Shown here one piece after another: positions 1 to 64,000 of a DNA stretch of 64,000 nucleotides; the stretch's first letter is position 1; each line of letters opens with the position of its first letter. The translations under genes and the position numbers were made by a program. The notes beneath the pieces are model-generated. The model saw only the letters and a list, made by a program, of their open reading frames with translations, ran no database searches and was not told the DNA's origin. Origin of the DNA: Alphaproteobacteria bacterium (GTDB taxonomy: Bacteria; Pseudomonadota; Alphaproteobacteria; UBA828); NCBI GenBank assembly GCA_965220745.1, contig CBDCQT010000010.1:256001-320000 (forward strand). Direction: 5' to 3'.

Positions 1-316
1 TTTCTCCCCGAATTCTCAGCGGATAGGCGATATTTTCGGCGACCGTGAGATGAGGAAAGAGAGCGAGGGACTGAAACACCATTCCGAAGCCACGTCTGTG
101 GGCAGGGATGCCGGACTGGTCGACCCCGTCGAGCAGCACCTGGCCGGCGGTCGGAATCTCGAGGCCCGCGACGAGGCGCAATAGAGTCGTTTTGCCGCAG
201 CCGGAAGGGCCGAGAAGACAGACGAATTGGCCGTCCGGAATTTCGAGGGTGACGTCGTCAACGGCGGTCACGCCGCCGAACGTTTTGGACAGGCCCTGGG
301 TGCGGAGAGACGTCAC
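1..316 (-). CDS. ABC transporter ATP-binding protein, PotA/polyamine-type (partial, runs off window start)
   Basis: Manual translation from GTG at 316: LSKTFGGVTAVDDVTLEIPDGQFVCLLGPSGCGKTTLLR (Walker A), then FGMVFQSLALFPHLTVAENIAY; downstream of a PotD-like gene. Confidence 0.85.
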   Translation of the reverse strand, partial: MTSLRTQGLSKTFGGVTAVDDVTLEIPDGQFVCLLGPSGCGKTTLLRLVAGLEIPTAGQVLLDGVDQSGIPAHRRGFGMVFQSLALFPHLTVAENIAYPLRIRGE

Positions 317-380
317 CGCCTACATCTAGCACGTAGACGGGATGCCGCAGGAGCCTCCCGTCCTCGAAACAGCGCGAGCG

Positions 381-1472
381 CTAGCCGACGATCAGTTCAG
401 ACCACTTCTGGTTCAGCCAATCGCCGCGAGCTTCGTAGATGTCGTAGCGGGGCAGGATCGGAGGAATGTCGCTCGAGACTGCGGCGAACTCTTCATCGGT
501 GAGATCCGTGAGTTCTCGCCTGATGGTCGGTGCCGTTCCCACGTAGCGCGACAGCTTCGATTGAATGGACGGCTGGCACATGTAGTCGATGAACACATGC
601 GCCTCGTCCAGCCTCTCCGATGCCTTCGATACGCTCCAGGAGCCCGAGTCCAGCACCCCGCCTTCAACCGGGAAGGTCGATCGAACCGGCTGACCGTCGG
701 CAGCCGCAAGACCCGTTACGTCATGGTAGTACTGCCCCATCGGAATTTCGCCGGTCTCCAGCGCCTGCTGGAATTGACCTTCGTCGCGGTACCACAGACG
801 GACGTTGGGCTTCACTTCCGCAAGCTTGTCCATGACCTGAAGAATCCCCTCCTCAGTGTCGAGAATCCCTGTGCCGCCGAACCAGGTCGCCGCAGTCACT
901 TCCAGCAGGTACGAGTTGGTCACGAGCGCGAGGAGCGCGATGCTGTCCTCGTTGGCTGGGTCCCAGAGCGCCTTCCAGCTTGTCGGCGCCTCGGGGTACG
1001 TGTCGGTATTGGTCACAAGCGTGATGTACCAGGAAACCGCGCCAATCCCGCTGATCGATCCGTCATCGTAGCGATGGACGAAGTGATCAGGCAGGTTCGT
1101 CGTGTTGGGAAGCCTTGCCTCGTCGAGCGGAGCCCAGAGCCGGCTGTTCTGTCCCTTCAGGCGCGGCACGTGCGCCATCATCGAGACATCTGCAGGTGCC
1201 TCACCTCCCCGGGCCGCGCTCTCAAGCTGCACGACCCAAGCCTCGCCCGTCGGCTGGCCGATCGATTCAATCTCGATGCCCGTCTCCGCGGTGAAATCCG
1301 GATAGATGTGCTGGTCGAACGAGTCCTGAAAATAGCCGCCGTAGGTGCCGACCTTCAGCGGCTCAGCCGAAGCCGCCCGTCGCACGAACGGGGTGGCAAC
1401 TGCCGTCGCACCGAGGGCGGCGGCGGAACTCGCCAGGAAAACCCTTCGCGTAAGCTTGTATCGTCCTTGCAT
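381..1472 (-). CDS. Polyamine-type (PotD/PotF-like) ABC substrate-binding protein with Tat signal
   Basis: TRRVFL twin-arginine leader; GTYGG, PTSWKALWD, FPVEGG and AHVFIDYM motifs of family-1/8 SBPs. Confidence 0.85.
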   Translation of the reverse strand: MQGRYKLTRRVFLASSAAALGATAVATPFVRRAASAEPLKVGTYGGYFQDSFDQHIYPDFTAETGIEIESIGQPTGEAWVVQLESAARGGEAPADVSMMAHVPRLKGQNSRLWAPLDEARLPNTTNLPDHFVHRYDDGSISGIGAVSWYITLVTNTDTYPEAPTSWKALWDPANEDSIALLALVTNSYLLEVTAATWFGGTGILDTEEGILQVMDKLAEVKPNVRLWYRDEGQFQQALETGEIPMGQYYHDVTGLAAADGQPVRSTFPVEGGVLDSGSWSVSKASERLDEAHVFIDYMCQPSIQSKLSRYVGTAPTIRRELTDLTDEEFAAVSSDIPPILPRYDIYEARGDWLNQKWSELIVG

Positions 1473-1765
1473 CTCGCATCTCCTGATCAGAGAAGGTGGT
1501 GGAGGTCGTGGGCGCGGCCGTCGGCGCCCGGAAACGCTAAACGCGTAGTCGCCCGAAGAGGACTGCGTGCGGCAGAGCTTCTCGACCGCAAGCCAGTTGC
1601 GTGAACACGCCTGGCGGGCGCAGGTCGGCGGATCTCTGTCATCCGCCTCGTCGGCCCCCCTCCCTCGCGCCAGGGCGCATGAACGTCGACACCCACTCTA
1701 GGCCGCAAGGCATAACGATTGGATAGCGCTCACGGAAACCTTGGTTTGACGAACACGAATGTAAC

Positions 1766-2662
1766 TTACTTGCCGTATGCACTTCTGAGATCGCCGGCGA
1801 AGGTCTCCACGACCTGCGTCTGACGATACCCGGACCTCAGGATCATGTCGAACACGCAAACGTACAACACGGCATCCGACGCCAGACGGCGCAACACGCC
1901 GCTCTCTACCCATGACCCTGCATAGTGTTCGGGAAGAAAGCCGATGTAACGACCGCTCATCACCGAAATGAGCTGAGGTTCGATCTGGTAGACGACGGCG
2001 GCAACGTTATTGAATCCCAGCGACTTGCGGTGCTCGTCGCGCCAGTAAGCACGGCTGACGATTGGCTCGTTTCTCAGACTATCAATGTCGAGTTTCCGCT
2101 CCTCGACATCGAACAGGTGATGCCCCTGACCGCAATAGAGACCGTGAGTCTCTTCATAGAGAGGCGTGTAATCCAGTCCCTTGATCTTGTGGGGAAAACT
2201 TCCGATTCCGATATGCAGATCACCTTTAAGGACTTTTTCCTGAAGGTTCTGGGGAAATTCCTGACTCAAACACAGTGTCACCTCGTTCGGGCGGGCCGAA
2301 AAGCGACTGATGACCTCGTGAAGCCTGCAGTTGGGATCCGTCGCGATACAGTCGACGACTCCGACCTTGAGATCGCCGGCAAGTTGACCCTTCAGGCTGC
2401 CGACCTCCTCCGAAAAGTCGTCAAGCGCCTTCAGCAGCCGCTGGGTGGCAGCGAAGACCATCTCGCCTTTTTCCGTCAGCCGAAAGCCAGTGCGGCCCCG
2501 CTGGCACACGCTGACTCCCAAACGCTGCTCAAGCGCTGTGATGTGATTGGATATGGTCGGCTGACTGACGTTGAGCTCGGCCTGTGCCGCAGCGAACCCC
2601 CCGTGACGCACCACGGCGTCGAACACTCTCAGGACCCGAAGGTCCGTTCCTGCAAGCTGCAT
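1766..2662 (-). CDS. LysR family transcriptional regulator
   Basis: DLRVLRVFDAVVRHGGFAAAQAELNVSQPTISNHITALE HTH; start placed at ATG 2662. Confidence 0.9.
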   Translation of the reverse strand: MQLAGTDLRVLRVFDAVVRHGGFAAAQAELNVSQPTISNHITALEQRLGVSVCQRGRTGFRLTEKGEMVFAATQRLLKALDDFSEEVGSLKGQLAGDLKVGVVDCIATDPNCRLHEVISRFSARPNEVTLCLSQEFPQNLQEKVLKGDLHIGIGSFPHKIKGLDYTPLYEETHGLYCGQGHHLFDVEERKLDIDSLRNEPIVSRAYWRDEHRKSLGFNNVAAVVYQIEPQLISVMSGRYIGFLPEHYAGSWVESGVLRRLASDAVLYVCVFDMILRSGYRQTQVVETFAGDLRSAYGK

Positions 2663-2759
2663 GACCGCACCAAGTGCTACCGTCCTTCGTCCACTATGAT
2701 GATGAGATGGAATTCGGGTCAAGCAACGCGAGACCACCTGAGTCAGGCGGGAAGAGCGC

Positions 2760-2924
2760 CGAAGGAGGCGCGTGCCACCTGCCTCGCTACAGCGACAGCT
2801 ACACCGACAGGCGCCTGCACTCGGCTCTCGGATACCTGTGTCCCAACCGCTTTGAGGAGGAACAGTCCCGCACTCTGGTCAAGTCGGTCGCCTGAAACCG
2901 TCCGACCCCAAGGGGACTACTCCA
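2760..2924 (+). pseudogene. IS3-family transposase 3' remnant with right-end sequence
   Basis: RRLHSALGYLCPNRFE matches the IS3 OrfB C-terminal motif; followed by an end-like sequence finishing GGGGACTACTCCA. Confidence 0.7.
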
Positions 2925-3101
2925 CGGTTCCGATTGTTCTCGATATGGGATGCCAACTCGTTGACTCGGCACCAGCGATCTGCCAGTGTTTTTCTCGCTA
3001 TCAAAGGAGGTTAAGCCGTTGTTCCAACTCGCGCAGGACGGCGGCGGGGAGGAATCAAGCACGAAACCGCCGTTGAATTGCTAACCATGGGAGGCTTCAA
3101 A

Positions 3102-4334
3102 ATGGTGTATCGTGCGAAAATAAAATCCTTGACTTGCGCCGCAGTCCTGGTTTTGGCGGGCTCTCTCATGGGTTCCATCACACCCGGAGCCCATGCCAGC
3201 GATGAGCCCATCAAGGTGGGCGCACCCATTCCTATTACCGGTCCCTTCGCCAGTGACGGGTTCGTGATGGAGAAGGCGGAAAAGCTCGCCATTGCGGACA
3301 TAAACGCGCAAGGCGGGCTGCTCGGCCGACAGATCGAGATGATCGTGTACGACATCGGCGATCTCACGCCGGACAAGCTTCAAGCGGCGGCCCTCAATCT
3401 GGTCGAACAGGAGGAGGTCCACGTCTTGATCAACGGGTACGGCGGCATGGGGCCCGATATCCCGGCGTTCTGCCCGTACGATGTGCCGTATCTTCACGTT
3501 GACGGCCCGGAGTACGTGATCGATCTTGCTGAACAGATGGGATGCAAGAATATCTACATGTTCATCGATACGGCCGCGAATTACGGCGGGATCACGTTTC
3601 GCCAGCTGACGCAGATGGGCCACGAATTCTCAAGTAATAAACTGGCCATTATCCAGGGGCCGTTCGATTGGGAAATCGAAATGACGGGGGGCGCGATCGC
3701 GGCAGCCGAGGAGCTCGGCTGGGAGATCGTCCTGACAGAGCAGGTCGATTTCGGTATCAGCGAGTGGGGACCGATCCTCAGCAAACTCCACGAAGCTCAA
3801 CCTGCCCTGATCTACTCCGAGTTTTTGGATCCGGCGGGCGTGAACGCCCTCGTCGATCAGTTCAACACCAACCCGGTCAAGGGGGCACTCCTTTACGTCG
3901 GCTACACCGGTGCCGTCCCGGCCTTCAACGAGGTCGTCTCGCGGGGAATCGCCGACGGCGTACTGGGGATGACGCCTTCGGCCCACATGCCGGACGAAAA
4001 AGGCCGTGCGTTCGTGAAAAGATGGCGTGAGGCCTATGACGAAGACCCGGCAATCGGTATCGCAGCCGAGATCTACGACCAAGTCATGTTTTGGGCGACC
4101 GCTGTCGAAAAGGTTGGCTCGGTCGACGATTATGACGCGATCCACGAAGAAATTCGGACGATGACCTACGACGGCATCACGGGCAAGCTCACGATTAACG
4201 ACCGGCACCACGTAACCTCGACCGACGAAGCCGCGCCGGCCCAGATTCTTCAGGTCCAGAACAGCGAGCTCGTGACGCTCATGATCGGCTCCAACGTGAT
4301 TGCCGACTTCATGAAGCCCGATTGGCACAACTGA
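3102..4334 (+). CDS. Liv/Urt-type ABC substrate-binding protein
   Basis: Signal peptide; IKVGAPIPITGPFA and INAQGGLLGRQIE motifs; GGAGG RBS before ATG 3102. Confidence 0.9.
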   Translation: MVYRAKIKSLTCAAVLVLAGSLMGSITPGAHASDEPIKVGAPIPITGPFASDGFVMEKAEKLAIADINAQGGLLGRQIEMIVYDIGDLTPDKLQAAALNLVEQEEVHVLINGYGGMGPDIPAFCPYDVPYLHVDGPEYVIDLAEQMGCKNIYMFIDTAANYGGITFRQLTQMGHEFSSNKLAIIQGPFDWEIEMTGGAIAAAEELGWEIVLTEQVDFGISEWGPILSKLHEAQPALIYSEFLDPAGVNALVDQFNTNPVKGALLYVGYTGAVPAFNEVVSRGIADGVLGMTPSAHMPDEKGRAFVKRWREAYDEDPAIGIAAEIYDQVMFWATAVEKVGSVDDYDAIHEEIRTMTYDGITGKLTINDRHHVTSTDEAAPAQILQVQNSELVTLMIGSNVIADFMKPDWHN

Positions 4335-4345
4335 GGGAATCGCAT

Positions 4346-4413
4346 AAAAAAAGCCGGTGATCGGGATCGAACCTCGAGGGGACCCTGAGCGGGGGGTCGA
4401 TTCGACAATCGGC
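4346..4413. terminator. Long imperfect hairpin with flanking A7 tract after the SBP gene (mRNA-stabilising stem or minus-strand terminator)
   Basis: GCCGGTGATCGGGATCGAACC pairs imperfectly with GGGTCGATTCGACAATCGGC; A-run on the left. Confidence 0.45.
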
Positions 4414-4558
4414 GCAAACGGCGTGGGCTCGGCTTGATTGGTCCAGAAGACGTGTCCACGTCGGTTTGCTCGGCTCTCACCTCTAGGGAGCGCCGCCGCC
4501 ACGCGTTGGGAATACCAGCGTATCATCCACCCGTGCAGCCACGCAGAAACAGCTGAGG

Positions 4559-5317
4559 ATGTCCTCCGCTACGACGACCGGTCCGCTGCTGTCGGTGCAG
4601 GGCGTAACTCGATCATTCGGTGCGCTCGTCGCTCTCAACGACCTGTCGTTCGACATCGAGCGAGGCGAAATCTTTGGTGTCGCCGGACCCAATGGGGCCG
4701 GAAAATCGACGCTCCTGAACGTTTGCACCGGCACGCTCAAACCCAATTCGGGCAAAATCTTCTTTAACAACGAAAGAATCGACGGTTGGTCCCCGCATCG
4801 GCTGTGTCACAAAGCCTTGGCCCGTACCTTTCAAATCCCGCAAATCTTCAGCTCTTTCAGCGTGGATGAGAATGTCGCCGTCGGCACTCTCTTTGGATTG
4901 GGCAAGAAATCCATCGAGGGTCGGACGAAGAGAGAATTCCGCGACGAAATCCTCGCCGAATGCGGTCTCGATCCACGGCGCGACATGATGGCCAGCAAGG
5001 TCGATCTTCTGACCCGCAAGATGACGATGCTGGCGGCCTCGCTTGCGACGAAGCCGGAGCTGGTTTTCATGGATGAGCCTCTCGCCGGATTCACGACAGA
5101 CGAAATCGACCAGATGGTCGCACTGATCCTGCACCTGCGGGAGCGACTGGATATCACCTTCATGATTATCGAGCACAAGGTTCGGGCGCTGACCCATATG
5201 TCCGACCGAATCATGATCCTGGACCACGGTCAGCGCATCTGCCTGGATGCTCCGCTCAACGTCATGCGCGACCCGAAGGTGGTCGAAATCTATTTGGGGT
5301 CCGAGGCCGTTGCTTGA
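4559..5317 (+). CDS. livG: Branched-chain amino acid-type ABC ATPase (LivG-like)
   Basis: GPNGAGKST, LARTFQ, FMDEP, IEH, YLG C-terminus. Confidence 0.85.
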   Translation: MSSATTTGPLLSVQGVTRSFGALVALNDLSFDIERGEIFGVAGPNGAGKSTLLNVCTGTLKPNSGKIFFNNERIDGWSPHRLCHKALARTFQIPQIFSSFSVDENVAVGTLFGLGKKSIEGRTKREFRDEILAECGLDPRRDMMASKVDLLTRKMTMLAASLATKPELVFMDEPLAGFTTDEIDQMVALILHLRERLDITFMIIEHKVRALTHMSDRIMILDHGQRICLDAPLNVMRDPKVVEIYLGSEAVA

Positions 5318-6002
5318 GGTCGCGAATCTCAACGTCTTTTACGATGAATTCCACGTGCTGCACGACGTGTCGATACACGTGGCCGAGAACGAAGCGGTGG
5401 CTTTGATCGGAGCCAACGGCCACGGGAAGAGCACGTTGATGAAGGCGATCTGCGGCCTGACTCCCATCCGGTCGGGTGACGTGACGTTTCAGGGCAAGCG
5501 GCTCAATGGTTTGTCTGTGTCCGAGATCGTCAAGCAGGGCCTGGTCTATGTTGCGGAGGATCGCAGACTCTTTCCCGACATGACGGTCCGGGAGAATCTC
5601 GATCTCGGCGCCTACTTGCCCCACGCCCGCAAACGGAAAAGCGAAAACCTGAACCTGGTCTTCGAGCTCTACCCGCAATTGAAGGAGCGGCAAGGCCAGG
5701 TGGCGCGGACCCTGAGCGGGGGCGAGGCGCAAATGCTCGCGCTGGCCAGGGGCCTGATGTCGGCAGCCAAGTTTATGGCAATCGACGAGCCCTCCTTCGG
5801 CCTTGCTCCGAATCTCGTGCAGAACATGTTGCGCACGATTGCGCGGATCAACAAGGAAGGAATTACCGTACTTCTCGTCGAGGAAAACATTGCTCAACTC
5901 GAGACCTTCATCGACCGTGTGTATTTTCTGGAAGAGGGAAAGACCAGCTATGAAGGTCCGCTTCAGTCCCTCGAGCACCGGCGGACAGAGGACAGGGCTT
6001 GA
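5310..6002 (+). CDS. livF: Branched-chain amino acid-type ABC ATPase (LivF-like)
   Basis: TTG start overlapping livG; GANGHGKST, LSGGE, DEPSFGLAP. Confidence 0.85.
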   Translation: MLEVANLNVFYDEFHVLHDVSIHVAENEAVALIGANGHGKSTLMKAICGLTPIRSGDVTFQGKRLNGLSVSEIVKQGLVYVAEDRRLFPDMTVRENLDLGAYLPHARKRKSENLNLVFELYPQLKERQGQVARTLSGGEAQMLALARGLMSAAKFMAIDEPSFGLAPNLVQNMLRTIARINKEGITVLLVEENIAQLETFIDRVYFLEEGKTSYEGPLQSLEHRRTEDRA

Positions 6003-6131
6003 CGTAGACGGCTGAGCAACCCGTGGTCGTGACCACGACAGGTATCGTCAGAACCGGGGGCGCCGGGGAGATCCCGTTTCAACTTTGGGCGGGTCCGGGG
6101 TTTCGGGTTCAAGGGAATGGATGGCTGGTGA

Positions 6132-7004
6132 ATGCATCAGATCATCGAAATCCTGATCAGCGGGATCATGCTGGGCGCCGTCTACGCGTTGTTGGCATTT
6201 GGCCTGTCCCTGGTCTACGGCGTCACCCGGATCCTCAATTTCGCCTATGGCGCGATTTATGCTGTGGGCGGATATCTCGCGTGGGTTCTGACGGTCGGGT
6301 ATCTGGAGCTGAGCTATGCGGTGACCTTTCTCATCCTGATCCCGACCCTCTTCGTGTTGGGCATGGCGCTCGAGCGGTTGGTGATCCGCCCTCTGCGCTG
6401 GAAGCCGGGCTGGAACATAACGACGATGATGGTGACGCTGGGCCTGGCGTTCTTTATCGACAACGCGAACTTGATAGGGTTTGGCCCCGAGAACAAGGTT
6501 CTTCCGCCTCTCGTGCCGGGCAAGCTCGAGGCTTTCGGGTTTGTCCTTTCGTACCACAAGATCGTCATCTTCCTGTTGGCGATCGTATTCGTGGTCGGGC
6601 TCGAACTATTCTTGCGCAAGACACGCTATGGGCGGGCCATGCGGGCCGTGGCCCAGGACATGCAGGGCGCCAACATGGTCGGGATCAACGTCAATCAGAT
6701 CTTCGGCTATGCCTTCGGACTATCGGCCGTTCTCGCAGGTCTCGCCGGGGTATTGCTCGCACCAATTCACCTGATTTCCCCGTTTGTGGGCTGGGTCCCG
6801 TTCCTGAAGGCCTTCGTGATCGTTGTGCTGGGGGGCCTCGGCAGCACGCGGGGCACACTCGTTGCCGCGTTCATACTGGGGATTATCGAGGCCTACACCA
6901 CGTTCTGGGTCGGAGCGAGCTGGACCATACCGCTGTGGCTCATCACCCTGCTCGTGATCCTGATATTTCGCCCCAGCGGACTGTTCGGCGGCTGGACGCG
7001 ATGA
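6132..7004 (+). CDS. livH: Branched-chain amino acid-type ABC permease (LivH-like)
   Basis: GLSLVYGVTRILNFAYG, TRYGRAMRAVAQD, KAFVIVVLGGLGS. Confidence 0.88.
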   Translation: MHQIIEILISGIMLGAVYALLAFGLSLVYGVTRILNFAYGAIYAVGGYLAWVLTVGYLELSYAVTFLILIPTLFVLGMALERLVIRPLRWKPGWNITTMMVTLGLAFFIDNANLIGFGPENKVLPPLVPGKLEAFGFVLSYHKIVIFLLAIVFVVGLELFLRKTRYGRAMRAVAQDMQGANMVGINVNQIFGYAFGLSAVLAGLAGVLLAPIHLISPFVGWVPFLKAFVIVVLGGLGSTRGTLVAAFILGIIEAYTTFWVGASWTIPLWLITLLVILIFRPSGLFGGWTR

Positions 7005-7104
7005 CGATGAGGGAAACCCGCAGCCTTCGTCGAACGGCGCGCGTCCCGGCGGCCGAATTGTCGGGCACCGCAACAACGAGAACGGTAGGAAGCGAGCCGC
7101 CACC

Positions 7105-8079
7105 ATGAATCGCGTCTATTTCCTCATCGCCGTCGGCGTTCTTGCGGTTCTGGGAGCCGTGATCGGGGACAAGTATTTCATCCATATTTTGATCCTGTGC
7201 TTTATCTGGAGCATGGTTGTCGCGGGCTGGGATCTCGTGCTGGGCTACGCCGGGATCGTCAACTTTGCGCAGCTCGTGTTCTTCGCCGTAGGCGCGTACG
7301 GCTCGTCTATGGCCGCCATGAGTCTGGGCGCCCCGTCCATCACGCCGCTCCTGGTCGGGATGGGTTGCGCTGGTGTCGTCGGCCTGCTGATCGGCCTGCC
7401 GTGTCTGCGTCTTCGTGGCGAGTTCATCGCCCTCTTTACCTTTACCGTCCATCTCGCCCTGCCTCCGCTCATCCGCCAGGGGCGTCCGATCGGGACCGGC
7501 GGCGCCACCGGACTCTTGGGCGTACCGCCGCTCGAGATCGGCAACTTCGCTCTCGTCGCTCAGAACAAGCTTGCCTGGTTTTACGTCACCCTATGCGTGG
7601 CCGCTGTCGCCATCTACATAATCTATTTCATTATCGTGCCCGGACGATGGGGCAAAGCGTTCGTTGCCATGCGGGACTCGGAAGAATTCGCCAAGAGTCT
7701 CGGCGTTAACTACTACAGGTACAAGCTTGTCGTATTCACAGTCTCGGCAATGATTACCGGGTTGGCCGGAGCACTTTACGCTCATTACGTGATTGTCGTG
7801 ACGCCCAAGATTCTCGGAACCGAATTCTTTCTGATTGTTATGGTCATGCTCTCGGTGGGCGGTCTAGGCCGATTCCCCGGTGTGATTCTGGGCGCGTTTA
7901 TCGTCACAATTGGCAACGAATGGCTTCGCGAAGTCGGGCAGTATCGCCTTCTTCTTCTCGGTCTGGCCGTCGTCCTGATTATTTTGTTCATGCCCAAAGG
8001 CATCGTGGCGCTCCCCGATCAATTCCAACACTTCAAGTTGAAACGATCGTCTGCTTCCAGTCGCAAGAGCCAGGAATGA
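7105..8079 (+). CDS. livM: Branched-chain amino acid-type ABC permease (LivM-like)
   Basis: WDLVLGYAG, LRLRGEF, GKAFVAMRDSE, MPKGIV. Confidence 0.88.
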   Translation: MNRVYFLIAVGVLAVLGAVIGDKYFIHILILCFIWSMVVAGWDLVLGYAGIVNFAQLVFFAVGAYGSSMAAMSLGAPSITPLLVGMGCAGVVGLLIGLPCLRLRGEFIALFTFTVHLALPPLIRQGRPIGTGGATGLLGVPPLEIGNFALVAQNKLAWFYVTLCVAAVAIYIIYFIIVPGRWGKAFVAMRDSEEFAKSLGVNYYRYKLVVFTVSAMITGLAGALYAHYVIVVTPKILGTEFFLIVMVMLSVGGLGRFPGVILGAFIVTIGNEWLREVGQYRLLLLGLAVVLIILFMPKGIVALPDQFQHFKLKRSSASSRKSQE

Positions 8080-8117
8080 AGCGGCTCATTCGCGCAAAGA
8101 ACGAAAGGGAAAGGGAA

Positions 8118-8501
8118 ATGTCAAAAGCCACAGTATTCAAGAAATCGGATTTTCGCTACGAGGAAATGAGCGGGCTACCGGTGCACAACACCACGATTGC
8201 TCGCCTCATCACGCCCGAGTTGAGCGAAACCCTGGGAGGAGGGGTCGTCGTCTTCGAGAAGTGCTCTTACGAGTGGACGGTCACCTACGACGAAATCCTC
8301 TACCTCCTCGACGGGCAATTGCGCGTAATCGTCGCCGGAGAGAATTTCGATTGCGATACGGGCGATGCCATCTGGCTCCCGCGCGACACGCCGCTCATAT
8401 ACGAAACTGAGGAAAAGGCCGTCTGCTTTTACGCCATCTACCCGGGAGACGGGGTGCGCTGGGATCTCATCGGACTCCCGCCGCTGCCGCCAAAAGCCTG
8501 A
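8118..8501 (+). CDS. EutQ-like cupin protein
   Basis: LGGGVVVFEK..YEWTVTYDEILYLLDG..GDAIWLP matches the EutQ/cupin_3 pattern. Confidence 0.75.
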   Translation: MSKATVFKKSDFRYEEMSGLPVHNTTIARLITPELSETLGGGVVVFEKCSYEWTVTYDEILYLLDGQLRVIVAGENFDCDTGDAIWLPRDTPLIYETEEKAVCFYAIYPGDGVRWDLIGLPPLPPKA

Positions 8502-8759
8502 CTGGCATGACGTGCGGGGCGCGGTTGTTCGCCGAGCCGGCGGCGCAGCCGTGCGCCGTCCCCTCTCGGTTTGCGGCAGGCGGGCCGGCTGTGCCATCGA
8601 AACTCTCGCGGCCCCGCTTCAACGGCGACGGTTGGTGACCGGCGTTCGCTCGGCGCCGTGCTGCGCTCCCTGACCGATCGAGATCTGGCCCCGGCGGGAC
8701 CAGGCGACGGTGAAGCCACCGGCCCGCGCGATGCAAGCCGTAATTCCCGGCCTATCGGG

Positions 8760-9125
8760 CTACGATTTGTTGATATGCAAGAAGAAGCACTTTCGAACGC
8801 GTTCGTGAACCTCCCAGAGAACCTTTTCACCCTGCGCAATGTAAAAGCTGTCTCCTGGCCCATAGGTTACCGCTCTGCCCGCGGAGTCTGTGACCGTGAC
8901 CTTCCCTTCGAGCAGCGTGCAGAGTTCGCTGAACGGGTAGACAAACTCCATCTTTCCAGGCGTACATTCCCAGACGCCGCTCATCAGCTGATCGTCCAGG
9001 GTGCCGAAGTCGAGCCGACATGCCTGCTTCGGATCGCCTTCGAGCACATTTGCATAGTCCGCATCGGCAAACGCCGGCCACGGTTCCAAGGTGCCTTGAT
9101 CCTTGCCTTGCAGAAAATCCAGCAT
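8760..9125 (-). CDS. Cupin domain protein (DUF861/cupin_3)
   Basis: SGVWECTPG..ELCTLLEGKV..GPGDSF..WEVHERVRK. Confidence 0.85.
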   Translation of the reverse strand: MLDFLQGKDQGTLEPWPAFADADYANVLEGDPKQACRLDFGTLDDQLMSGVWECTPGKMEFVYPFSELCTLLEGKVTVTDSAGRAVTYGPGDSFYIAQGEKVLWEVHERVRKCFFLHINKS

Positions 9126-9339
9126 CGTAGCCCTCCCTGGTCCGAGCTTGAGAACGCGCGGGAAAGGGCAATCGTCCTGCCCCGCCAGGCGACAAGTATG
9201 ATGCAACCGCGCCGTTCCGTCCACAGAGGCGGCCAATATCCACGCGTTTTCATCCGAACACGCCGAGCGTTCACCCGGCCACAATGAAGGGTCGGCCCGA
9301 CGGGCCAGGTCGTCGTCGCCGCCGAGCCCGCCGCCGTTC

Positions 9340-9729
9340 TTACTCTCTGGCGGCGGTCACTTCGACTTCTAACAGCAATCCCGGGAGCACGAGCGAGGGC
9401 ACGATGATGGCCTTGGATGCGGGCTTGGCCTCCCCCAATATCTCTCTCAGGAGGTCAACGTATTCTTCGTAATATTCGAGGCCGACCAGATAGGAATCCA
9501 TCTTGACAATATCGCCGTAACTCATCCCGGCGGATTTCAATACTTCAGATATGTTCTCCCACGCAGTTCGCGTTTGTGCCTCGAAACCCTTTACGACGTC
9601 GCCCGCAGGCGTAATGCCGACTTCGCCCGCCACCCACAGCAGCCGGGAGTTGGGAGACACTTCGGCTCCGTGACTGTAGATGTCGCCGACTGGCGGATGA
9701 ATAGTCTTCGGATTGTGGATTGTATTCAT
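9340..9729 (-). CDS. RidA/YjgF family protein
   Basis: YSHG, LWVAGEVG, EAQTRTAWENI, KPAS, LLLEVEVTA. Confidence 0.88.
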   Translation of the reverse strand: MNTIHNPKTIHPPVGDIYSHGAEVSPNSRLLWVAGEVGITPAGDVVKGFEAQTRTAWENISEVLKSAGMSYGDIVKMDSYLVGLEYYEEYVDLLREILGEAKPASKAIIVPSLVLPGLLLEVEVTAARE

Positions 9730-10261
9730 AAGTCTGTGTCCTTCTCGGTTTAGCTATGAGCTGGTTTGCACTCGGTCCCGACTGCCGGGAGGCTTTGCGG
9801 AATGAGTTGGGTCCTCCCTTGCTTCGTCTCCTACAAGGAGCGGGCCGCCTCAACGGTTAGTATTGCGCGTCATTTTAGGCCGTTCCCGGTGATTGACGAG
9901 AGGTGACCGGCTCTTTGCGGGGCGGGACGGAAGGGCGCGGCGCCGCAGACATGGCCGCTTCAACCTGATGTTCCGGCGACGAACTTGCCCAATCGTTTGC
10001 GCTTTGTAATAGTGAATTCGGGCTTATCGATCCGTTCGAGAATCGAGCTTAGGGGAGACCACCGGCCGCCGGCATTCCGTGGAGAGGCCTGGAAGACGCG
10101 CTGCGATCCCGGGATCTTGAGAGCGAGCGTACCTGCTTGCCAAATGGCACGGCCCGGAAAGAGGCGAACACGTTCCTCGGCGCTTTCGCCGAGCCCGCGC
10201 GCGGCGCCCGTCGAAAAGCACTCCAGGGAGAAAACTGGATCGGGGAAGTGGGGGAGGGCCC

Positions 10262-10732
10262 ATGAGCGTGTCTGTGTCAATGACGGTCAACGGCGAGGAG
10301 GCCTCGGCCGCGGTCGAATCGCGCACGCTCCTCGTTCATTTTCTGCGCGAGCACCTGGGGCTCACCGGGACGCATGTCGGCTGCGATACGAGCCAGTGCG
10401 GGGCTTGCGTCGTTCACGTGAACGGACGCTCGGTCAAGTCCTGCACCCTACTCGCGGTTCAGGCCGAAGGGGCGGAAGTGCTCACGGTCGAAGGGCTCGC
10501 GAAGGGGGAAGAACTTCATCCGATGCAGGCCGCCTTCAGGGAGTGCCACGGCCTTCAATGCGGCTTCTGTACGCCCGGGATGCTGATGAGCGCGCTCGAC
10601 CTTGTCGCGCGCCATCCTGATCCCTCCGAAGAGACGGTCCGCCAGGGGCTCGAAGGCAACATCTGCCGCTGCACGGGCTACGTGAACATCGTCAAGTCGG
10701 TGATGGCCGGCGCGAAGGCGATGAGGAGTTAG
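10262..10732 (+). CDS. coxS: [2Fe-2S] small subunit of a xanthine dehydrogenase/CoxS family enzyme
   Basis: [29 protein letters not shown]. Confidence 0.9.
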
Positions 10733-10736
10733 TGGA

Positions 10737-13124
10737 ATGGTGGACGAAGGTATCGGCGCTCCGGTGAGGCGCAAGGAAGATGCCCGGTTCCTGACGGGGC
10801 AGGGCAGATACGTCGACGATATCAAGAGACCCGGCCAGACCTACGCCTGTTTTGTCCGGTCGCCCCACGCCCATGCGCGCCTCAAGTCGATCGACACGGG
10901 GCAGGCGGCGCAGGCGCCGGGCTTCGTGGCGGCTTATACCGCCACCGATCTGGAACGCGATCGTATCGGCGCTCTTCCCTGTGTCTGGGTTTTCCAGAAC
11001 GCGGATGGCTCAGACATCAAATTGCCGCCCCATCCCCTTCTCGCGGTCGACAAGGTCCGCCATGTGGGCGATCCGGTCGCCGTCGTCATCGGAGAAAGCC
11101 TCAATACAGCCCTGGATGCGGCCGATCTCGTGGCGGTCGACTACGAGGAGTTGCCGGTTGCGGCCGATACGTCCAGCGCCGACGGAAAGGGAGCGCCCCA
11201 GCTTCATGAGGAAGCACCCGACAATGTTTGCTTCGATTGGGAAAACGGCAACAAGGATGCGGTCGAGGCCGCCTTCGCGAACGCGTACCACGTGACGAAG
11301 CTCGATTTCATCGTCAACCGGCTCGTGCAGGTTCCCATGGAGGTCCGCGCCGTCAATGCCGAGTACGACAGAATAAGCGGGCGCTACACGATCTATCTCT
11401 CGAGTCAGAATCCGCATATGGCCCGCAGCCTTATGGCGATCGACATATTGCACGTGCCCGAGACCAAAGTGCGGGTCATTGCGCCGGATGTAGGCGGGGG
11501 GTTCGGTGCCAAGAGCTTCGCCTATGGGGAGGAATGTATCGCGGCATGGGCCGCCAGGAAATTGGATCGTCCGGTCAAGTGGACGTCCAGTCGGTCGGAG
11601 AGCTTTCTCACCGATTCGCAGGCTCGCGACCATGTCACGCACGCAGAGCTTGCTCTCGATGCCGACGGGACCTTTCTTGCGCTGCGGGTGAGGACCACAG
11701 CGAACCTGGGAGCCTACCTATCGACCTTCGGACCGGCGATCCCGACCTTCTTTTTTACGACAATCATGTCGGGCACCTACACGACGCCGGCAATCCATTG
11801 CGAGATAAGAGGCGTGTTCACGAATACGGTTCCAGTCGACGCGTATCGCGGTGCGGGCCGACCGGAAGGCGCCCTGGTTATAGAGCGCTTGGTCGAAAAT
11901 GCCGCGCGCGAGATGGGGATCGATCGCGCGGAAATTCGACGGCGTAACTTCATCCCGAAGGACGCGATGCCGTACAGGACCCCGGTCGGCCTCGAGTACG
12001 ATACCGGCGACTTCGCCACTCTCATGGAAGAAGCGCTGAAGATCAGCGATTACGAGGGATTCGAACAGCGCCGGAACGAGAGCCGGGCGAGGGGCAGGCT
12101 GCGCGGGCTCGGCATCTCGTCTTTCATCGAGAACGGGTCCATGGGACCGTCGAAATTGTTGGGCTTGTTTGGCTCCCGTGTCGGCTTTCCGGAGTCGGCG
12201 CAGGTGCGTGTGCATCCCGAAGGCTCGGTGACGTTATTCACCGGCAGCCATTCGCACGGGCAAGGTCACGAAACCACGTTCGCCCAGGTGGTCGCGGACT
12301 GTCTGGGCATGTCCCTGAACAAGATCGAGGTCATCCACGGGGACAGCGATCAGATCCCCTATGGGACCGGCACCTACGGTTCGCGCTCGATGGCGCTCGG
12401 TGGATCATCGGCCTTCCTCGCGGTCGAAAAGGTTATCGAAAAGGGCCGGAGGATCGCGGCCCACCTGCTCGAAGCGAGGGACGTCGACATCGAATTCAGG
12501 GAAGGCGCCTACACGATCATGGGCACCGACAAGTCGGTGAGCTTCGAGGATGTTGCTGGCGAAGCGTATCTGGCGCAAAACTTCTCTCCCCAGGAGGTCG
12601 AGCCCGGCCTGGACGAGACGGCGTTCTACGATGCGCAGAACATGACGTACCCCAACGGGTGTCACGTCTGCGAAGTCGATATCAATAGGGAGACGGGCGA
12701 GCTGGAAATTGCGCGATACGTCGTCGTCGACGACTTCGGAACGATCATCAATCCGATGATCGTCGAGGGCCAGGTTCACGGCGCCCTCGCGCAGGGTATG
12801 GGCCAGGCGCTCCTGGAAAACGCCGTTTACGATCAGGATACGGGTCAGCTTCTGGCAGGCTCGTTCATGGACTACTGCATGCCGAGAGCAGGCTTCATTA
12901 GCACTCTTGACCACGCGACAAACGAGGACAATCCGTGTACCCACAACCCCCTCGGCGTCAAGGGGTGCGGAGAATCGGCAACCATCGGTTCCCCCGCCGC
13001 CGTGACGAATGCGATCGTCGATGCACTGTCCCCGCTCGGCATTACCCACATCAATATGCCGGCGACGCCGGAGAAACTGTGGCGCATCGTTCGGGAATCG
13101 GCTGAGGCGCGGCCGACCGGATAA
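10737..13124 (+). CDS. Molybdopterin-binding large subunit, xanthine dehydrogenase family (form II CoxL-like)
   Basis: DVGGGFG, AYRGAGRPE, HGQGHETT, GSRS, GVKGCGES. Confidence 0.9.
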   Translation: MVDEGIGAPVRRKEDARFLTGQGRYVDDIKRPGQTYACFVRSPHAHARLKSIDTGQAAQAPGFVAAYTATDLERDRIGALPCVWVFQNADGSDIKLPPHPLLAVDKVRHVGDPVAVVIGESLNTALDAADLVAVDYEELPVAADTSSADGKGAPQLHEEAPDNVCFDWENGNKDAVEAAFANAYHVTKLDFIVNRLVQVPMEVRAVNAEYDRISGRYTIYLSSQNPHMARSLMAIDILHVPETKVRVIAPDVGGGFGAKSFAYGEECIAAWAARKLDRPVKWTSSRSESFLTDSQARDHVTHAELALDADGTFLALRVRTTANLGAYLSTFGPAIPTFFFTTIMSGTYTTPAIHCEIRGVFTNTVPVDAYRGAGRPEGALVIERLVENAAREMGIDRAEIRRRNFIPKDAMPYRTPVGLEYDTGDFATLMEEALKISDYEGFEQRRNESRARGRLRGLGISSFIENGSMGPSKLLGLFGSRVGFPESAQVRVHPEGSVTLFTGSHSHGQGHETTFAQVVADCLGMSLNKIEVIHGDSDQIPYGTGTYGSRSMALGGSSAFLAVEKVIEKGRRIAAHLLEARDVDIEFREGAYTIMGTDKSVSFEDVAGEAYLAQNFSPQEVEPGLDETAFYDAQNMTYPNGCHVCEVDINRETGELEIARYVVVDDFGTIINPMIVEGQVHGALAQGMGQALLENAVYDQDTGQLLAGSFMDYCMPRAGFISTLDHATNEDNPCTHNPLGVKGCGESATIGSPAAVTNAIVDALSPLGITHINMPATPEKLWRIVRESAEARPTG

Positions 13125-13370
13125 GACTGCAAGCGGCGACGCAGCTGAGATCACTTGCCCAGATCCACAGACGGCCGAACTGGTCGCGCGGGGCGACCAT
13201 TGACGGCTCATTTCACCCATTGCAAGACGGAGGCATCGGGACCGTGGGGTGTCGCCTGCGTCTTCCATTGCATCTTCGACCTGCCGGAGACCTGGCTGCA
13301 CAGCCTCCTCCCGTTGCTCGTGAAGGAGGAAGTTCAACAGGCCATGGCCGCAGTACCTGCAGCCTACGGC

Positions 13371-13423
13371 TGTCAATCGGCTTTGAAGGTTGACCCCTTA
13401 TCGGCGTGCAAAATTGACCCCCC
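13371..13423 (+). mobile_element. IS21-family left end with tandem internal repeats; no istA follows
   Basis: Starts TGT; two copies of ATCGGC-N-TTGACCCC; aligns with the reverse complement of 22466-22492. Confidence 0.7.
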
Positions 13424-13611
13424 TGAGAGGCACGGCGGAGGTTGTCCCGGTAGTCAATAGGGGGGACCCGCGCGGCTTCGTGTAGCGCTCCACGCTACGC
13501 GAAGCGAAGCCGCGTGGGGGGTGCCTGTTGGCTTTGCGCGGTGCGCGGACGGCTGGCGCCTCAGCGACCAACGATAAGGCGACCGGATAGGCTCCACGCC
13601 GCGTGCGGGGG

Positions 13612-14655
13612 TCAGCCGTGACTGCTGGCGGCGGCTCCACCCTCTGCCGCGAGATCGGCGGCGTCGCGCTTGAAGCACGCGACGAGCCCGCCCGCCGAGC
13701 CCACCTGTAGAGGCGGCCGACTTCGCTCGCAATCGTGGTCGCCTTCCGGGCAGCGGCTCAAGAACGGACAGCCCGGCGGCACGTCAATCGGGCTCGGAAT
13801 TTCGCCCTTGATGGTGTGCAGCGCGCTATCTTCGGCACCAACCCGAAGGCGCGGCGTCGACTTGAGCAGTGCCTGGCTGTAGGGGTGCCCCTCCGATCCG
13901 AAGAAGGCCTCCGTCTCCTGCAGCTCCATGAGCTGACCCAGATAAAGCACGGCGACACGGGTGGCGATCTGCCGCACCACGCTCAGGTCGTGCGTGATGA
14001 AGATGACGCTCAGGTCGAGCTCCCGTCTCAGTTGATCGATCAGGTTGAGAATCTGGCCTTGCATCGAGACGTCGAGCTTGGCGATCGGCTCGTCGGCAAT
14101 CAGAACTTTGGGCTCCAGCGCCAGCGCGCGGGCGATGACCACCCGCTGGCGCTGGCTGGCATTGAGTTCGTGGGAGTAGTGCTCGGCCGTCTCGGGCGGC
14201 AGGCCGACCCGCGCCAGGAGCGCTTCGACCCGCGCCGTCGCCTCGGCCTTGTCGCAGATCTTGTGTACGAGAAACGGCTCGGCGAGCACGCCGCCGACCC
14301 GCAGACGCCGGTTGAGCGCCGACGTCGGGTCCTGGAAGATCACCTGAACCAGCCTCGCGCGCTCCCGGGCACTCGGTCCGGTGAGCGCGCCGGCACGCGC
14401 GAGCATGACGTCGTCGAGCCAGATCTCACCCGCGACGGGCACCAGCGAGCCCGCGATGCAATTGGCGAGAGTGGTCTTGCCCGAGCCGCTTTCCCCGACG
14501 AGCGCGAGGCACTCGCCCCGATGGAGATCGAGGCTGACTCCGTCGACCGCGTGCACCCACTGCTTGACGCCTAACACCCTGTCCCTCAGCCCGCGCTTCA
14601 CCGGGAACAGCATGCGCAGCTCCTTGACGCTCACGTGAATGTCGGGGCCGCTCAT
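13612..14655 (-). CDS. Oligopeptide/dipeptide ABC ATPase (OppF/DppF-like)
   Basis: GESGSGKTT, QVIFQDP, ADEP, GCPFLSRC C-terminal domain. Confidence 0.9.
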   Translation of the reverse strand: MSGPDIHVSVKELRMLFPVKRGLRDRVLGVKQWVHAVDGVSLDLHRGECLALVGESGSGKTTLANCIAGSLVPVAGEIWLDDVMLARAGALTGPSARERARLVQVIFQDPTSALNRRLRVGGVLAEPFLVHKICDKAEATARVEALLARVGLPPETAEHYSHELNASQRQRVVIARALALEPKVLIADEPIAKLDVSMQGQILNLIDQLRRELDLSVIFITHDLSVVRQIATRVAVLYLGQLMELQETEAFFGSEGHPYSQALLKSTPRLRVGAEDSALHTIKGEIPSPIDVPPGCPFLSRCPEGDHDCERSRPPLQVGSAGGLVACFKRDAADLAAEGGAAASSHG

Positions 14656-15662
14656 GGGGTCGGTGCTGCCGCTGACGATCCGCTCACGGTCGCGTCCAGC
14701 GGGCTCCAACAACGATAGCTATGCCCGGCCAAAGGACTCTCCTCGTGCGGCGTTTCGCGCGCGCAGACGTCGAGGGCACGAGGACAACGCGGATGAAACT
14801 GACAGCCGCTAATCGGCTCGTCCCTCGGATTGGGCGGATTACCCGGCAGCGTCGCGAAGGGGAAACGGTACTCCTCGACGGAGGGCGAGCACGCCAGGAG
14901 AGCATCGGTATACGGGTGGCGCGGTGCGTTGAACACCGATGGCGCGTCGCCCTGCTCCACGATGCCGCCCGCGTACAGGATGAGAAGCCGTTCGCAGATC
15001 GTCGAGACGACGCGGAAGTCGTGCGAAATATACATAAGGGCGAGCTGACGCTCGTCGACGAGATGGCGGAGCAGCTCCAGGATCTGGGCCTGGATCGTCA
15101 CGTCGACTGCAGACGTGGGGTCGTCCGCAATGAGCAGGCTCGGCTCGCTGGCCAAGGCCATGGCGATGGCGACACGTTGCTTCATGCCGCCCGACAGTTC
15201 ACTCGGAAACGCGCGGAGCCGCCGTTCCGGCTCGGGAATACCCACCTGCCCCAGAAGTTGCACACTCTGTCGCGCGGCTTCGGCTCTGGTGACCGAGAGG
15301 TGCGTGCGAATCACCTCGCCAAGCTGGACACCCACCGGATAGACCGGCGTCAGCGACGCCGCAGCGTCCTGAAAGATGAGCGACATGCCGCCGCCGCGCA
15401 CCCGCCTCAGCTCGGGCCGCCGCAAGTTAAGGATGTCCTGGCCCGCGAACACGACTCGCCCCGCCGTGATGCGCCCCGGTGCGCGGATGATGTTCAACAG
15501 AGAGAGTGCCAGGACGGACTTGCCGCTACCGCTCTCGCCGACCACGCCGAGCCGCTCTCCGGCTTGGCAGGTCAGGCTCACTCCGTTCAGCGCCGCGAAC
15601 TCCCGGCCACCGACCCGGTAGACCGTGGTGAGACCCTCGACGCTGAGCAGTGGATCGTTCAC
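14652..15662 (-). CDS. Oligopeptide/dipeptide ABC ATPase (OppD/DppD-like)
   Basis: GESGSGKS, LSGGMKQRV, GCQFHPRC; GTG start overlaps the upstream stop. Confidence 0.9.
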   Translation of the reverse strand: MNDPLLSVEGLTTVYRVGGREFAALNGVSLTCQAGERLGVVGESGSGKSVLALSLLNIIRAPGRITAGRVVFAGQDILNLRRPELRRVRGGGMSLIFQDAAASLTPVYPVGVQLGEVIRTHLSVTRAEAARQSVQLLGQVGIPEPERRLRAFPSELSGGMKQRVAIAMALASEPSLLIADDPTSAVDVTIQAQILELLRHLVDERQLALMYISHDFRVVSTICERLLILYAGGIVEQGDAPSVFNAPRHPYTDALLACSPSVEEYRFPFATLPGNPPNPRDEPISGCQFHPRCPRALDVCARETPHEESPLAGHSYRCWSPLDATVSGSSAAAPTP

Positions 15663-16513
15663 CGGCGCTCTGTGGGATCGAGGTGGTAGCGCAGGCGCGC
15701 GCCGAACACGTTCCACGCGAGCACGAGGATGATGATCGCAAGCGCGGGGAAGATCGCGAGCCAGGGCGCCAGCAGCATGCTCTTCTGCGCTTCAGCCAGC
15801 ATGTTGCCCCAGTCCGGCGTGGGTGGCTGCACGCCAAGTCCGAGGAAGCTGAGCGCGGCGAGGTCCACGACCGCGTAGGCCAGTACGATGCTCGCCTGCA
15901 CGATGATCTGAGACAGGCAGTTGGGCAGCACGTGGCGCAAGGCGATGCGTAGCGGCGAGTAGCCGAGAAGTCGGCCCGCCTCGACATACTGCTCCTTCGT
16001 TTGGATACGCGCCTGCGAGCGCACCACCCGCGCGGCCGTCGGCATGTAGACGAGGGCGAGGCCAACCACCACCGGGATCAATCCGGGGCCGAAAATGGCG
16101 ACGAAGAGCACACCCATGATGAGCGCCGGGAAGCTCAGCAGGATGTCGCCGATGCGCATCATGATGTTGTCGACCCGACCGCCGATGTAGCCCGCAATGA
16201 GGCCGTAGACGGTGCCTAGGCCGACATCGATCACGACGACGGCAAACGCGCCTAGCAGCGCCATGCGGGTGCCGACGATGAGCCGGCTGAACAGGTCCCG
16301 TCCGCTGCGGTCGGTCCCGAACCAGAAATCGCCAGAGGGCGGCAGATAGTTCGAACCGGGATTGATCTGGTTCGGGTCCTGAGGCGCGATCCAGGGGCCG
16401 AACACCGCAATGATGACGAAGACCACCACGAGCGTCGCCGATATAGCGAGGGCGGGATCGCGCCGGAGAGCCGAGAGGATGGCCGCGGTTCGCATCCCGG
16501 CCTTACCCCTCAA
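15659..16513 (-). CDS. Oligopeptide/dipeptide ABC permease (OppC/DppC-like)
   Basis: WFGTDRSGRD, YVEAGR, LSFLGLGVQPPTPDWG. Confidence 0.9.
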   Translation of the reverse strand: MRGKAGMRTAAILSALRRDPALAISATLVVVFVIIAVFGPWIAPQDPNQINPGSNYLPPSGDFWFGTDRSGRDLFSRLIVGTRMALLGAFAVVVIDVGLGTVYGLIAGYIGGRVDNIMMRIGDILLSFPALIMGVLFVAIFGPGLIPVVVGLALVYMPTAARVVRSQARIQTKEQYVEAGRLLGYSPLRIALRHVLPNCLSQIIVQASIVLAYAVVDLAALSFLGLGVQPPTPDWGNMLAEAQKSMLLAPWLAIFPALAIIILVLAWNVFGARLRYHLDPTERR

Positions 16514-17514
16514 TCGGCATAGCGGGGATCGAGCCGCGAGGCCACGATGTCCACCAGCAAGGTCGTCGCTGTGAAGGCCACGGCAATGCAGACCAGGATC
16601 GCCTGAACGACCGGGTAGTCCCGCTGATTGACGGCGTCGACCAGAAGCTGGCCGATGCCGCCCATGCCGAACACGAAGTCCACCAGGACCGTGCCGACGA
16701 TCATGTAGCCGAACTGTACGCCCAGGATGTTCACCACCGGGACCATCGCCGTGCGGAAGCCGTGACGGATGACGGCGATGGGTCTGAGGCCGCGCGCTTC
16801 GGCGGCGAGGATGTACTCCCGATTAAGCACGTCGATCATGCCTGCGCGCAGTGTGTTGGTCTGCGCGGCCGTCATGGCGAGCCCGAGGACACACCAGGGC
16901 ATGAGGAGGTGAGAGATTCGATCCCAGCCGAAGCCCTCGCCGCGGCCGAAGGGCGGCAACCAGCCGAGCCAGAAGGAGAACACAATGATCGCGAGGATGC
17001 CGGCCGTGAACACGGGCACCGAAAGCGTGACGAGCGTGGCACCGATGATGAGTTGATCGGAAAGCCGCCCCTGCCTGAGCGCAGCAATGACGCCGAGCGG
17101 TATCGAAATGAGCATCGACAGGATCAACCCGCCGATGAGAATTGTGAGCGTGATCGGCAGCGTCTCGCCGAGAAGCTCGGTGACCGGCTCCCGGGTCTTC
17201 AGAGAGATACCGAAATCGCCCTGCACCGCGTTCTTGGCCCAGTTCCAGAACTGAACCGTCAGCGGCTTATCCAGGTCGAACTCCCGGCGAAGCTGCTCCT
17301 TCACCTCGGCGGGCACCGGGCTTCCGGCAGTCAGCACCGTCACCGGGTCGCCGGGCACCACCCTGAGCGCGAGGAATATCAGGATCGAAACGGCGATGAC
17401 GATCGGAATGAACGCGATGAGCCGCTGGGCGATCACGGCCGATACCAACCCCTGCCATGGCCAGGCCGAAGGGGGGCGCCCAATCTCGGACGCCCGCCCG
17501 TCGACCGGAACCAA
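16510..17514 (-). CDS. Oligopeptide/dipeptide ABC permease (OppB/DppB-like); start uncertain
   Basis: VPGDP, GDFGIS, AEARGL, RDYPVVQ, LDPR. Confidence 0.88.
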   Translation of the reverse strand: MVPVDGRASEIGRPPSAWPWQGLVSAVIAQRLIAFIPIVIAVSILIFLALRVVPGDPVTVLTAGSPVPAEVKEQLRREFDLDKPLTVQFWNWAKNAVQGDFGISLKTREPVTELLGETLPITLTILIGGLILSMLISIPLGVIAALRQGRLSDQLIIGATLVTLSVPVFTAGILAIIVFSFWLGWLPPFGRGEGFGWDRISHLLMPWCVLGLAMTAAQTNTLRAGMIDVLNREYILAAEARGLRPIAVIRHGFRTAMVPVVNILGVQFGYMIVGTVLVDFVFGMGGIGQLLVDAVNQRDYPVVQAILVCIAVAFTATTLLVDIVASRLDPRYAD

Positions 17515-17601
17515 TCGATAACCTGCCGCCCCACCGTATGCCGGTCGCCACCGGCTCCAGCGGACACCATTACGTCAAATGACTTTCCTGCTTCGGGTCA
17601 C

Positions 17602-19194
17602 TCACTCACTGAAGGCGATGTCGGCGTAGCGGTCGTATACATAGACCGGCAGGGTCTGTGCACCCGTAAGCCTTGACGACTGGAAGCGCACCGTCTGCGG
17701 GAACGCCAGGCAAAGCGACGGTTGTCGCTCCGTGAGGATCCGCTGGCATTCCTTGAAGGCGACCGCCCGTTCGGCATCGTCCGTGGTGTAGAGCGATGTC
17801 TCGAAATGCTTGTCGTACTCCTCGTCGGCATGCTCGGTAAAGTTGGGTCCGAACTCGCCGCCGTTGGGGCCGTACCATTGCAGCAGGAAGCTCGAAATAT
17901 CCGTATAGTCGGATATCCAGTACATCAGGATGCTGTCGAAGTCGTGCGAGTAGGCCAGTGCGATGGTATCCGGCGCCGGCAGCCGCTGGATGGTGAAGTC
18001 GATACCGAGCGGCTTGACCTGCTGTTGGATCGCGAGCGCCAGTGCCTCGTAGCGGACACCGGGGTTCACAGCCATGTTTGCGGAAAAGCCGTCCGGCAAC
18101 GAGCTCTCGGCCATCAGTGCTTTGGCCTTCTCGATGTCGGGCGCGTAGGTGCCCGCGTTCTCGTCATGCGAACTGAACGGAACGTTGGGCGGAATGAAGG
18201 ATCCGTAGGCCGGCTCGATGTACTTCTTGCTAAAGGCGGCGAGTGCCGCGCCCGGATCGATCGCGTAGCGAATCGCTTGCCGCACCTTGACGTCGTTGAA
18301 CGGCGGCTTCTGGTTGGCCATGTGGAGTAGTGTGTGCTCCCAGCCCGGCGCCGTCTGGATGTTCACTTCGTCCGACCGCTCGAGGATGATGGCCTGGTCG
18401 CGCGGCACGTCGTAGGACAGATGAATGTCGCCACTCTGTAGCCCGGCGACGATTGTGGTCGCGTCCTTGATGTTGCGGAACTCGATCCGCTCGATCGGTG
18501 GCTTGCCCTCGTAATAATCCTCGAATGCCTCGAGCACGACGCGGCTGGGGTCGCGATCGACGAATTTGTACGGGCCGGCGCCGACGGGACTGGTTCCGAT
18601 ACCGTCTCCCAGTTCCTGGACATGCTCCTTGTTGCAGATGTTGCCGCCTTCGAAGTAGCCGATGAACTGGAATTGGTGGTCGGGCTGCTTCATCCGCACC
18701 TCGATCGTCAGATCGTCGAGGGCGACGGCCTCGTCCACATTGACGAACATGTAGAGCTCCCACGCCCCCTCGTTCGGGTCCGCGATGCGATTGAAGGTGA
18801 ACGCGACATCCTCCGCCGTCACGGGCGCGCCGTTATGGAACTTCGCCCCCTCGCGAAGCGTGTAGCGATAGGTCAGAGGGTCCGGATTCTCCCAGGACAC
18901 GGCCAGGCTTGGACGCAATTCGCCGGTCACCGGATCCTCGCGCATGAGCGTGTCGTAGATCTGGGTTTGCACATAGATCGCGGCGAACCCGCCCCAGACC
19001 TTGGGGTCGAGGGTTCCGACCTCTTCCACGTGGGCGACCACGAGAGTGTTGCCCTCGGTCCTCGCTTCCACAATCCGCGGCAGGATCAGCGAAGAAGCGC
19101 CAACCGCGGCGCCGGTGCCGAGGCTTCGCTGGAGGAACTGCCGTCGCGTTTGAATACGCTGCATAATTGATTGCACGCCAAGGTCGTCTTTCAT
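17602..19194 (-). CDS. Family 5 (peptide/nickel) ABC substrate-binding protein with Tat signal
   Basis: TRRQFL; TLDP, IYDTL, PSLAVSW, FHNGAPVTAEDVAF, GAGPY, VRQAI. Confidence 0.9.
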   Translation of the reverse strand: MKDDLGVQSIMQRIQTRRQFLQRSLGTGAAVGASSLILPRIVEARTEGNTLVVAHVEEVGTLDPKVWGGFAAIYVQTQIYDTLMREDPVTGELRPSLAVSWENPDPLTYRYTLREGAKFHNGAPVTAEDVAFTFNRIADPNEGAWELYMFVNVDEAVALDDLTIEVRMKQPDHQFQFIGYFEGGNICNKEHVQELGDGIGTSPVGAGPYKFVDRDPSRVVLEAFEDYYEGKPPIERIEFRNIKDATTIVAGLQSGDIHLSYDVPRDQAIILERSDEVNIQTAPGWEHTLLHMANQKPPFNDVKVRQAIRYAIDPGAALAAFSKKYIEPAYGSFIPPNVPFSSHDENAGTYAPDIEKAKALMAESSLPDGFSANMAVNPGVRYEALALAIQQQVKPLGIDFTIQRLPAPDTIALAYSHDFDSILMYWISDYTDISSFLLQWYGPNGGEFGPNFTEHADEEYDKHFETSLYTTDDAERAVAFKECQRILTERQPSLCLAFPQTVRFQSSRLTGAQTLPVYVYDRYADIAFSE

Positions 19195-19837
19195 GGTTGC
19201 CTCCCATTGCGCCGCGCCGTTCCGTCTCTCGCGCGGAACGTGTCACGATGATGCCCGCGCCACATTGCGCGTGGCGTTTAATCCCATCGGCGGGACGCTC
19301 GCGGTCGGCCAATCGCCCTACTGTATGCGGCGACCGTGTGACCCGCCGCTTCCTCGACCATGGTCGTGAGCCGATACTTGGTCATGCTCCCGACGATGGC
19401 CGGTGCTAAATCAATTCCAAGAAAGCACGCTTCACTATTCGCGACGACGGTACCAGAAAGCCCAAATGCCGTACAGACTTTGGAATGGGCCCTCCGGGGC
19501 CCAATCCAGTTGGTGGTCGTTACGATCCGACTCAGGGGTGTGGAATGATGCAGGCAGCTCATGGTCGCCCTCGACATGCAACTGGAGACCAACGAGAGTT
19601 AGACCAACGAGAACTACACCAAGTGGCAACCGCGCGCGCGGCTGCTCGTCGATATTGGCCATGCCATCCTCGACGACAGCGAGCGCTACGGGATCTACTT
19701 GAGGAACCCCCGAAACCACGCAGCGTATCCAGAACTGTTGTTCGGCGCATAGGTTCGGTGCCGGTCGGCGCGGTGACCCATTAATCTTGGTGGATTGTGA
19801 GGGGTCAACAAGGCGAGGTTAACAACAACCGATCTCG

Positions 19838-20118
19838 GGCGGCCACTTTCGCATCACCTGCCGCTCTGGAGCTTGGCGCGCAAGGAAGCCGGGATCGAAG
19901 ACGTGCGCCTTCATGACCTTCGTCACTCGTTCGCGAGCCACGCAGTTCTGCAAGGCATCCTGTTGCCGGTCGTCTCTCGCTTACTCGGTCACAAGCGTCC
20001 GAACATGATGATGCGCTACGCCGATGTCCACGAACGCGAGACCGAGGCGGCCGCGGAGCGCATCGGTGCGTCCATCCCGCAGGCGTTGGATGGCAGGTGG
20101 GTCAGCTCTTACGGCTGA
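19838..20118 (+). pseudogene. C-terminal fragment of a tyrosine recombinase, close paralogue of the 60381-61541 integrase
   Basis: RPLSHHLPLW..ARKEAGIEDVRLHDLRHSFASHAVLQG..LLGHKRP..RY..ETEAAAERIG, nearly the same as the 60.4-60.7 kb segment; no N-terminus. Confidence 0.85.
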
Positions 20119-20349
20119 CTCTCCCGCGTATCGTCGTTCCGACCCTACACTTCGCCCAACACAAGCAGACGGATCACATCAGGTTTCGAAGGGCCTCTCT
20201 GCAGCGCATCACAATGGCGCCCGCGGAATGAGCCCGCCGCAAGCGTGCTGGACGAGAAAATGCGGACCAGCCGTCATACCTCGCTGCCGCGCCGTGCACG
20301 CCTGCGCCCATTGTCAAAGTGACCTGCCGAATCGCAGGGATAAACGATT

Positions 20350-20820
20350 TCAATATTGCTCACTGCGATCTCCGTCGTACGGGCTCCGACCCAGCCGCTC
20401 CTGATAGTCGAGCGTCCGCCAGTTCGCGCGTAACAGCCACTGCTCTTCCCGCTGTCGTTGGGCGAGAGCCCGGTCGATTTCCACCTCGTCGAAGCCGCTT
20501 CGCCGGGCCATGACGTATTGATCTGCGAGGATGTGGCCTGTCGCACGAAGCCGACCCCGGTAGCCCAGCAGCCGCAAATGGCGAGCCAGCGAGAAGCCTC
20601 GACCGTCCATGTGCGATGGGAAGGTAATGCGAATGAGGGCGATGCGCTCGAAGAGGGGCACGATGTCTTCGGCGGGCGCGGTGTTCTCGACGTCGAGCGT
20701 GGCCCGGTCAGGCAGAGCGGAATGGTCGTCCTCCCCTCTCCACCGGACAAATTCGCCGCGCCAGTCGTCGTCCTGAAACCCGCAGTCGCGGACGAGAATC
20801 CCGGGGCTTCCGTGTCCCAT
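20350..20820 (-). CDS. DUF934 family protein (sulfite-reductase-linked)
   Basis: FPSHMDGRGFSLARHLR..GRLRATGHILADQ..RSGFD; directly after the cysI fragment. Confidence 0.85.
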   Translation of the reverse strand: MGHGSPGILVRDCGFQDDDWRGEFVRWRGEDDHSALPDRATLDVENTAPAEDIVPLFERIALIRITFPSHMDGRGFSLARHLRLLGYRGRLRATGHILADQYVMARRSGFDEVEIDRALAQRQREEQWLLRANWRTLDYQERLGRSPYDGDRSEQY

Positions 20821-20822
20821 AC

Positions 20823-21140
20823 CTAGCCTCCTGCGGCCGAGATGTCGGGATAGAGCGCCGCCTTGAAGGGCTGCATGCCGACGCGCCGGTACGTCGCGAG
20901 AAAGGCTTCGTCTTCGTCCGACCGGAGCTTGAGGTAGGTGTCGATCAGCCGCTCCACGGCAGGGACGACGTCGTCTGTTGCAAAGCCAGGGCCTGTGCGT
21001 TCGCCGAGCGCGGCGGTCTCCGTTCCGTCGCCTCCAAGGGTGATTTGGTAGTTCTCGGCACCGGCACGATCGAGGCCGAGAATGCCGATGTGCCCGACAT
21101 GGTGATGCCCGCACGCATTGATACAGCCAGAAATCTTGAT
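20823..21140 (-). pseudogene. cysI: Sulfite/nitrite reductase hemoprotein 3' fragment, cut at the IS3 end
   Basis: Manual translation IKISGCINACGHHHVGHIGILG..YQITLGG..RVGMQPFKAALY; starts exactly at the IS terminus. Confidence 0.85.
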
Positions 21141-21174
21141 TGACCTGCCCCCGTCGACTGGTCCAGGTCGAATG

Positions 21175-22071
21175 TTAGTGCATCGCGGGTTCCTCGGCCA
21201 AGCTGGGTGGCCGGCGGAGCGTAGCGGAGCCGGGCGGCCAGCTTGGCATGATGATCGTCTCCGGGGCCGGCGGCCGGTATCCCAGGCTGCCGTGTGGGCG
21301 GATCGCGTTGTAATGGCACCGCCACGATTCGATGAGAACCTGGGCTTCCTTCAGGGTGTAGAAGATCTCCCCGTTCAGGAGCTCGTCGCGCAGCCGCGCA
21401 TTGAAGCTCTCGATGTAGCCGTTCTCCCAGGGTGAGCCCGGCTCGATGAAGGCGGTGCGGGCGCTGACCGCAGCGATCCACCGCCTGACGGCCTCGGCGA
21501 CGAACTCCGGACCGTTGTCGGAACGGATCCAGGTCGGAATGCCGCGCAGGATGAACAGGTCGGTCAGCACATCGATGACGTCGATCGAGGAAAGCCTCCT
21601 GCGCACCCGGATGACCAGGCTCTCGCGGGTGAACTCGTCCAGGACGTTGAGCATGCGGAAGGCCCTGCCGTCATACGTCCGGTGATGGACGAAGTCGTAG
21701 GACCAGACGTGATCCGCCCTCTCGGCGCGCAGCCGGATGCAGGAGCCGTCATTGAGCCAAAGCCGGCCCCGCTTCGGTTGCTTGCCGGGCACCTTCAGCC
21801 CCTCGCGCCGCCACAAGCGCTCGATCCGCTTGTCGTTGACCTGCCAGCCGGCATCGCGAAGCAGGGCCGCGATGCGGCGATAGCCGTAACGGCCGTACTG
21901 GCGGGCCAGCTCGATCATGTACGCGACCAGGCGGTCCTCGTCGTCGCGGCCGCGCGGGATGCGGCGCTGGGTCGAGCGGTGCTGCCCCAGCACCCGGCAA
22001 GCGCGGCGTTCCGAGACCCCGAGCCGGTCACAGACATGATCGATGCACTGGCGCCGGCGCGAGGGGCTTAG
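21175..22071 (-). CDS. IS3 transposase OrfB (DDE)
   Basis: RYGYRRI, WSYDF, RSDNGPEF, PWENGYIESFN, RPHGSLGY. Confidence 0.9.
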   Translation of the reverse strand, partial: LSPSRRRQCIDHVCDRLGVSERRACRVLGQHRSTQRRIPRGRDDEDRLVAYMIELARQYGRYGYRRIAALLRDAGWQVNDKRIERLWRREGLKVPGKQPKRGRLWLNDGSCIRLRAERADHVWSYDFVHHRTYDGRAFRMLNVLDEFTRESLVIRVRRRLSSIDVIDVLTDLFILRGIPTWIRSDNGPEFVAEAVRRWIAAVSARTAFIEPGSPWENGYIESFNARLRDELLNGEIFYTLKEAQVLIESWRCHYNAIRPHGSLGYRPPAPETIIMPSWPPGSATLRRPPSLAEEPAMH

Positions 22072-22346
22072 AAGTTTCCCCCTGCGGCCTCTTTGAGAAT
22101 CTGCTTGTCCAGCGTCAGATCGGAGACCGCACGGCGCAGCCGCTCGTTCTCCTTCTCGAGCTCCTTCAAACGGCGGAGCTGATCGCCGCTCATCCCGGCA
22201 TACTCCTTGCGCCAGCGGTAGAAGGTAACCTCGCTGATCCCAAGCTCGCGGATCGCGTCCGCCATCGACATGCCCTGGCCGTTCAGAACCTCAGCCCGCC
22301 GCAGCAGGCTCACGATCTCCTCGGGCTTGTAACGCTTCCTTGCCAT
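22068..22346 (-). CDS. IS3 transposase OrfA
   Basis: KRYKPEEIV..GISEVTFYRWRKEY..LKELEKENERLRR. Confidence 0.9.
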   Translation of the reverse strand: MARKRYKPEEIVSLLRRAEVLNGQGMSMADAIRELGISEVTFYRWRKEYAGMSGDQLRRLKELEKENERLRRAVSDLTLDKQILKEAAGGNF

Positions 22347-22429
22347 CGTCGGTCCTCCTCTTTCCATAACCTAAGGGTGGACCAATCCGATGGGGGAGGA
22401 TCAGTGGCGTGTTCATGGACACATTCAAA

Positions 22430-22492
22430 GGGGGGGCAATTTTGGACGCCGATCACCCCCAATAGGGGGTCAATTTTCCACGCTTAACAACA
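22430..22492 (+). mobile_element. IS21-family right end
   Basis: GGGGCAATTTTGGACGCCGAT..GGGGTCAATTTTCCACGCTTAACAACA; its reverse complement begins TGT and matches the 13371 end. Confidence 0.7.
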
Positions 22493-22641
22493 GCTCTGGG
22501 CGAGGCGGACGGGCGCCGAGGTGGACTGTGCGCTGGTCGTGCGCAGGCCGTAGCGCTGACGGGATGCCGGAGATGGCGAATGAGCGAGAAGGAATTGAAG
22601 AGGGAGTGTGGAAACGGCGAATGGGAATAGGGGGGAGCAGA

Positions 22642-22890
22642 ATGATCGACATGAACGAGCCTGAAATGCTGCGCCGCTCGGAGGTGGAAGCTCGGCTCGG
22701 CGTGTCGCGCAGTTGGATCTACTCGGAGATGCGGGCGGGGAGATTTCCGGAACCCGTGAGGATCGGTACGCGCGCGGTGAGATGGAGAGTAGCGGACTTG
22801 GATGAATGGGCGGCCGGGCGGCCGGCGTCACATGGAGACAAGAACGACAGCGAAGGCGGTGGCGGGGAGGAAGGCGGCCGACCTCCATGA
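22642..22890 (+). CDS. AlpA family regulator / recombination directionality factor
   Basis: MLRRSEVEARLGVSRSWIYSEMRAGRFPEPVRIGTRAVRW. Confidence 0.88.
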   Translation: MIDMNEPEMLRRSEVEARLGVSRSWIYSEMRAGRFPEPVRIGTRAVRWRVADLDEWAAGRPASHGDKNDSEGGGGEEGGRPP

Positions 22891-22984
22891 CTATGGCGGT
22901 GAAGAGGGAGGCTGGATTTAGCGCCTGTTCGTGGCGTAGAGCCTGTGGCTTCCTGCAAAAAACTTGGCGGAAGGCGGCGTGCAT

Positions 22985-24160
22985 TCATGGCCGGAGTTGC
23001 ACGGCGGTAGCGCCCCCGCCCGTGAGGTATTGGGCCCAGTCTGCCATGAGGTGGCGGCGGCGCTCGAACAGATCGCTCCGAAAATAGGCGCCCTCGACTC
23101 CGGGAACCGTGTGGGCGAGGGCAGCTTCGGCGAGCTCCCGGGGTTGCCCGGTCTCGGCGCACCAATCCCGGAAGCTCGAACGAAATCCATGAACGGTGGC
23201 CCGTTCGGCCAGGCCGGTGTCGCGAAGAAGCTTGGTCAAGGCCATATCGGAAAGGGGACGACCCTTGCGAACGGGAGAGGGAAAGATCAGGTCGGAGTCC
23301 TTGCGCAAGGGGCGTGCCCTTGCGAGCACGCTGAGCGCGGCGTCAGAAAGCGGTATGCGATGTTCGACGCCGGACTTCATGCGCCGGGCGGGAATGCGCC
23401 ACTCGCGTGCATCCAAATCAATTTCCTCCCAGGTCGCGCAGCGACTCTCGCCTGATCGTGCCGCCGTGAGGACCGTGAAGCGCAGGCACAGTCTTGCGAA
23501 CAGTGAGGCTCGCGAAGCGTCCACGGTTGCGAGTGCGTCGGGAACGTCGCGATACGGCAGGGAGCGGAGATGCTCTTTCACGGCGGGCTGAGCGGGGAGG
23601 GCTCCGTTAATGGCGTCTGCAGCGATGTTGGAGTCTACATGGCCATGTGCTTGGGCCCAGGCGAGGGTCGAGCGTATGGCTTGGCGCAGTTTTCGCGCCT
23701 GCTCGGGGCGGCTGGTCCACAGCGGAGTGAGCACACGCAGCACGTCCTCACGGCCGATCCTGTCGACGCGTTTGTCGCCGAGGATCGGGAAGACATGCTT
23801 GTTCAGTCCCTGCCACCACTTCTTGGCGACTCGTTCGCTGCGCCAGCGGGGGCGGTTTGCTTCGTGGGTCCGTTGGGCCGCCTCGCGGAAGGTAGGAGCC
23901 TTGACCTTGCGTTTGGCAGCCAAGGGATCGCCGCCGCCGCGCGCGAGCCGTCTGTTCTCAAACGCTTTGTCCCGGGCCTCCGCCAGACTGACCAGTGGAA
24001 AGCTGCCGAGTCCGATGTCGCGTCTGACGCCGTCTACGGTCACGCGCTGTATCCAGGACTTCGATCCGCCCGGGGTGACATTGAGAATTAGCGTGCCGCC
24101 ATCGCTGTAACGGCCCGGTCTGGAGAGTGCCCGTACCTTGGCGACGGACAACTTGGCCAT
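22985..24160 (-). CDS. P4-like tyrosine integrase adjacent to tRNA-Asn
   Basis: N-terminal arm-binding GRYSDGGTL..GLGSFP.VSLAEAR; TAARSGE, MKSG, HGFRSSFRDW, LAH, AY. Confidence 0.92.
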   Translation of the reverse strand: MAKLSVAKVRALSRPGRYSDGGTLILNVTPGGSKSWIQRVTVDGVRRDIGLGSFPLVSLAEARDKAFENRRLARGGGDPLAAKRKVKAPTFREAAQRTHEANRPRWRSERVAKKWWQGLNKHVFPILGDKRVDRIGREDVLRVLTPLWTSRPEQARKLRQAIRSTLAWAQAHGHVDSNIAADAINGALPAQPAVKEHLRSLPYRDVPDALATVDASRASLFARLCLRFTVLTAARSGESRCATWEEIDLDAREWRIPARRMKSGVEHRIPLSDAALSVLARARPLRKDSDLIFPSPVRKGRPLSDMALTKLLRDTGLAERATVHGFRSSFRDWCAETGQPRELAEAALAHTVPGVEGAYFRSDLFERRRHLMADWAQYLTGGGATAVQLRP

Positions 24161-24163
24161 ATT

Positions 24164-24186
24164 CTCTTTCCCACGCTCTTTCCCAC
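24164..24186. repeat. Tandem CTCTTTCCCAC repeat (candidate integrase arm-type sites)
   Basis: Two exact 11-bp copies 1 bp apart between the integrase start and the tRNA 3' end. Confidence 0.55.
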
Positions 24187-24240
24187 AATTGGACCGGGAC
24201 CATACAGGAGCGGTACGGAAGAAGCAAGCACGAACACATG

Positions 24241-24266
24241 AAAAAAGCCCTGGATTTTCAGGGCTT
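24241..24266 (-). terminator. Intrinsic terminator downstream of tRNA-Asn
   Basis: AAGCCCTG/CAGGGCTT stem with T-tract on the minus strand. Confidence 0.65.
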
Positions 24267-24311
24267 AGGAGCGAATCCGGGGCATTCCACGGAACGCCCC
24301 GGATCAAGAAT

Positions 24312-24387
24312 TGGCTCCCCGGGCCGGACTCGAACCAGCGACCCAGCGGTTAACAGCCGCTTGCTCTACCAACTGAGCTACCGGGGA
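24312..24387 (-). tRNA. tRNA-Asn (GTT)
   Basis: TCCCCGGTAGCTCAGTTGGTAGAGC..CTGTTAA..GGTTCGAGTCC..GGGGAGCCA, 76 nt. Confidence 0.97.
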
Positions 24388-24550
24388 TCATCGATCGCTG
24401 TTTTGGCCGCTCACCTCTTGGCTGAACGTCCAATTGCGCGCCCTATATAGCATCAAGCCGGCCGCCATTCCAGACACCACCGCCTTGGGGCACCGCCGGC
24501 GGGGGCCGGTTGCACCGCCGGCTGAATCGTGGCAAGTCTCGGCCGCGTGT

Positions 24551-24626
<76 letters not shown>

Positions 24627-24890
24627 ATCCTTTCAATGGGTTAGGTGGCTTACCCGTATCCGCCGAAACTGCTGTGTCACCGGTATGTCACCGCAGCGCT
24701 GCAAGCTCGCGCTCCGGGCGCCCCATGAGTTGAAGCGGATGCGGCGCTGGCTCTCGGGCACAGACCGGCGTCCCCCTATGTCTCGGGTCAAGACACACTC
24801 CAGCGGCGGTCTTGTCCGTTGGATGGACAAAATACCATTTCGCCTTGATAGCCCCTGCAGGGCCCGGCATCTGCTTATCATCGCAATTGA

Positions 24891-24977
24891 AATGACAGTC
24901 AGTCTCATTACTGCGATTTTTGCCAGAGCTCACGCTAGTCATTCCTATTGAGAAGAATAATGAGAATGGATTTCAGA
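24891..24977. promoter_or_regulatory. Fur-box-like sites upstream of bfr
   Basis: AATGACAGTCAGTCTCATT (24891-24909, AATGA-N9-TCATT) and AATGAGAATGGATTTCAGA (24959-24977) in an AT-rich spacer. Confidence 0.6.
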
Positions 24978-25165
24978 GAGAAAGCCAGTATCTTTTGAGC
25001 GTACGTTAGAATTAAATCAGCGATAAGTGCTTTAGTTCTTGCCATTATCTGGCTTTTGTACTATTTCATTAGATAATGGTGGCTTAGTGATCATTAGTGG
25101 ACCATGGAACAGCCTATCGTCGGCAGCCACCGCCCCCGGACGGGTTGGAACGAGTGGAGGAGCAA

Positions 25166-25645
25166 ATGAAGGGCGACCCCAAGGTCATCGAGTGTCTCAA
25201 TGCGGTGCTCAAGAACGAGCTGACCGCGATCAACCAGTATTTCCTGCACTCGCGGATGCTCCGGAACTGGGGCGTCTCCAAGCTCGCGAAATACGAGTAC
25301 GACCAATCCATTGACGAGATGAAGCACGCGGACGAGATCATCGAGCGCGTCCTGTTCCTCGAGGGCCTGCCTAACCTGCAGGATCTCGGCAAGCTCATGA
25401 TCGGCGAGGACGTAAAGGAAATCCTCGACTGCGACCTCGCCCTCGAGAACATGGCGATCCCCACCCTGCGGGAGGGAATCGCGCATTGCGAGCAGGTCGA
25501 CGACTACGTGACCCGGCACCTCCTGCGCGAGATCCTGGAGAGCGAGGAAGAGCACGTCGACTGGCTAGAGACGCAATACGAGCTGATCAAGCGGATGGGT
25601 CTCGAGAACTACGTCCAGCTTCAGAGCGAGCCAGCCGACGACTGA
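25166..25645 (+). CDS. bfr: Bacterioferritin
   Basis: [40 protein letters not shown]. Confidence 0.97.
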
Positions 25646-25837
25646 GCCGGAAACACGGACAGGCCTTCGATTATTCGGCGGGGGCCGAACCTCCGGCACG
25701 CACATCATCGGAAGCTGCCTCTTCGACGGGGCGCGTATCTTGCGCCTCGTGGGCGGGCCTCTCACCCCTGATCATGTCGCGAAGGGCTTGCGCCGCCTGG
25801 ACGATATCCGCCGGCTTCAGCGCGGCCCAGGCGTGCA

Positions 25838-26068
25838 TTAGGGGTGCGCGCCCTCGCCGACGGCCCGTTCCCTGATGGGTGCCGCCGGGCTGCCGTGCGG
25901 CCGGTCTTCGTGGACCCCGTCGATCAGTCCCTGGGCGAAGCTGAGGCAGCGGCCGCACTGGGGCCCGTTGCCCAGTTCCTGGTAAGCCTTGCGCGCGCAA
26001 CGGACACCGTTCTGCGCCACTGCGCGGATCTCGCTGTCCCGATAGGCATTGCAAACGCACACGTACAT
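25838..26068 (-). CDS. bfd: Bacterioferritin-associated ferredoxin
   Basis: MYVCVCN..CGRC. Confidence 0.9.
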   Translation of the reverse strand: MYVCVCNAYRDSEIRAVAQNGVRCARKAYQELGNGPQCGRCLSFAQGLIDGVHEDRPHGSPAAPIRERAVGEGAHP

Positions 26069-26104
26069 GGCGGCACTCCGCTCTACAGCTCCAATCTTGG
26101 AGAG

Positions 26105-26139
26105 AATGCGAACGAGTGTCAATGAGAATTCGTGTCAGG
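26105..26139. promoter_or_regulatory. Overlapping Fur-box-like sites upstream of bfd
   Basis: AATGCGAACGAGTGTCAAT and AATGAGAATTCGTGTCAGG. Confidence 0.5.
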
Positions 26140-26153
26140 TGCGTTCTCAGCGC

Positions 26154-27293
26154 TTATGTCCGCCGGGATACCGACGCGGCGACCAGGTGATTGTCCCAGC
26201 GAGCCGCTTCGAGGCCACCGACGGCGAGCGGTCGTGTCGTACCCGAGCGCGCATCGATGACAACCACGCCGCCCAGCCCGCTGCTGGCCAGAAACTCATC
26301 AGGAAGCGAGCCAGGTGCGATGCCGCAGCCGTCCGGGACCCTGGTGGATGACTGGTAGCGGCCCGTGCCAACATCCCAGAACGTCACGAGGTTGCCGCGC
26401 GGCGCGGAGACGGCGATGGTCCGGCCGCTCGGGTCGAAACAGACGCTGCCGCAGTAGTTCTTCATCGCCCGAATGACGTTCGGCGGACCGTGCAAGAGGT
26501 GTAGCGGGCCTTCCCCGCGCTGCAGGGCAACCAGAGGGACGCGGTCATGCGCCGGGCCCTCGTACTGCATGGCGACCGCGACCGTATCGTCGGGGGCCAC
26601 GGCCAGATGGCGGATGCTGAGCCGATGCAGAGCGGGGTCGAGTGTCAGTTCCCGCCGCAGCGCGCCGCTCCGCCTGTCCACGAAACAGAGCGACGGCGCC
26701 ATGGTGGGGAAGTTGAGCTTGACGCGAGGCAGGTCGGGGTGGGTCGCGATGCCGCCGTTGGCGACGACCAGGGTCTCGCCGTCGGAGAGCAGCGCCATCT
26801 CGTGCGGGCCGATGCCGTGGGAGGGAAGCTCGCCCAGGCGCTTGTACCCGCGCTCCGCGTCGTAGATGCCGATGACGCCGCGCTCGCCGTCGAAATCGTT
26901 TTCGGTGGCGTAGAGCAGCCGCCCGTCCGGGCTGAAGACGCCGTGCCCATAGAAATGTCGGTCGGTAGGCGCTTCCACTCGTCGGGCGACGGTGCCCTGC
27001 ACGAGGTCCAGAACCAGCGCGAAGCGTCCCGGACGCCTTGCGAAATGCACGGCAGCGCTTCCGTCGGGGCGCACAGCGAACGAATGGCCCCGCGCCGGCA
27101 GCGGCAGATCGAAGAGCGAGGTGACGTCCTCAGCAAAGCCGCTGACCCGGTAGCCGCCGGTGATGTCGGCGTGGGCGCTCAGATAGAGCGGCACGCAAGA
27201 GGCAGCGGCTTTGGCGCGGAACGGCGCTGGCAGCAACGAGCCGGCGACCCCGCCGGCGAGCAGGCGCAGCGTATTCCGGCGATCAATCGCCAT
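26154..27293 (-). CDS. DUF1513 Tat-exported beta-propeller protein
   Basis: DRRNTL leader; RGH, FARRPG, HFYGHGVFS, TEND, GIGPHE, ANGGI, WDNH. Confidence 0.88.
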   Translation of the reverse strand: MAIDRRNTLRLLAGGVAGSLLPAPFRAKAAASCVPLYLSAHADITGGYRVSGFAEDVTSLFDLPLPARGHSFAVRPDGSAAVHFARRPGRFALVLDLVQGTVARRVEAPTDRHFYGHGVFSPDGRLLYATENDFDGERGVIGIYDAERGYKRLGELPSHGIGPHEMALLSDGETLVVANGGIATHPDLPRVKLNFPTMAPSLCFVDRRSGALRRELTLDPALHRLSIRHLAVAPDDTVAVAMQYEGPAHDRVPLVALQRGEGPLHLLHGPPNVIRAMKNYCGSVCFDPSGRTIAVSAPRGNLVTFWDVGTGRYQSSTRVPDGCGIAPGSLPDEFLASSGLGGVVVIDARSGTTRPLAVGGLEAARWDNHLVAASVSRRT

Positions 27294-28377
27294 CGAGGGC
27301 ATTGAAGCCGACGGTGAGCCCAAGCGCAGGCGCCAGGCGATCCCGCACGATTTGCTTCAGCGCCTGCACCTGCTTGGCGAGCTTTTGGACCGGCGGGCGG
27401 CGCGCGGGGTCGGCCGCTGCCTGCTCCACAGGGCCTTCGATTGACTGTGCCGTGGCAAGCGTGAGGCGGAACGCCTTCCGCATCAGGCGGTCGAGCTTGG
27501 GATCGGCAACGGCGGTGAGCTCGCCGAGACCGGCGCTGCCCTCGCCGAGATAGAGCGCCTGCAATGCCTCCAAGGTGACGGCGATGTTGTGCTGCGACCG
27601 CCCGCTCAGGCGGGATTCCGCCAGCACCGGGCGAACCGTTTGCGCGCTCTCGCCGATGACTGGCTTGAGGTTGATGTCGTAGATCAGCTGCAGGCTGTCG
27701 TGGAGCCCCTGGAAGAAGGCCAAGGTGGCGGCGGCATGATCCTCGAAATGAGGATTGTCAGGCCCCGGGGTCGACATCAGTTGGGCGAAGGCGTCGTCGC
27801 CCTCCCGCCACTCCGAGAGGATACCCGCCGCCATGGTGCGCATGTTCGCTGCCACGGCTGTGAGCAGCCCGCAGCCCTTGGCATCGGCGCCGAGATAGCG
27901 GTCGTCGTAGACAAGCACTTCGGCGGCCAACAGGCCCTGCACGGCCACGTTGGTGCGCCCGATGCGCGCAGCCAGCGTCGCGTCGTCCTCGCCGCCGGCG
28001 ACAAGCTCGGCAACGGCTTGGCCCACCTTGTTCCGTGCCTGGGGCCAGAAATAGAAGCGAAAACCGCGCATCCGGGAGTCGACCGGGCCGAAGCGCAGGT
28101 GCTGGACGCCCATCCACGCGTCCATGGCATCGTAAAAGGCGGCGCGGAGCCGCTCTTGATCGGCGCCGCTTTCCCCGGCGCAGAACGCCTCCGCAGCTCC
28201 GGCGAAGGCGTTCGTTGCTGTTGCCAGCTGCTCGTAGCGAGGCAGCGCATGGGTCTCCACCAGGGCGGCATTCACGCGGGCGTAATCGGCCGGTGCAATC
28301 TCCTGCGCGTGCGAGTCGGACGTGGCCCACAAAACGAGGAGACCAATCAGCGCGAGCGGCAAGAATGCACGGTTCAT
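27283..28377 (-). CDS. Imelysin-family (peptidase M75-like) protein
   Basis: Signal peptide; RFGP..FWP, VQGL.A.E, C-terminal GFNALDGD. Confidence 0.88.
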   Translation of the reverse strand: MNRAFLPLALIGLLVLWATSDSHAQEIAPADYARVNAALVETHALPRYEQLATATNAFAGAAEAFCAGESGADQERLRAAFYDAMDAWMGVQHLRFGPVDSRMRGFRFYFWPQARNKVGQAVAELVAGGEDDATLAARIGRTNVAVQGLLAAEVLVYDDRYLGADAKGCGLLTAVAANMRTMAAGILSEWREGDDAFAQLMSTPGPDNPHFEDHAAATLAFFQGLHDSLQLIYDINLKPVIGESAQTVRPVLAESRLSGRSQHNIAVTLEALQALYLGEGSAGLGELTAVADPKLDRLMRKAFRLTLATAQSIEGPVEQAAADPARRPPVQKLAKQVQALKQIVRDRLAPALGLTVGFNALDGD

Positions 28378-28395
28378 CAGGTCAGGTCCCATCCT

Positions 28396-29880
28396 TCAGA
28401 GGGAACGCAGGAAGGCAAGCAGCGCCGCGCGCTCCTCGCGCGTCATGGCGACGACGCGCTGTTTCGCCGCCTCCGCCTCGCCACCGTGCCAGAGGATCGC
28501 TTCGAGCAGGTTGCGGGCGCGGCCGTCGTGCAGAAAGAACGTGTGTCCGCTCACGGTCTCCGTGAGCCCGATGCCCCAGAGCGGCGGCGTGCGCCATTCG
28601 CGGCCGCTGGCCTCGCCCTCGGGCCGGCCGTCGGCGAGCCCTTCCCCCATGTCGTGAAGCAGGAGGTCGGTGTAGGGCCAGATGAGCTGGAAGGACTGCT
28701 CCTCTCCGATGGAGTCCCGACGCGTCACGAATTTGGGCGTGTGGCAGCCGATGCAGTTAGCGTCGTAGAAGAGCCGCTTGCCTTCGAGCACCTGCGGATC
28801 GCTCAGGTCACGACGCGCCGGCACGCCGAGATTGCGCGTGTAGAAGGTGAGCAGGTCGAAGAGCGCGGCGCTCGCCTCGACCGTGTGCTCTGCCGAAGCC
28901 CCGCCGTGCGGCGCGGTCCGGCATGTCTCCTGGATCTCCGTGCAGTCGCCGTGGGGAGGCGGGTAGAGCGGCGTCGAGATTCCCACATCGCCGCGAAAGG
29001 CTGCCGCCGCCTGCTGTGAGACGGTGGGCTGCCCTGCCTTCCAGCCGAAGCGGCCGAGCATGGGTTTGCCGTGCTCGTCGCTCCACACGGTGTTGGCCCG
29101 GCCCGAGATGCCGTCGCCGTCGCGGTCGTCCGGGTCGGTGCCGGCAAGGATGTCGGCGTCCGATATCGCCTCCAACAGGCCCATGCCGATGACCGGCGGC
29201 GCGACGCGGGGCGACAGCATCGTCTCCGGGTGAAGCGGCCCATAGTGCAAGCCTGAGATGCCATAGGTGGGCTTGCGGAGTTCGACCACCTCGCCGTCTG
29301 CCAGCGCGATCAGCATCTCCTCGTAGGCGATTGTTACATCGCCTTCAGCCAGAATTCCCTGTGTCGAGAAGTTCTGGAGCTGGCCGCCGTAGGTGGGCTC
29401 GGGGATTGTGGCTTGCCGGTGCTCCCGCAGCACCGCCCGGTCGGCCTCGGTCTGAGGCGGGATCGAGAGCCGCACGAGCATCGTTTCGGCCCGTTCGCCG
29501 ACCGCAGGCGGGCGGCCGCGGCCATCCTTCAGGTGACAGCGCTGACAGGCCCGTGCATTGAAGAGCGGACCGAGCCCGTCAGATGACGTGGTCGAGCTCG
29601 GCGCCGACACCCAGATCTTCCTGAAGATGCCGTTGCCGACCCTGAAGTCGCGCTGGAGTTTGAAAGGCATATTGGCGGAGGGGTGCGAAAACGCGTCCCG
29701 ATTCAGCCGCTTGAACACCGTCGCTGCGCCCGCCGGCCTGCGCTCGTAAGGCTCGGCCTTGGAGAAATCCTGCGTTGGCTGCGTCACTGCCGCGATGCGT
29801 GCCCGCTCGTCCTCCGGTTCCGCTGCCGGCAGGGCGTGGGCCATGGCCACGAGCACGACCGCGCCGGCCAATGCCGGCAT
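28396..29880 (-). CDS. Di-heme oxidoredoxin (DHOR/DUF1111) family protein
   Basis: GLGPLFNARACQRCH, GRFGWKA, CIGCH, TDLLLHDMG, WRTPPLWG, LHDGRA. Confidence 0.9.
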   Translation of the reverse strand: MPALAGAVVLVAMAHALPAAEPEDERARIAAVTQPTQDFSKAEPYERRPAGAATVFKRLNRDAFSHPSANMPFKLQRDFRVGNGIFRKIWVSAPSSTTSSDGLGPLFNARACQRCHLKDGRGRPPAVGERAETMLVRLSIPPQTEADRAVLREHRQATIPEPTYGGQLQNFSTQGILAEGDVTIAYEEMLIALADGEVVELRKPTYGISGLHYGPLHPETMLSPRVAPPVIGMGLLEAISDADILAGTDPDDRDGDGISGRANTVWSDEHGKPMLGRFGWKAGQPTVSQQAAAAFRGDVGISTPLYPPPHGDCTEIQETCRTAPHGGASAEHTVEASAALFDLLTFYTRNLGVPARRDLSDPQVLEGKRLFYDANCIGCHTPKFVTRRDSIGEEQSFQLIWPYTDLLLHDMGEGLADGRPEGEASGREWRTPPLWGIGLTETVSGHTFFLHDGRARNLLEAILWHGGEAEAAKQRVVAMTREERAALLAFLRSL

Positions 29881-29953
29881 TGCACGCGCTACCGCTCTCT
29901 CGATCCGAGCGTATCCGGCGCCTGGCTCGGTGCTGAAACGATTTGAGAATAAC

Positions 29954-30010
29954 ACTGATAATCTTTCGCAATTAAGTTGACGTGCATTCTAGGAACGATT
30001 ATCAGTCGCA
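29954..30010. promoter_or_regulatory. Fur-box-like sites in the divergent promoter of the iron locus
   Basis: ACTGATAATCTTTCGCAAT and (minus strand) ACTGATAATCGTTCCT. Confidence 0.55.
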
Positions 30011-30142
30011 GAGTAAGGCTGTCAACGTCGCCACGCGTGGGAGGGTAGCCGCGCGGGGGGTATCGCATCCCTCGGCGGTCGGCCGGTTCGCTGCCGGCCA
30101 GCGTTGGCAACACCGCGCTAGCTGCAGCAAAGGGGACAACCG

Positions 30143-31216
30143 ATGAAGCGTATAGGTTTGACAGGATTGGGCGTGGCGACCGCCGCGGCGCTCGCTTGGA
30201 ACACGCCGGCGATGGCGGACGACATGGTCGAGGACAAGCTCGCGACCATGGAACAGCGCATCAAGTACCTGGAGGAGCGCGTCGCCTCGCAGGACCAGAT
30301 GATCGTCGAGAAAGAAGGCGAGATGGCCGCTCTCTCCGACGGCTGGTTCAACAACGTCGAGATCGGCGGCGCCATCAAGGTCGAGCTTATCGGCGAAAGC
30401 CCGGCCGAGGGTGACAGCGGCACCAGGACGAACTTGAGGAAGGTGGAGCTCGGCATTGCGACTTCGATCAACGACGAGTGGGGCGGCGAGGTCGTCGTGG
30501 AGAACGACGACGGCACAATCGCGCTCGCGGACGCGTTCCTGACTTACGAGCCAGCGGGTGGCGGGCTTTCCGCCGCGATAGGCCAGCAGACCCTGCCCTT
30601 CGGCGTCTACGACACCAACATGATCACCGATCCGCTTACCAAGGATCTCGGCGAGACGGCCTACACCTCTCTGGTGTTGGGCGGCGAAGCCGCTCAATTC
30701 GGTTGGACGGCATTCACGTACTACGCGGATGAAGAGGAGCGTATCGACGGTTTCGGCGCCGGAGTCGGCATGACCATGGAAGGCGATGCCTCGGCCTTTG
30801 GCGTCGATGTGGTGTGGATCAGTGACATCGGCGATTCCGATGGGCTCAGCGGGATGTTCGACGACGATGTGCCGGGCTTGAGCGCAAGTGCCCGAGGTAG
30901 CGTTGGGCCGGTCTCTGCAATGGTCGAGTTGGTGACCGCGCTTGATGCCGATGGCTCCAACGCCGAGCCGTCGGCGTGGAGTGCCGAAGCCGCCTACGGT
31001 TTCGACCTGATGGGCAGGGAAGCAACCCTCGCCATTGCGGCCGGCGGCACTGAGGACGCCGAGGCCGCCGACCTAGCGGAGACGCTGATGCTACTCGGGA
31101 TCTCCGTGGGCATCTCCGAGGGCATCGGGATCGGCCTCGAATGGAAGCAAGAGGAAGGCTACGGCGCGGACGACGCTGACGACGCCGTCACCGTGCAAGT
31201 TGCGGCCGAGTTCTAG
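30143..31216 (+). CDS. LbtU-like outer-membrane porin (iron uptake)
   Basis: Signal peptide, coiled N-terminus, GQ..LPFG.Y..ITDPLT..LGET, terminal AAEF; iron-locus context. Confidence 0.7.
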   Translation: MKRIGLTGLGVATAAALAWNTPAMADDMVEDKLATMEQRIKYLEERVASQDQMIVEKEGEMAALSDGWFNNVEIGGAIKVELIGESPAEGDSGTRTNLRKVELGIATSINDEWGGEVVVENDDGTIALADAFLTYEPAGGGLSAAIGQQTLPFGVYDTNMITDPLTKDLGETAYTSLVLGGEAAQFGWTAFTYYADEEERIDGFGAGVGMTMEGDASAFGVDVVWISDIGDSDGLSGMFDDDVPGLSASARGSVGPVSAMVELVTALDADGSNAEPSAWSAEAAYGFDLMGREATLAIAAGGTEDAEAADLAETLMLLGISVGISEGIGIGLEWKQEEGYGADDADDAVTVQVAAEF

Positions 31217-31243
31217 GGCTGGAGAGAAGAAGGAGTACTGACG

Positions 31244-32503
<1,260 letters not shown>

Positions 32504-32546
32504 GCGCTTTCCCGGCGGTCTGCTGAGCAGAGCAGCACGGCAGACC

Positions 32547-32582
32547 GGGGCCGCCCCGCTCAACCCCCTGCGGGGCGGCCCC
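32547..32582. terminator. Perfect 13-bp GC hairpin between convergent genes
   Basis: GGGGCCGCCCCGC-N10-GCGGGGCGGCCCC. Confidence 0.55.
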
Positions 32583-32659
32583 AAGCCGGTCCATCCGCTC
32601 TATTGCCGCAGGCGGCGAGCACCGCCTCGGCGATGACCGGACTGCACAATACTGGCTGC

Positions 32660-33652
32660 TCAGGCGCCGCGCTCGTCCATACCCAGCAGGTTTCGGGGCA
32701 CCTCGCCGTCCAGCCATCGGCGCACGTTGCGCGCGCCCTGGCGCATCGCCTCAACCTGCGCGCCCGCCACGCTCGCCGAGTTATGCGGCGCGGCGATCAC
32801 GTTGGGCAGGTCTAGGAACGGGTGGTCGATGCGGAACACGCCATGCCGTACCGGCTCGATCCACCACGATTCTAGGCACGCGAAGAACCGCTCGTTTTCG
32901 ACCAGATGGCGATAGAGCGCGGCCTGGTCGATGATCTCGCCGCGCGCGACATTGACCAGGATCGCGTCCTCCTTCATCCAGCCGAGCTCGCGTGCGCCGA
33001 TCAGCCCCGCCGTCGCACCCGTCAGCGACATCGAGACGACGACGACATCGGCGCGGCGGAGCACATCTTCCAACGCCGCCACGGTGCCGATGAACGCCAC
33101 CTCCTCGTCGGTCTCGCCGCTGCGGTTGATGGCGTGGATCTCGGCACCCAGCGCCCGGAACAACCGGGCCGCAGCGCGCCCTGCGCCGCCGAAGCCGACA
33201 ATCGCGCAAGCCGCTCCCTTGAGCGTCTTGTTGTCGACGAACTGGTTGAACCGTCCTTCCCGCATCTCCTGGTGCTCGACTGGCAGACGCTTGGCCGCGG
33301 CCAGCGTGATGGCCAGCACGAACTCCGCCATCGGGCCGGCGTAGGCGCCCGCGTTCGAGGCAATGGGCAGATCGCGCGGGAAGAGATGCAGCGGCACGTG
33401 ATCGACGCCTGCGGTCAGGAGCTGCACGAAGCCGAGCGACGTCATCGCTGCGACATCGTCGGCCGTGATCTCGATCCGGGGATTCAGGGCGATCAGCACA
33501 CGCGCCCGCGCCCGCGCCGCGTCCCAGCTCTCAGGCGAGAGATCGGGTTTGAAAAGCAGTTCGGATCGGGAGCCGAGCCGCTGGCGGTAGGCGGCGCGCG
33601 CCTCCGGCGGCGGGTCGTGGGTGACGAGAATGCAGGGAGGAGTCGTGATCAT
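32660..33652 (-). CDS. D-isomer-specific 2-hydroxyacid dehydrogenase
   Basis: AGVDH, IVGFGGAG, LVNVARG, APHN. Confidence 0.9.
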   Translation of the reverse strand: MITTPPCILVTHDPPPEARAAYRQRLGSRSELLFKPDLSPESWDAARARARVLIALNPRIEITADDVAAMTSLGFVQLLTAGVDHVPLHLFPRDLPIASNAGAYAGPMAEFVLAITLAAAKRLPVEHQEMREGRFNQFVDNKTLKGAACAIVGFGGAGRAAARLFRALGAEIHAINRSGETDEEVAFIGTVAALEDVLRRADVVVVSMSLTGATAGLIGARELGWMKEDAILVNVARGEIIDQAALYRHLVENERFFACLESWWIEPVRHGVFRIDHPFLDLPNVIAAPHNSASVAGAQVEAMRQGARNVRRWLDGEVPRNLLGMDERGA

Positions 33653-33861
33653 CCGGGAAGGGCCAGCGAGCGGATGGGTGCGCCGAGGATGTATAGCAGA
33701 CCGCCCGCGTCAGGGCTCGCTTGAGCACGTTTAGCGGCCGCAAAGGACGTCGGCAGGCGTGGTCACGGGGCGCTGCGGGCGGGTGAGGCGCCGGGCGCAT
33801 GTCAATTAACCAAAAGGGGCTAATCGTTGACTTATAGTTCATATGGGAATACCTGAATTGA

Positions 33862-34731
33862 ATGATCGACCTGGATACCAAGCAGCTTCATTCGTTCTTG
33901 CGTCTTGTGGAGACTGGGAGCTTCTCCAAGGCTGCCCGGCAGATCGGCTGCTCGCAGGCCACGATGTCGGTTCGGATCCAGAAGCTGGAGGAAGCATTCG
34001 GCGCCCTGCTGTTCGAACGGGGCCATCACGAGGTGAGCCTGACGGCGGAAGGGCGTGATCTGCTACCCGACATCCGTTCGCTCGTCGATCTGCAGGACCG
34101 AGTGGTGCGGCGTTTGCAGTCCAAACGGGTCATCGGCGAGGTCAGACTCGGCATTGCCGAGGGCTTCGAGACGGCGCTTCTGCCGGAGCTTCTCGGCTAC
34201 ATGCTGCGGAACCATGCCGCCGCCGAGCTCGACATCCATTGCCTGCCGAGCTGGCGGCTGCAGCAGATGACCGAGGCCCGTTCGCTGGATCTCGCCGTCG
34301 TCGCGTTGACCGAGGAGGCGCCGGCGGAAGCGGTGCTGAGTCGCCCGCAGCTTCATTGGGTGTGTGCGCCCGGCTTCGCGCTCGACCCTTCAATGCCGGT
34401 CCCGGTCGCCTGGAATACGGACAACTGCTTCCTGCAGGCCGCGGCGGCGACTGCGCTCGAGGATCGGGGTATCGCCTATCGCGAGGTGCTGCGCAGCGCC
34501 GACCCGCGGATCGCCCTGGCTGCGGTCGAAGCCGGAATGGGCGTCACCGTCATGGCCGAGGGGACCATACCCAGGCCATTGAGCGTGATGTCCATGTCCT
34601 CGACCCTGCCGCCGCTGGGCAGGGGCAGCATCCAGTTGCTGGAGGGGCCGGCCCCTCAGTCCGAGGCAGTCGCAACGGTCAAGCGGCAGATCGAGCGCGC
34701 GTACAGGGAGGCCGAAGCAGCGGCCGCCTGA
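33862..34731 (+). CDS. LysR family transcriptional regulator
   Basis: ETGSFSKAARQIGCSQATMSVRIQKLE. Confidence 0.92.
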   Translation: MIDLDTKQLHSFLRLVETGSFSKAARQIGCSQATMSVRIQKLEEAFGALLFERGHHEVSLTAEGRDLLPDIRSLVDLQDRVVRRLQSKRVIGEVRLGIAEGFETALLPELLGYMLRNHAAAELDIHCLPSWRLQQMTEARSLDLAVVALTEEAPAEAVLSRPQLHWVCAPGFALDPSMPVPVAWNTDNCFLQAAAATALEDRGIAYREVLRSADPRIALAAVEAGMGVTVMAEGTIPRPLSVMSMSSTLPPLGRGSIQLLEGPAPQSEAVATVKRQIERAYREAEAAAA

Positions 34732-34835
34732 CGGGCGCCACGCGGGAACACCCGCCTCCCTTCCTCTCTCGGGTTCTCACGTCACAATGCGCCCAGCGTC
34801 GCGTCTGGGACGAGTGACGCCGCACGCCGCGCACC

Positions 34836-35687
34836 TTAGACGACCCGCACCTTATCGCCTCTCTTCACCGTGCCGCCCCGGATGACGAAGCCGTAGACAC
34901 CCGCGCAGGGAAGCGACTCGCCGTCCAGCACGGGGACGGGGAGCGTGTTGTGCTCGACCAGGGTGCGGAGAACTTGTGGGTCTTTCTCCAAGCTCTCCTG
35001 CGCCAGCGTGGGCACGGAGCAGCGCGGCGTCGGGTCGGAGATGCGGAGCCGTACCTCGTCGCCGATCGCGAGCTCGCGCCCGACCCAGTCGTTCTCGACG
35101 AAACCCGTCTGGCCATCGGGAGTCGCGATCGTCACATTGGGGCGAAAGCGGCGGGCACTGAACTGGGAGGCGGGGCGGAGCTCGGCAAGGCGCGCCATCG
35201 TTGCCGTGGTTATGAGGTGGAGCGCCGCATAGTCGGAGAACCGGCCCGCCATCATCAGCTCGCCGATATCGACGATGGTCTCCTCGTCGGCGAGCGGGTC
35301 GAGGCGTTCGAGGCTGGGCGCCTCTGGCCGCTTCGTCGTGAGCGTGACCGGCCGCCCCAGGGTCTCGGAGAGGCGGGCATCGGGGGCGCCGCCGTCGCTC
35401 AAAATCGCTGTGCCGTCGGGCCAGACGATGCGCACCGGCGGAAGCGGCGCGCCTGGCTGGGGTGGCACGACGAAATCGGCGGCAAGCGCCATCAGACCGG
35501 CCCACTTCTTCGGAGTCTTGGCGCTCCCCACCCGGCCATTGGCCTTGTCGATCACCGCATAGGCGCGGTCGCCCAGGATGCCGCCCTCGGTAATCAGCGC
35601 CTCGTCGATCTTGGTGCCGGCCATCGACTTGACCGGATAACGCCAGAGCGCCTTGACGGTGCCGCCGCTCGTTCCTTGCGATGCCAT
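34836..35687 (-). CDS. MOSC domain protein
   Basis: RYPVKSM, GDR, RRFRPN, PRC, GVYG. Confidence 0.9.
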   Translation of the reverse strand: MASQGTSGGTVKALWRYPVKSMAGTKIDEALITEGGILGDRAYAVIDKANGRVGSAKTPKKWAGLMALAADFVVPPQPGAPLPPVRIVWPDGTAILSDGGAPDARLSETLGRPVTLTTKRPEAPSLERLDPLADEETIVDIGELMMAGRFSDYAALHLITTATMARLAELRPASQFSARRFRPNVTIATPDGQTGFVENDWVGRELAIGDEVRLRISDPTPRCSVPTLAQESLEKDPQVLRTLVEHNTLPVPVLDGESLPCAGVYGFVIRGGTVKRGDKVRVV

Positions 35688-35736
35688 GATCGCCCTTTCC
35701 TTGCTGCCAGTGAGTCGTCGTTCGGGAGTGCCCACA

Positions 35737-36213
35737 TTATGGGGCGAGGAGGTCGTGGCTCCGGTGCCAGTCCTCGAGCGACTGATCGGGATACTCAGGA
35801 TAGTGCGGGTCGCGCTTGCCCGACGGAATCCTGACCCAGCCGGGCGCGTAGTCCACCATGATATGGCAGCGCTCGGGCGGTGCCGGCAGGGGCGTGTCGA
35901 TGGCCGACGCGAAAGGATGGATCAACTCCGGCCAGCGCGGGTCCCAGACCCAGAGAGCGCTGCCGCAGTGGCCGCAGAAGCGCCGCTCCGCCGGGCTCTC
36001 GCTATCGTCCTCCAGCCTTGCACGATAGACCTTGATGGAGCGTTTGCCCGTGACGCTCAGCGTCTCCGCCTCGCCGCCGAGATTGATGGCGTAGCCGCCG
36101 CCACCTGCGGTCTTCCGGCAGATCGAGCAGTAGCAAAACATGTAGGGCTGCGGCGTCTTCGACTGGAGCGAAAACCGCACCGCTCGGCAGTAGCACGAGC
36201 CTTCCAGCAGCAT
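35737..36213 (-). CDS. GFA (Mss4-like, CENP-V) family protein
   Basis: GSCYC..CYCSICRK..RRFCGHCGS. Confidence 0.88.
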   Translation of the reverse strand: MLLEGSCYCRAVRFSLQSKTPQPYMFCYCSICRKTAGGGGYAINLGGEAETLSVTGKRSIKVYRARLEDDSESPAERRFCGHCGSALWVWDPRWPELIHPFASAIDTPLPAPPERCHIMVDYAPGWVRIPSGKRDPHYPEYPDQSLEDWHRSHDLLAP

Positions 36214-36246
36214 GGGTTCCTCTCCCTGTTTGCGCTCTCGCGGGCG

Positions 36247-36885
36247 CTACATGGCCTTGGAGAAGTCTCCGGTGGCCGGGTTCATGGTCCAGAGTTCACC
36301 GTGGGCGATGTCGAACCAGGCACCATGCAGGCTAAGCCGCTCGCGGTCCTCCAGGATCGAGACGCACGGGAATGTCCGAAGGTTCGCGATCGAGTGACGG
36401 ATGGAAGCGCGCTCAAGAGCGGTCTGCCGCTCGGCGTCCGTTAGTAGACCGCCGGCTTCGATCTCGCTTGCGGCGGGGCCGAGCAGCTTCATCCACTTGC
36501 CGATGAAATCGCCCGGAGAGAGCGGTTCCGCCGCCGGATGCAGCACCGCACTGATACCCCCGCATCGGCCGTGACCGAGCACCACGATGTGCCGGACCCG
36601 TAGGCTCTGCACGGCGAACTCCAGCGCGGCCGAGGTACTTTCGTAGGCGCCGTCCGGCTCATAAGGCGGCACCAGATTGGCGACGTTGCGGACGACGAAG
36701 ATCTCGCCCGGTGCCGCGTTGAAGATGGTCTCCGGCGCCGCGCGGGAGTCGCAGCAGGCGATGATCATGACCTCGGGTTTCTGCCCGTCCTCGGCGAGCG
36801 AGCGGTAGCGGGCGTGCTCCCGGGCGTAGCGGTCGTCCTTGAACGATTGGTAGCCGTGAAGGAGCGAATGCGGGAATTCGGTCAT
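36247..36885 (-). CDS. Beta-class carbonic anhydrase
   Basis: CCDSR, VRNVAN, LGHGRCGG. Confidence 0.93.
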   Translation of the reverse strand: MTEFPHSLLHGYQSFKDDRYAREHARYRSLAEDGQKPEVMIIACCDSRAAPETIFNAAPGEIFVVRNVANLVPPYEPDGAYESTSAALEFAVQSLRVRHIVVLGHGRCGGISAVLHPAAEPLSPGDFIGKWMKLLGPAASEIEAGGLLTDAERQTALERASIRHSIANLRTFPCVSILEDRERLSLHGAWFDIAHGELWTMNPATGDFSKAM

Positions 36886-36986
36886 CGGAAGCCAGCCGTA
36901 CTCGTCAGCGCGTGGTCGGCCGGCGGGCAGTCGTGGGTGCGCCGTGCCGATGACGACCCTGCCGGCAATTACAGGCTAACGCCACT

Positions 36987-37073
36987 CTATTTCATGGACC
37001 GATCGACGTGCTCTGAGCGCCAGCGCGGGATCAGCATGCGGATCAGCGTCGATCCCTTGTCGATGAAGGTGTG
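36987..37073 (-). pseudogene. yceJ: Displaced 3' end of yceJ (cytochrome b561)
   Basis: Reads HTFIDKGSTLIRMLIPRWRSEHVDRSMK*, the in-frame continuation of ..ALKHTF at 62.8 kb and similar to the usual YceJ tail (HHFIDxDxTLxRM). Confidence 0.88.
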
Positions 37074-37390
37074 ACAACTTGCAGGCAGGACTAGCTCTCG
37101 GTTACACATCTGATCAGCGTTGCGATCTCCTCCAATACTGTCCATTTTACAGACACTTGGACGTCTTGTCAACGGATTTCGCGTGGAGAGACGGGGTCCA
37201 TAAGGCAGAATCCTCGATAGCTCGATAGTTGCATTCGGGGACTTGACGTATTTCATTCGAATGCGGGCGACGCAATCTGGTTGTACTCTCTCGAAGCCCT
37301 TGCAGAACTTGATTTTTCAATCCATAACACATATGTAACGTTGTCTCTGGCAGCTATCGAGCCGGTAGGCGAGGCGTTGGCACATTTCGC

Positions 37391-37455
37391 GCGTATTGCG
37401 CGCGTAATACGCAGCAAAATTTGCCCACCTTATGGCGACACAGGCACGACACAGG
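37391..37455. promoter_or_regulatory. Near-perfect palindrome plus direct repeats upstream of the RHH genes (candidate RHH binding sites)
   Basis: GCGTATTGCGCGCGTAATACGC (37391-37412); CGACACAGG at 37436 and 37447. Confidence 0.5.
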
Positions 37456-37479
37456 AGGTCATACCGTGGGGCGGACGGC

Positions 37480-37806
37480 ATGAGCGGGGCAGCCGAGGGG
37501 CGCAAGCGGCAGCGCGCCATGATGGCCACAGACAGCGACTGGCAGGCGCTCAAGGAGCGCGCCGACGCTGCCGGTATGGATGTCTCGCGCTTCATTCTTG
37601 AGCGTCTGACGGCGCCTGTTGCGGTGCCGGCAGATCCGGTCATGACGCGCGATCTCGCGGTCGCAGTGGCGCGGATCGAGCGCATGGTCAGGGTGCTCTA
37701 CGAGGTCGAGAAAGAACGCGTCGAGGGTTCCGCAGGGGCGGATACCTGGCAGGCTCTGGTGCGCCGTGCCGGTGCACGGATTAATGCCGAGGAGGCACTC
37801 GGGTGA
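37480..37806 (+). CDS. MobC/NikA-like ribbon-helix-helix protein 1
   Basis: RAMMATDSDWQALKERADAAGMDVSRFI RHH pattern. Confidence 0.7.
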   Translation: MSGAAEGRKRQRAMMATDSDWQALKERADAAGMDVSRFILERLTAPVAVPADPVMTRDLAVAVARIERMVRVLYEVEKERVEGSAGADTWQALVRRAGARINAEEALG

Positions 37807-38162
37807 CGGCAATCGAGGGAGGCGGGAAGCGGGAGATTGCGCGCATCCGCAGCATCTACTGCTCGCCGGAGAACCGCGCATTGATCGGACGCCGGGCCAA
37901 GGAGGCGGGGATGAGTTTCTCGCGCTTCATGATCGCCTGCGCGCTTCATGGGGCAGACGCCGACGACGACGAGGGTCCTCGCCTTGTCCTGTCCGAGGAT
38001 GAGCAGCGGCAGCTACATGAGCGCGTGGCGCTTCTTGACCGGTGCAACGAGGCGCTGCTGTCGCGTCTGCCGGGGACGGAGATATCGGCGCTCGGCGCAC
38101 TCGCCTTCCTGGTTCGGGAAGCTCGTACCGGGTTCGGCGACGAGAGCGGGGACGGTTCATGA
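37803..38162 (+). CDS. MobC/NikA-like ribbon-helix-helix protein 2
   Basis: RSIYCSPENRALIGRRAKEAGMSFSRFM; GTGA overlap with gene 1. Confidence 0.7.
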   Translation: MTAIEGGGKREIARIRSIYCSPENRALIGRRAKEAGMSFSRFMIACALHGADADDDEGPRLVLSEDEQRQLHERVALLDRCNEALLSRLPGTEISALGALAFLVREARTGFGDESGDGS

Positions 38163-38605
38163 GGCGGCGTGGCCGGCGCCTGCCGAAGGCGTACTCGCTC
38201 TCCTGCACCGACAGCGATTGGGGACGCGTGCGGGTTCTGGCCGAGCGAAAGGGGCTCTCCATCTCACGCTACATGGTCGAGTGCGGGCTCACCGTGGACC
38301 CGACGACAGAGCCTGAGCCGCTGCCCCGGCTCGTGCTGGACGAGGCGGAGCAGCGCACCCTTCTGGACCATGTGACCGCCATTGCGGAGCGCACGGTGGA
38401 GGCAGAGACGGACGAGGCGGTGATGACGAGGGTGCGCAACTCTCTCGCCTTCCTGGCCGAGGAGACGATGCGAACCATGATGCGCGACGGCCGCGAGGAG
38501 GAGCTGCGGGCAACTCTGACAGAGCTCTTCGGCGAGCAGGTCGCAGCGGCGACCGGCGACCGCCTCCGCGCGCGCACGAGCGTCGAGAGTCCGGGCTCGC
38601 AGTGA
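38159..38605 (+). CDS. MobC/NikA-like ribbon-helix-helix protein 3
   Basis: YSLSCTDSDWGRVRVLAERKGLSISRYM; ATGA overlap with gene 2. Confidence 0.7.
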   Translation: MRRRGRRLPKAYSLSCTDSDWGRVRVLAERKGLSISRYMVECGLTVDPTTEPEPLPRLVLDEAEQRTLLDHVTAIAERTVEAETDEAVMTRVRNSLAFLAEETMRTMMRDGREEELRATLTELFGEQVAAATGDRLRARTSVESPGSQ

Positions 38606-38696
38606 TGGAAGGGCGCCCCGCCGCCGGTTGTAGGAGACCGACTCCATACCGGGAGTTCGGGCCAGTGGTGATTGAATTCAAAGCCGGCGGGGCGCA

Positions 38697-41600
38697 TCAG
38701 AGTTCGAGGCCCATGTCGATGTCGCGCTCTATTGCCTTGCTGGCTTCGAGTTCCTGCTGACGGCGTTCGATCTCGGCCTTGTCCGATGCCAGGGTGGACT
38801 CGATCCGCGCCGACATGCGCCTGAGGTCGTCCTCCGCGCCCGGCCGGCTGTCGAGATGCGTGCCGAAGGTCTCGGGATCGTCGAGGATGCGGCGGCAGCC
38901 GTCGAGGGCGCGCTGGGCGTCCTCGCTCCATTCTTTGTAGCCGGGATCCTCGGTGACATGGGCGCGCTTACTGGCAGCGATAGCCGCGTGCTCTTCCCGC
39001 TGCCGGATCGAGGCGGCGGCCGCTGACAGAGCCCGGTCCAGGAAGCGCTCCGCAGCCTTGCGGTTCTCCTTCGTCGCCTCGTCCAGGACCGTCTCCTTCT
39101 CCGCAGGCGGTTGCCGGGGAGCTGTCTCCGCCGAGACCGAGGTCGAGTCGGGGGTCGAGACCGAGGTTGCGACCTCGAACTGCTCGCCGATGGCCTTGAG
39201 CGCCGACATCTCCCCGGCAGGGGCGGTCTCCAGCGCCTCGATCAGCGCCTCGCGGTCGTCGGTCAGCAGCACCACGTTGTCGCGGGCGCGGGTCAGCTCC
39301 ACATAGAAGGTCGCCTGATCGGCGACTCCCCCGCGCTCGGTATCCAGGACGGCGATGGCCCGGTCGCAGGTGATTCCCTGGGCAGCATGCACGGTCGACG
39401 AGTAGGCATGGTCAAGGTGGTGAAGCTGAGAATCGTCGCGGGTCATGACGATCTCGCGCCCGTCCCGGGTGCGTATCGTGACGTTCACCCGTCGGATGGA
39501 CAGCACTTCGGCATGCTCACCGTTGATCAGGCTTCGCGCGGGATCGTTGCGGGTCCAGCGCACCCTGTCGCCGGCCTTGAGCACCATCGGCCGGGTCTCG
39601 AAGAGATCGAGGCGGTAGCGGATATAGCCGGAGGGGTCGATGGTGCGCTCCTTGCCGCCGGGAAGGGTGAGCACGACGCGCTCGTCTCCCACCTCCGCCA
39701 CACGGCAGGCATCGCCCGCCTTCGCACGGACGCCGTAGACGTCGTGATGGAATATGGCGACGTCGCCCTCGCGGTAGTTGGCGATATCGCCCTTCTGCGA
39801 GCGGGTCAGGTGGAGATTGACGTAGCGCTCGATCTCCAGCTCGGGGCCGTGCAGCACTCCTTCGTCTTCGAGGCCGTGGCGGACGGCGGCGTTGATCTCG
39901 GCTCTGAGCTCGTGCGTGGGCGCGAGGATGGCCGTTCCGGGCCGCAGGTGAGGATCGAGGTCGAGCCAGAGTTGCGCCGCCTTCCTGCCGAGCTCGTCGC
40001 CGTCAGTCTCCAGGACGCCGTTGCCGAGTTCTTCGACCGCAAGGCGCGGCTCGTCCGCCACCATGTGCAGCACCGCCTGCCGCAGGTCCGCGTCGCGCTG
40101 GCGCACCACCTCGTCCATCCTGGCGGTGGGCATCCCTGCGTCCTGCAGCAGGGCGAAGGGCTGGCCGGCCTCGACGGCCCGCAGCTGCCTGCGGTCGCCG
40201 ATCAGCGCGAGCCGCTCCACGCCGGCCTCGACCGCGACCCGCGTCAAGGCCCGCATCTGGGTCGTGCCGACCATCGACGCCTCGTCCAGGATCAGCAACG
40301 AGCCGCCCAGGGCCTTGCGGGCATCCTCCATTTTCTCAGGGGCAGCGATGCCGTCGCCCACGTCGCGGTAGCGCGTGAGGAACCACTGGAGAGTGCGCGC
40401 CGGGATGTCGGCTTCGCCTTCGAGCACGCGCGCGGCGCTCGCCGAGGGGGCCAGTCCGACGATCTGCCGCCCGGCCAATTCGGCCACAGCACGCAGCATG
40501 GTGGTCTTGCCGGAGCCCGCATGGCCCTGCACCCCCACCGTGACATGAGGCGACAGCAGGATTCCGCGCACGGCATCGCGCTGGCCGGGGTTCAGCCCGG
40601 CAGCGTCCAGCCGCGCCTCCACCGCCTCTGCCGGCGCCAGGCCGTGTCCGGCGTTCAGGCCGGCGCGCATCCCGGCAATGATCTCGCGCTCGGCGTTGCG
40701 CGCCCGATCGGTGACGAAGGCCAGGTCTGCTCTCCGCGCCGTCGCTTCGATCAGGTGCCCGTCGCGACGGAGCCGGGCGATACCGGCGTCCAGCGCGTCG
40801 AGCGAGTGCCTGCCGCCCCCGTGGGCCAGCGCCCAGGCGCGCAGGTCGTTGGCGGAGAATACCGTGCGCCGCTCCTCCAGGTGCTCCACGGCCTGCCGCA
40901 CCACCGACAGTGCCGACGGAGCCGCTCGCGCCTCGCTCTGTAGAAACGCCGACGCTTCGACGCCGTTGCGGCCGCGCGCCGTGTCGCGATCGCGTGCGGG
41001 GCCGAGTTCCTGCGCCCGCGCCTGCCAGGTCTCCTGCAGGACCTGCCGGTCGGGCTCCGCCTTGCGACGCCGCGTATAGAGCGCGGCCTGCTGTGCTCTC
41101 GCTGGCGTGTTCTCCCAACCCCGCTCCTGCATGTAGTCCAACAACTCGCGGCGGCGGGTCGAGAACGCGTCCAGCATCGGCTTGCCGTAGCCCGCGATCT
41201 CGAACCCCGGCATCCTGCCCACCAGCGTCGGCACCGTGGCGTAGCCGATTTTCTCGAGCCCCATGCGCAGCTCGTTCCGGTAGTAGGCGCCGATGAGAAG
41301 CTTCGACCGCTCGACGGCGGTGAACTCGGCGCTGCGCCACTCCCCGTTCCGGCCGCGGGTCATGTTGGCGATCACGGCGTGCGTGTGCAGCTGCGGGTCG
41401 AGGTTGCGGCTTGCGAGATGCCGGAAAGTCGCCGCAGCCATGCCGTCGGCCTCCACCCTGGGCCGGCGCCCGGTTGCCGGGTCGTAGCTCCGGGTCTGCA
41501 ACAGCTCGGTCTCGATGAAGCCCAGCGTGGCGCGTACCGCCTCGTCGTGCGCCCTCACCACCCGCGCGCCGGTCTTCGGGGCCGCGTAGACCAGCGCCTC

Positions 41601-41891
41601 CAGGGATACTGACTTCGGCGCCGAGAGGGTCACGTCCACGCCTGGCCTGTGCTGGTGCTCGCCGTCACGCAACCGCCCGAGGCGAATATCGGTGCCGGGC
41701 ACGTATCCGGCCAGGAGTTCATCGAAGCGCTTCGGCTTCACCGGCCCGTGCAGGCCCATCAACGCCGCCGCCTCGCCGTACCAGCCGCTCGCCTTGCGGT
41801 GCTCCGGGTCTCCCTTCGCGTAGTAGCCGTCCGCCTCGAAGTAGTGCACCGTCGTGGCGGCAGCCTTCAGGCGCGTGACGGTCGCGACCAT
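38697..41891 (-). CDS. MOBF (TrwC/TraI-like) relaxase-helicase
   Basis: N-terminal YF..GYY tyrosines, D.T.SAPKSVS, H..SR..DPQLHTH, FSTRR; RecD-like helicase GHAGSGKTT, DEASM, GD..Q, TVHAAQG, YVELTRAR. Confidence 0.95.
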   Translation of the reverse strand: MVATVTRLKAAATTVHYFEADGYYAKGDPEHRKASGWYGEAAALMGLHGPVKPKRFDELLAGYVPGTDIRLGRLRDGEHQHRPGVDVTLSAPKSVSLEALVYAAPKTGARVVRAHDEAVRATLGFIETELLQTRSYDPATGRRPRVEADGMAAATFRHLASRNLDPQLHTHAVIANMTRGRNGEWRSAEFTAVERSKLLIGAYYRNELRMGLEKIGYATVPTLVGRMPGFEIAGYGKPMLDAFSTRRRELLDYMQERGWENTPARAQQAALYTRRRKAEPDRQVLQETWQARAQELGPARDRDTARGRNGVEASAFLQSEARAAPSALSVVRQAVEHLEERRTVFSANDLRAWALAHGGGRHSLDALDAGIARLRRDGHLIEATARRADLAFVTDRARNAEREIIAGMRAGLNAGHGLAPAEAVEARLDAAGLNPGQRDAVRGILLSPHVTVGVQGHAGSGKTTMLRAVAELAGRQIVGLAPSASAARVLEGEADIPARTLQWFLTRYRDVGDGIAAPEKMEDARKALGGSLLILDEASMVGTTQMRALTRVAVEAGVERLALIGDRRQLRAVEAGQPFALLQDAGMPTARMDEVVRQRDADLRQAVLHMVADEPRLAVEELGNGVLETDGDELGRKAAQLWLDLDPHLRPGTAILAPTHELRAEINAAVRHGLEDEGVLHGPELEIERYVNLHLTRSQKGDIANYREGDVAIFHHDVYGVRAKAGDACRVAEVGDERVVLTLPGGKERTIDPSGYIRYRLDLFETRPMVLKAGDRVRWTRNDPARSLINGEHAEVLSIRRVNVTIRTRDGREIVMTRDDSQLHHLDHAYSSTVHAAQGITCDRAIAVLDTERGGVADQATFYVELTRARDNVVLLTDDREALIEALETAPAGEMSALKAIGEQFEVATSVSTPDSTSVSAETAPRQPPAEKETVLDEATKENRKAAERFLDRALSAAAASIRQREEHAAIAASKRAHVTEDPGYKEWSEDAQRALDGCRRILDDPETFGTHLDSRPGAEDDLRRMSARIESTLASDKAEIERRQQELEASKAIERDIDMGLEL

Positions 41892-41897
41892 GGCTGC

Positions 41898-42800
41898 CTA
41901 CTGCTCCGCCACAGGATCGAATTCCCCTTCGGACGACACCTTGGTCAGAGTTCCTGGGTAGAAGGGGACTGTCACATCCAGCGAGGGATCGATATCCAGC
42001 CCGCACCGGATGGTTCTCTCGTCCAGACGGGCCTTCGAAGCGCATATTGCGAGCGACGGCGCGTAGTGCTCGGCGACAAAATCGTTCCACGCGTCTCGCG
42101 GGTCGCCGAAGGACACGAAATCGGTCTCCCGTTGAAGCACCAGGCCCAGCGCGAAGAAGACGAACGACGCGGCCCCGATGGCCAGTCCAGTCAGCACAGG
42201 ACGCCAGCGCTGGTCCTGGTTGATGCGGAACATGTTCGAGGCGTGAATGCGCAGATTGCTTTCCAGCGACGTCGCCACTTTCTTCAGTTCGGCCGTGGTC
42301 TCGGCGGCCATCTCAGATTGGTAGCCCGTCGCGTGGAGACGCTTGTCGAGGGCCTCGCCTTGCGCGTTCAGCGCGGCAGCGCCCTGGGCCAGTGTCCGTG
42401 CGGCTTCTGCCGCGCCGTCCTTCCGCGCTGCCAGCTCCGCGGCCTTGGCCAGCGCGCCGCGCGCGTCAGCGACCGCCTGGGCCAGCGCCGCGGTTTCGCG
42501 TGTGAGCGTCTCGGCGTTCTCGTGCGCTCGATCCGGCTCGTCCTGGAGCGCGTCGATGCGTGCGGCGGTGGCCCGCACCGTCGCGAGGATCTCCGTAATG
42601 GCGTCGTCGTGGGTATCGTCGTGCGCAGCGGGCTGCGGAGATGTGACCGGCGTCGGCGTCGGCGGCGATGGCTCAGCCTTGCCGGTCGCGGCCGGCGATC
42701 TGCGCTCCGCCCCTTCCGGCCGGCCGACCAGAAGGTCGCGACCGTCGAACGCGTCTACGCTGGAGTTCTCCCGGTGGTGTGTCTCGTTCTCAGACGCCAT
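41898..42800 (-). CDS. Coiled-coil, single-TM protein directly upstream of the relaxase
   Basis: Ala-rich coiled coil, TM VLTGLAIGAASFVFFALGLVL, small C-terminal domain with two Cys; stop 6 bp before the relaxase ATG. Confidence 0.7.
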   Translation of the reverse strand: MASENETHHRENSSVDAFDGRDLLVGRPEGAERRSPAATGKAEPSPPTPTPVTSPQPAAHDDTHDDAITEILATVRATAARIDALQDEPDRAHENAETLTRETAALAQAVADARGALAKAAELAARKDGAAEAARTLAQGAAALNAQGEALDKRLHATGYQSEMAAETTAELKKVATSLESNLRIHASNMFRINQDQRWRPVLTGLAIGAASFVFFALGLVLQRETDFVSFGDPRDAWNDFVAEHYAPSLAICASKARLDERTIRCGLDIDPSLDVTVPFYPGTLTKVSSEGEFDPVAEQ

Positions 42801-43097
42801 GGTCGCCTCACACCGATACCAACTGTTCGTGGGTTCCGCCAAATTGGATATCGGTACGAGTGGGTCAAACGGCAACTGTCTTGGCCGCTTTGAAGCACCT
42901 ATACGCGAGTGACCCTGCCGTGGAGGTGGCGAGGCGGCCCAGAAGACTGAAGCGACCATGCCGTGCCCCTGGGCCTGCCCTGCTATCACGTACAGCTTCG
43001 CGCCCGAAGTCAGTTTCGAGCGAACAAGCTCATCTTTCTCTGTCGACACTCCCACGGTAGAATTCGGTGGGTGGCTTTCAGGGAAGGACGAGGGGAC

Positions 43098-44942
43098 ATG
43101 CACTGTGCCCGGTACGCCCTGCTTGTTCTGACTCTGCTCGCTGTATCGTGGACTCTGACCGCTCCGCTTTACGCGCAGGACCGACAAGTTTTCGAGGCAG
43201 GCCCTCCAACCGAAGTAGTACAGGAGGCCCGGGCCTTGCTAGCGGCGCTGGGCTACGAGCCCGGTTCGACCGACGACGGCTCGTGGAACGAACGCCTGTC
43301 GATAGCCTATCTCACCTTTCTTCGCGACGTCGCTCTTCCGCCATCCAATGTGCTTACGCCGCAAGGTCTACACCATCTTCGCGAGGTGGCACAGTCTGAA
43401 GGCGTGGCAGGCGCCTGGGCATCCAATGAGACGGTGCCGACTTTAGGCTCTGATCGACTGCACCGCGCGGTCATTGCGGGAGACATAGAGGGCGTACGCT
43501 CACTTCTTTCGGGCGGGGCGCCCGTCGACGGGCGGGACGGCCAGGGCTGGACGCCGCTGATGCACGCGGCAAACAAGGGCTACGTGCTCTTGATCGAAAT
43601 GCTGCTTCGATCCGGCGCGTCGCCGGACGTCCGAGCAGCAGATGGAGCAACGGCACTGTTCATCGCGACCATGAACGCACACCCAGAGGCGATCGCCCAG
43701 TTGATGCGGGCGGGTGCGTCGGTTTCCATAAGGGGCCCGAGGGGCCTGACAGCTGTGGACGTGGCGCGGCTGGTCTATGGCGAGAAGAAGGACCAGCGTC
43801 CCGTTCCCGACGACGCGGAGGTGCATGCGCTTATTGCGGGAATGACTTGGGCGGAGGCAGTAAAGAAGACGGTGGCCGGACTGAAGGCAGAGCAGCAGGC
43901 AGACCCGTCCGTTTCCCCGCAACAAGGAGCCGAGCCACAGGATGCGGAACAGGAAGACTCGTCGGCGGCTCAATCTACCGGAGATGCGGAGGCGGTCGAG
44001 GCCGCGCTGGCCTTGACGCAGGCGCAGCGCGTGTCAGTCCAGAAGGCCTTGTCCGAATTGGGATTCGACGTTGGTTCGGCAGACGGCTTGTTCGGGCCTC
44101 GCACTCGAACAGCGATCGCTACCTATCAGAGAGCGGGAAACTTGTCGGAGACGGGATATCTGACCCAAGATCAGACGAAGCAGCTGCTGGTGGCAGGAGA
44201 GGAAGCCGCGCGAATGCGGGCGGAAGAAGCCGAACGCAAGCGGAGGGCGGAGGAGGAGGCACGCAAACAAGTAGCGGAGGAAGCAGAACGGAAGCGCGCG
44301 GCAGAGGAGATCGCACCTGCGCCCGAGCCGTTGTGTAGAGGTGGGGCAGGCACCCCCTGCTGGATAGAGACCCAGAACCAGCCGGGATGCCATGTGTGGG
44401 TCCGGCTCCCAGATTCGCAACCGAACGAGAGAATTATCTGGTCAGGGGCCTGCATAGATGGCATTGCCTCGGGTGAGGGGCGCATGGTCCGGCGCTACAG
44501 CGGGGGCAAGATCACTTACGCGGGAGGGATCCACGACGGCAAGTACGACGGACGCGGGATCATAACATGGCCTAGTGGTGCACGCTACGAAGGCGAGTGG
44601 CGCGACGGCAAGACGCACGGGCGCGGAACTTATACGTGGCCCAAAGGCGACCGCTACGAAGGAGGATTTATCGACGGCGAAAGGCACGGACGCGGGACTT
44701 ATACGTGGCCCAACGGCAACCGCTACGAAGGCGGGTGGAGCGACGGCAATAGGCATGGCTTCGGAACCTTTACCTATAGAAACGGCAATCGCTACGAAGG
44801 CAATTGGTCTGATGACAAGCCGAACGGCTTAGGAACTGCCTTGATCGCTGGCGAAGTTTTTCGTGGCCAATGGCACGACGGTTGCTTTGGCTCGTGGTGG
44901 CGTGGGGCGTACATTGCCGTAGCCGAAGAGTCTTGTCACTAA
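43098..44942 (+). CDS. Secreted protein with ankyrin repeats, peptidoglycan-binding domain(s) and MORN repeats
   Basis: Signal peptide; GWTPLMHAA and GATALFIA ankyrins; VQKALSELGFDVGSADGLFGPRTRTAI PG-binding; YEGEWRDGKTHGRGTYTW repeats. Confidence 0.88.
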   Translation: MHCARYALLVLTLLAVSWTLTAPLYAQDRQVFEAGPPTEVVQEARALLAALGYEPGSTDDGSWNERLSIAYLTFLRDVALPPSNVLTPQGLHHLREVAQSEGVAGAWASNETVPTLGSDRLHRAVIAGDIEGVRSLLSGGAPVDGRDGQGWTPLMHAANKGYVLLIEMLLRSGASPDVRAADGATALFIATMNAHPEAIAQLMRAGASVSIRGPRGLTAVDVARLVYGEKKDQRPVPDDAEVHALIAGMTWAEAVKKTVAGLKAEQQADPSVSPQQGAEPQDAEQEDSSAAQSTGDAEAVEAALALTQAQRVSVQKALSELGFDVGSADGLFGPRTRTAIATYQRAGNLSETGYLTQDQTKQLLVAGEEAARMRAEEAERKRRAEEEARKQVAEEAERKRAAEEIAPAPEPLCRGGAGTPCWIETQNQPGCHVWVRLPDSQPNERIIWSGACIDGIASGEGRMVRRYSGGKITYAGGIHDGKYDGRGIITWPSGARYEGEWRDGKTHGRGTYTWPKGDRYEGGFIDGERHGRGTYTWPNGNRYEGGWSDGNRHGFGTFTYRNGNRYEGNWSDDKPNGLGTALIAGEVFRGQWHDGCFGSWWRGAYIAVAEESCH

Positions 44943-44946
44943 CCAA

Positions 44947-46119
44947 TCAAGGCGCCTTTCTCACGATTTTCCCTTGGTTTCCGACACATATTTCCTCGAA
45001 CCTGCCCGAATCAATGCTCGGATCGTAGGTCGAGGATACCCTTTGCGCCGCCAGCTGGCGGCAAGCCAGTCCGGGAGCGCAGGTATGGCCGCGCTCGAAG
45101 GTCACTCCGGGACTGTTTTGGCATTGCGCCGAGAAATTCGTGCAATCGCTCGGGTCGTCCAACGTGTACTCGACGCAGACTGAGCCTTGTCTGCACGTTA
45201 TCCTGCATCGATCATCATCGGGTTCCGGCGATTCGCTGGTGTTCGCCTCCATCCGCGGCTCAACTGTTCCCGGTTCATCCTTTGGATGGGCCATTCGCGC
45301 GCCAGTGTCTCGCGCCGGGCTATCCGCGGTTTCCTGCTCTTGCGCCGCCGCCGCCGCGGCGGCCTGTTCGCGGAGTTCAGCTTCATATTCGGCTCTGCGC
45401 CGGTCGAGGGCTTCGATGCTGGCCTCGTAGTCGCCGCTTTCGGGTTGCCCGTCCTGGTCCTTGACGCCGGACGACGCAGCCAAAATCTCGTCGAGCCCCT
45501 TCAGGGTCTCGTCGTAGCGCTGACGGGCCTCGGACGCTCCGGTCGTGGTTTCGACGCCGGTGCTCGCTTCGCGCCAGACGTCGTCTCCACGCTCGTCGTT
45601 TCCGGACGCCATCCTGGATCGTTCTCCGATGGCGGTTGTTTCGGCATAGGCGATTTCGGGAAGCGGTTCATCTCGGAGAATTCCGGTCTCCCATTCGTAG
45701 AAGGGCCGCTGATCGCGAGAAATCGCGAGCGGAGCGAGGGATACGATATCGCCAGCCTTGCCGACCAGACGGTCAATCCTTGCCCTGGCCGCCCCAAGCC
45801 TTTCCCGCGCGCCTTCCAGGGCGGCGGACGCACTCTCGACAAGACCCAGGACCGGGAACGCGTCCCTTACGATTTTTCCCGGCACATCCCGGATATCGCT
45901 CCAGACCTCCCCAACTCTCTCGTCGTCGCCCTCTCCGACCGCATCCAGCATATCGCCGAACAATCCGGTCAGCGTGCCGAGGTTCTGCTTGACGGACCGG
46001 AACGCGGAAACCTGGGCGTAGACCTGGGCGCCGGCTCCTATGCCCCTGGCCCGGTCGAGCCAGCCGGCGTCGGCCGGTACCGAAGACACAAGAACCGCTG
46101 CGAGCAAGCAAACCTGCAT
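44947..46119 (-). CDS. Secreted hypothetical protein with Cys-rich C-terminal domain
   Basis: Hydrophobic leader ending ADA; helical body; 8 Cys in the last ~85 aa. Confidence 0.6.
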   Translation of the reverse strand: MQVCLLAAVLVSSVPADAGWLDRARGIGAGAQVYAQVSAFRSVKQNLGTLTGLFGDMLDAVGEGDDERVGEVWSDIRDVPGKIVRDAFPVLGLVESASAALEGARERLGAARARIDRLVGKAGDIVSLAPLAISRDQRPFYEWETGILRDEPLPEIAYAETTAIGERSRMASGNDERGDDVWREASTGVETTTGASEARQRYDETLKGLDEILAASSGVKDQDGQPESGDYEASIEALDRRRAEYEAELREQAAAAAAAQEQETADSPARDTGARMAHPKDEPGTVEPRMEANTSESPEPDDDRCRITCRQGSVCVEYTLDDPSDCTNFSAQCQNSPGVTFERGHTCAPGLACRQLAAQRVSSTYDPSIDSGRFEEICVGNQGKIVRKAP

Positions 46120-46166
46120 CGTGGGTCGGCCTAGGGGAAAAAATCTCGCCAAGGCCCGGTTCCGTC

Positions 46167-47201
46167 TTACTCGGTCACCGACAGCAGTGCGAACCGACGA
46201 AGCTCGCAAGCGCCATCTGCCATTCGGCATGCGGCGAACACATATACTCCGCCTTCTTCAGGAACTGAGCCGACGAGGAGGCGATCATTCTCAGCCGCGC
46301 CGAGCACCATATCGAGGGAAAGGCGTTCGACGAAGGCCTGAGGCAACTGCGCGAGTGCAGCGGCCGTCCCGGCATCGGTCTCCGGCGCAACGGCAGTTAG
46401 CGAAGCGGCATCGCCCGAATTCAGGGCATCCTCTATTTCGTGCAGCGTCGCACCGAGCCACTGTAGCCTCGCGTCCGTCCAAACCGATCTTTGCGCCGCA
46501 TTCCAGGCAAGCCGCGCCATCGCATCCCGAGCGTTTGCCGCTGCGTCCGCAAACGTCGATACGGCGCGCCCCGCCGCCTGGGCTTCTGCCGGATGGCGCC
46601 TGTCGAATCGTTCGAGACGTTCGGCAGAAATGCGGGCCAAGGCCGCTGTCGGCGAGGACTTCGTCGCGATCCATTTAGGAAGCAGCGATACAGGACCTCC
46701 CGGTCCATCCAGACGCTCGCCCGGCAGAACGCGGGCTCTGTGCACGACATAGGTGTCTCCCTGTCGCCGCCACAGAGTGAACAGGCCCACATCGAGCAAC
46801 GGGTTGAAATACAGAGCCGCGGGAACGGAGGCCTTCAGTCGACCGAGCTTGACGATCGCGTTCTCGAAAAACGGTCCCCATAGCGCGGGCAGGAGTTCGC
46901 CAGGAACCGTATTGGCTCCTGGCATCGTCGACAGGACGGACATCGCCGACCCTTCTCCGGCAAGTCCAGTTGTGCGAAAGGCCAGGGCAGAGGCAGCGAA
47001 GAGACGCGCTGGGGATTCAGTTTCTGTACGAGCTGACTCCATCTCCCCAAATGTCGAGAAGGCGATCAACAGCAATAAGGCCGTCCTTGCCGTAATGCCG
47101 ATGCCCGATCTGCTTCTCCAGAAACGAGCAAATGGCACAAAACCTCGAAGCTCAGATAGTATTAGCGGCCGCATGGCTAGCTTCTTTCGAACGGCAGGCA
47201 T
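46167..47201 (-). CDS. Hypothetical exported protein (start uncertain)
   Basis: 344-aa ORF with hydrophobic segment ALLLLIAF; co-oriented between the lipase-like gene and the 44947 gene. Confidence 0.55.
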   Translation of the reverse strand: MPAVRKKLAMRPLILSELRGFVPFARFWRSRSGIGITARTALLLLIAFSTFGEMESARTETESPARLFAASALAFRTTGLAGEGSAMSVLSTMPGANTVPGELLPALWGPFFENAIVKLGRLKASVPAALYFNPLLDVGLFTLWRRQGDTYVVHRARVLPGERLDGPGGPVSLLPKWIATKSSPTAALARISAERLERFDRRHPAEAQAAGRAVSTFADAAANARDAMARLAWNAAQRSVWTDARLQWLGATLHEIEDALNSGDAASLTAVAPETDAGTAAALAQLPQAFVERLSLDMVLGAAENDRLLVGSVPEEGGVYVFAACRMADGACELRRFALLSVTE

Positions 47202-47373
47202 CGTAATCTGATTTTGAGGTTAATCATTTCGTACTCGATTTGGTAGTACGGCGTGTGTGATGATCGCTATCAACCGAGTAGCGGTGCAATAACTCGCATG
47301 CGGTACTCCATTCTCGCTGTGTTGCCTCTTGTAGCTTTCTTTGAACATATCTTTCTGCGACATCAATACAAGA

Positions 47374-48564
47374 TCACGGCGAATATCTGGGGCCACGGTA
47401 TGAAAACTCCATACCTCCGCAACACTGACACATCCGAATGATACGCTGCACAGCATTGATTCCGTGCCGGCATAGAAGATCGCAATCTCCCTCCGGAGGC
47501 TTGTACTCTATTAGGTGGCCGACATATCGCCTATTGGGAAACGTTTTCTGCAGGACCTCGCCATCGACCCTTATGCTATATATTCCCGGCCATTCATATT
47601 TCGCTCGTGAGTAACCGCCGGCACCAGAATCCCATCCTATGGTATTATAGGAAAGAACACGAATTGCATTGTCACTAGCCTCACACTCTTCCATTGCGAA
47701 CGCTATACCACCATTCATTGCAATGTATTCGGAGGCCATGCCCCCCAACGAGTGGCCTACTATGGAGCCCTGGAAGTTGGCCGATTGTGGGTAATTCTCG
47801 CATTTTTCCTTGAAAAACGAACCTGCAACTTCCACGGCAAGGTCGAGCAAACAAGATCGGTCTTGTAGCGCCAGTATAGAGGTGAGGAAGCTTTGAGAAC
47901 TAAAGGGATTCGTTCCAGCGATTCCGATCCACTCTTCGTCCTTCCAATCACCAGAATTCAAACGAATCAACCTAAGGTCTTCCGTGTATTCGATTGCCGA
48001 TACCAGCACAATTCCCATTCTTACCAATAAAGACACTTCGTCATGTGCCTCTATCCACTGCATGGTCATTGTGAAGTTACTCGAATCGGTGTTTCTCTCG
48101 GTACAACGATAATGAGTTTCCTCGAATCGACGGCCCCCTATTCTACGTTTAAGAACCTCTTTCTTGACTTCACGCCCGTTGTTCTCATCCGCCTGCTTCA
48201 CACACCCGCGTACTTCTGTGTCGTCGCCATTTCCTTCATCGTCATTTCCCTCAACACAAGCTTTTGCGTGGTAAAATAGCTCTTGTTCAATATCATGAAG
48301 CATAACAGGTTGCCCAAACACGTCGTATGACTGGGCGTCGCCTTGCAGGCATTGATATTCTAGGCTCATGCGGTATTGACCTGGCGTCTTGTACGATAAG
48401 GCCGCTAGAGATGCTCCTTGCAGAAAATATTCGTGTGTATGAATATCGCTAATAGGGCTTGGGCAGTTCTCCGAATGAGCGGCGGCAGATATGCATAGCG
48501 CATGAAATAGACATCCGAGAATGATGATTTTCCGGCAAATGTGAGCGCAAATTGTAGGTGTCAT
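47374..48564 (-). CDS. Secreted alpha/beta-hydrolase (lipase class 3-like), Cys-rich, low GC
   Basis: Signal peptide; GIAGT, VGHSLGG nucleophile elbow, C-terminal RHGI. Confidence 0.72.
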   Translation of the reverse strand: MTPTICAHICRKIIILGCLFHALCISAAAHSENCPSPISDIHTHEYFLQGASLAALSYKTPGQYRMSLEYQCLQGDAQSYDVFGQPVMLHDIEQELFYHAKACVEGNDDEGNGDDTEVRGCVKQADENNGREVKKEVLKRRIGGRRFEETHYRCTERNTDSSNFTMTMQWIEAHDEVSLLVRMGIVLVSAIEYTEDLRLIRLNSGDWKDEEWIGIAGTNPFSSQSFLTSILALQDRSCLLDLAVEVAGSFFKEKCENYPQSANFQGSIVGHSLGGMASEYIAMNGGIAFAMEECEASDNAIRVLSYNTIGWDSGAGGYSRAKYEWPGIYSIRVDGEVLQKTFPNRRYVGHLIEYKPPEGDCDLLCRHGINAVQRIIRMCQCCGGMEFSYRGPRYSP

Positions 48565-48701
48565 GATGTCTCCTTTCAGCGGACGATCCGATAGAGTGGA
48601 TGCCGCGCATCGTGAGCGCTGAAAATGGTAGGTGAGAGCGCGGCAGACAGTCAAGATGGACGAGGATGCGCACGGCAGATGGTCCAGGGAAAGAACACCC
48701 G

Positions 48702-49169
48702 ATGAGACTCTCCACCGCCCTTTTCGCTGTCGTCCTGATGGTGTCCGTCGGCGCCTGCGGAGGCCGGGACGAATGACCGCAAGAACCGCAAGACACCGGG
48801 CCCATCAGCTTCGAACGGAACTCGGCGTTCTCCGGCCCCAACCTGCGGGTGTTCCTCACCCTGGAGGATGGCACGCCGTTGTCCGTCAACACGGCCGACG
48901 ACGCCGTGGATACGAACCCCGGCTCCACGTCCCTTCCCGGACACCAGGCGCGGGACTGGGTATTCGTCAGGGACGACGAGAACGGCACGTCCATCGTCTA
49001 TGCCCTGGTGAGCTGGGACCCGCTCGACACGCCCGACTATCTGATGGCCAGCTGGTGGGCGCAGTATCCCGATCAGCACTACCCGGACCTCTCGTTCGAG
49101 GACTCGATCCAGTACGCCATCGTGGACGGCCCGGAACTTGAATGGAAGTGGGTGGGGGCTTGCCTCTGA
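48702..49169 (+). pseudogene. Frameshifted, truncated lipoprotein gene
   Basis: MRLSTALFAVVLMVSVGAC lipobox then early stop; coding-like continuation (VSWD..DYLMASWW..DGPEL) in another frame. Confidence 0.5.
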
Positions 49170-49425
49170 AGACGCCGACGGTAACGCTGGCTGTGGCTCT
49201 CCTAGTGTTGAGCACTGATCGCATATTGCACGACGTTATCGTAGCAATAGGGTGCAATCCGCGTTACGGCCGGCGGCCATTGCACTGAAGACGCGCGGGT
49301 TCTGGGTCCGAGGGTCCTGGAAACCTTGCCAAACTGCATGAACTACCGTCACCCATCGGCTATTGGGACTTCCACGCTGAGGTTAGCCCGTTGTCCTGCT
49401 ACACCGTGATTGTCTTCGACTGCCC

Positions 49426-50928
49426 TCACGCTAAAGCGGCCATATAGCTCCAATACTCCTCGTCCGTCAGCAGGGCCACCGCGAACTCTTTCACGTCGGC
49501 CATGGTCGCATGTCGCCCATCGTCCGTTGCGGATCCACCCAAGTCATTATCAGCATATGGACCGAACCCAGCCTCCAGCGAGTGGAGATTGATCCTCCCG
49601 TCGCGCAGAATCGTCAGCCACCGGCCTCGCAGATACCCAATATCGCCAGCGGCGACGACACCTCCCTCGATCGCAAAGGTGAAACAAATCGCCTTCTGCG
49701 GCAGGTGCCTCCGCCAGAACTCCACGTTAGATTTGTATGGTGCCCCGGGTTCGGACCATGGAACCACCTTGCATTTCACCCGCAGCTGAATGTTGGCCTT
49801 TCCCGCTCCCACTCTCATCCAAAACAGGTCGGTCGCCCCAACCCACTGGTAATGAAAATCATTGTCGACGTCGATTGCAAGCGACGCTTCCTCTTCACTG
49901 ATCTCTTCACAAACCGAAATCAATGTGCGCCTGAGGTCCGCGTACACAGTTTCGGCCAGCGGAGCGCTTGCCTCAATTTCCGCAGCGAGAGCTTGGTCGA
50001 TCAGAAGGCGCCTAGCTGCCCCTTGTCGCTTTGCCCGAGCAATCGCGCCTGCCCGGATTCTTTCTGACATTCGTTCTTCCTCTCCGACAAACAGAGTGCT
50101 TAGTAATTCGACACACTCGGCACCGTCACGAGGTGCCACGGACTCGGTCGAACACGCTGCGGTAAACGCCCGAATGAGCATCAATGAGTCTTGACTTATG
50201 CCGCTGGCGTACTTGGCATGGTTCCAGTGTACGGGGCGACTCCAGTGCGCTTTCGAGGCATCCGCATCGAGCATCCAAATCATCAATTGCCCGAGCTCGA
50301 AAACATCAAGCCAGGGACGTACCTCTTCTACCCGCATACGCATGACGTCCGGACTGAACCTTGCGTTGCCCACCGCGTCACAGGTTGGAGTCAGACGCGA
50401 GCCGCTCTCCTCGTAAGCGATCCCGAAATCGATCAGGATAGGCCAGGGGTCCGCCTTACCCCGCTTGAGCACGATATTTTTTGGCTTGATATCGCGATGA
50501 ACTATTCCCTCGCGGTGGCAGACCTCGAGTGCAGATGACAGTTCGCGCACGATCCAGACAGCTTTCCTGACCATGGTTTCGGGTGAGCGGCCGTTTCCGC
50601 GCTTCCACTGTCGCCACCACTTCTCAAAGGAGTCGCCGCGTTCTCCGATGTACCAAGGGAATTGACCTTCAGTGGACCACTCGAGAATTCGCACCACGGA
50701 CCTGTGTTCTACGCGATCACATAGAATTCCTATTTCTCGACAAAACCTCTCTCGTGAAGTCGTTGTGACCGGCTCCTTGAGCGTCCGAAGGACCCCTTCC
50801 CGGCCATCTCTATAGCAAACGATGAAGACATCGGCCTGCCCGCCGCTCCGTAACTTTTCCGTGGCAGACCACCCCTCGGGAAGAATTTTCGCAATGTCCA
50901 GCGCAGTACGCAAGGCGTATCCCCCCAA
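49426..50928 (-). CDS. Hanks-type Ser/Thr protein kinase with unknown C-terminal domain
   Basis: GGQADV loop, RFCREI, HRDIKPKN, IDFG, DVFELG. Confidence 0.88.
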   Translation of the reverse strand: MGGYALRTALDIAKILPEGWSATEKLRSGGQADVFIVCYRDGREGVLRTLKEPVTTTSRERFCREIGILCDRVEHRSVVRILEWSTEGQFPWYIGERGDSFEKWWRQWKRGNGRSPETMVRKAVWIVRELSSALEVCHREGIVHRDIKPKNIVLKRGKADPWPILIDFGIAYEESGSRLTPTCDAVGNARFSPDVMRMRVEEVRPWLDVFELGQLMIWMLDADASKAHWSRPVHWNHAKYASGISQDSLMLIRAFTAACSTESVAPRDGAECVELLSTLFVGEEERMSERIRAGAIARAKRQGAARRLLIDQALAAEIEASAPLAETVYADLRRTLISVCEEISEEEASLAIDVDNDFHYQWVGATDLFWMRVGAGKANIQLRVKCKVVPWSEPGAPYKSNVEFWRRHLPQKAICFTFAIEGGVVAAGDIGYLRGRWLTILRDGRINLHSLEAGFGPYADNDLGGSATDDGRHATMADVKEFAVALLTDEEYWSYMAALA

Positions 50929-51564
50929 AGTTGCTCACGCGGATCCTTTTGGCTCATCAAGCAAGATGCCGACGATGCAATGCTCCGGCAACCGCGAATT
51001 CCGACCGGTGTCCGTAGCGCTGCCAGTTCAAGCGCTCGCAAAATGAGATCGTTCGTCGAGTCCGTCGGGAATGGACAGGATGCTGCGCACCGGATTCGTC
51101 AACCGCGTTCTTCCATTCGACAGCACGGCATCCTCCGATGTGCAGATCGCCACCGTCCGGCGAGTGACGGACAGACTGATGCGCCGGGAGCTCACTGCAA
51201 GATCGCGGCCATCGCCCGCTCGCGCCACATGGCAGCAATGACGCGCAACGTTCGCGATTTCACGGACGCGAACATTGAGGCGACCGGTCCACAGACGGAA
51301 ACATGAGCGCTACGCTCCGAACGTCAGGGTCTCTGGAACCGCCACCCGCGCCACCGGCCGGGTTCAGTGATAAGTCGCAGGCATCCGGAATCGAGGTGAG
51401 TGCGATGTGACCCAAGAGCACCTTGCGCCAGAAACGTTTCGATTGTGCATTGCGAGGAGGGGCGGCGACCATGTGATTTTCGGTGACCCGTGTTGTTGAA
51501 TCGTATAGGTTCGTTATATCTGTCAAAGAACCGGAAGCCATTGGTGAAGACGGGAGACGATGAT

Positions 51565-52332
51565 ATGGATGTCCGAACTCAAGAACATAGAACAATCACT
51601 TCACCAGAACTCGGCCTACGTAAGGTAATCTCCAATTTACCTCCGATGATGATGGAAGTTCCTATTTCAGCATGGACACTCTCCATGATTGTCGACGTAG
51701 GGACTAACAATCCATACATAGTGGGTACGGCATTTCCAATTGGTAATGGAGTGTTATTGACAGCCAAACACATCCTTAATGAATATTGGAACGCAACAGA
51801 ATCTTTCCATATGGATAGGACTTTGTCTGCATTTCAGATACTACCAGGAAATAGATTTATAACATGGCGCATAACAGGAACGATTGTTCACAAGACTGCT
51901 GATTTGGCAGTTCTGTTTGCCGCGCCCAATGTGGATGGAGAAGAATTCTGGTTTCCGTCTTGGAAGATTTGCAAGAATGAGCCACGTAAAGACGAATGGG
52001 CCGGAGCTTTCGGAAATGTAAAGGGAACATGTCAAATAGTGTCGAGAAATGCAGATGGAGGTGGAATAATTGAAGTTAGAAACAAAGGCCAAGGTAACTT
52101 TGGGGTCATCAACAATGTATATAACGAATATCGCGACCGGATAATGTTGCCATGCCCCTGCTTCGAGATCGGGGTCAGTTTCGGTCCAGGTATGAGCGGT
52201 GGACCCGTATTCAATGAACAAGGCGAGATATGTGGAATTGTTTCTAGTAGCATAGAAGGAAGTTCATCCTCGCATGCTGTGACCCTCTGGCCTTCTCTTT
52301 CGCAGATTTACCAGGGAGCTGTGGAAGCATGA
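51565..52332 (+). CDS. Trypsin-like serine protease, no signal peptide, low GC
   Basis: LTAKH, DLAVL, GMSGGPV catalytic triad motifs. Confidence 0.85.
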   Translation: MDVRTQEHRTITSPELGLRKVISNLPPMMMEVPISAWTLSMIVDVGTNNPYIVGTAFPIGNGVLLTAKHILNEYWNATESFHMDRTLSAFQILPGNRFITWRITGTIVHKTADLAVLFAAPNVDGEEFWFPSWKICKNEPRKDEWAGAFGNVKGTCQIVSRNADGGGIIEVRNKGQGNFGVINNVYNEYRDRIMLPCPCFEIGVSFGPGMSGGPVFNEQGEICGIVSSSIEGSSSSHAVTLWPSLSQIYQGAVEA

Positions 52333-52356
52333 CTGGTTAAATCCAAATTCCTACGG

Positions 52357-52412
52357 ACTTGACGGCGGGTTTCGACGACACTTGACGGCGGTTCCGACGT
52401 TACTTGGCGGGA
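52357..52412. repeat. Three degenerate direct repeats, probable IS21 end repeats
   Basis: ACTTGACGGCGG at 52357 and 52380, ACTTGGCGGG at 52402; downstream of the istB remnant. Confidence 0.45.
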
Positions 52413-52660
52413 TCGTGGCCTTGTCGGCGCGCTGTCTGCTCCGGAACTGGTGCCGGGGGTGGTTGCCTCCCTGGTGTTTTCGTGGGGGCTGGCCGGAGGC
52501 CAGCCCGGAGCAGGCGTAAGCGAGCCTGTTTTGTTCTGCAATGCGTTGCGGGGCACGCTGGCAAGCCCCTTCATCGAGCATGCTGGCGCGCGTACTCCGC
52601 CTGACGGCCGGGGCTCCCTCGATGCGGCTTCCTCCTTCGAGCGGCGGGGGTGTGTTGCGC

Positions 52661-52890
52661 TCTGGCAGGCGATGAGGATGGACTTGCGCGCGTGGCGGGC
52701 CTCGACGATCTCAAGCAGGTCTCGGCGGCCCTCTGCAGAAAAGCCATGGAGGTTCCAGTCGTCGAGGAGGAGCAGGTCGACCCTTGCGAGGCGCTTCATG
52801 AAACGTTCCTGTGTGCCCTTGTCGCGGGCGCGGGCCAGCGCCGCGACCAGTTTGGGGACGCGGCGGTAGAGGACGGAGCGCTTCTGGCGG
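52661..52890 (-). pseudogene. istB: IS21 IstB ATPase fragment
   Basis: LARVDLLLLDDW..RDLLEIVEARH..SILI. Confidence 0.8.
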
Positions 52891-53368
52891 CAGGTCTGGT
52901 GGGCGGAGCGTGCAGGCGACGAATGTCTTATCGGCGCCGGAATGCGCCTTGATCGTCGAACGATCACCGAAACGGGCCCCAATGCTCATCCGTCATGCAG
53001 GTTGCAGAACGTCGTCGCGGCCACCATCTACATTAGGGACCATACGCAGATCAAAGCGCTGCCGGCAGACCGATCGGGTGATGGACATCGACATCGCCGC
53101 AAGCACCATTGAGGCTGCGCTTTGCCAGCTCCCTGAGGCGCTTGTGTAGGGGGAGAAAATCAAAGCGTCTGCCGAGCGCTGCGAGATTGCGCCGAGCACG
53201 GCGCATCGCTGGCGCCGCCGCTTCCTAGCGGCGGATAATCAGGCGCGTGAGTGGCTTGCCGGAATTGTCGAGCAGGCGGCGGAGGCCAGACCACGCCTGC
53301 GAGTTGCAATTTGAGCCTTACAAGGGGCTCAGCAGGCCACGTAAACATAGAGTCGAAAGGAATACACA

Positions 53369-53600
53369 GATGACGTACCAATTGTTTGGTGAAATATTGA
53401 GCACACTCCTTATCGCAGCAGCAGGTTATTTTGTTAAGCAGAAATTCGACATACAGATTGAACGCATTCGATCTGATTTCTCTGAAAAACTTTCCCAGTT
53501 CCGAATTCGAGAAAGTTACCTCCACAGAAGGCGGGTCGAGGCAATTGAAGAGGTATACAATATGGCAATGGATGCCGAACACAGCTTGCAATTTTTTGGG
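53369..53600 (+). pseudogene. Truncated low-GC membrane-anchored hypothetical gene
   Basis: N-terminal TM then coiled coil; abrupt switch to high-GC sequence at the T6G7 run near 53593. Confidence 0.4.
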
Positions 53601-53639
53601 GGGGTGCGCCGGGGCTTCACCTCGCCACCCTCCGTTCGA

Positions 53640-54028
53640 GGGCCTCGCGTTCCGCTTTCAGCCATGCGCGGTGCCTTCCCGAGCCAGGCGCGGACCGCCA
53701 TCACGCCGGCGTCTGCGTCCGCACGGTCCAGCACGCGCTCGGCAAGCTCCAGGAGCTCGGGCTGATCGTGTGCACGGGCGGCATGCGCTCCCGGCGCGGC
53801 CGGCTGGTCGCCGTCTGGCGCATCGTGCTGGCCCGGCTAAAAGCGGACATGGTGTCCGGTCTAAGAGTCAAACCAACAAAGAAACAACAGGCTCGGCAAG
53901 GAAAGAGCGCGCCGCAGGCAGCCTGGGACGCGCTCTCGGCGCAGTACGGGTGGGCAACGCTTATGTCGTGGTCTTCGGGGGCGATTGAAGCCGCTCTCGC
54001 ACGTCGCGAGGGACTTGAGCGTCTATAG
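53640..54028 (+). pseudogene. Frameshifted HTH_36-type (phage/satellite replication) protein
   Basis: AFPSQARTA in one frame, AGVCVRTVQHALGKLQELGLI in the next. Confidence 0.55.
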
Positions 54029-54257
54029 CATCGGCCAGAACAAGCCTCGCCCACTCGCTTCGGCTCCGCTGAAACAAGCCGCCTTTCCTGGCGTGGTCGA
54101 TACACGCCAACATCGTCGGGCTGACGCGCACCAACAGAGTTTCCGACAGGGCTGCGCCGGGCGCGGGCGACGCCTTCGCCTCAAGAGCTTCGCGCTCCGC
54201 TGCCAGCTTGGCGCGGCGCCGCTTGAAATAGTCGCCGCGATCACGTTTCTTGGTCAT
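53961..54257 (-). CDS. Small basic RHH-like DNA-binding protein
   Basis: LLVRVSPTMLACIDHAR..SRSEWARLVL. Confidence 0.5.
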   Translation of the reverse strand: MTKKRDRGDYFKRRRAKLAAEREALEAKASPAPGAALSETLLVRVSPTMLACIDHARKGGLFQRSRSEWARLVLADAIDAQVPRDVRERLQSPPKTTT

Positions 54258-54265
54258 TTTGTTTC

Positions 54266-54928
54266 TCAGAACATTCTAAAGCCGTCATTATGACAAAGCT
54301 CTAAATCATGTTCGATTAGCCTCCACAATACCTCTTCATTATCGCTGCCAGGACCATCGTATACCCTGCGTAACTTAGAATCTCTGATCCGTTTCGCATT
54401 TTTGAGTTTTTGTCGTATTGGCAGAAGTTTTGCTGACTTGATATTCTTTAGTTTCGTAAAAGCATCCTCGAATCGGTCATGGCAAGCCGCGCTTTCTTTG
54501 CGGCCTTTCTCGTAGCAGCGATACATCTCATTGGCTTTGTTCGCAGCGTCCAGTTCACAATTACCGGAAGACGATCCATATCTCTCCCGTACCTTCTCCC
54601 AATCGTTACATCCAAGAGTTTCCTTCAAATCCTTTAGAGCCCTGTCGCGTTTCTCCAGACAGTTACCTTTATCCTTCCATGCTCTTCTGCTACAGTTATT
54701 CCTTTCCTCCTCGGCTTTGTTGAGTTGCGCATTTGCCTCTCTCTGGATGGGTCGGTGTTTTTCTTCAATAGTCTTTACGTCTTGCCTATACTCGGCCATG
54801 ATTTCCATATAAGATATGCAAGTATCGTCAGATTGAGAATGTGATGTATCGGCAAATCCAATGCATACTAAAAGGGTTATTCCATACAAATAGAGTTTCG
54901 TCCATCGATTACCTTTGGGAAAGGTCAT
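54266..54928 (-). CDS. Low-GC secreted helical Cys-containing hypothetical protein
   Basis: Signal-like LYGITLLVCIGFA; Lys/Glu coiled coils with spaced Cys. Confidence 0.6.
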   Translation of the reverse strand: MTFPKGNRWTKLYLYGITLLVCIGFADTSHSQSDDTCISYMEIMAEYRQDVKTIEEKHRPIQREANAQLNKAEEERNNCSRRAWKDKGNCLEKRDRALKDLKETLGCNDWEKVRERYGSSSGNCELDAANKANEMYRCYEKGRKESAACHDRFEDAFTKLKNIKSAKLLPIRQKLKNAKRIRDSKLRRVYDGPGSDNEEVLWRLIEHDLELCHNDGFRMF

Positions 54929-55449
54929 GCTGCTCCTCCATCCTCGCGCCGGCATTAGAAATAGAAAAACCCGAAACCCGGTTCCTCCGATTCCTGCTCT
55001 TCCTCCGAGTAAAGCTCCGCTTGCACGTAAAGCATCGCCATCAGTACCATCCTTTGCGCTGCCGGCTTGCCATATTCGGACGCACTGCGCTTGTTCAGCT
55101 ATGAGGCTGTGTGCTGCGAAATGCAGACAGTCTTCCATCGTCTCTCGTTGCTCGATTGGCGCGTTATCCACAATCCGCTACACGTACCAGATGTGTCCTC
55201 CAGCGCTCACGCTTGGCTATCCCACACCTCGCTATTGACGCCATCTGCGAGCTTCGCGATCAGGCCGGCAAGGCTGAGGTCGAGAATGGCGGCAAGCTGC
55301 ATCGTCTCGCCAGGGGTGAGTTCAACGCCGCGCTCTTCGTTGCGAGCGCGGCGTATCTCTTCGATGATCTTGTGCGAGGACATGTCATGCTCTTCGATTA
55401 CGTTGACAATGCGCACGTGATACATCAATGCCGCACCAGGATCAATCAA

Positions 55450-56247
55450 GAGTCGCTCGATTACATGCGCGACGCTGCCGAACGGGCGCGAGGATCGTCC
55501 GGCAACGAAATGCATTTCCGGCAGTACGACCTCATTCAGCCGGTCGATGCAGAGAAACAGGTGATCGTCCAGGTGCGCGACTACCGACAGTGCATCGTCG
55601 AGAACGCGCCGGAGCTCGCCAGCGATATCGTGGTCGGTATCGACCTAGGCGGCAGCGTCAGCATGACGTGCGTCGCGGCCTACAGCCTTGCAACCAAGCG
55701 CCTGAAGACATGGGGCGCCTTCGGCGACGATCCGCCGCTCTCGGTAAGGGCGAAGGCGGACCGCAGGGGGAGCCTCTATGACAGGATCGTGCGCGAAGGT
55801 GAACTACGCACGTGCCCGAGCCGCATCACGCCTGTCATACCGTTCCTCAAGGACGCTTTAGCGGAGCTCGGCGCCGTGGGCAGGATCACCGCGATCGGTG
55901 CTGACAGGCACCGGCGCGCGGAAGCGGAACAGGCGTTTTCGGAGGCGGGGTTGCCGCGCATTGCTGTCATGTGGCGCGGCCAGGGCGCCAGCGCCACGGC
56001 GGACGGAAGCCATGATGTGCGCGCCTTCCAGCGCATGATCTTCGATCACCGGATGGTCACGCGGGGCAGCACCATGCTCGAAAGCGCGGTCGCGTCATCC
56101 GTGCTGCGCTTCGACGGCGCCGGCAACCCGGCGCTCGACAAGGCCGCGAACAACACGCGGATCGATGCGCTCTCGGCTTCCGTGGTCGCGGCCGGCCTGG
56201 CGGAGCTCGTCAGGCCGGCGCCGCTGCTACAGGTGCACGTGCTATGA
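55450..56247 (+). pseudogene. Phage terminase large subunit, C-terminal nuclease part only
   Basis: VVGIDLGGS, GADRHR, WRGQG, DGAGN, RIDALSA; ATPase half absent. Confidence 0.7.
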
Positions 56248-56555
56248 GCCGCCATCACCGACACCGCGAGCGCGGCTACGTCCCTCCCTTCCTGCGTCTC
56301 TGTGTGCTCGATCGGGCGGACTATGCCTGCGAAAGCTGCGGCACGCGCGGCCGGAAGCTCGAAAGCGATCACATCATCCCGGTCGCGGACGGCGGCGAAA
56401 CGACCATGGAGAACCTGCAAGCGCTCTGCCGGGATTGCCACCTGGCGAAGACGCGGCGGGAAAGCGGCACGTCGGAAGCGACTATCGAGTGGACGCAGTT
56501 CGCCAACCGGAGCGATTTCGAGCGCAGGAAGGACCGGCGCCGTGCCTCCGTATGA
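56244..56555 (+). CDS. HNH endonuclease (phage packaging-associated type)
   Basis: CESCG..DHIIP..GG..NLQALCRDCH..KT; ATGA overlap with the terminase fragment. Confidence 0.88.
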   Translation: MSRHHRHRERGYVPPFLRLCVLDRADYACESCGTRGRKLESDHIIPVADGGETTMENLQALCRDCHLAKTRRESGTSEATIEWTQFANRSDFERRKDRRRASV

Positions 56556-57341
56556 TCGCGTGATCCGCTATCTGCCGATCAACCGGACGCCGACGCTGCC
56601 GATCACCGTTGACGGCTCAAGCGACGGGCTGTCGCTCGTCACGCGCCGCAACCCGACGCTCGGCAATGTCTCGTAAATTGTGCTACAAAAGGACGGCATC
56701 GACGTGACCAGCGGAACGCTCGCGGGATGATCGGCGCGGGGAGCGTCGTGAAGATCGATCAGGGTATCTACGAGCTCGCGGAAGCGATCGATTTTCAGGT
56801 GCTTGCCGCCGCCGCCCGGCCGATCAGTTCCCACTCCGCATCGGTAGCCATGACCGCGCGCTAGCGCCGTCCGCCGGCATCCTCCCTCATCGTGGCAAGC
56901 CGCCCGTAGGGACCTGCATCGATAGGGACACGCGGCCACTCATTGATGCACACTATATCACTTAAATCCTATGGTATTCCTCGCATCTGAGTATATGTGC
57001 CGCCATTGTGTCCTCGCAGAGCGATTCCCATCCAACACTGAAGCCATACCAGTGCTAAACGGCGGTGGCATGTCTAATACGAGAGGCTTGCCGCCGCGCC
57101 CATCAATCACCTTGCGCGGCCAAGGGCCCTCGCTTACGCTCTGCTCGGGCTGGCCAACGGCCAGCCCCCGGACATCACCAACGGAGGGGCACCACCGCCA
57201 CATCCGGGCGATGAAGCTGGCCCAGCATGTGCCCGCAGCGCGGTCAAGTGTTCCCGGAGTCTGTGAAACCTCATCAGACATGCCAAGTGTAATCGAAGCG
57301 GAGAGAATTGGATCAGCCACGGCACTCCAAGAAGACAGTAG

Positions 57342-57725
57342 ATGACACAGCAGTTGACATTTGTTGAAGTAGAAAGGCATGTCGTGCGCGTCGCTGACGT
57401 TGTACGCGTGTCCGCCGAGCACATCACAACCAGAGCAGAGACTGATGAAGTTTTCCACCATAAGGATGAGGAAGAACAAAAGGAGCGCGCGTACCAGAGA
57501 GGAAGCGGAAGTTGGCTTGAACTGGTAAAGCGTAATACAGTCAATCTCGATCCCCTTTACGATCCTGATGATGATCTATTTGGCTCCAAAGGTAATATTA
57601 TTGAAACAACTTATCGCGTAACTCTCCGCACCCAATGGGTTGTGGTACTTTGCAGAGGTCGCCCCGTCATATTGCATAAACGCTCTTCCTACAACAAACT
57701 GATGAATGCCATGGGAGTAGACTAG
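57342..57725 (+). CDS. Hypothetical protein, low GC
   Basis: 127-aa ORF upstream of the GIY-YIG gene. Confidence 0.4.
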   Translation: MTQQLTFVEVERHVVRVADVVRVSAEHITTRAETDEVFHHKDEEEQKERAYQRGSGSWLELVKRNTVNLDPLYDPDDDLFGSKGNIIETTYRVTLRTQWVVVLCRGRPVILHKRSSYNKLMNAMGVD

Positions 57726-57745
57726 GCCCTGCGCCCATACATTAA

Positions 57746-58366
57746 TTGTCGGGAGGACCAAGTAATGACCTTAGCTTCTACATTGCGAGAGCACGACGAC
57801 GAAGTGCTACGATCTATAACCTACTATTTGTTCCTCTAAATAGAAGGAGTTATTGTCTTCAGGCCGATAAGAAGTCAGCTCGACGTGTCGAGTCTTGCGA
57901 TATTATCGAGAGGTGTAAAGTGTTGAAACTCCGTTTAATCAAGAACGACGTTGAATGCAATAGCCTGTTGAGTCATGGCGTCTACGTTTTTCAATGCAAG
58001 GAAACCAAGGAAATTCTCTATATCGGAAGCGCCTATAAGCAACCCCTAGCAAAGCGGTTTTCTCAGCATTTTGACTCAGGGGATACCGGCGCGACTTTTT
58101 ACCGAAATTGGAAAAAGGATAACCCTTCGAAGTGTTTTGATGAATTTGAGGGCGTTCTTAGAAAATGCAGAATTAAGATTATTTGTGTTGATGACGCCTG
58201 TGATGTGGCTGAAACTGTCTGTGAACTCGAGCATGCCTTACTAAGAAAACTGGATGCGAAATACAACAGGAAGAAACCGAAGTGTACTCGAAAAACGATA
58301 CCCGATGAATGCCTAAGGGAGATTGCCGACTACATTACGAATTGTACAGACATGGTAATAGCCTGA
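57746..58366 (+). CDS. GIY-YIG nuclease family protein (true start probably near 57920)
   Basis: GVYVF..LYIGSA..LAKRFSQH..ELEHALL..KYN. Confidence 0.78.
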   Translation: MSGGPSNDLSFYIARARRRSATIYNLLFVPLNRRSYCLQADKKSARRVESCDIIERCKVLKLRLIKNDVECNSLLSHGVYVFQCKETKEILYIGSAYKQPLAKRFSQHFDSGDTGATFYRNWKKDNPSKCFDEFEGVLRKCRIKIICVDDACDVAETVCELEHALLRKLDAKYNRKKPKCTRKTIPDECLREIADYITNCTDMVIA

Positions 58367-58415
58367 CAGTTGCCGCTCTAGGCAGAGTGGTGGATCAGGC
58401 GGCCTTCAGGGCGGC

Positions 58416-58904
58416 TTGGGTAGGTTAGAAGTACAGGCGCCCGTCTCCGGTGTGGTATTCGGTCTGGCGGTGTTCGCACCGGGGGAGGTGGTGCGGCCGG
58501 GCGAGCCGATCCTGAAGATCGTCCCGGAAGATGCCGGGCTCGTGGTGATTGCACGGGTCGACATGATCGATGTGGACCAGGTGTGGCCGGAGCAGGAGGC
58601 AATGCTGCGGTTCTCGGCGTTTCCGGCGCGGGAGACGCCGGAGATAGCCGGTCACGTGGTCCGGGTGTCGGCGGACGCGGTGCGCGACGGCGAGACCGGC
58701 CTCTTCTGGTACGAGGTCGAGCTCGCCATGGACCGGCCGGCTGGCTCCGGCGGGGAGGCGCAGCCAAGCCGCTCGTTCGGCAGTCTGGAGGTGACGCCCG
58801 GCACGCCAGTGGAGGTGCTCATCCGGACAGAGGAGCGATCGGTTGTGAGCTAACTGTTGGAGCCGGCGACGGACTCTTTCCAGCGCTCGCTGCGCGAGGA
58901 GTGA
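58416..58904 (+). pseudogene. HlyD-type (T1SS membrane fusion protein) 3' fragment with internal stop
   Basis: APVSGVV, GEVVRPGEPILKIVP, RVSAD, PGTPVEVLIRT..S*LLEP..LREE. Confidence 0.8.
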
Positions 58905-59363
58905 GCGGGGACTGCGCGGAATGTACAGCTCCGCTGGCGACACCATCGAGATCCCGCTGGTCAACGACCTGCGCGAGATCGCTGGCGTGGCGGCGCACAG
59001 GCCGACGAGTTCTGTTCGGCCCGGGAGATTGCTCCGGAGATGGCCTACCCGGTCAATCTTTCGATCGACGAGTTGCTGAGCAATACCATCGGCTTCGACG
59101 ATGACGAGACCCACCGTATCGCGGTCGTCGTGCGGCTGGAGCAGGAGGCGCTTGTCGTCGTGATCGTCGACAACGGCGCGGCGTTCGATCCGACGCGGAT
59201 GTCCGAACCGGATATCGAGGCGCCGCTCAAGGATCGCGACCTGGGCGGCCCCAGCCTGCTGCTCGTCAACCGGACGATGGACCGCGTCGTCGACTACTAC
59301 CGGCGGGCCGGCTGCAATGTCGTCACCCAGACCAAGAACGCGGCCGCGGTGTCGAAGGCATGA
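58901..59363 (+). pseudogene. RsbW-like anti-sigma factor ATPase, frameshifted
   Basis: NLSIDELLSN, DNGAAFDP, GGPSL (degenerate GGLG); N-terminus in a different frame. Confidence 0.7.
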
Positions 59364-59415
59364 CGCCGCCGACGCGGCATCAATACGCGGTCTTCCCGCA
59401 CTGGAGCAATGGATC

Positions 59416-60295
59416 ATGGACATCTGCATCACACATCTGCATCACACGCACGCGCTGCTGCAGGAAGGCCCCCGCTCGGGTCCGGTCAGGGTCGGCTGGC
59501 TGCTCAACCAAGCGCGCGGCGGCATGATTTACCAGTCGCCCTCGCGGGTCCGCTCGGCGGAGTTGAACAGGCGCCACGCCAAGTCGGCCTCGTGCTGCCC
59601 GGCGATTCTGGGACTCGAGAACCGGTAATTCGAGGTGGAATGCCCCTTAGACCTGCACCTCGCCTTCGCTCGCGACAAGGACGGCAAGCCGAGACTCTAC
59701 AATGTCCTAGTGTATTGACCGAGAAGTTCGTTGCATAAAATGTCAGGAATTTGTAGGTGTAATCAATATGTTGGGTGTTCGCGAAACTCAGGATCGGGAC
59801 ACTAGGCGCGAAGCCACCGGTGCGCGCGAACAATCTCGCCGCGCCCTTAACGCCACCGGCGAGGCGGAATGGCGCTATCCGGACCACCCGACGATCCAGA
59901 TCAGCCTACCCTACGTGTTCGTTGCCGACGAGCCCGTCTACCTCTCGCAGGTCGCGCCGATCATGCACTACCGTGCCGAGCCGTGGCCCGGCACGATCTT
60001 CGGGGGCCGGTTCCCCATCGACGTCTGGCCGCGGCCGCTGCTGTGGGCCTTCGAGTGGCACGATGTCGAGAGGGAGCTGAAGATCGCCCGCGCCGCGCCG
60101 CTCTTCTACTGCTAGTTCGAGACCCTGCATCAGGACCGCCCGATCCAGTTCGTGGAAGCCGAGCGCACGCCGGTGCTGACGGAGCATCTGGAGCACATTT
60201 CCGGGGCGATGGAATTCGTGAACCAGAGTTTCTCGCTGTTCAGGACGGCGGAAGAACGTCGCCCCATGGCGCTTATAGTTTCCAGAAAGCACTGA
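59416..60295 (+). pseudogene. Disrupted hypothetical gene (premature stops, frameshifts, MITE insertion)
   Basis: Coding-like segments HAKSASCCPA..FEVECPLDL..EWRYPDHPTIQ..GGRFPIDVWPRPLLWAFEW broken by TAA/TAG. Confidence 0.6.
59707..59805. mobile_element. 91-bp MITE-like insertion flanked by a CTAG duplication
   Basis: CTAG|TGT..ACA|CTAG, AT-rich interior within a GC-rich gene. Confidence 0.7.
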
Positions 60296-60380
60296 ACGGA
60301 GCCGGCTGAACCAGGGAATTTCATTGCCTGTGTATATGGCTCTGAAAGTGAGACGCGGGATGGCCTCACTGTATGGTGGC

Positions 60381-61541
60381 TCATTCCCGCTCTCTGGCCA
60401 CACCGCAATGCAGTTCCCGCGCGATAGCGGCGCCGATGCGTTCCGCCGCCGCCTCGGTCTCCCGGTCTCCGACGTGAGCGTAGCGCAGCGTCATGCTCGG
60501 GCGCTTGTGGCCCAGCAGGCGGGAGACAACCGGTAGCGGGACGCCCTGCAGCACGGCGTGGCTGGCGAACGTATGTCGAAGGTCATGAAGGCGCACATCC
60601 TCAATGCCGGCTTCCTTGCGCGCCAAGCGCCAGAGCGGCAGGTGATGCGAGAGGGGCCGTTCGGGACTCCTTGGCGCGGGGAAGACGTAGACGCTCTCCG
60701 ACCGCGGCTGCCCCTCCAGGACGGCGCGCGCCTGCGCATTCAGAAAGACCCTCCGCGGACCAGTTTTGGCATCCGTCAGATTGAGCGTGTCACCGTCCAC
60801 GTCCTGCCAGCGCAGGGTCAGGATCTCGCTCTTGCGGCAGCCGGTCAGCAGCAGAAGGCGGATTGCGTCCGCCTGCCGCGCGCGCGCCGGCCGCGCGCCG
60901 GTGAGACGATCCAGCGCGCCATGAAGCCGGCCGACTTCATCGCGCGAGAGGAAGCGGGTGAGCTTCGGGCGGGGGTTCCACTTGATGCCGTGCGCGGGGT
61001 TCGTCCGGATATGGCCGCAGACAATCGCATGGTTCAGGACCCGGCAGAGCAGGTTCAACGCCCTGTTGGCCGCGCCCGGTGCGGTCCGGCTGCACTCGTC
61101 GAACCAGCTGGTCACGCCGGCCCGGTCGATCCGGTCCAGCGGCACCGGGCCGAAGGCCGGAAGCAGGCGCCTTGCGACGGCCCTGGCCTGTGCCTTTCTC
61201 GTGGACGGCTTGCCCCGGTCGAAACACGCCTTGCCCGGACCCACGGCGAACTCCCCGAACGTCGGGACCGCTCTGCCTTCCGGCCTGCCGGACCGCGCCC
61301 CGGTCTCGATGGCGAGGCACCCGGCGCGTGCTTCGTCGACGCTCATCAGCGCCGCGGGTCCCAGAGTGATCCTGCGTGCATCGCCCTCGCCCTTCCGGCG
61401 ATACACGAAGCTTCGGTGTCCCGAAGGCCGCACCCGCACACCGAGACCCGCATGACAGGTGTCCCAAACCGTGTACTCGCGTGCGGTCGGTGCCAGCTTG
61501 CCGACGCTGACGTCGGTCAGACGCCGCCTCTTCGCGGCCAT
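60381..61541 (-). CDS. Tyrosine recombinase B of a tandem pair
   Basis: Arm-binding N-terminus (VWD..GLGVRV.PSG); TGCRKSEI, AKTG, HDLRH, LLGH, RY. Confidence 0.93.
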   Translation of the reverse strand: MAAKRRRLTDVSVGKLAPTAREYTVWDTCHAGLGVRVRPSGHRSFVYRRKGEGDARRITLGPAALMSVDEARAGCLAIETGARSGRPEGRAVPTFGEFAVGPGKACFDRGKPSTRKAQARAVARRLLPAFGPVPLDRIDRAGVTSWFDECSRTAPGAANRALNLLCRVLNHAIVCGHIRTNPAHGIKWNPRPKLTRFLSRDEVGRLHGALDRLTGARPARARQADAIRLLLLTGCRKSEILTLRWQDVDGDTLNLTDAKTGPRRVFLNAQARAVLEGQPRSESVYVFPAPRSPERPLSHHLPLWRLARKEAGIEDVRLHDLRHTFASHAVLQGVPLPVVSRLLGHKRPSMTLRYAHVGDRETEAAAERIGAAIARELHCGVARERE

Positions 61542-61544
61542 GTC

Positions 61545-62669
61545 TCAACCCTCCAGTGCGGCGCCGACGGTGTCGGCCGCATCGCGCACCATGGCGTCTG
61601 ACAGGTGGGTGTATTTCAGGGTCGTCGCCGGATTCTTGTGCCCGAGCAGCCGGCCGATGGTCAGCACCGTCTCGCCCTGCGCCAGCGCCATGCTGGCGTA
61701 CGTATGACGGCAGTCATGAAGGCGGACATCGTGCAAATCCGCTTCGGCCCTCACGCGATACCAGACCATATCCACCGCCTCCGCGCTCAGAGAGCTGTCC
61801 GTTCTTGGCGATGGAAAGACCCAGGCTGCCGTGCGAGGCAGGTTGTCGAGGATGGCGCGCGCGGCGGACGAGAGCCAGATCGTGCGCGGTCCGACTTTGC
61901 TGTCGGGCAGGAACAGCTTGCCCTCGCGGTAGTAGCGCCACTTCAGAGTGACGATTTCGCCCTTTCGGCATCCGGTGAGCAGCAGCAGTCGTATGATCGC
62001 CACAGCCTGAGGATGATTGGCTTCGTAGTGCTCCAGCACCTCGCCCAGCCGGCGTATCTCCGCGGTCGACAGGTAGCGCTCCCGCCCCTGCCGCCGGTAT
62101 CGCTTGATGCCCTTGCAAGGATTGGTGCCCTCCGGCCGGTAGCCGTAGACTTCGGCCTGACGCATGATGACGGAGAGGATGGGGGCGGATCGGTCCGCCG
62201 CCACCGGAGTATTGTGGAGGGATGCAAACCATTGCTTGACGTCCTGGGCGGCGATGTCAGTGATCAGGCGTCCCTCGAACCAAGGCAGGATCTGGTTCCG
62301 GTAGTAGCCCCGATTGACGCTGAGCGTCGACGGCTTCCAGTTCCGGGCGTAGCGCCGAAACACTTCTTCGGCGACGGTCTCGAACGGGGTGTCCGGCAAA
62401 ATCGCAGCGCCCTCGTCGTTTCCGTTCCGGATCGAGGCCAGCATGACCCTGGCCCGTTCACGGGCATCGTCGACGCCGATGGAGCCGGACTGGCCGACGA
62501 TCCTCCAGACGCGACAACCATTGTGCTGGCTATGGATGAAGTAGCGCTTGTTGCCCGAGGGCAGTACCCTGACGCCGAAGCCCTTGAGTTCGCGGTCGCG
62601 AACGTCGTATGCGGACTTTCGGGGTTTGAGCGCGTCGACGCGGCGTTGACTGAGGCGAAGTGTTGCCAT
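61545..62669 (-). CDS. Tyrosine recombinase A of a tandem pair
   Basis: Arm-binding N-terminus (RD..LKGFGVRV.PSG); TGCRKGEI, SKVG, HDCRH, LLGH, KY; GGAGG RBS. Confidence 0.93.
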   Translation of the reverse strand: MATLRLSQRRVDALKPRKSAYDVRDRELKGFGVRVLPSGNKRYFIHSQHNGCRVWRIVGQSGSIGVDDARERARVMLASIRNGNDEGAAILPDTPFETVAEEVFRRYARNWKPSTLSVNRGYYRNQILPWFEGRLITDIAAQDVKQWFASLHNTPVAADRSAPILSVIMRQAEVYGYRPEGTNPCKGIKRYRRQGRERYLSTAEIRRLGEVLEHYEANHPQAVAIIRLLLLTGCRKGEIVTLKWRYYREGKLFLPDSKVGPRTIWLSSAARAILDNLPRTAAWVFPSPRTDSSLSAEAVDMVWYRVRAEADLHDVRLHDCRHTYASMALAQGETVLTIGRLLGHKNPATTLKYTHLSDAMVRDAADTVGAALEG

Positions 62670-62760
62670 TGGCTTTCCTCCTGCGTTCCGAGTTGCAGCC
62701 GGGGCCAAGACACGAACCGATTCCGCGTCTTCCGGCCAGAGCAGGAGGAAAAAAGCAACG

Positions 62761-63294
62761 CTATGTCAGTACATTAGCACCGAAGGTGCGCATGAAGGTG
62801 TGCTTGAGGGCCGCAATGGCGTGAATGCCGACCAAAGCGATGCCGCCGTAGGCCAGGTAGTAGTGGAGATCGATGGCGAGGTCACGGGCACCGGTGGATA
62901 CGTCGAAGAACGCCGGCACCTCGAAGAGCCCGAACATGTCGATGCCCGCACCCTCGGAGGTCGAGATCAGATAGCCGGTGACCGGCAGCACGACCAGAAG
63001 CGCACCGAGCATCCAGTGCGTGGCGGTGGCGCCGGCGCGTTCGTAAGCGCGTACCTCGGGCCCGTAGCCGGGTTTGCGATCGACCAGCTTCCAGCCGAAC
63101 TTGGCCAGCGCGAGCGCCAGCACCACGATTCCGATGGCCCTATGGAGTGCGAGGGAGTCGTTGTACCAGGGATCGTAATAGGTGAGCCCCACCATCCAGG
63201 CGCCGAGCCCGACGAGGCCCGTGAAGACGATGGCGATGGACCAGTGAAAGCCGATGGCGACGAGCCCGTAGTGGTCTCGACCGCTTCGCCACAT
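62761..63294 (-). CDS. yceJ: Cytochrome b561, C-terminus replaced by island sequence
   Basis: FHW, LHRAIG, THW, LHYY, IHAIAALKH motifs; follows yceI. Confidence 0.9.
   Translation of the reverse strand: MWRSGRDHYGLVAIGFHWSIAIVFTGLVGLGAWMVGLTYYDPWYNDSLALHRAIGIVVLALALAKFGWKLVDRKPGYGPEVRAYERAGATATHWMLGALLVVLPVTGYLISTSEGAGIDMFGLFEVPAFFDVSTGARDLAIDLHYYLAYGGIALVGIHAIAALKHTFMRTFGANVLT
62777..62802 (+). other. Candidate MOBF oriT hairpin and nic site overlapping the island junction
   Basis: GCACC-GAA-GGTGC hairpin followed by GCATGAAGGTGTG. Confidence 0.6.
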
Positions 63295-63329
63295 GACCGC
63301 TCCCTACGGAAGGCGGAACCCCGCAGGCG

Positions 63330-63905
63330 CTAGTTGCGGGTGCCCTCGATGAAGAGGAAGAGCTCCATGGATTCGGACGCGGGCCCCAGGTTGTAGCCCA
63401 TGCCGAATTCCTTGCGGGTGATTGTCACCGTGCCTTCGAAGCCGGCGCGATAGCCGCCCCAGGGGTCTTTGCCCTCCCCCACCTTCTTGACGGCGATGGC
63501 GATCGGCTTGGTGACGCCGTGGAGCATCAGGTCTCCCGTCATCACGCCGCTCTCGGCATCGCCCTCGTAGCCGGTGCTGACGAAGGTGGCGGTGGGGAAC
63601 TCATCGATGTTCAGAAAGTCCGCTGAGCGCAGGTGCTTGTCGCGCTCCGCGTGGTTGGTATCGACGCTGGCCGTGTCGATCTCGACCGTGATCGACTGAG
63701 CCTCCGGCCCTGCCTCTGAATCGAACGTGAAGCTGCCCGAAATCCTCTCGAAGGTGCCGATCATCCAGGACACGCCGACGTGTGAGATCTTGAACTGAAC
63801 GAAGCTGTGGCCCGAATCGATCGTGTAGTCGGCGGCCTTGGCGGCTGGTGCCGAGAAAGCCAGGATGGTTGCGGCCAGGGCAGTCCCGAGAGTGCGTTTG
63901 AGCAT
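63330..63905 (-). CDS. yceI: YceI family lipid/polyisoprenoid-binding protein
   Basis: YTIDSGHS, ERDKHLRSADFL, GDLMLHGVTK, GKDPWGGYRAGF. Confidence 0.95.
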   Translation of the reverse strand: MLKRTLGTALAATILAFSAPAAKAADYTIDSGHSFVQFKISHVGVSWMIGTFERISGSFTFDSEAGPEAQSITVEIDTASVDTNHAERDKHLRSADFLNIDEFPTATFVSTGYEGDAESGVMTGDLMLHGVTKPIAIAVKKVGEGKDPWGGYRAGFEGTVTITRKEFGMGYNLGPASESMELFLFIEGTRN

Positions 63906-64000
63906 GGTTCAAGCGTCCTTTCGACTGATTGTTGTCGTTGCCAGGGACTCCCTAAGTGAAATTAGCCCGTCTCCCTCCAGCATGACCAGGGAGGCGTCGT

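Follow-up and report, generated by a model that had tools for sequence, protein, structure and literature searches.

An alphaproteobacterial integrative mobilizable element whose attachment core lies within a candidate MOBF-type nic site

The window, a stretch of 64,000 nucleotides of alphaproteobacterial DNA, contains an integrative mobilizable element of 25.7 kb (37074-62802) that interrupts a cytochrome b561 gene (62761-63294, reverse strand; PF01292, E 9.9e-23, and comparison with relatives). The final codons of this gene are island-derived, and its native 3' end is found at about 36987-37073, in the target-derived sequence to the left of the island. The left and right flank alignments converged on a single core copy in 10 of 11 loci from related genomes, the 11th being consistent, and six related loci carry the empty site as ...CCCTTGTCGA(T/C)GAAGGTGTGCTTGAGG... 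The island therefore extends exactly from 37074 to 62802, with an 11-bp repeat at both edges. The left copy, attL, occupies 37063-37073 on the forward strand (an ATGAA spacer, GGTGT, and a G) and is supported by both the repeat and the empty sites; the position equivalent to the predicted nic falls between 37072 and 37073. The initial annotation had placed a duplicate of the right-junction core at 37063, and the same 11-mer is indeed present there. Its statement that the empty target has only nic-proximal bases in common with the element also holds, and the empty sites of the window's element and of a second element on contig 5 of the same genome are without the hairpin.

At the right end, the arrangement is as first described, with the hairpin GCACCGAAGGTGC (62777-62789, forward strand; GCACC-GAA-GGTGC), then GC, then the core ATGAAGGTGTG (62792-62802) just inside the junction. 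This core is the attR copy of the identity block and consists of the variable spacer ATGAA, the invariant GGTGT, and G; the predicted nic coincides with the element boundary, between 62801 and 62802. The 5' side of the hairpin is abutted by TGTCAGTACATTA (62764-62776, forward strand), which we take to be IHF-like from the IHF consensus. The IHF-like sequence that had been noticed beside the hairpin recurs in most family members in the form TCAR-N4-WTA. Judged within the window alone, these right-end features do not exceed what chance would give. With up to 1 mismatch allowed, the 11-mer is found twice (shuffle mean 0.62, with 2 reached in 14 of 100 shuffles), the exact 13-mer hairpin is unique with 2 matches at up to 2 mismatches against 2.9 expected, and the stability of the hairpin is ordinary (-6.5 kcal/mol, z -1.75; 13 of 200 shuffles fold equally well). 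It is the comparison between genomes that establishes them.

The left end of the island begins with ACAAC and is a non-coding region (37074-37431, forward strand) defined by alignment with relatives, whose conserved blocks include GTCAA and AGTTGCATTCGGGGA (37227-37241). This region is likely the promoter/operator of the operon that follows, and possibly holds relaxosome accessory sites. The operon starts with two NikA-like ribbon-helix-helix (RHH) genes (37432-37806 and 37803-38162, forward strand; PF21983, E 1.2e-4 and 6e-8, and synteny), the products of which are putative relaxosome accessory proteins. Downstream lies a conserved ORF (38042-38605, forward strand) with 85% identity in L013 and present in 13 loci; its start is uncertain, and as listed it overlaps the second RHH gene.

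As the initial annotation had stated, the island codes for a MOBF (TrwC-type) relaxase-helicase of 1064 aa (38697-41891, reverse strand), with PF08751 at residues 14-296 (E 3.1e-74) and a C-terminal SF1 helicase (AAA_30, E 7.2e-47; AAA_19; Viral_helicase1). The phmmer matches include TrwC (1omh, E 1.4e-44), pCU1 TraI (2.4e-39), and F TraI (2.5e-33). The protein aligns with TrwC at HYFE..ADGYYAK (SYYE..DDYYAK in TrwC) and at LHTHAVIANMT (LHTHAVILNMT), which correspond to both tyrosine pairs and the HUH-type histidine motif. Relatives of the relaxase at 67-69% identity are also present in records with Gammaproteobacteria titles. A conserved ORF that has no Pfam family (41898-43187, reverse strand) lies upstream of the relaxase gene. 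Two tandem P4-type tyrosine recombinases are encoded near the right end on the reverse strand, Int1 (60381-61541; PF00589, E 8.6e-24, and Arm-DNA-bind_3) with the motifs R, HxxR, and H...Y visible by eye, and Int2 (61545-62708; PF00589, E 1.3e-15, and Arm-DNA-bind_3), which adjoins the element end and likely starts at the ATG at 62669. Catalytic motifs are retained in both. In a Pfam scan of 18 island ORFs, none matched a type IV secretion system or coupling protein family; an integration module and a relaxase of its own, with no mating-pore or coupling genes among the ORFs scanned, point to the gene content of an integrative mobilizable element.

Across the genomes compared, we found 30 distinct ends of the same family, and the hairpin-spacer-GGTGT end is kept in every member examined. 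The right-end consensus consists of an IHF-like box, the hairpin TAGCACCG(A/C)AGGTGCG(C/T), five variable bases, and GGTGT, while the left end begins with G. Of the 30 ends, 27 retain the proximal arm GGTGCG, 21 the distal arm, and 25 the core GGTGT; some members have symmetric changes in both arms (GCACT/AGTGC; GCACA/TGTGC), and in one subfamily TGTGC is followed by a spacer of 3 nt. At attR, the next base after GGTGT is G in 21, A in 5, T in 4, and C in 1 of 31 strings, one of which is likely a chance match, and at left ends it is always G. All 13 left junctions of relaxase-bearing elements read (G/T)GTGTG followed by the element, with unrelated flanks. That an ordinary attachment core merely happens to lie beside a small inverted repeat, as the statistics for the window alone would allow, has a negligible probability after this comparison, since one related genome contains 37 copies of the right-end motif, against 0 in a backwards control, and the motif is kept over integrases of 54-93% identity and in several genomes.

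The ends are linked to the integrases. In the genome with 37 occurrences, every end has an int2-clade gene, or what remains of one, at most about 100 bp away, and among the family ends examined no integrase-free copy, having neither genes nor remnants, was found at an element end. The suggestion that related islands end at GGTGT^ after the same hairpin is thus borne out in unrelated targets, while the integrase-free copies that had also been envisaged were not encountered among these ends. Of 400 other genomes sampled from the class, 3 have the int2 clade, and all 3 also have relaxase-clade matches. For a 17.4-kb family member, contigs of 3 of 4 runs join across the element exactly at its ends, this empty-site joint being seen in one contig per run with a shorter side of only 19-21 letters; no circle joint was seen in the same runs. 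A metagenome scan with the joined-end pattern including GACAA gave 0 matches, and a looser joined-end pattern gave 0 family members among the 80 loci listed; neither outcome bears on whether circles form. Empty sites were not readable for the element at 429 kb of G041 contig 1, whose flank occurs in that genome only, or for three copies in the window's genome (G000), where C12:35368 adjoins a multicopy repeat and the flanks of C12:185061 and C12:467904 are diverged or duplicated.

The right end resembles the nic sites of MOBF plasmids. According to PMC4176350, nucleotides 22-25 are GTGT in most MOBF plasmids, a purine is required at +1, the proximal hairpin arm is essential, and the distal arm tolerates changes; the family agrees with these rules in its GTGT, in the +1 G at every left end, and in a proximal arm better kept than the distal one. 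The window's hairpin resembles IR2 of the R388 oriT, and the nic oligonucleotide in the same source contains, as its IR2, the same stem GCACC/GGTGC with G(T/C) after it. GTGT stands at -4 to -1, as in most MOBF plasmids, with a +1 purine. An IHF-like box and RHH genes are close by, as in R388, and the relaxase domain is a TrwC homologue. In a conjugative Sphingomonas plasmid that lacks these integrases, GCACC-N4-GGTGCGT-N3-GTGT|G occurs in non-coding DNA upstream of a T4CP-mobF operon, and the window's genome has three unsplit sites of the same kind. Two of them have MOBF relaxases (41-42% identity) at a distance of 2.7-2.9 kb, with no such integrases adjacent, and their homology runs across the nic. 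Leisingera and Cereibacter plasmids gave no matching hairpin at the thresholds used.

The family site also differs from these oriTs. Its spacing is GGTGCG + 6 nt + GTGT, whereas R388 (PMC4176350), the Sphingomonas plasmid, and the unsplit sites of the window's genome have GGTGCGT + 3 nt, so that the arm-to-nic distance in the family is 3 nt longer than in R388, with five bases there free to vary. The family site is split by integration, and no coupling protein or type IV system is found among the 18 ORFs scanned. Moreover, the arrangement is reversed, in that the nic strand of the family is the sense strand of the RHH genes, which in the joined form lie 3' of the nic, while the unsplit sites of the same genome have the R388-like arrangement relative to RHH genes. 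The original equation of the junction with a MOBF nic site therefore agrees with the published rules and with the unsplit sites in hairpin, GTGT, and +1 purine, but not in spacing or RHH-relative orientation. The likeness suggests that the relaxase would nick at GGTGT^G.

These differences bear on a reading that we consider quite unlikely, namely that the hairpin and GGTGT form an integrase binding and crossover site only, that the relaxase nicks elsewhere, for example in the left-end region, and that the MOBF likeness is convergence or chance. The unusual spacing and orientation are consistent with it, as is the constant position of the motif beside int2, its persistence at ends where no clade relaxase was found nearby (G000 C12:467904 and a truncated element in L066), and the symmetric arm changes, which suit a hairpin and a palindromic protein-binding site equally; the left-end region also has strongly conserved blocks to which no role is assigned. 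It does not fit with the occurrence of the same stem and GTGT|G beside MOBF relaxases that have no adjacent integrases of this kind, nor with the identity of the stem to R388 IR2 and the arm-specific conservation that follows the published relaxase rules (PMC4176350). In addition, the motif is absent from tandem integrases of the same genome that are more distantly related (35-40% identity), and the alternative nick-site hairpin proposed near 37.39-37.41 kb is not conserved in the alignment with relatives.

The targets of the family are unrelated, yet they match the element's own spacer and GGTGT block. The two spacers of a pair agree at 48 of 55 positions over the 11 pairs of ends, and the match is perfect in 6 pairs; non-cognate pairs average 1.20 of 5, and none of 100000 permutations reached the observed sum. 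An element with a 93% identical Int2 has the window's spacer at an unrelated site, which indicates that the spacer is inherited. Different spacers occur with relaxase domains 95-96% identical to that of the window, so the match between spacer and target points to recognition by DNA homology; to our knowledge, no relaxase recognizes its target in this way. The adjacent integrase, and the identity block present in attL, attR, and the empty site, are those of a tyrosine-recombinase attachment site.

The position of mismatches is informative in two cases, one in each direction. For the contig 5 element, the target is TAGGC in 10 of 10 relatives, and attR has TAGGC while attL has TAGGG, a pattern that staggered exchange would explain and that exchange at the nic cannot give, although the argument is one base and a later mutation is possible. 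For the 17.4-kb member, the empty site makes attL the target type and attR the element type. This small number of cases suggests a homology-dependent crossover segment in which mismatches may land at either junction.

Our best reading, which we hold to be somewhat more probable than all others together, is that the tyrosine recombinases exchange strands inside the nic site of the element's own oriT, within its spacer, so that integration would split oriT and excision would rebuild it. The two tandem recombinases would perform both integration and excision, with a crossover region of about 10 bp that consists of the spacer and GGTGT, from the hairpin foot to the nic position, and homology to this region would be the only requirement of a target. 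In the excised circle, the attR end would be joined to the left end G-ACAAC and give a MOBF-type nic site with all of its parts (hairpin, spacer, GGTGT^G) between the divergent integrase and RHH operons. The TrwC-type relaxase could then nick the circle at the rebuilt oriT, and a helper type IV system would transfer the element. The relaxase would keep GGTGT constant in the element, and every target would for this reason contain GGTGT; the spacer would be free to drift upon entry into an imperfect site, followed by heteroduplex segregation. The integrase linkage, the spacer matching, the empty sites, and the conserved anatomy are observed directly; nicking at GGTGT^G, the assignment of each strand exchange to an enzyme, and the width of the overlap are what we infer from these patterns.

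The initial annotation had left a choice between integration by the relaxase itself and an attachment site built into oriT, and the integrase linkage, the spacer matching, and the contig 5 mismatch favor the latter. The former appears unlikely. Here, once transfer has taken place, a Y2 MOBF relaxase bound to a 5'-G would cleave a single-stranded GGTGT^N target and join the T-strand into it, and the integrases would serve excision, resolution, or another role; a hybrid is included, in which the relaxase exchanges the nicked strand and an integrase exchanges its complement at a distance of about 10 nt. Agundez et al. 2012 (PMC3264647) describe how, in the laboratory, the Y2 MOBF relaxase TrwC joins transferred R388 DNA into short nic-like targets; the reaction needs Y18 and Y26, and a 14+3 target, with an essential core of 6+2, is accepted. 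In the island relaxase, both tyrosine pairs align with those of TrwC, as does the HUH motif, the boundaries lie exactly at the predicted nic in every member, the targets have only nic-proximal bases in common and no hairpin, and the junctions of the 17.4-kb member are of the type that this route would give. For the hybrid, a stagger of 10 nt between the relaxase nick and the integrase cut would account both for the 10-bp homology and for its end at the nic. Against these points stand the spacer-target matching with near-identical relaxases, which implies recognition by homology, the target base at attR and the non-target base at attL of the contig 5 element, and the integrase gene or remnant beside 37 of 37 ends. 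Overall, we regard it as doubtful that the MOBF relaxase directly joins natural chromosomal integration by exchanging the nicked strand at GGTGT^G, whether alone or with a tyrosine recombinase. If it did, the family would be a relaxase-assisted "conjugative transposon" with GGTGT sites as its targets where the lagging-strand template leaves them exposed.

Replication-strand orientation also bears on this choice. If the origin is at dnaA, the nic strand is the lagging-strand template in 15 of 20 ends on G041 contig 1, which is the bias that PMC3264647 reports for TrwC, whose chromosomal integration occurred only with nic in the lagging strand. This is a weak trend (p about 0.04); nested or duplicated copies are among the ends, and dnaA alone places the origin. 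For the cluster on G041 contig 3, the one rRNA operon points to the same direction. Neither GC skew (thirty-nine 20-kb samples) nor GC3-filtered gene-strand counts gave a replichore signal on G041 contigs 1 and 3, and a RepC family search gave no match; the orientation test thus rests on dnaA and one rRNA operon.

Several further observations speak against exchange within the spacer by the tyrosine recombinases. The identity block stops exactly at the predicted nic, for which the model needs a coincidence or an adaptation that it cannot explain, and the orientation bias, the 3-nt longer hairpin-to-nic spacing, and the nic strand being sense to the RHH genes are not what it would lead one to expect. 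The overlap known for tyrosine recombinases is 6-8 bp, which the crossover block of about 10 bp exceeds, and by eye no convincing inverted core-type sites surround the block.

If exchange does occur inside the nic site, the att and oriT functions of the family would overlap in about 30 bp. Integration would disarm oriT and excision would re-arm it, so that Hfr-like nicking of the element would be avoided, and the sequence needs of the relaxase would dictate the possible chromosomal targets. With 37 ends in one genome, the family is prolific, and it offers a natural system for the long-standing question of whether relaxases act as integrases outside the laboratory. The integrated elements known to us keep their origin of transfer apart from their attachment site. 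Our literature search returned no report of an att core within an element's own nic site, and the accessible parts of the literature on Ptw oriT, S. suis 89K, and genomic-island hitchers contain nothing on att/oriT overlap.

The family shares single features with several known systems. CTnDOT, Tn916, and Tn554 have a short conserved motif by a variable crossover or "coupling" segment that travels with the element, and their junctions may differ. A short motif adjoins a variable crossover segment in the family too, whereas here the segment usually matches the target (perfectly in 6 of 11 pairs), the block is of about 10 bp, and the motif is the relaxase U-turn motif. IS200/IS605, IS91, and Helitrons have a subterminal hairpin, insert 3' of a short fixed motif, and lack terminal inverted repeats; the family is alike in these respects and possibly in strand bias, but its HUH enzyme is a relaxase-helicase of the conjugative type, its members always have integrases, the bias is weak, and there is a target homology block. 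Compared with TrwC-mediated integration (PMC3264647), the family has a Y2 MOBF relaxase, short nic-like targets, and a weak lagging-strand trend, and differs in targets that match the variable spacer by homology, in the constant presence of integrases, and in one contrary mismatch pattern. Tandem, distantly related tyrosine recombinases are reported in MTnPi1-3 (PMC5704250), and MOBF-carrying integrative mobilizable elements are described in Mesorhizobium (PMC8627217). Like the family, these elements combine one or more integrases with accessory genes and a relaxase, and mating-pore genes were not found; however, in the parts of the sources consulted, their att sites are gene- or tRNA-specific and separate from oriT, while the present family has many targets and an att core inside the candidate nic site. 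IME_oriT of Streptococcus agalactiae (PMC5704250) uses the nic site in the oriT of a different element as its insertion site. Integration is tied to a nic site in both cases, and in the present family the nic site that serves for attachment would be the element's own.

The insertion comprises exactly positions 37074-62802 (25.7 kb) and sits towards the 3' end of a cytochrome b561 gene (PF01292). These limits are exact because the flanks of relatives meet at one core copy and empty sites are present: the right flank was matched in 24 of the 41 genomes searched (E <= 0.001, the window's own genome included), the left and right flank alignments met at a single core copy in 10 of 11 related loci, with the 11th consistent, and six empty target sites were read out. 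The island begins with a non-coding region of 358 bp, to the right of which two NikA-like RHH genes and a conserved ORF lie on the + strand. Convergent to the RHH genes is the gene for a TrwC-type relaxase-helicase (PF08751, 3.1e-74; AAA_30; TrwC 1omh, E 1.4e-44), with a conserved ORF upstream of it, followed by cargo genes and two tandem P4-type tyrosine recombinases, Int1 and Int2, on the - strand, the first gene of which (int2) faces the right end. Both recombinases retain the catalytic arginine together with the HxxR and H...Y motifs. None of the 18 island ORFs scanned matched coupling-protein or mating-pore families, and the element is an integrative mobilizable element.

One cargo gene (42963-44942) combines ankyrin repeats, a peptidoglycan-binding domain and MORN repeats, the last encoded by five 69-nt tandem units in the DNA (44514-44837). 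Two pairs of inverted repeats within the island, 52484-52524/57129-57169 (41 nt, 80%) and 51221-51249/55950-55978 (29 nt, 83%), each about 4.6-4.7 kb apart, lie near an IstB fragment (52308-52982) and may mark a nested insertion. Upstream of the island, a fragment at 19840-20088 (+ strand) matches the C-terminal residues 295-377 of Int1 at 83% and may be a remnant of another family member.

At the right end, an IHF-like box, TGTCAGTACATTA (62764-62776), is followed by the hairpin GCACCGAAGGTGC (62777-62789), then GC and the 11-mer core ATGAAGGTGTG (62792-62802). The initial annotation had described this core as repeated at the left junction, and an identical copy is indeed read at 37063-37073. 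The window-only evidence is no more than chance: the core has two matches at <=1 mismatch, a number reached by 14 of 100 shuffles, the hairpin has two matches at <=2 mismatches against 2.9 expected, and the energy of its single-stranded DNA fold, -6.5 kcal/mol (z -1.75), is equalled in 13 of 200 shuffles.

A relaxase scan of one genome per species returned 19 loci (33-93% identity) in records titled Alphaproteobacteria, Rhodospirillales, Thalassobaculaceae, Ectothiorhodospiraceae and Gammaproteobacteria MAGs. The left junctions of the window and 12 relatives lie in unrelated flanking DNA and all read GTGTG, with element sequence (ACAA.. or AACCAC..) coming next; the form is GGTGTG in 12 of the 13 and TGTGTG in one. 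The right-end motif, TAGCACCG(A/C)AGGTGCG(C/T) plus five variable bases (the spacer) plus GGTGT, was found upstream of int2 homologues (54-93% identity) in five further genomes, where the flanks diverge 3' of GGTGT, which bears out the proposal that related islands end behind the same hairpin. A related genome, G041, contains 37 matches against none in a backwards control, so chance is a most improbable explanation of the motif; an int2-clade gene or remnant lies within about 100 bp of all 37 ends, and the same genome has about 30 relaxase-domain matches (49-96% identity). Five further ends occur in the window's own genome. The tally covers 30 distinct ends (31 strings, one a likely chance match), in which the proximal arm GGTGCG is kept in 27, the distal arm GCACC in 21 and the core GGTGT in 25, and the base after GGTGT in all 31 strings is G in 21, A in 5, T in 4 and C in 1. 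Accordingly, the element starts with G and ends with GGTGT.

At attR, the right junction, 26 of the 31 strings thus have a purine 3' of GGTGT. Should the relaxase be able to nick there, chromosomal DNA next to integrated copies might be mobilized in an Hfr-like manner, which is pure inference. In G041 the family has multiplied in the manner of a transposon, with elements inserted beside and into each other; one example, on contig 1 (380-382 kb), is a tandem pair of int2 genes with their ends. In the window's genome, contig 12 (~265492-276800; loci L067 and L068) carries an orphan hairpin-spacer-GGTGT|G with no adjoining integrase gene. Housekeeping metabolic genes flank this orphan on the left, and it faces into a relaxase/RHH module that has its left end at 276798 on the other strand; the arrangement looks rearranged or inverted. 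On contig 10 (~169080-169200), an int2 homologue (76-77%) is preceded by GCACT-GAA-AGTGC, with both arms changed and no GGTGT after it, probably a decayed end. The right end at contig 12, 35368-36400, abuts a repeat of ~990 bp, probably an insertion sequence, with 100% identical copies at 403473 on contig 12 and 340675 on contig 5.

The int2 clade was present in 3 of 400 other sampled genomes of the class, all three also with relaxase-clade matches (48-61%). One of them, G189 (loci L165 and L169; int2 55-59%), reads GCACA-TTC-TGTGC, a three-base spacer AGA and GGTGT, both copies diverging beyond; this subfamily has a compensated stem, a shorter spacer and a shorter block of ~8 bp on an unchanged principle.

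Carballeira et al. 2014 (PMC4176350) give the R388 substrate as GCGCACCGAAAGGTGCGTATTGTCT followed by a 3' part. By their account, nt 22-25 are GTGT in most MOBF plasmids and GTCT in R388, G17, T18 and T23 are widely conserved, and a purine is required 3' of nic; the proximal arm is essential, as is the stretch from it to nic, whereas changes are tolerated in position 20, in the loop and in the distal arm. The family end agrees with all of these rules, so the MOBF likeness claimed in the initial annotation stands, except in spacing: six bases separate GGTGCG(T/C) from GTGT, compared with three in R388. A hairpin at ~37.39-37.41 kb, where nicking would count against the idea of the initial annotation, is not conserved among relatives. 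A conjugative Sphingomonas plasmid (relaxase 34.5% identical), without these integrases, has GCACC-N4-GGTGCGT-N3-GTGT|G in non-coding DNA upstream of a small gene, the T4CP gene and mobF; the strand is the one that the R388 arrangement predicts. Three unsplit sites of the GCACC/GGTGCGT-N3-GTGT|G kind, likewise with no such integrases beside them, occur in the window's genome, two of them 2.7-2.9 kb from relaxases of 41-42% identity, with homology extending across nic both ways; no such hairpin was found at more distant tandem integrases (35-40%) in this genome. That the end is a site for the integrases only seems unlikely.

Both ends could be paired by position and orientation in 11 elements. 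The spacer varies between elements and is matched within them (48 of 55 bases identical, six of 11 pairs perfect); non-cognate pairs share a mean of 1.20 of 5, and the observed sum was reached by 0 of 100000 permutations. Because the preceding base mostly differs between paired ends, the identity block is the spacer plus GGTGT, ~10 bp (11 bp for the window). The spacer is inherited with the element, since the window's ATGAA is kept beside an unrelated flank in an element with a 93% identical Int2. Relaxase domains 95-96% identical to the window's go with different spacers, and the target match is therefore a matter of DNA-DNA homology, the hallmark of a tyrosine-recombinase overlap, not of recognition by the relaxase protein.

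This argues against the relaxase taking part in strand exchange, which we consider unlikely. In favour of its involvement, the identity block stops at precisely the nucleotide of the predicted nic, and the relaxase has both tyrosine pairs. Agundez et al. 2012 (PMC3264647) demonstrated TrwC-catalysed integration of transferred DNA at 14+3 targets (6+2 core); it requires both tyrosines and, in the chromosome, worked only with nic in the lagging strand. On G041 contig 1, the nic strand is the lagging-strand template in 15 of 20 ends if the origin is at dnaA (156 kb), with a two-sided binomial p of ~0.04 among copies that are nested or duplicated. The sole rRNA operon of contig 3 (663 kb, + strand) suggests the same direction, with six of eight ends of the neighbouring cluster in + orientation. 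Neither GC skew nor gene-strand sampling gave a replichore signal in G041, and the trend is suggestive only.

For two of the imperfect pairs, the empty site of the same element was available for comparison. For a 17.4-kb member in G041, contigs in three of four runs connect the two flanks exactly at the element's ends, with empty-site depths of 14, 4 and 22 against ~60, 8 and 45 inside (the shorter side being only 19-21 letters); attL, the left junction, carries the target version and attR the element version, as both integrase and nic exchange allow. For the second case, a 48-kb element in the window's genome (contig 5), the empty-site spacer is TAGGC in 10 of 10 relatives, before GGTGT in nine and AGTGT in one; attR has TAGGC and attL TAGGG. 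This would be expected from staggered exchange with heteroduplex segregation, and not from exchange at nic unless a point mutation followed.

We therefore lean towards the most economical reading, that the tyrosine recombinases cross over in the spacer and GGTGT of the element's own nic site. The crossover region would be the relaxase-insensitive spacer and the adjoining GGTGT; because the relaxase would hold GGTGT fixed in the element, every target must have it, while the spacer would be free to drift. Integration would split oriT, and excision would rebuild it next to the RHH operon.

Full-text literature searches, with subscription journals and supplements outside their scope, returned no description of an element whose att core lies within its own nic site. 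The 2017 IME review (PMC5704250) knows of no canonical IME with a MobF relaxase, and describes tandem tyrosine recombinases in MTnPi1-3 and an IME_oriT whose insertion site is the nic site of Tn916. A later paper (PMC8627217) reports Mesorhizobium IMEs that carry MOBF relaxases and occupy tRNA and gene sites. Compared with canonical MOBF sites, the family ends have a longer spacer, and in the joined form, with both ends together as in the excised circle, the RHH genes lie 3' of the predicted nic on the nicked strand, the reverse of the arrangement in R388 and the unsplit sites.
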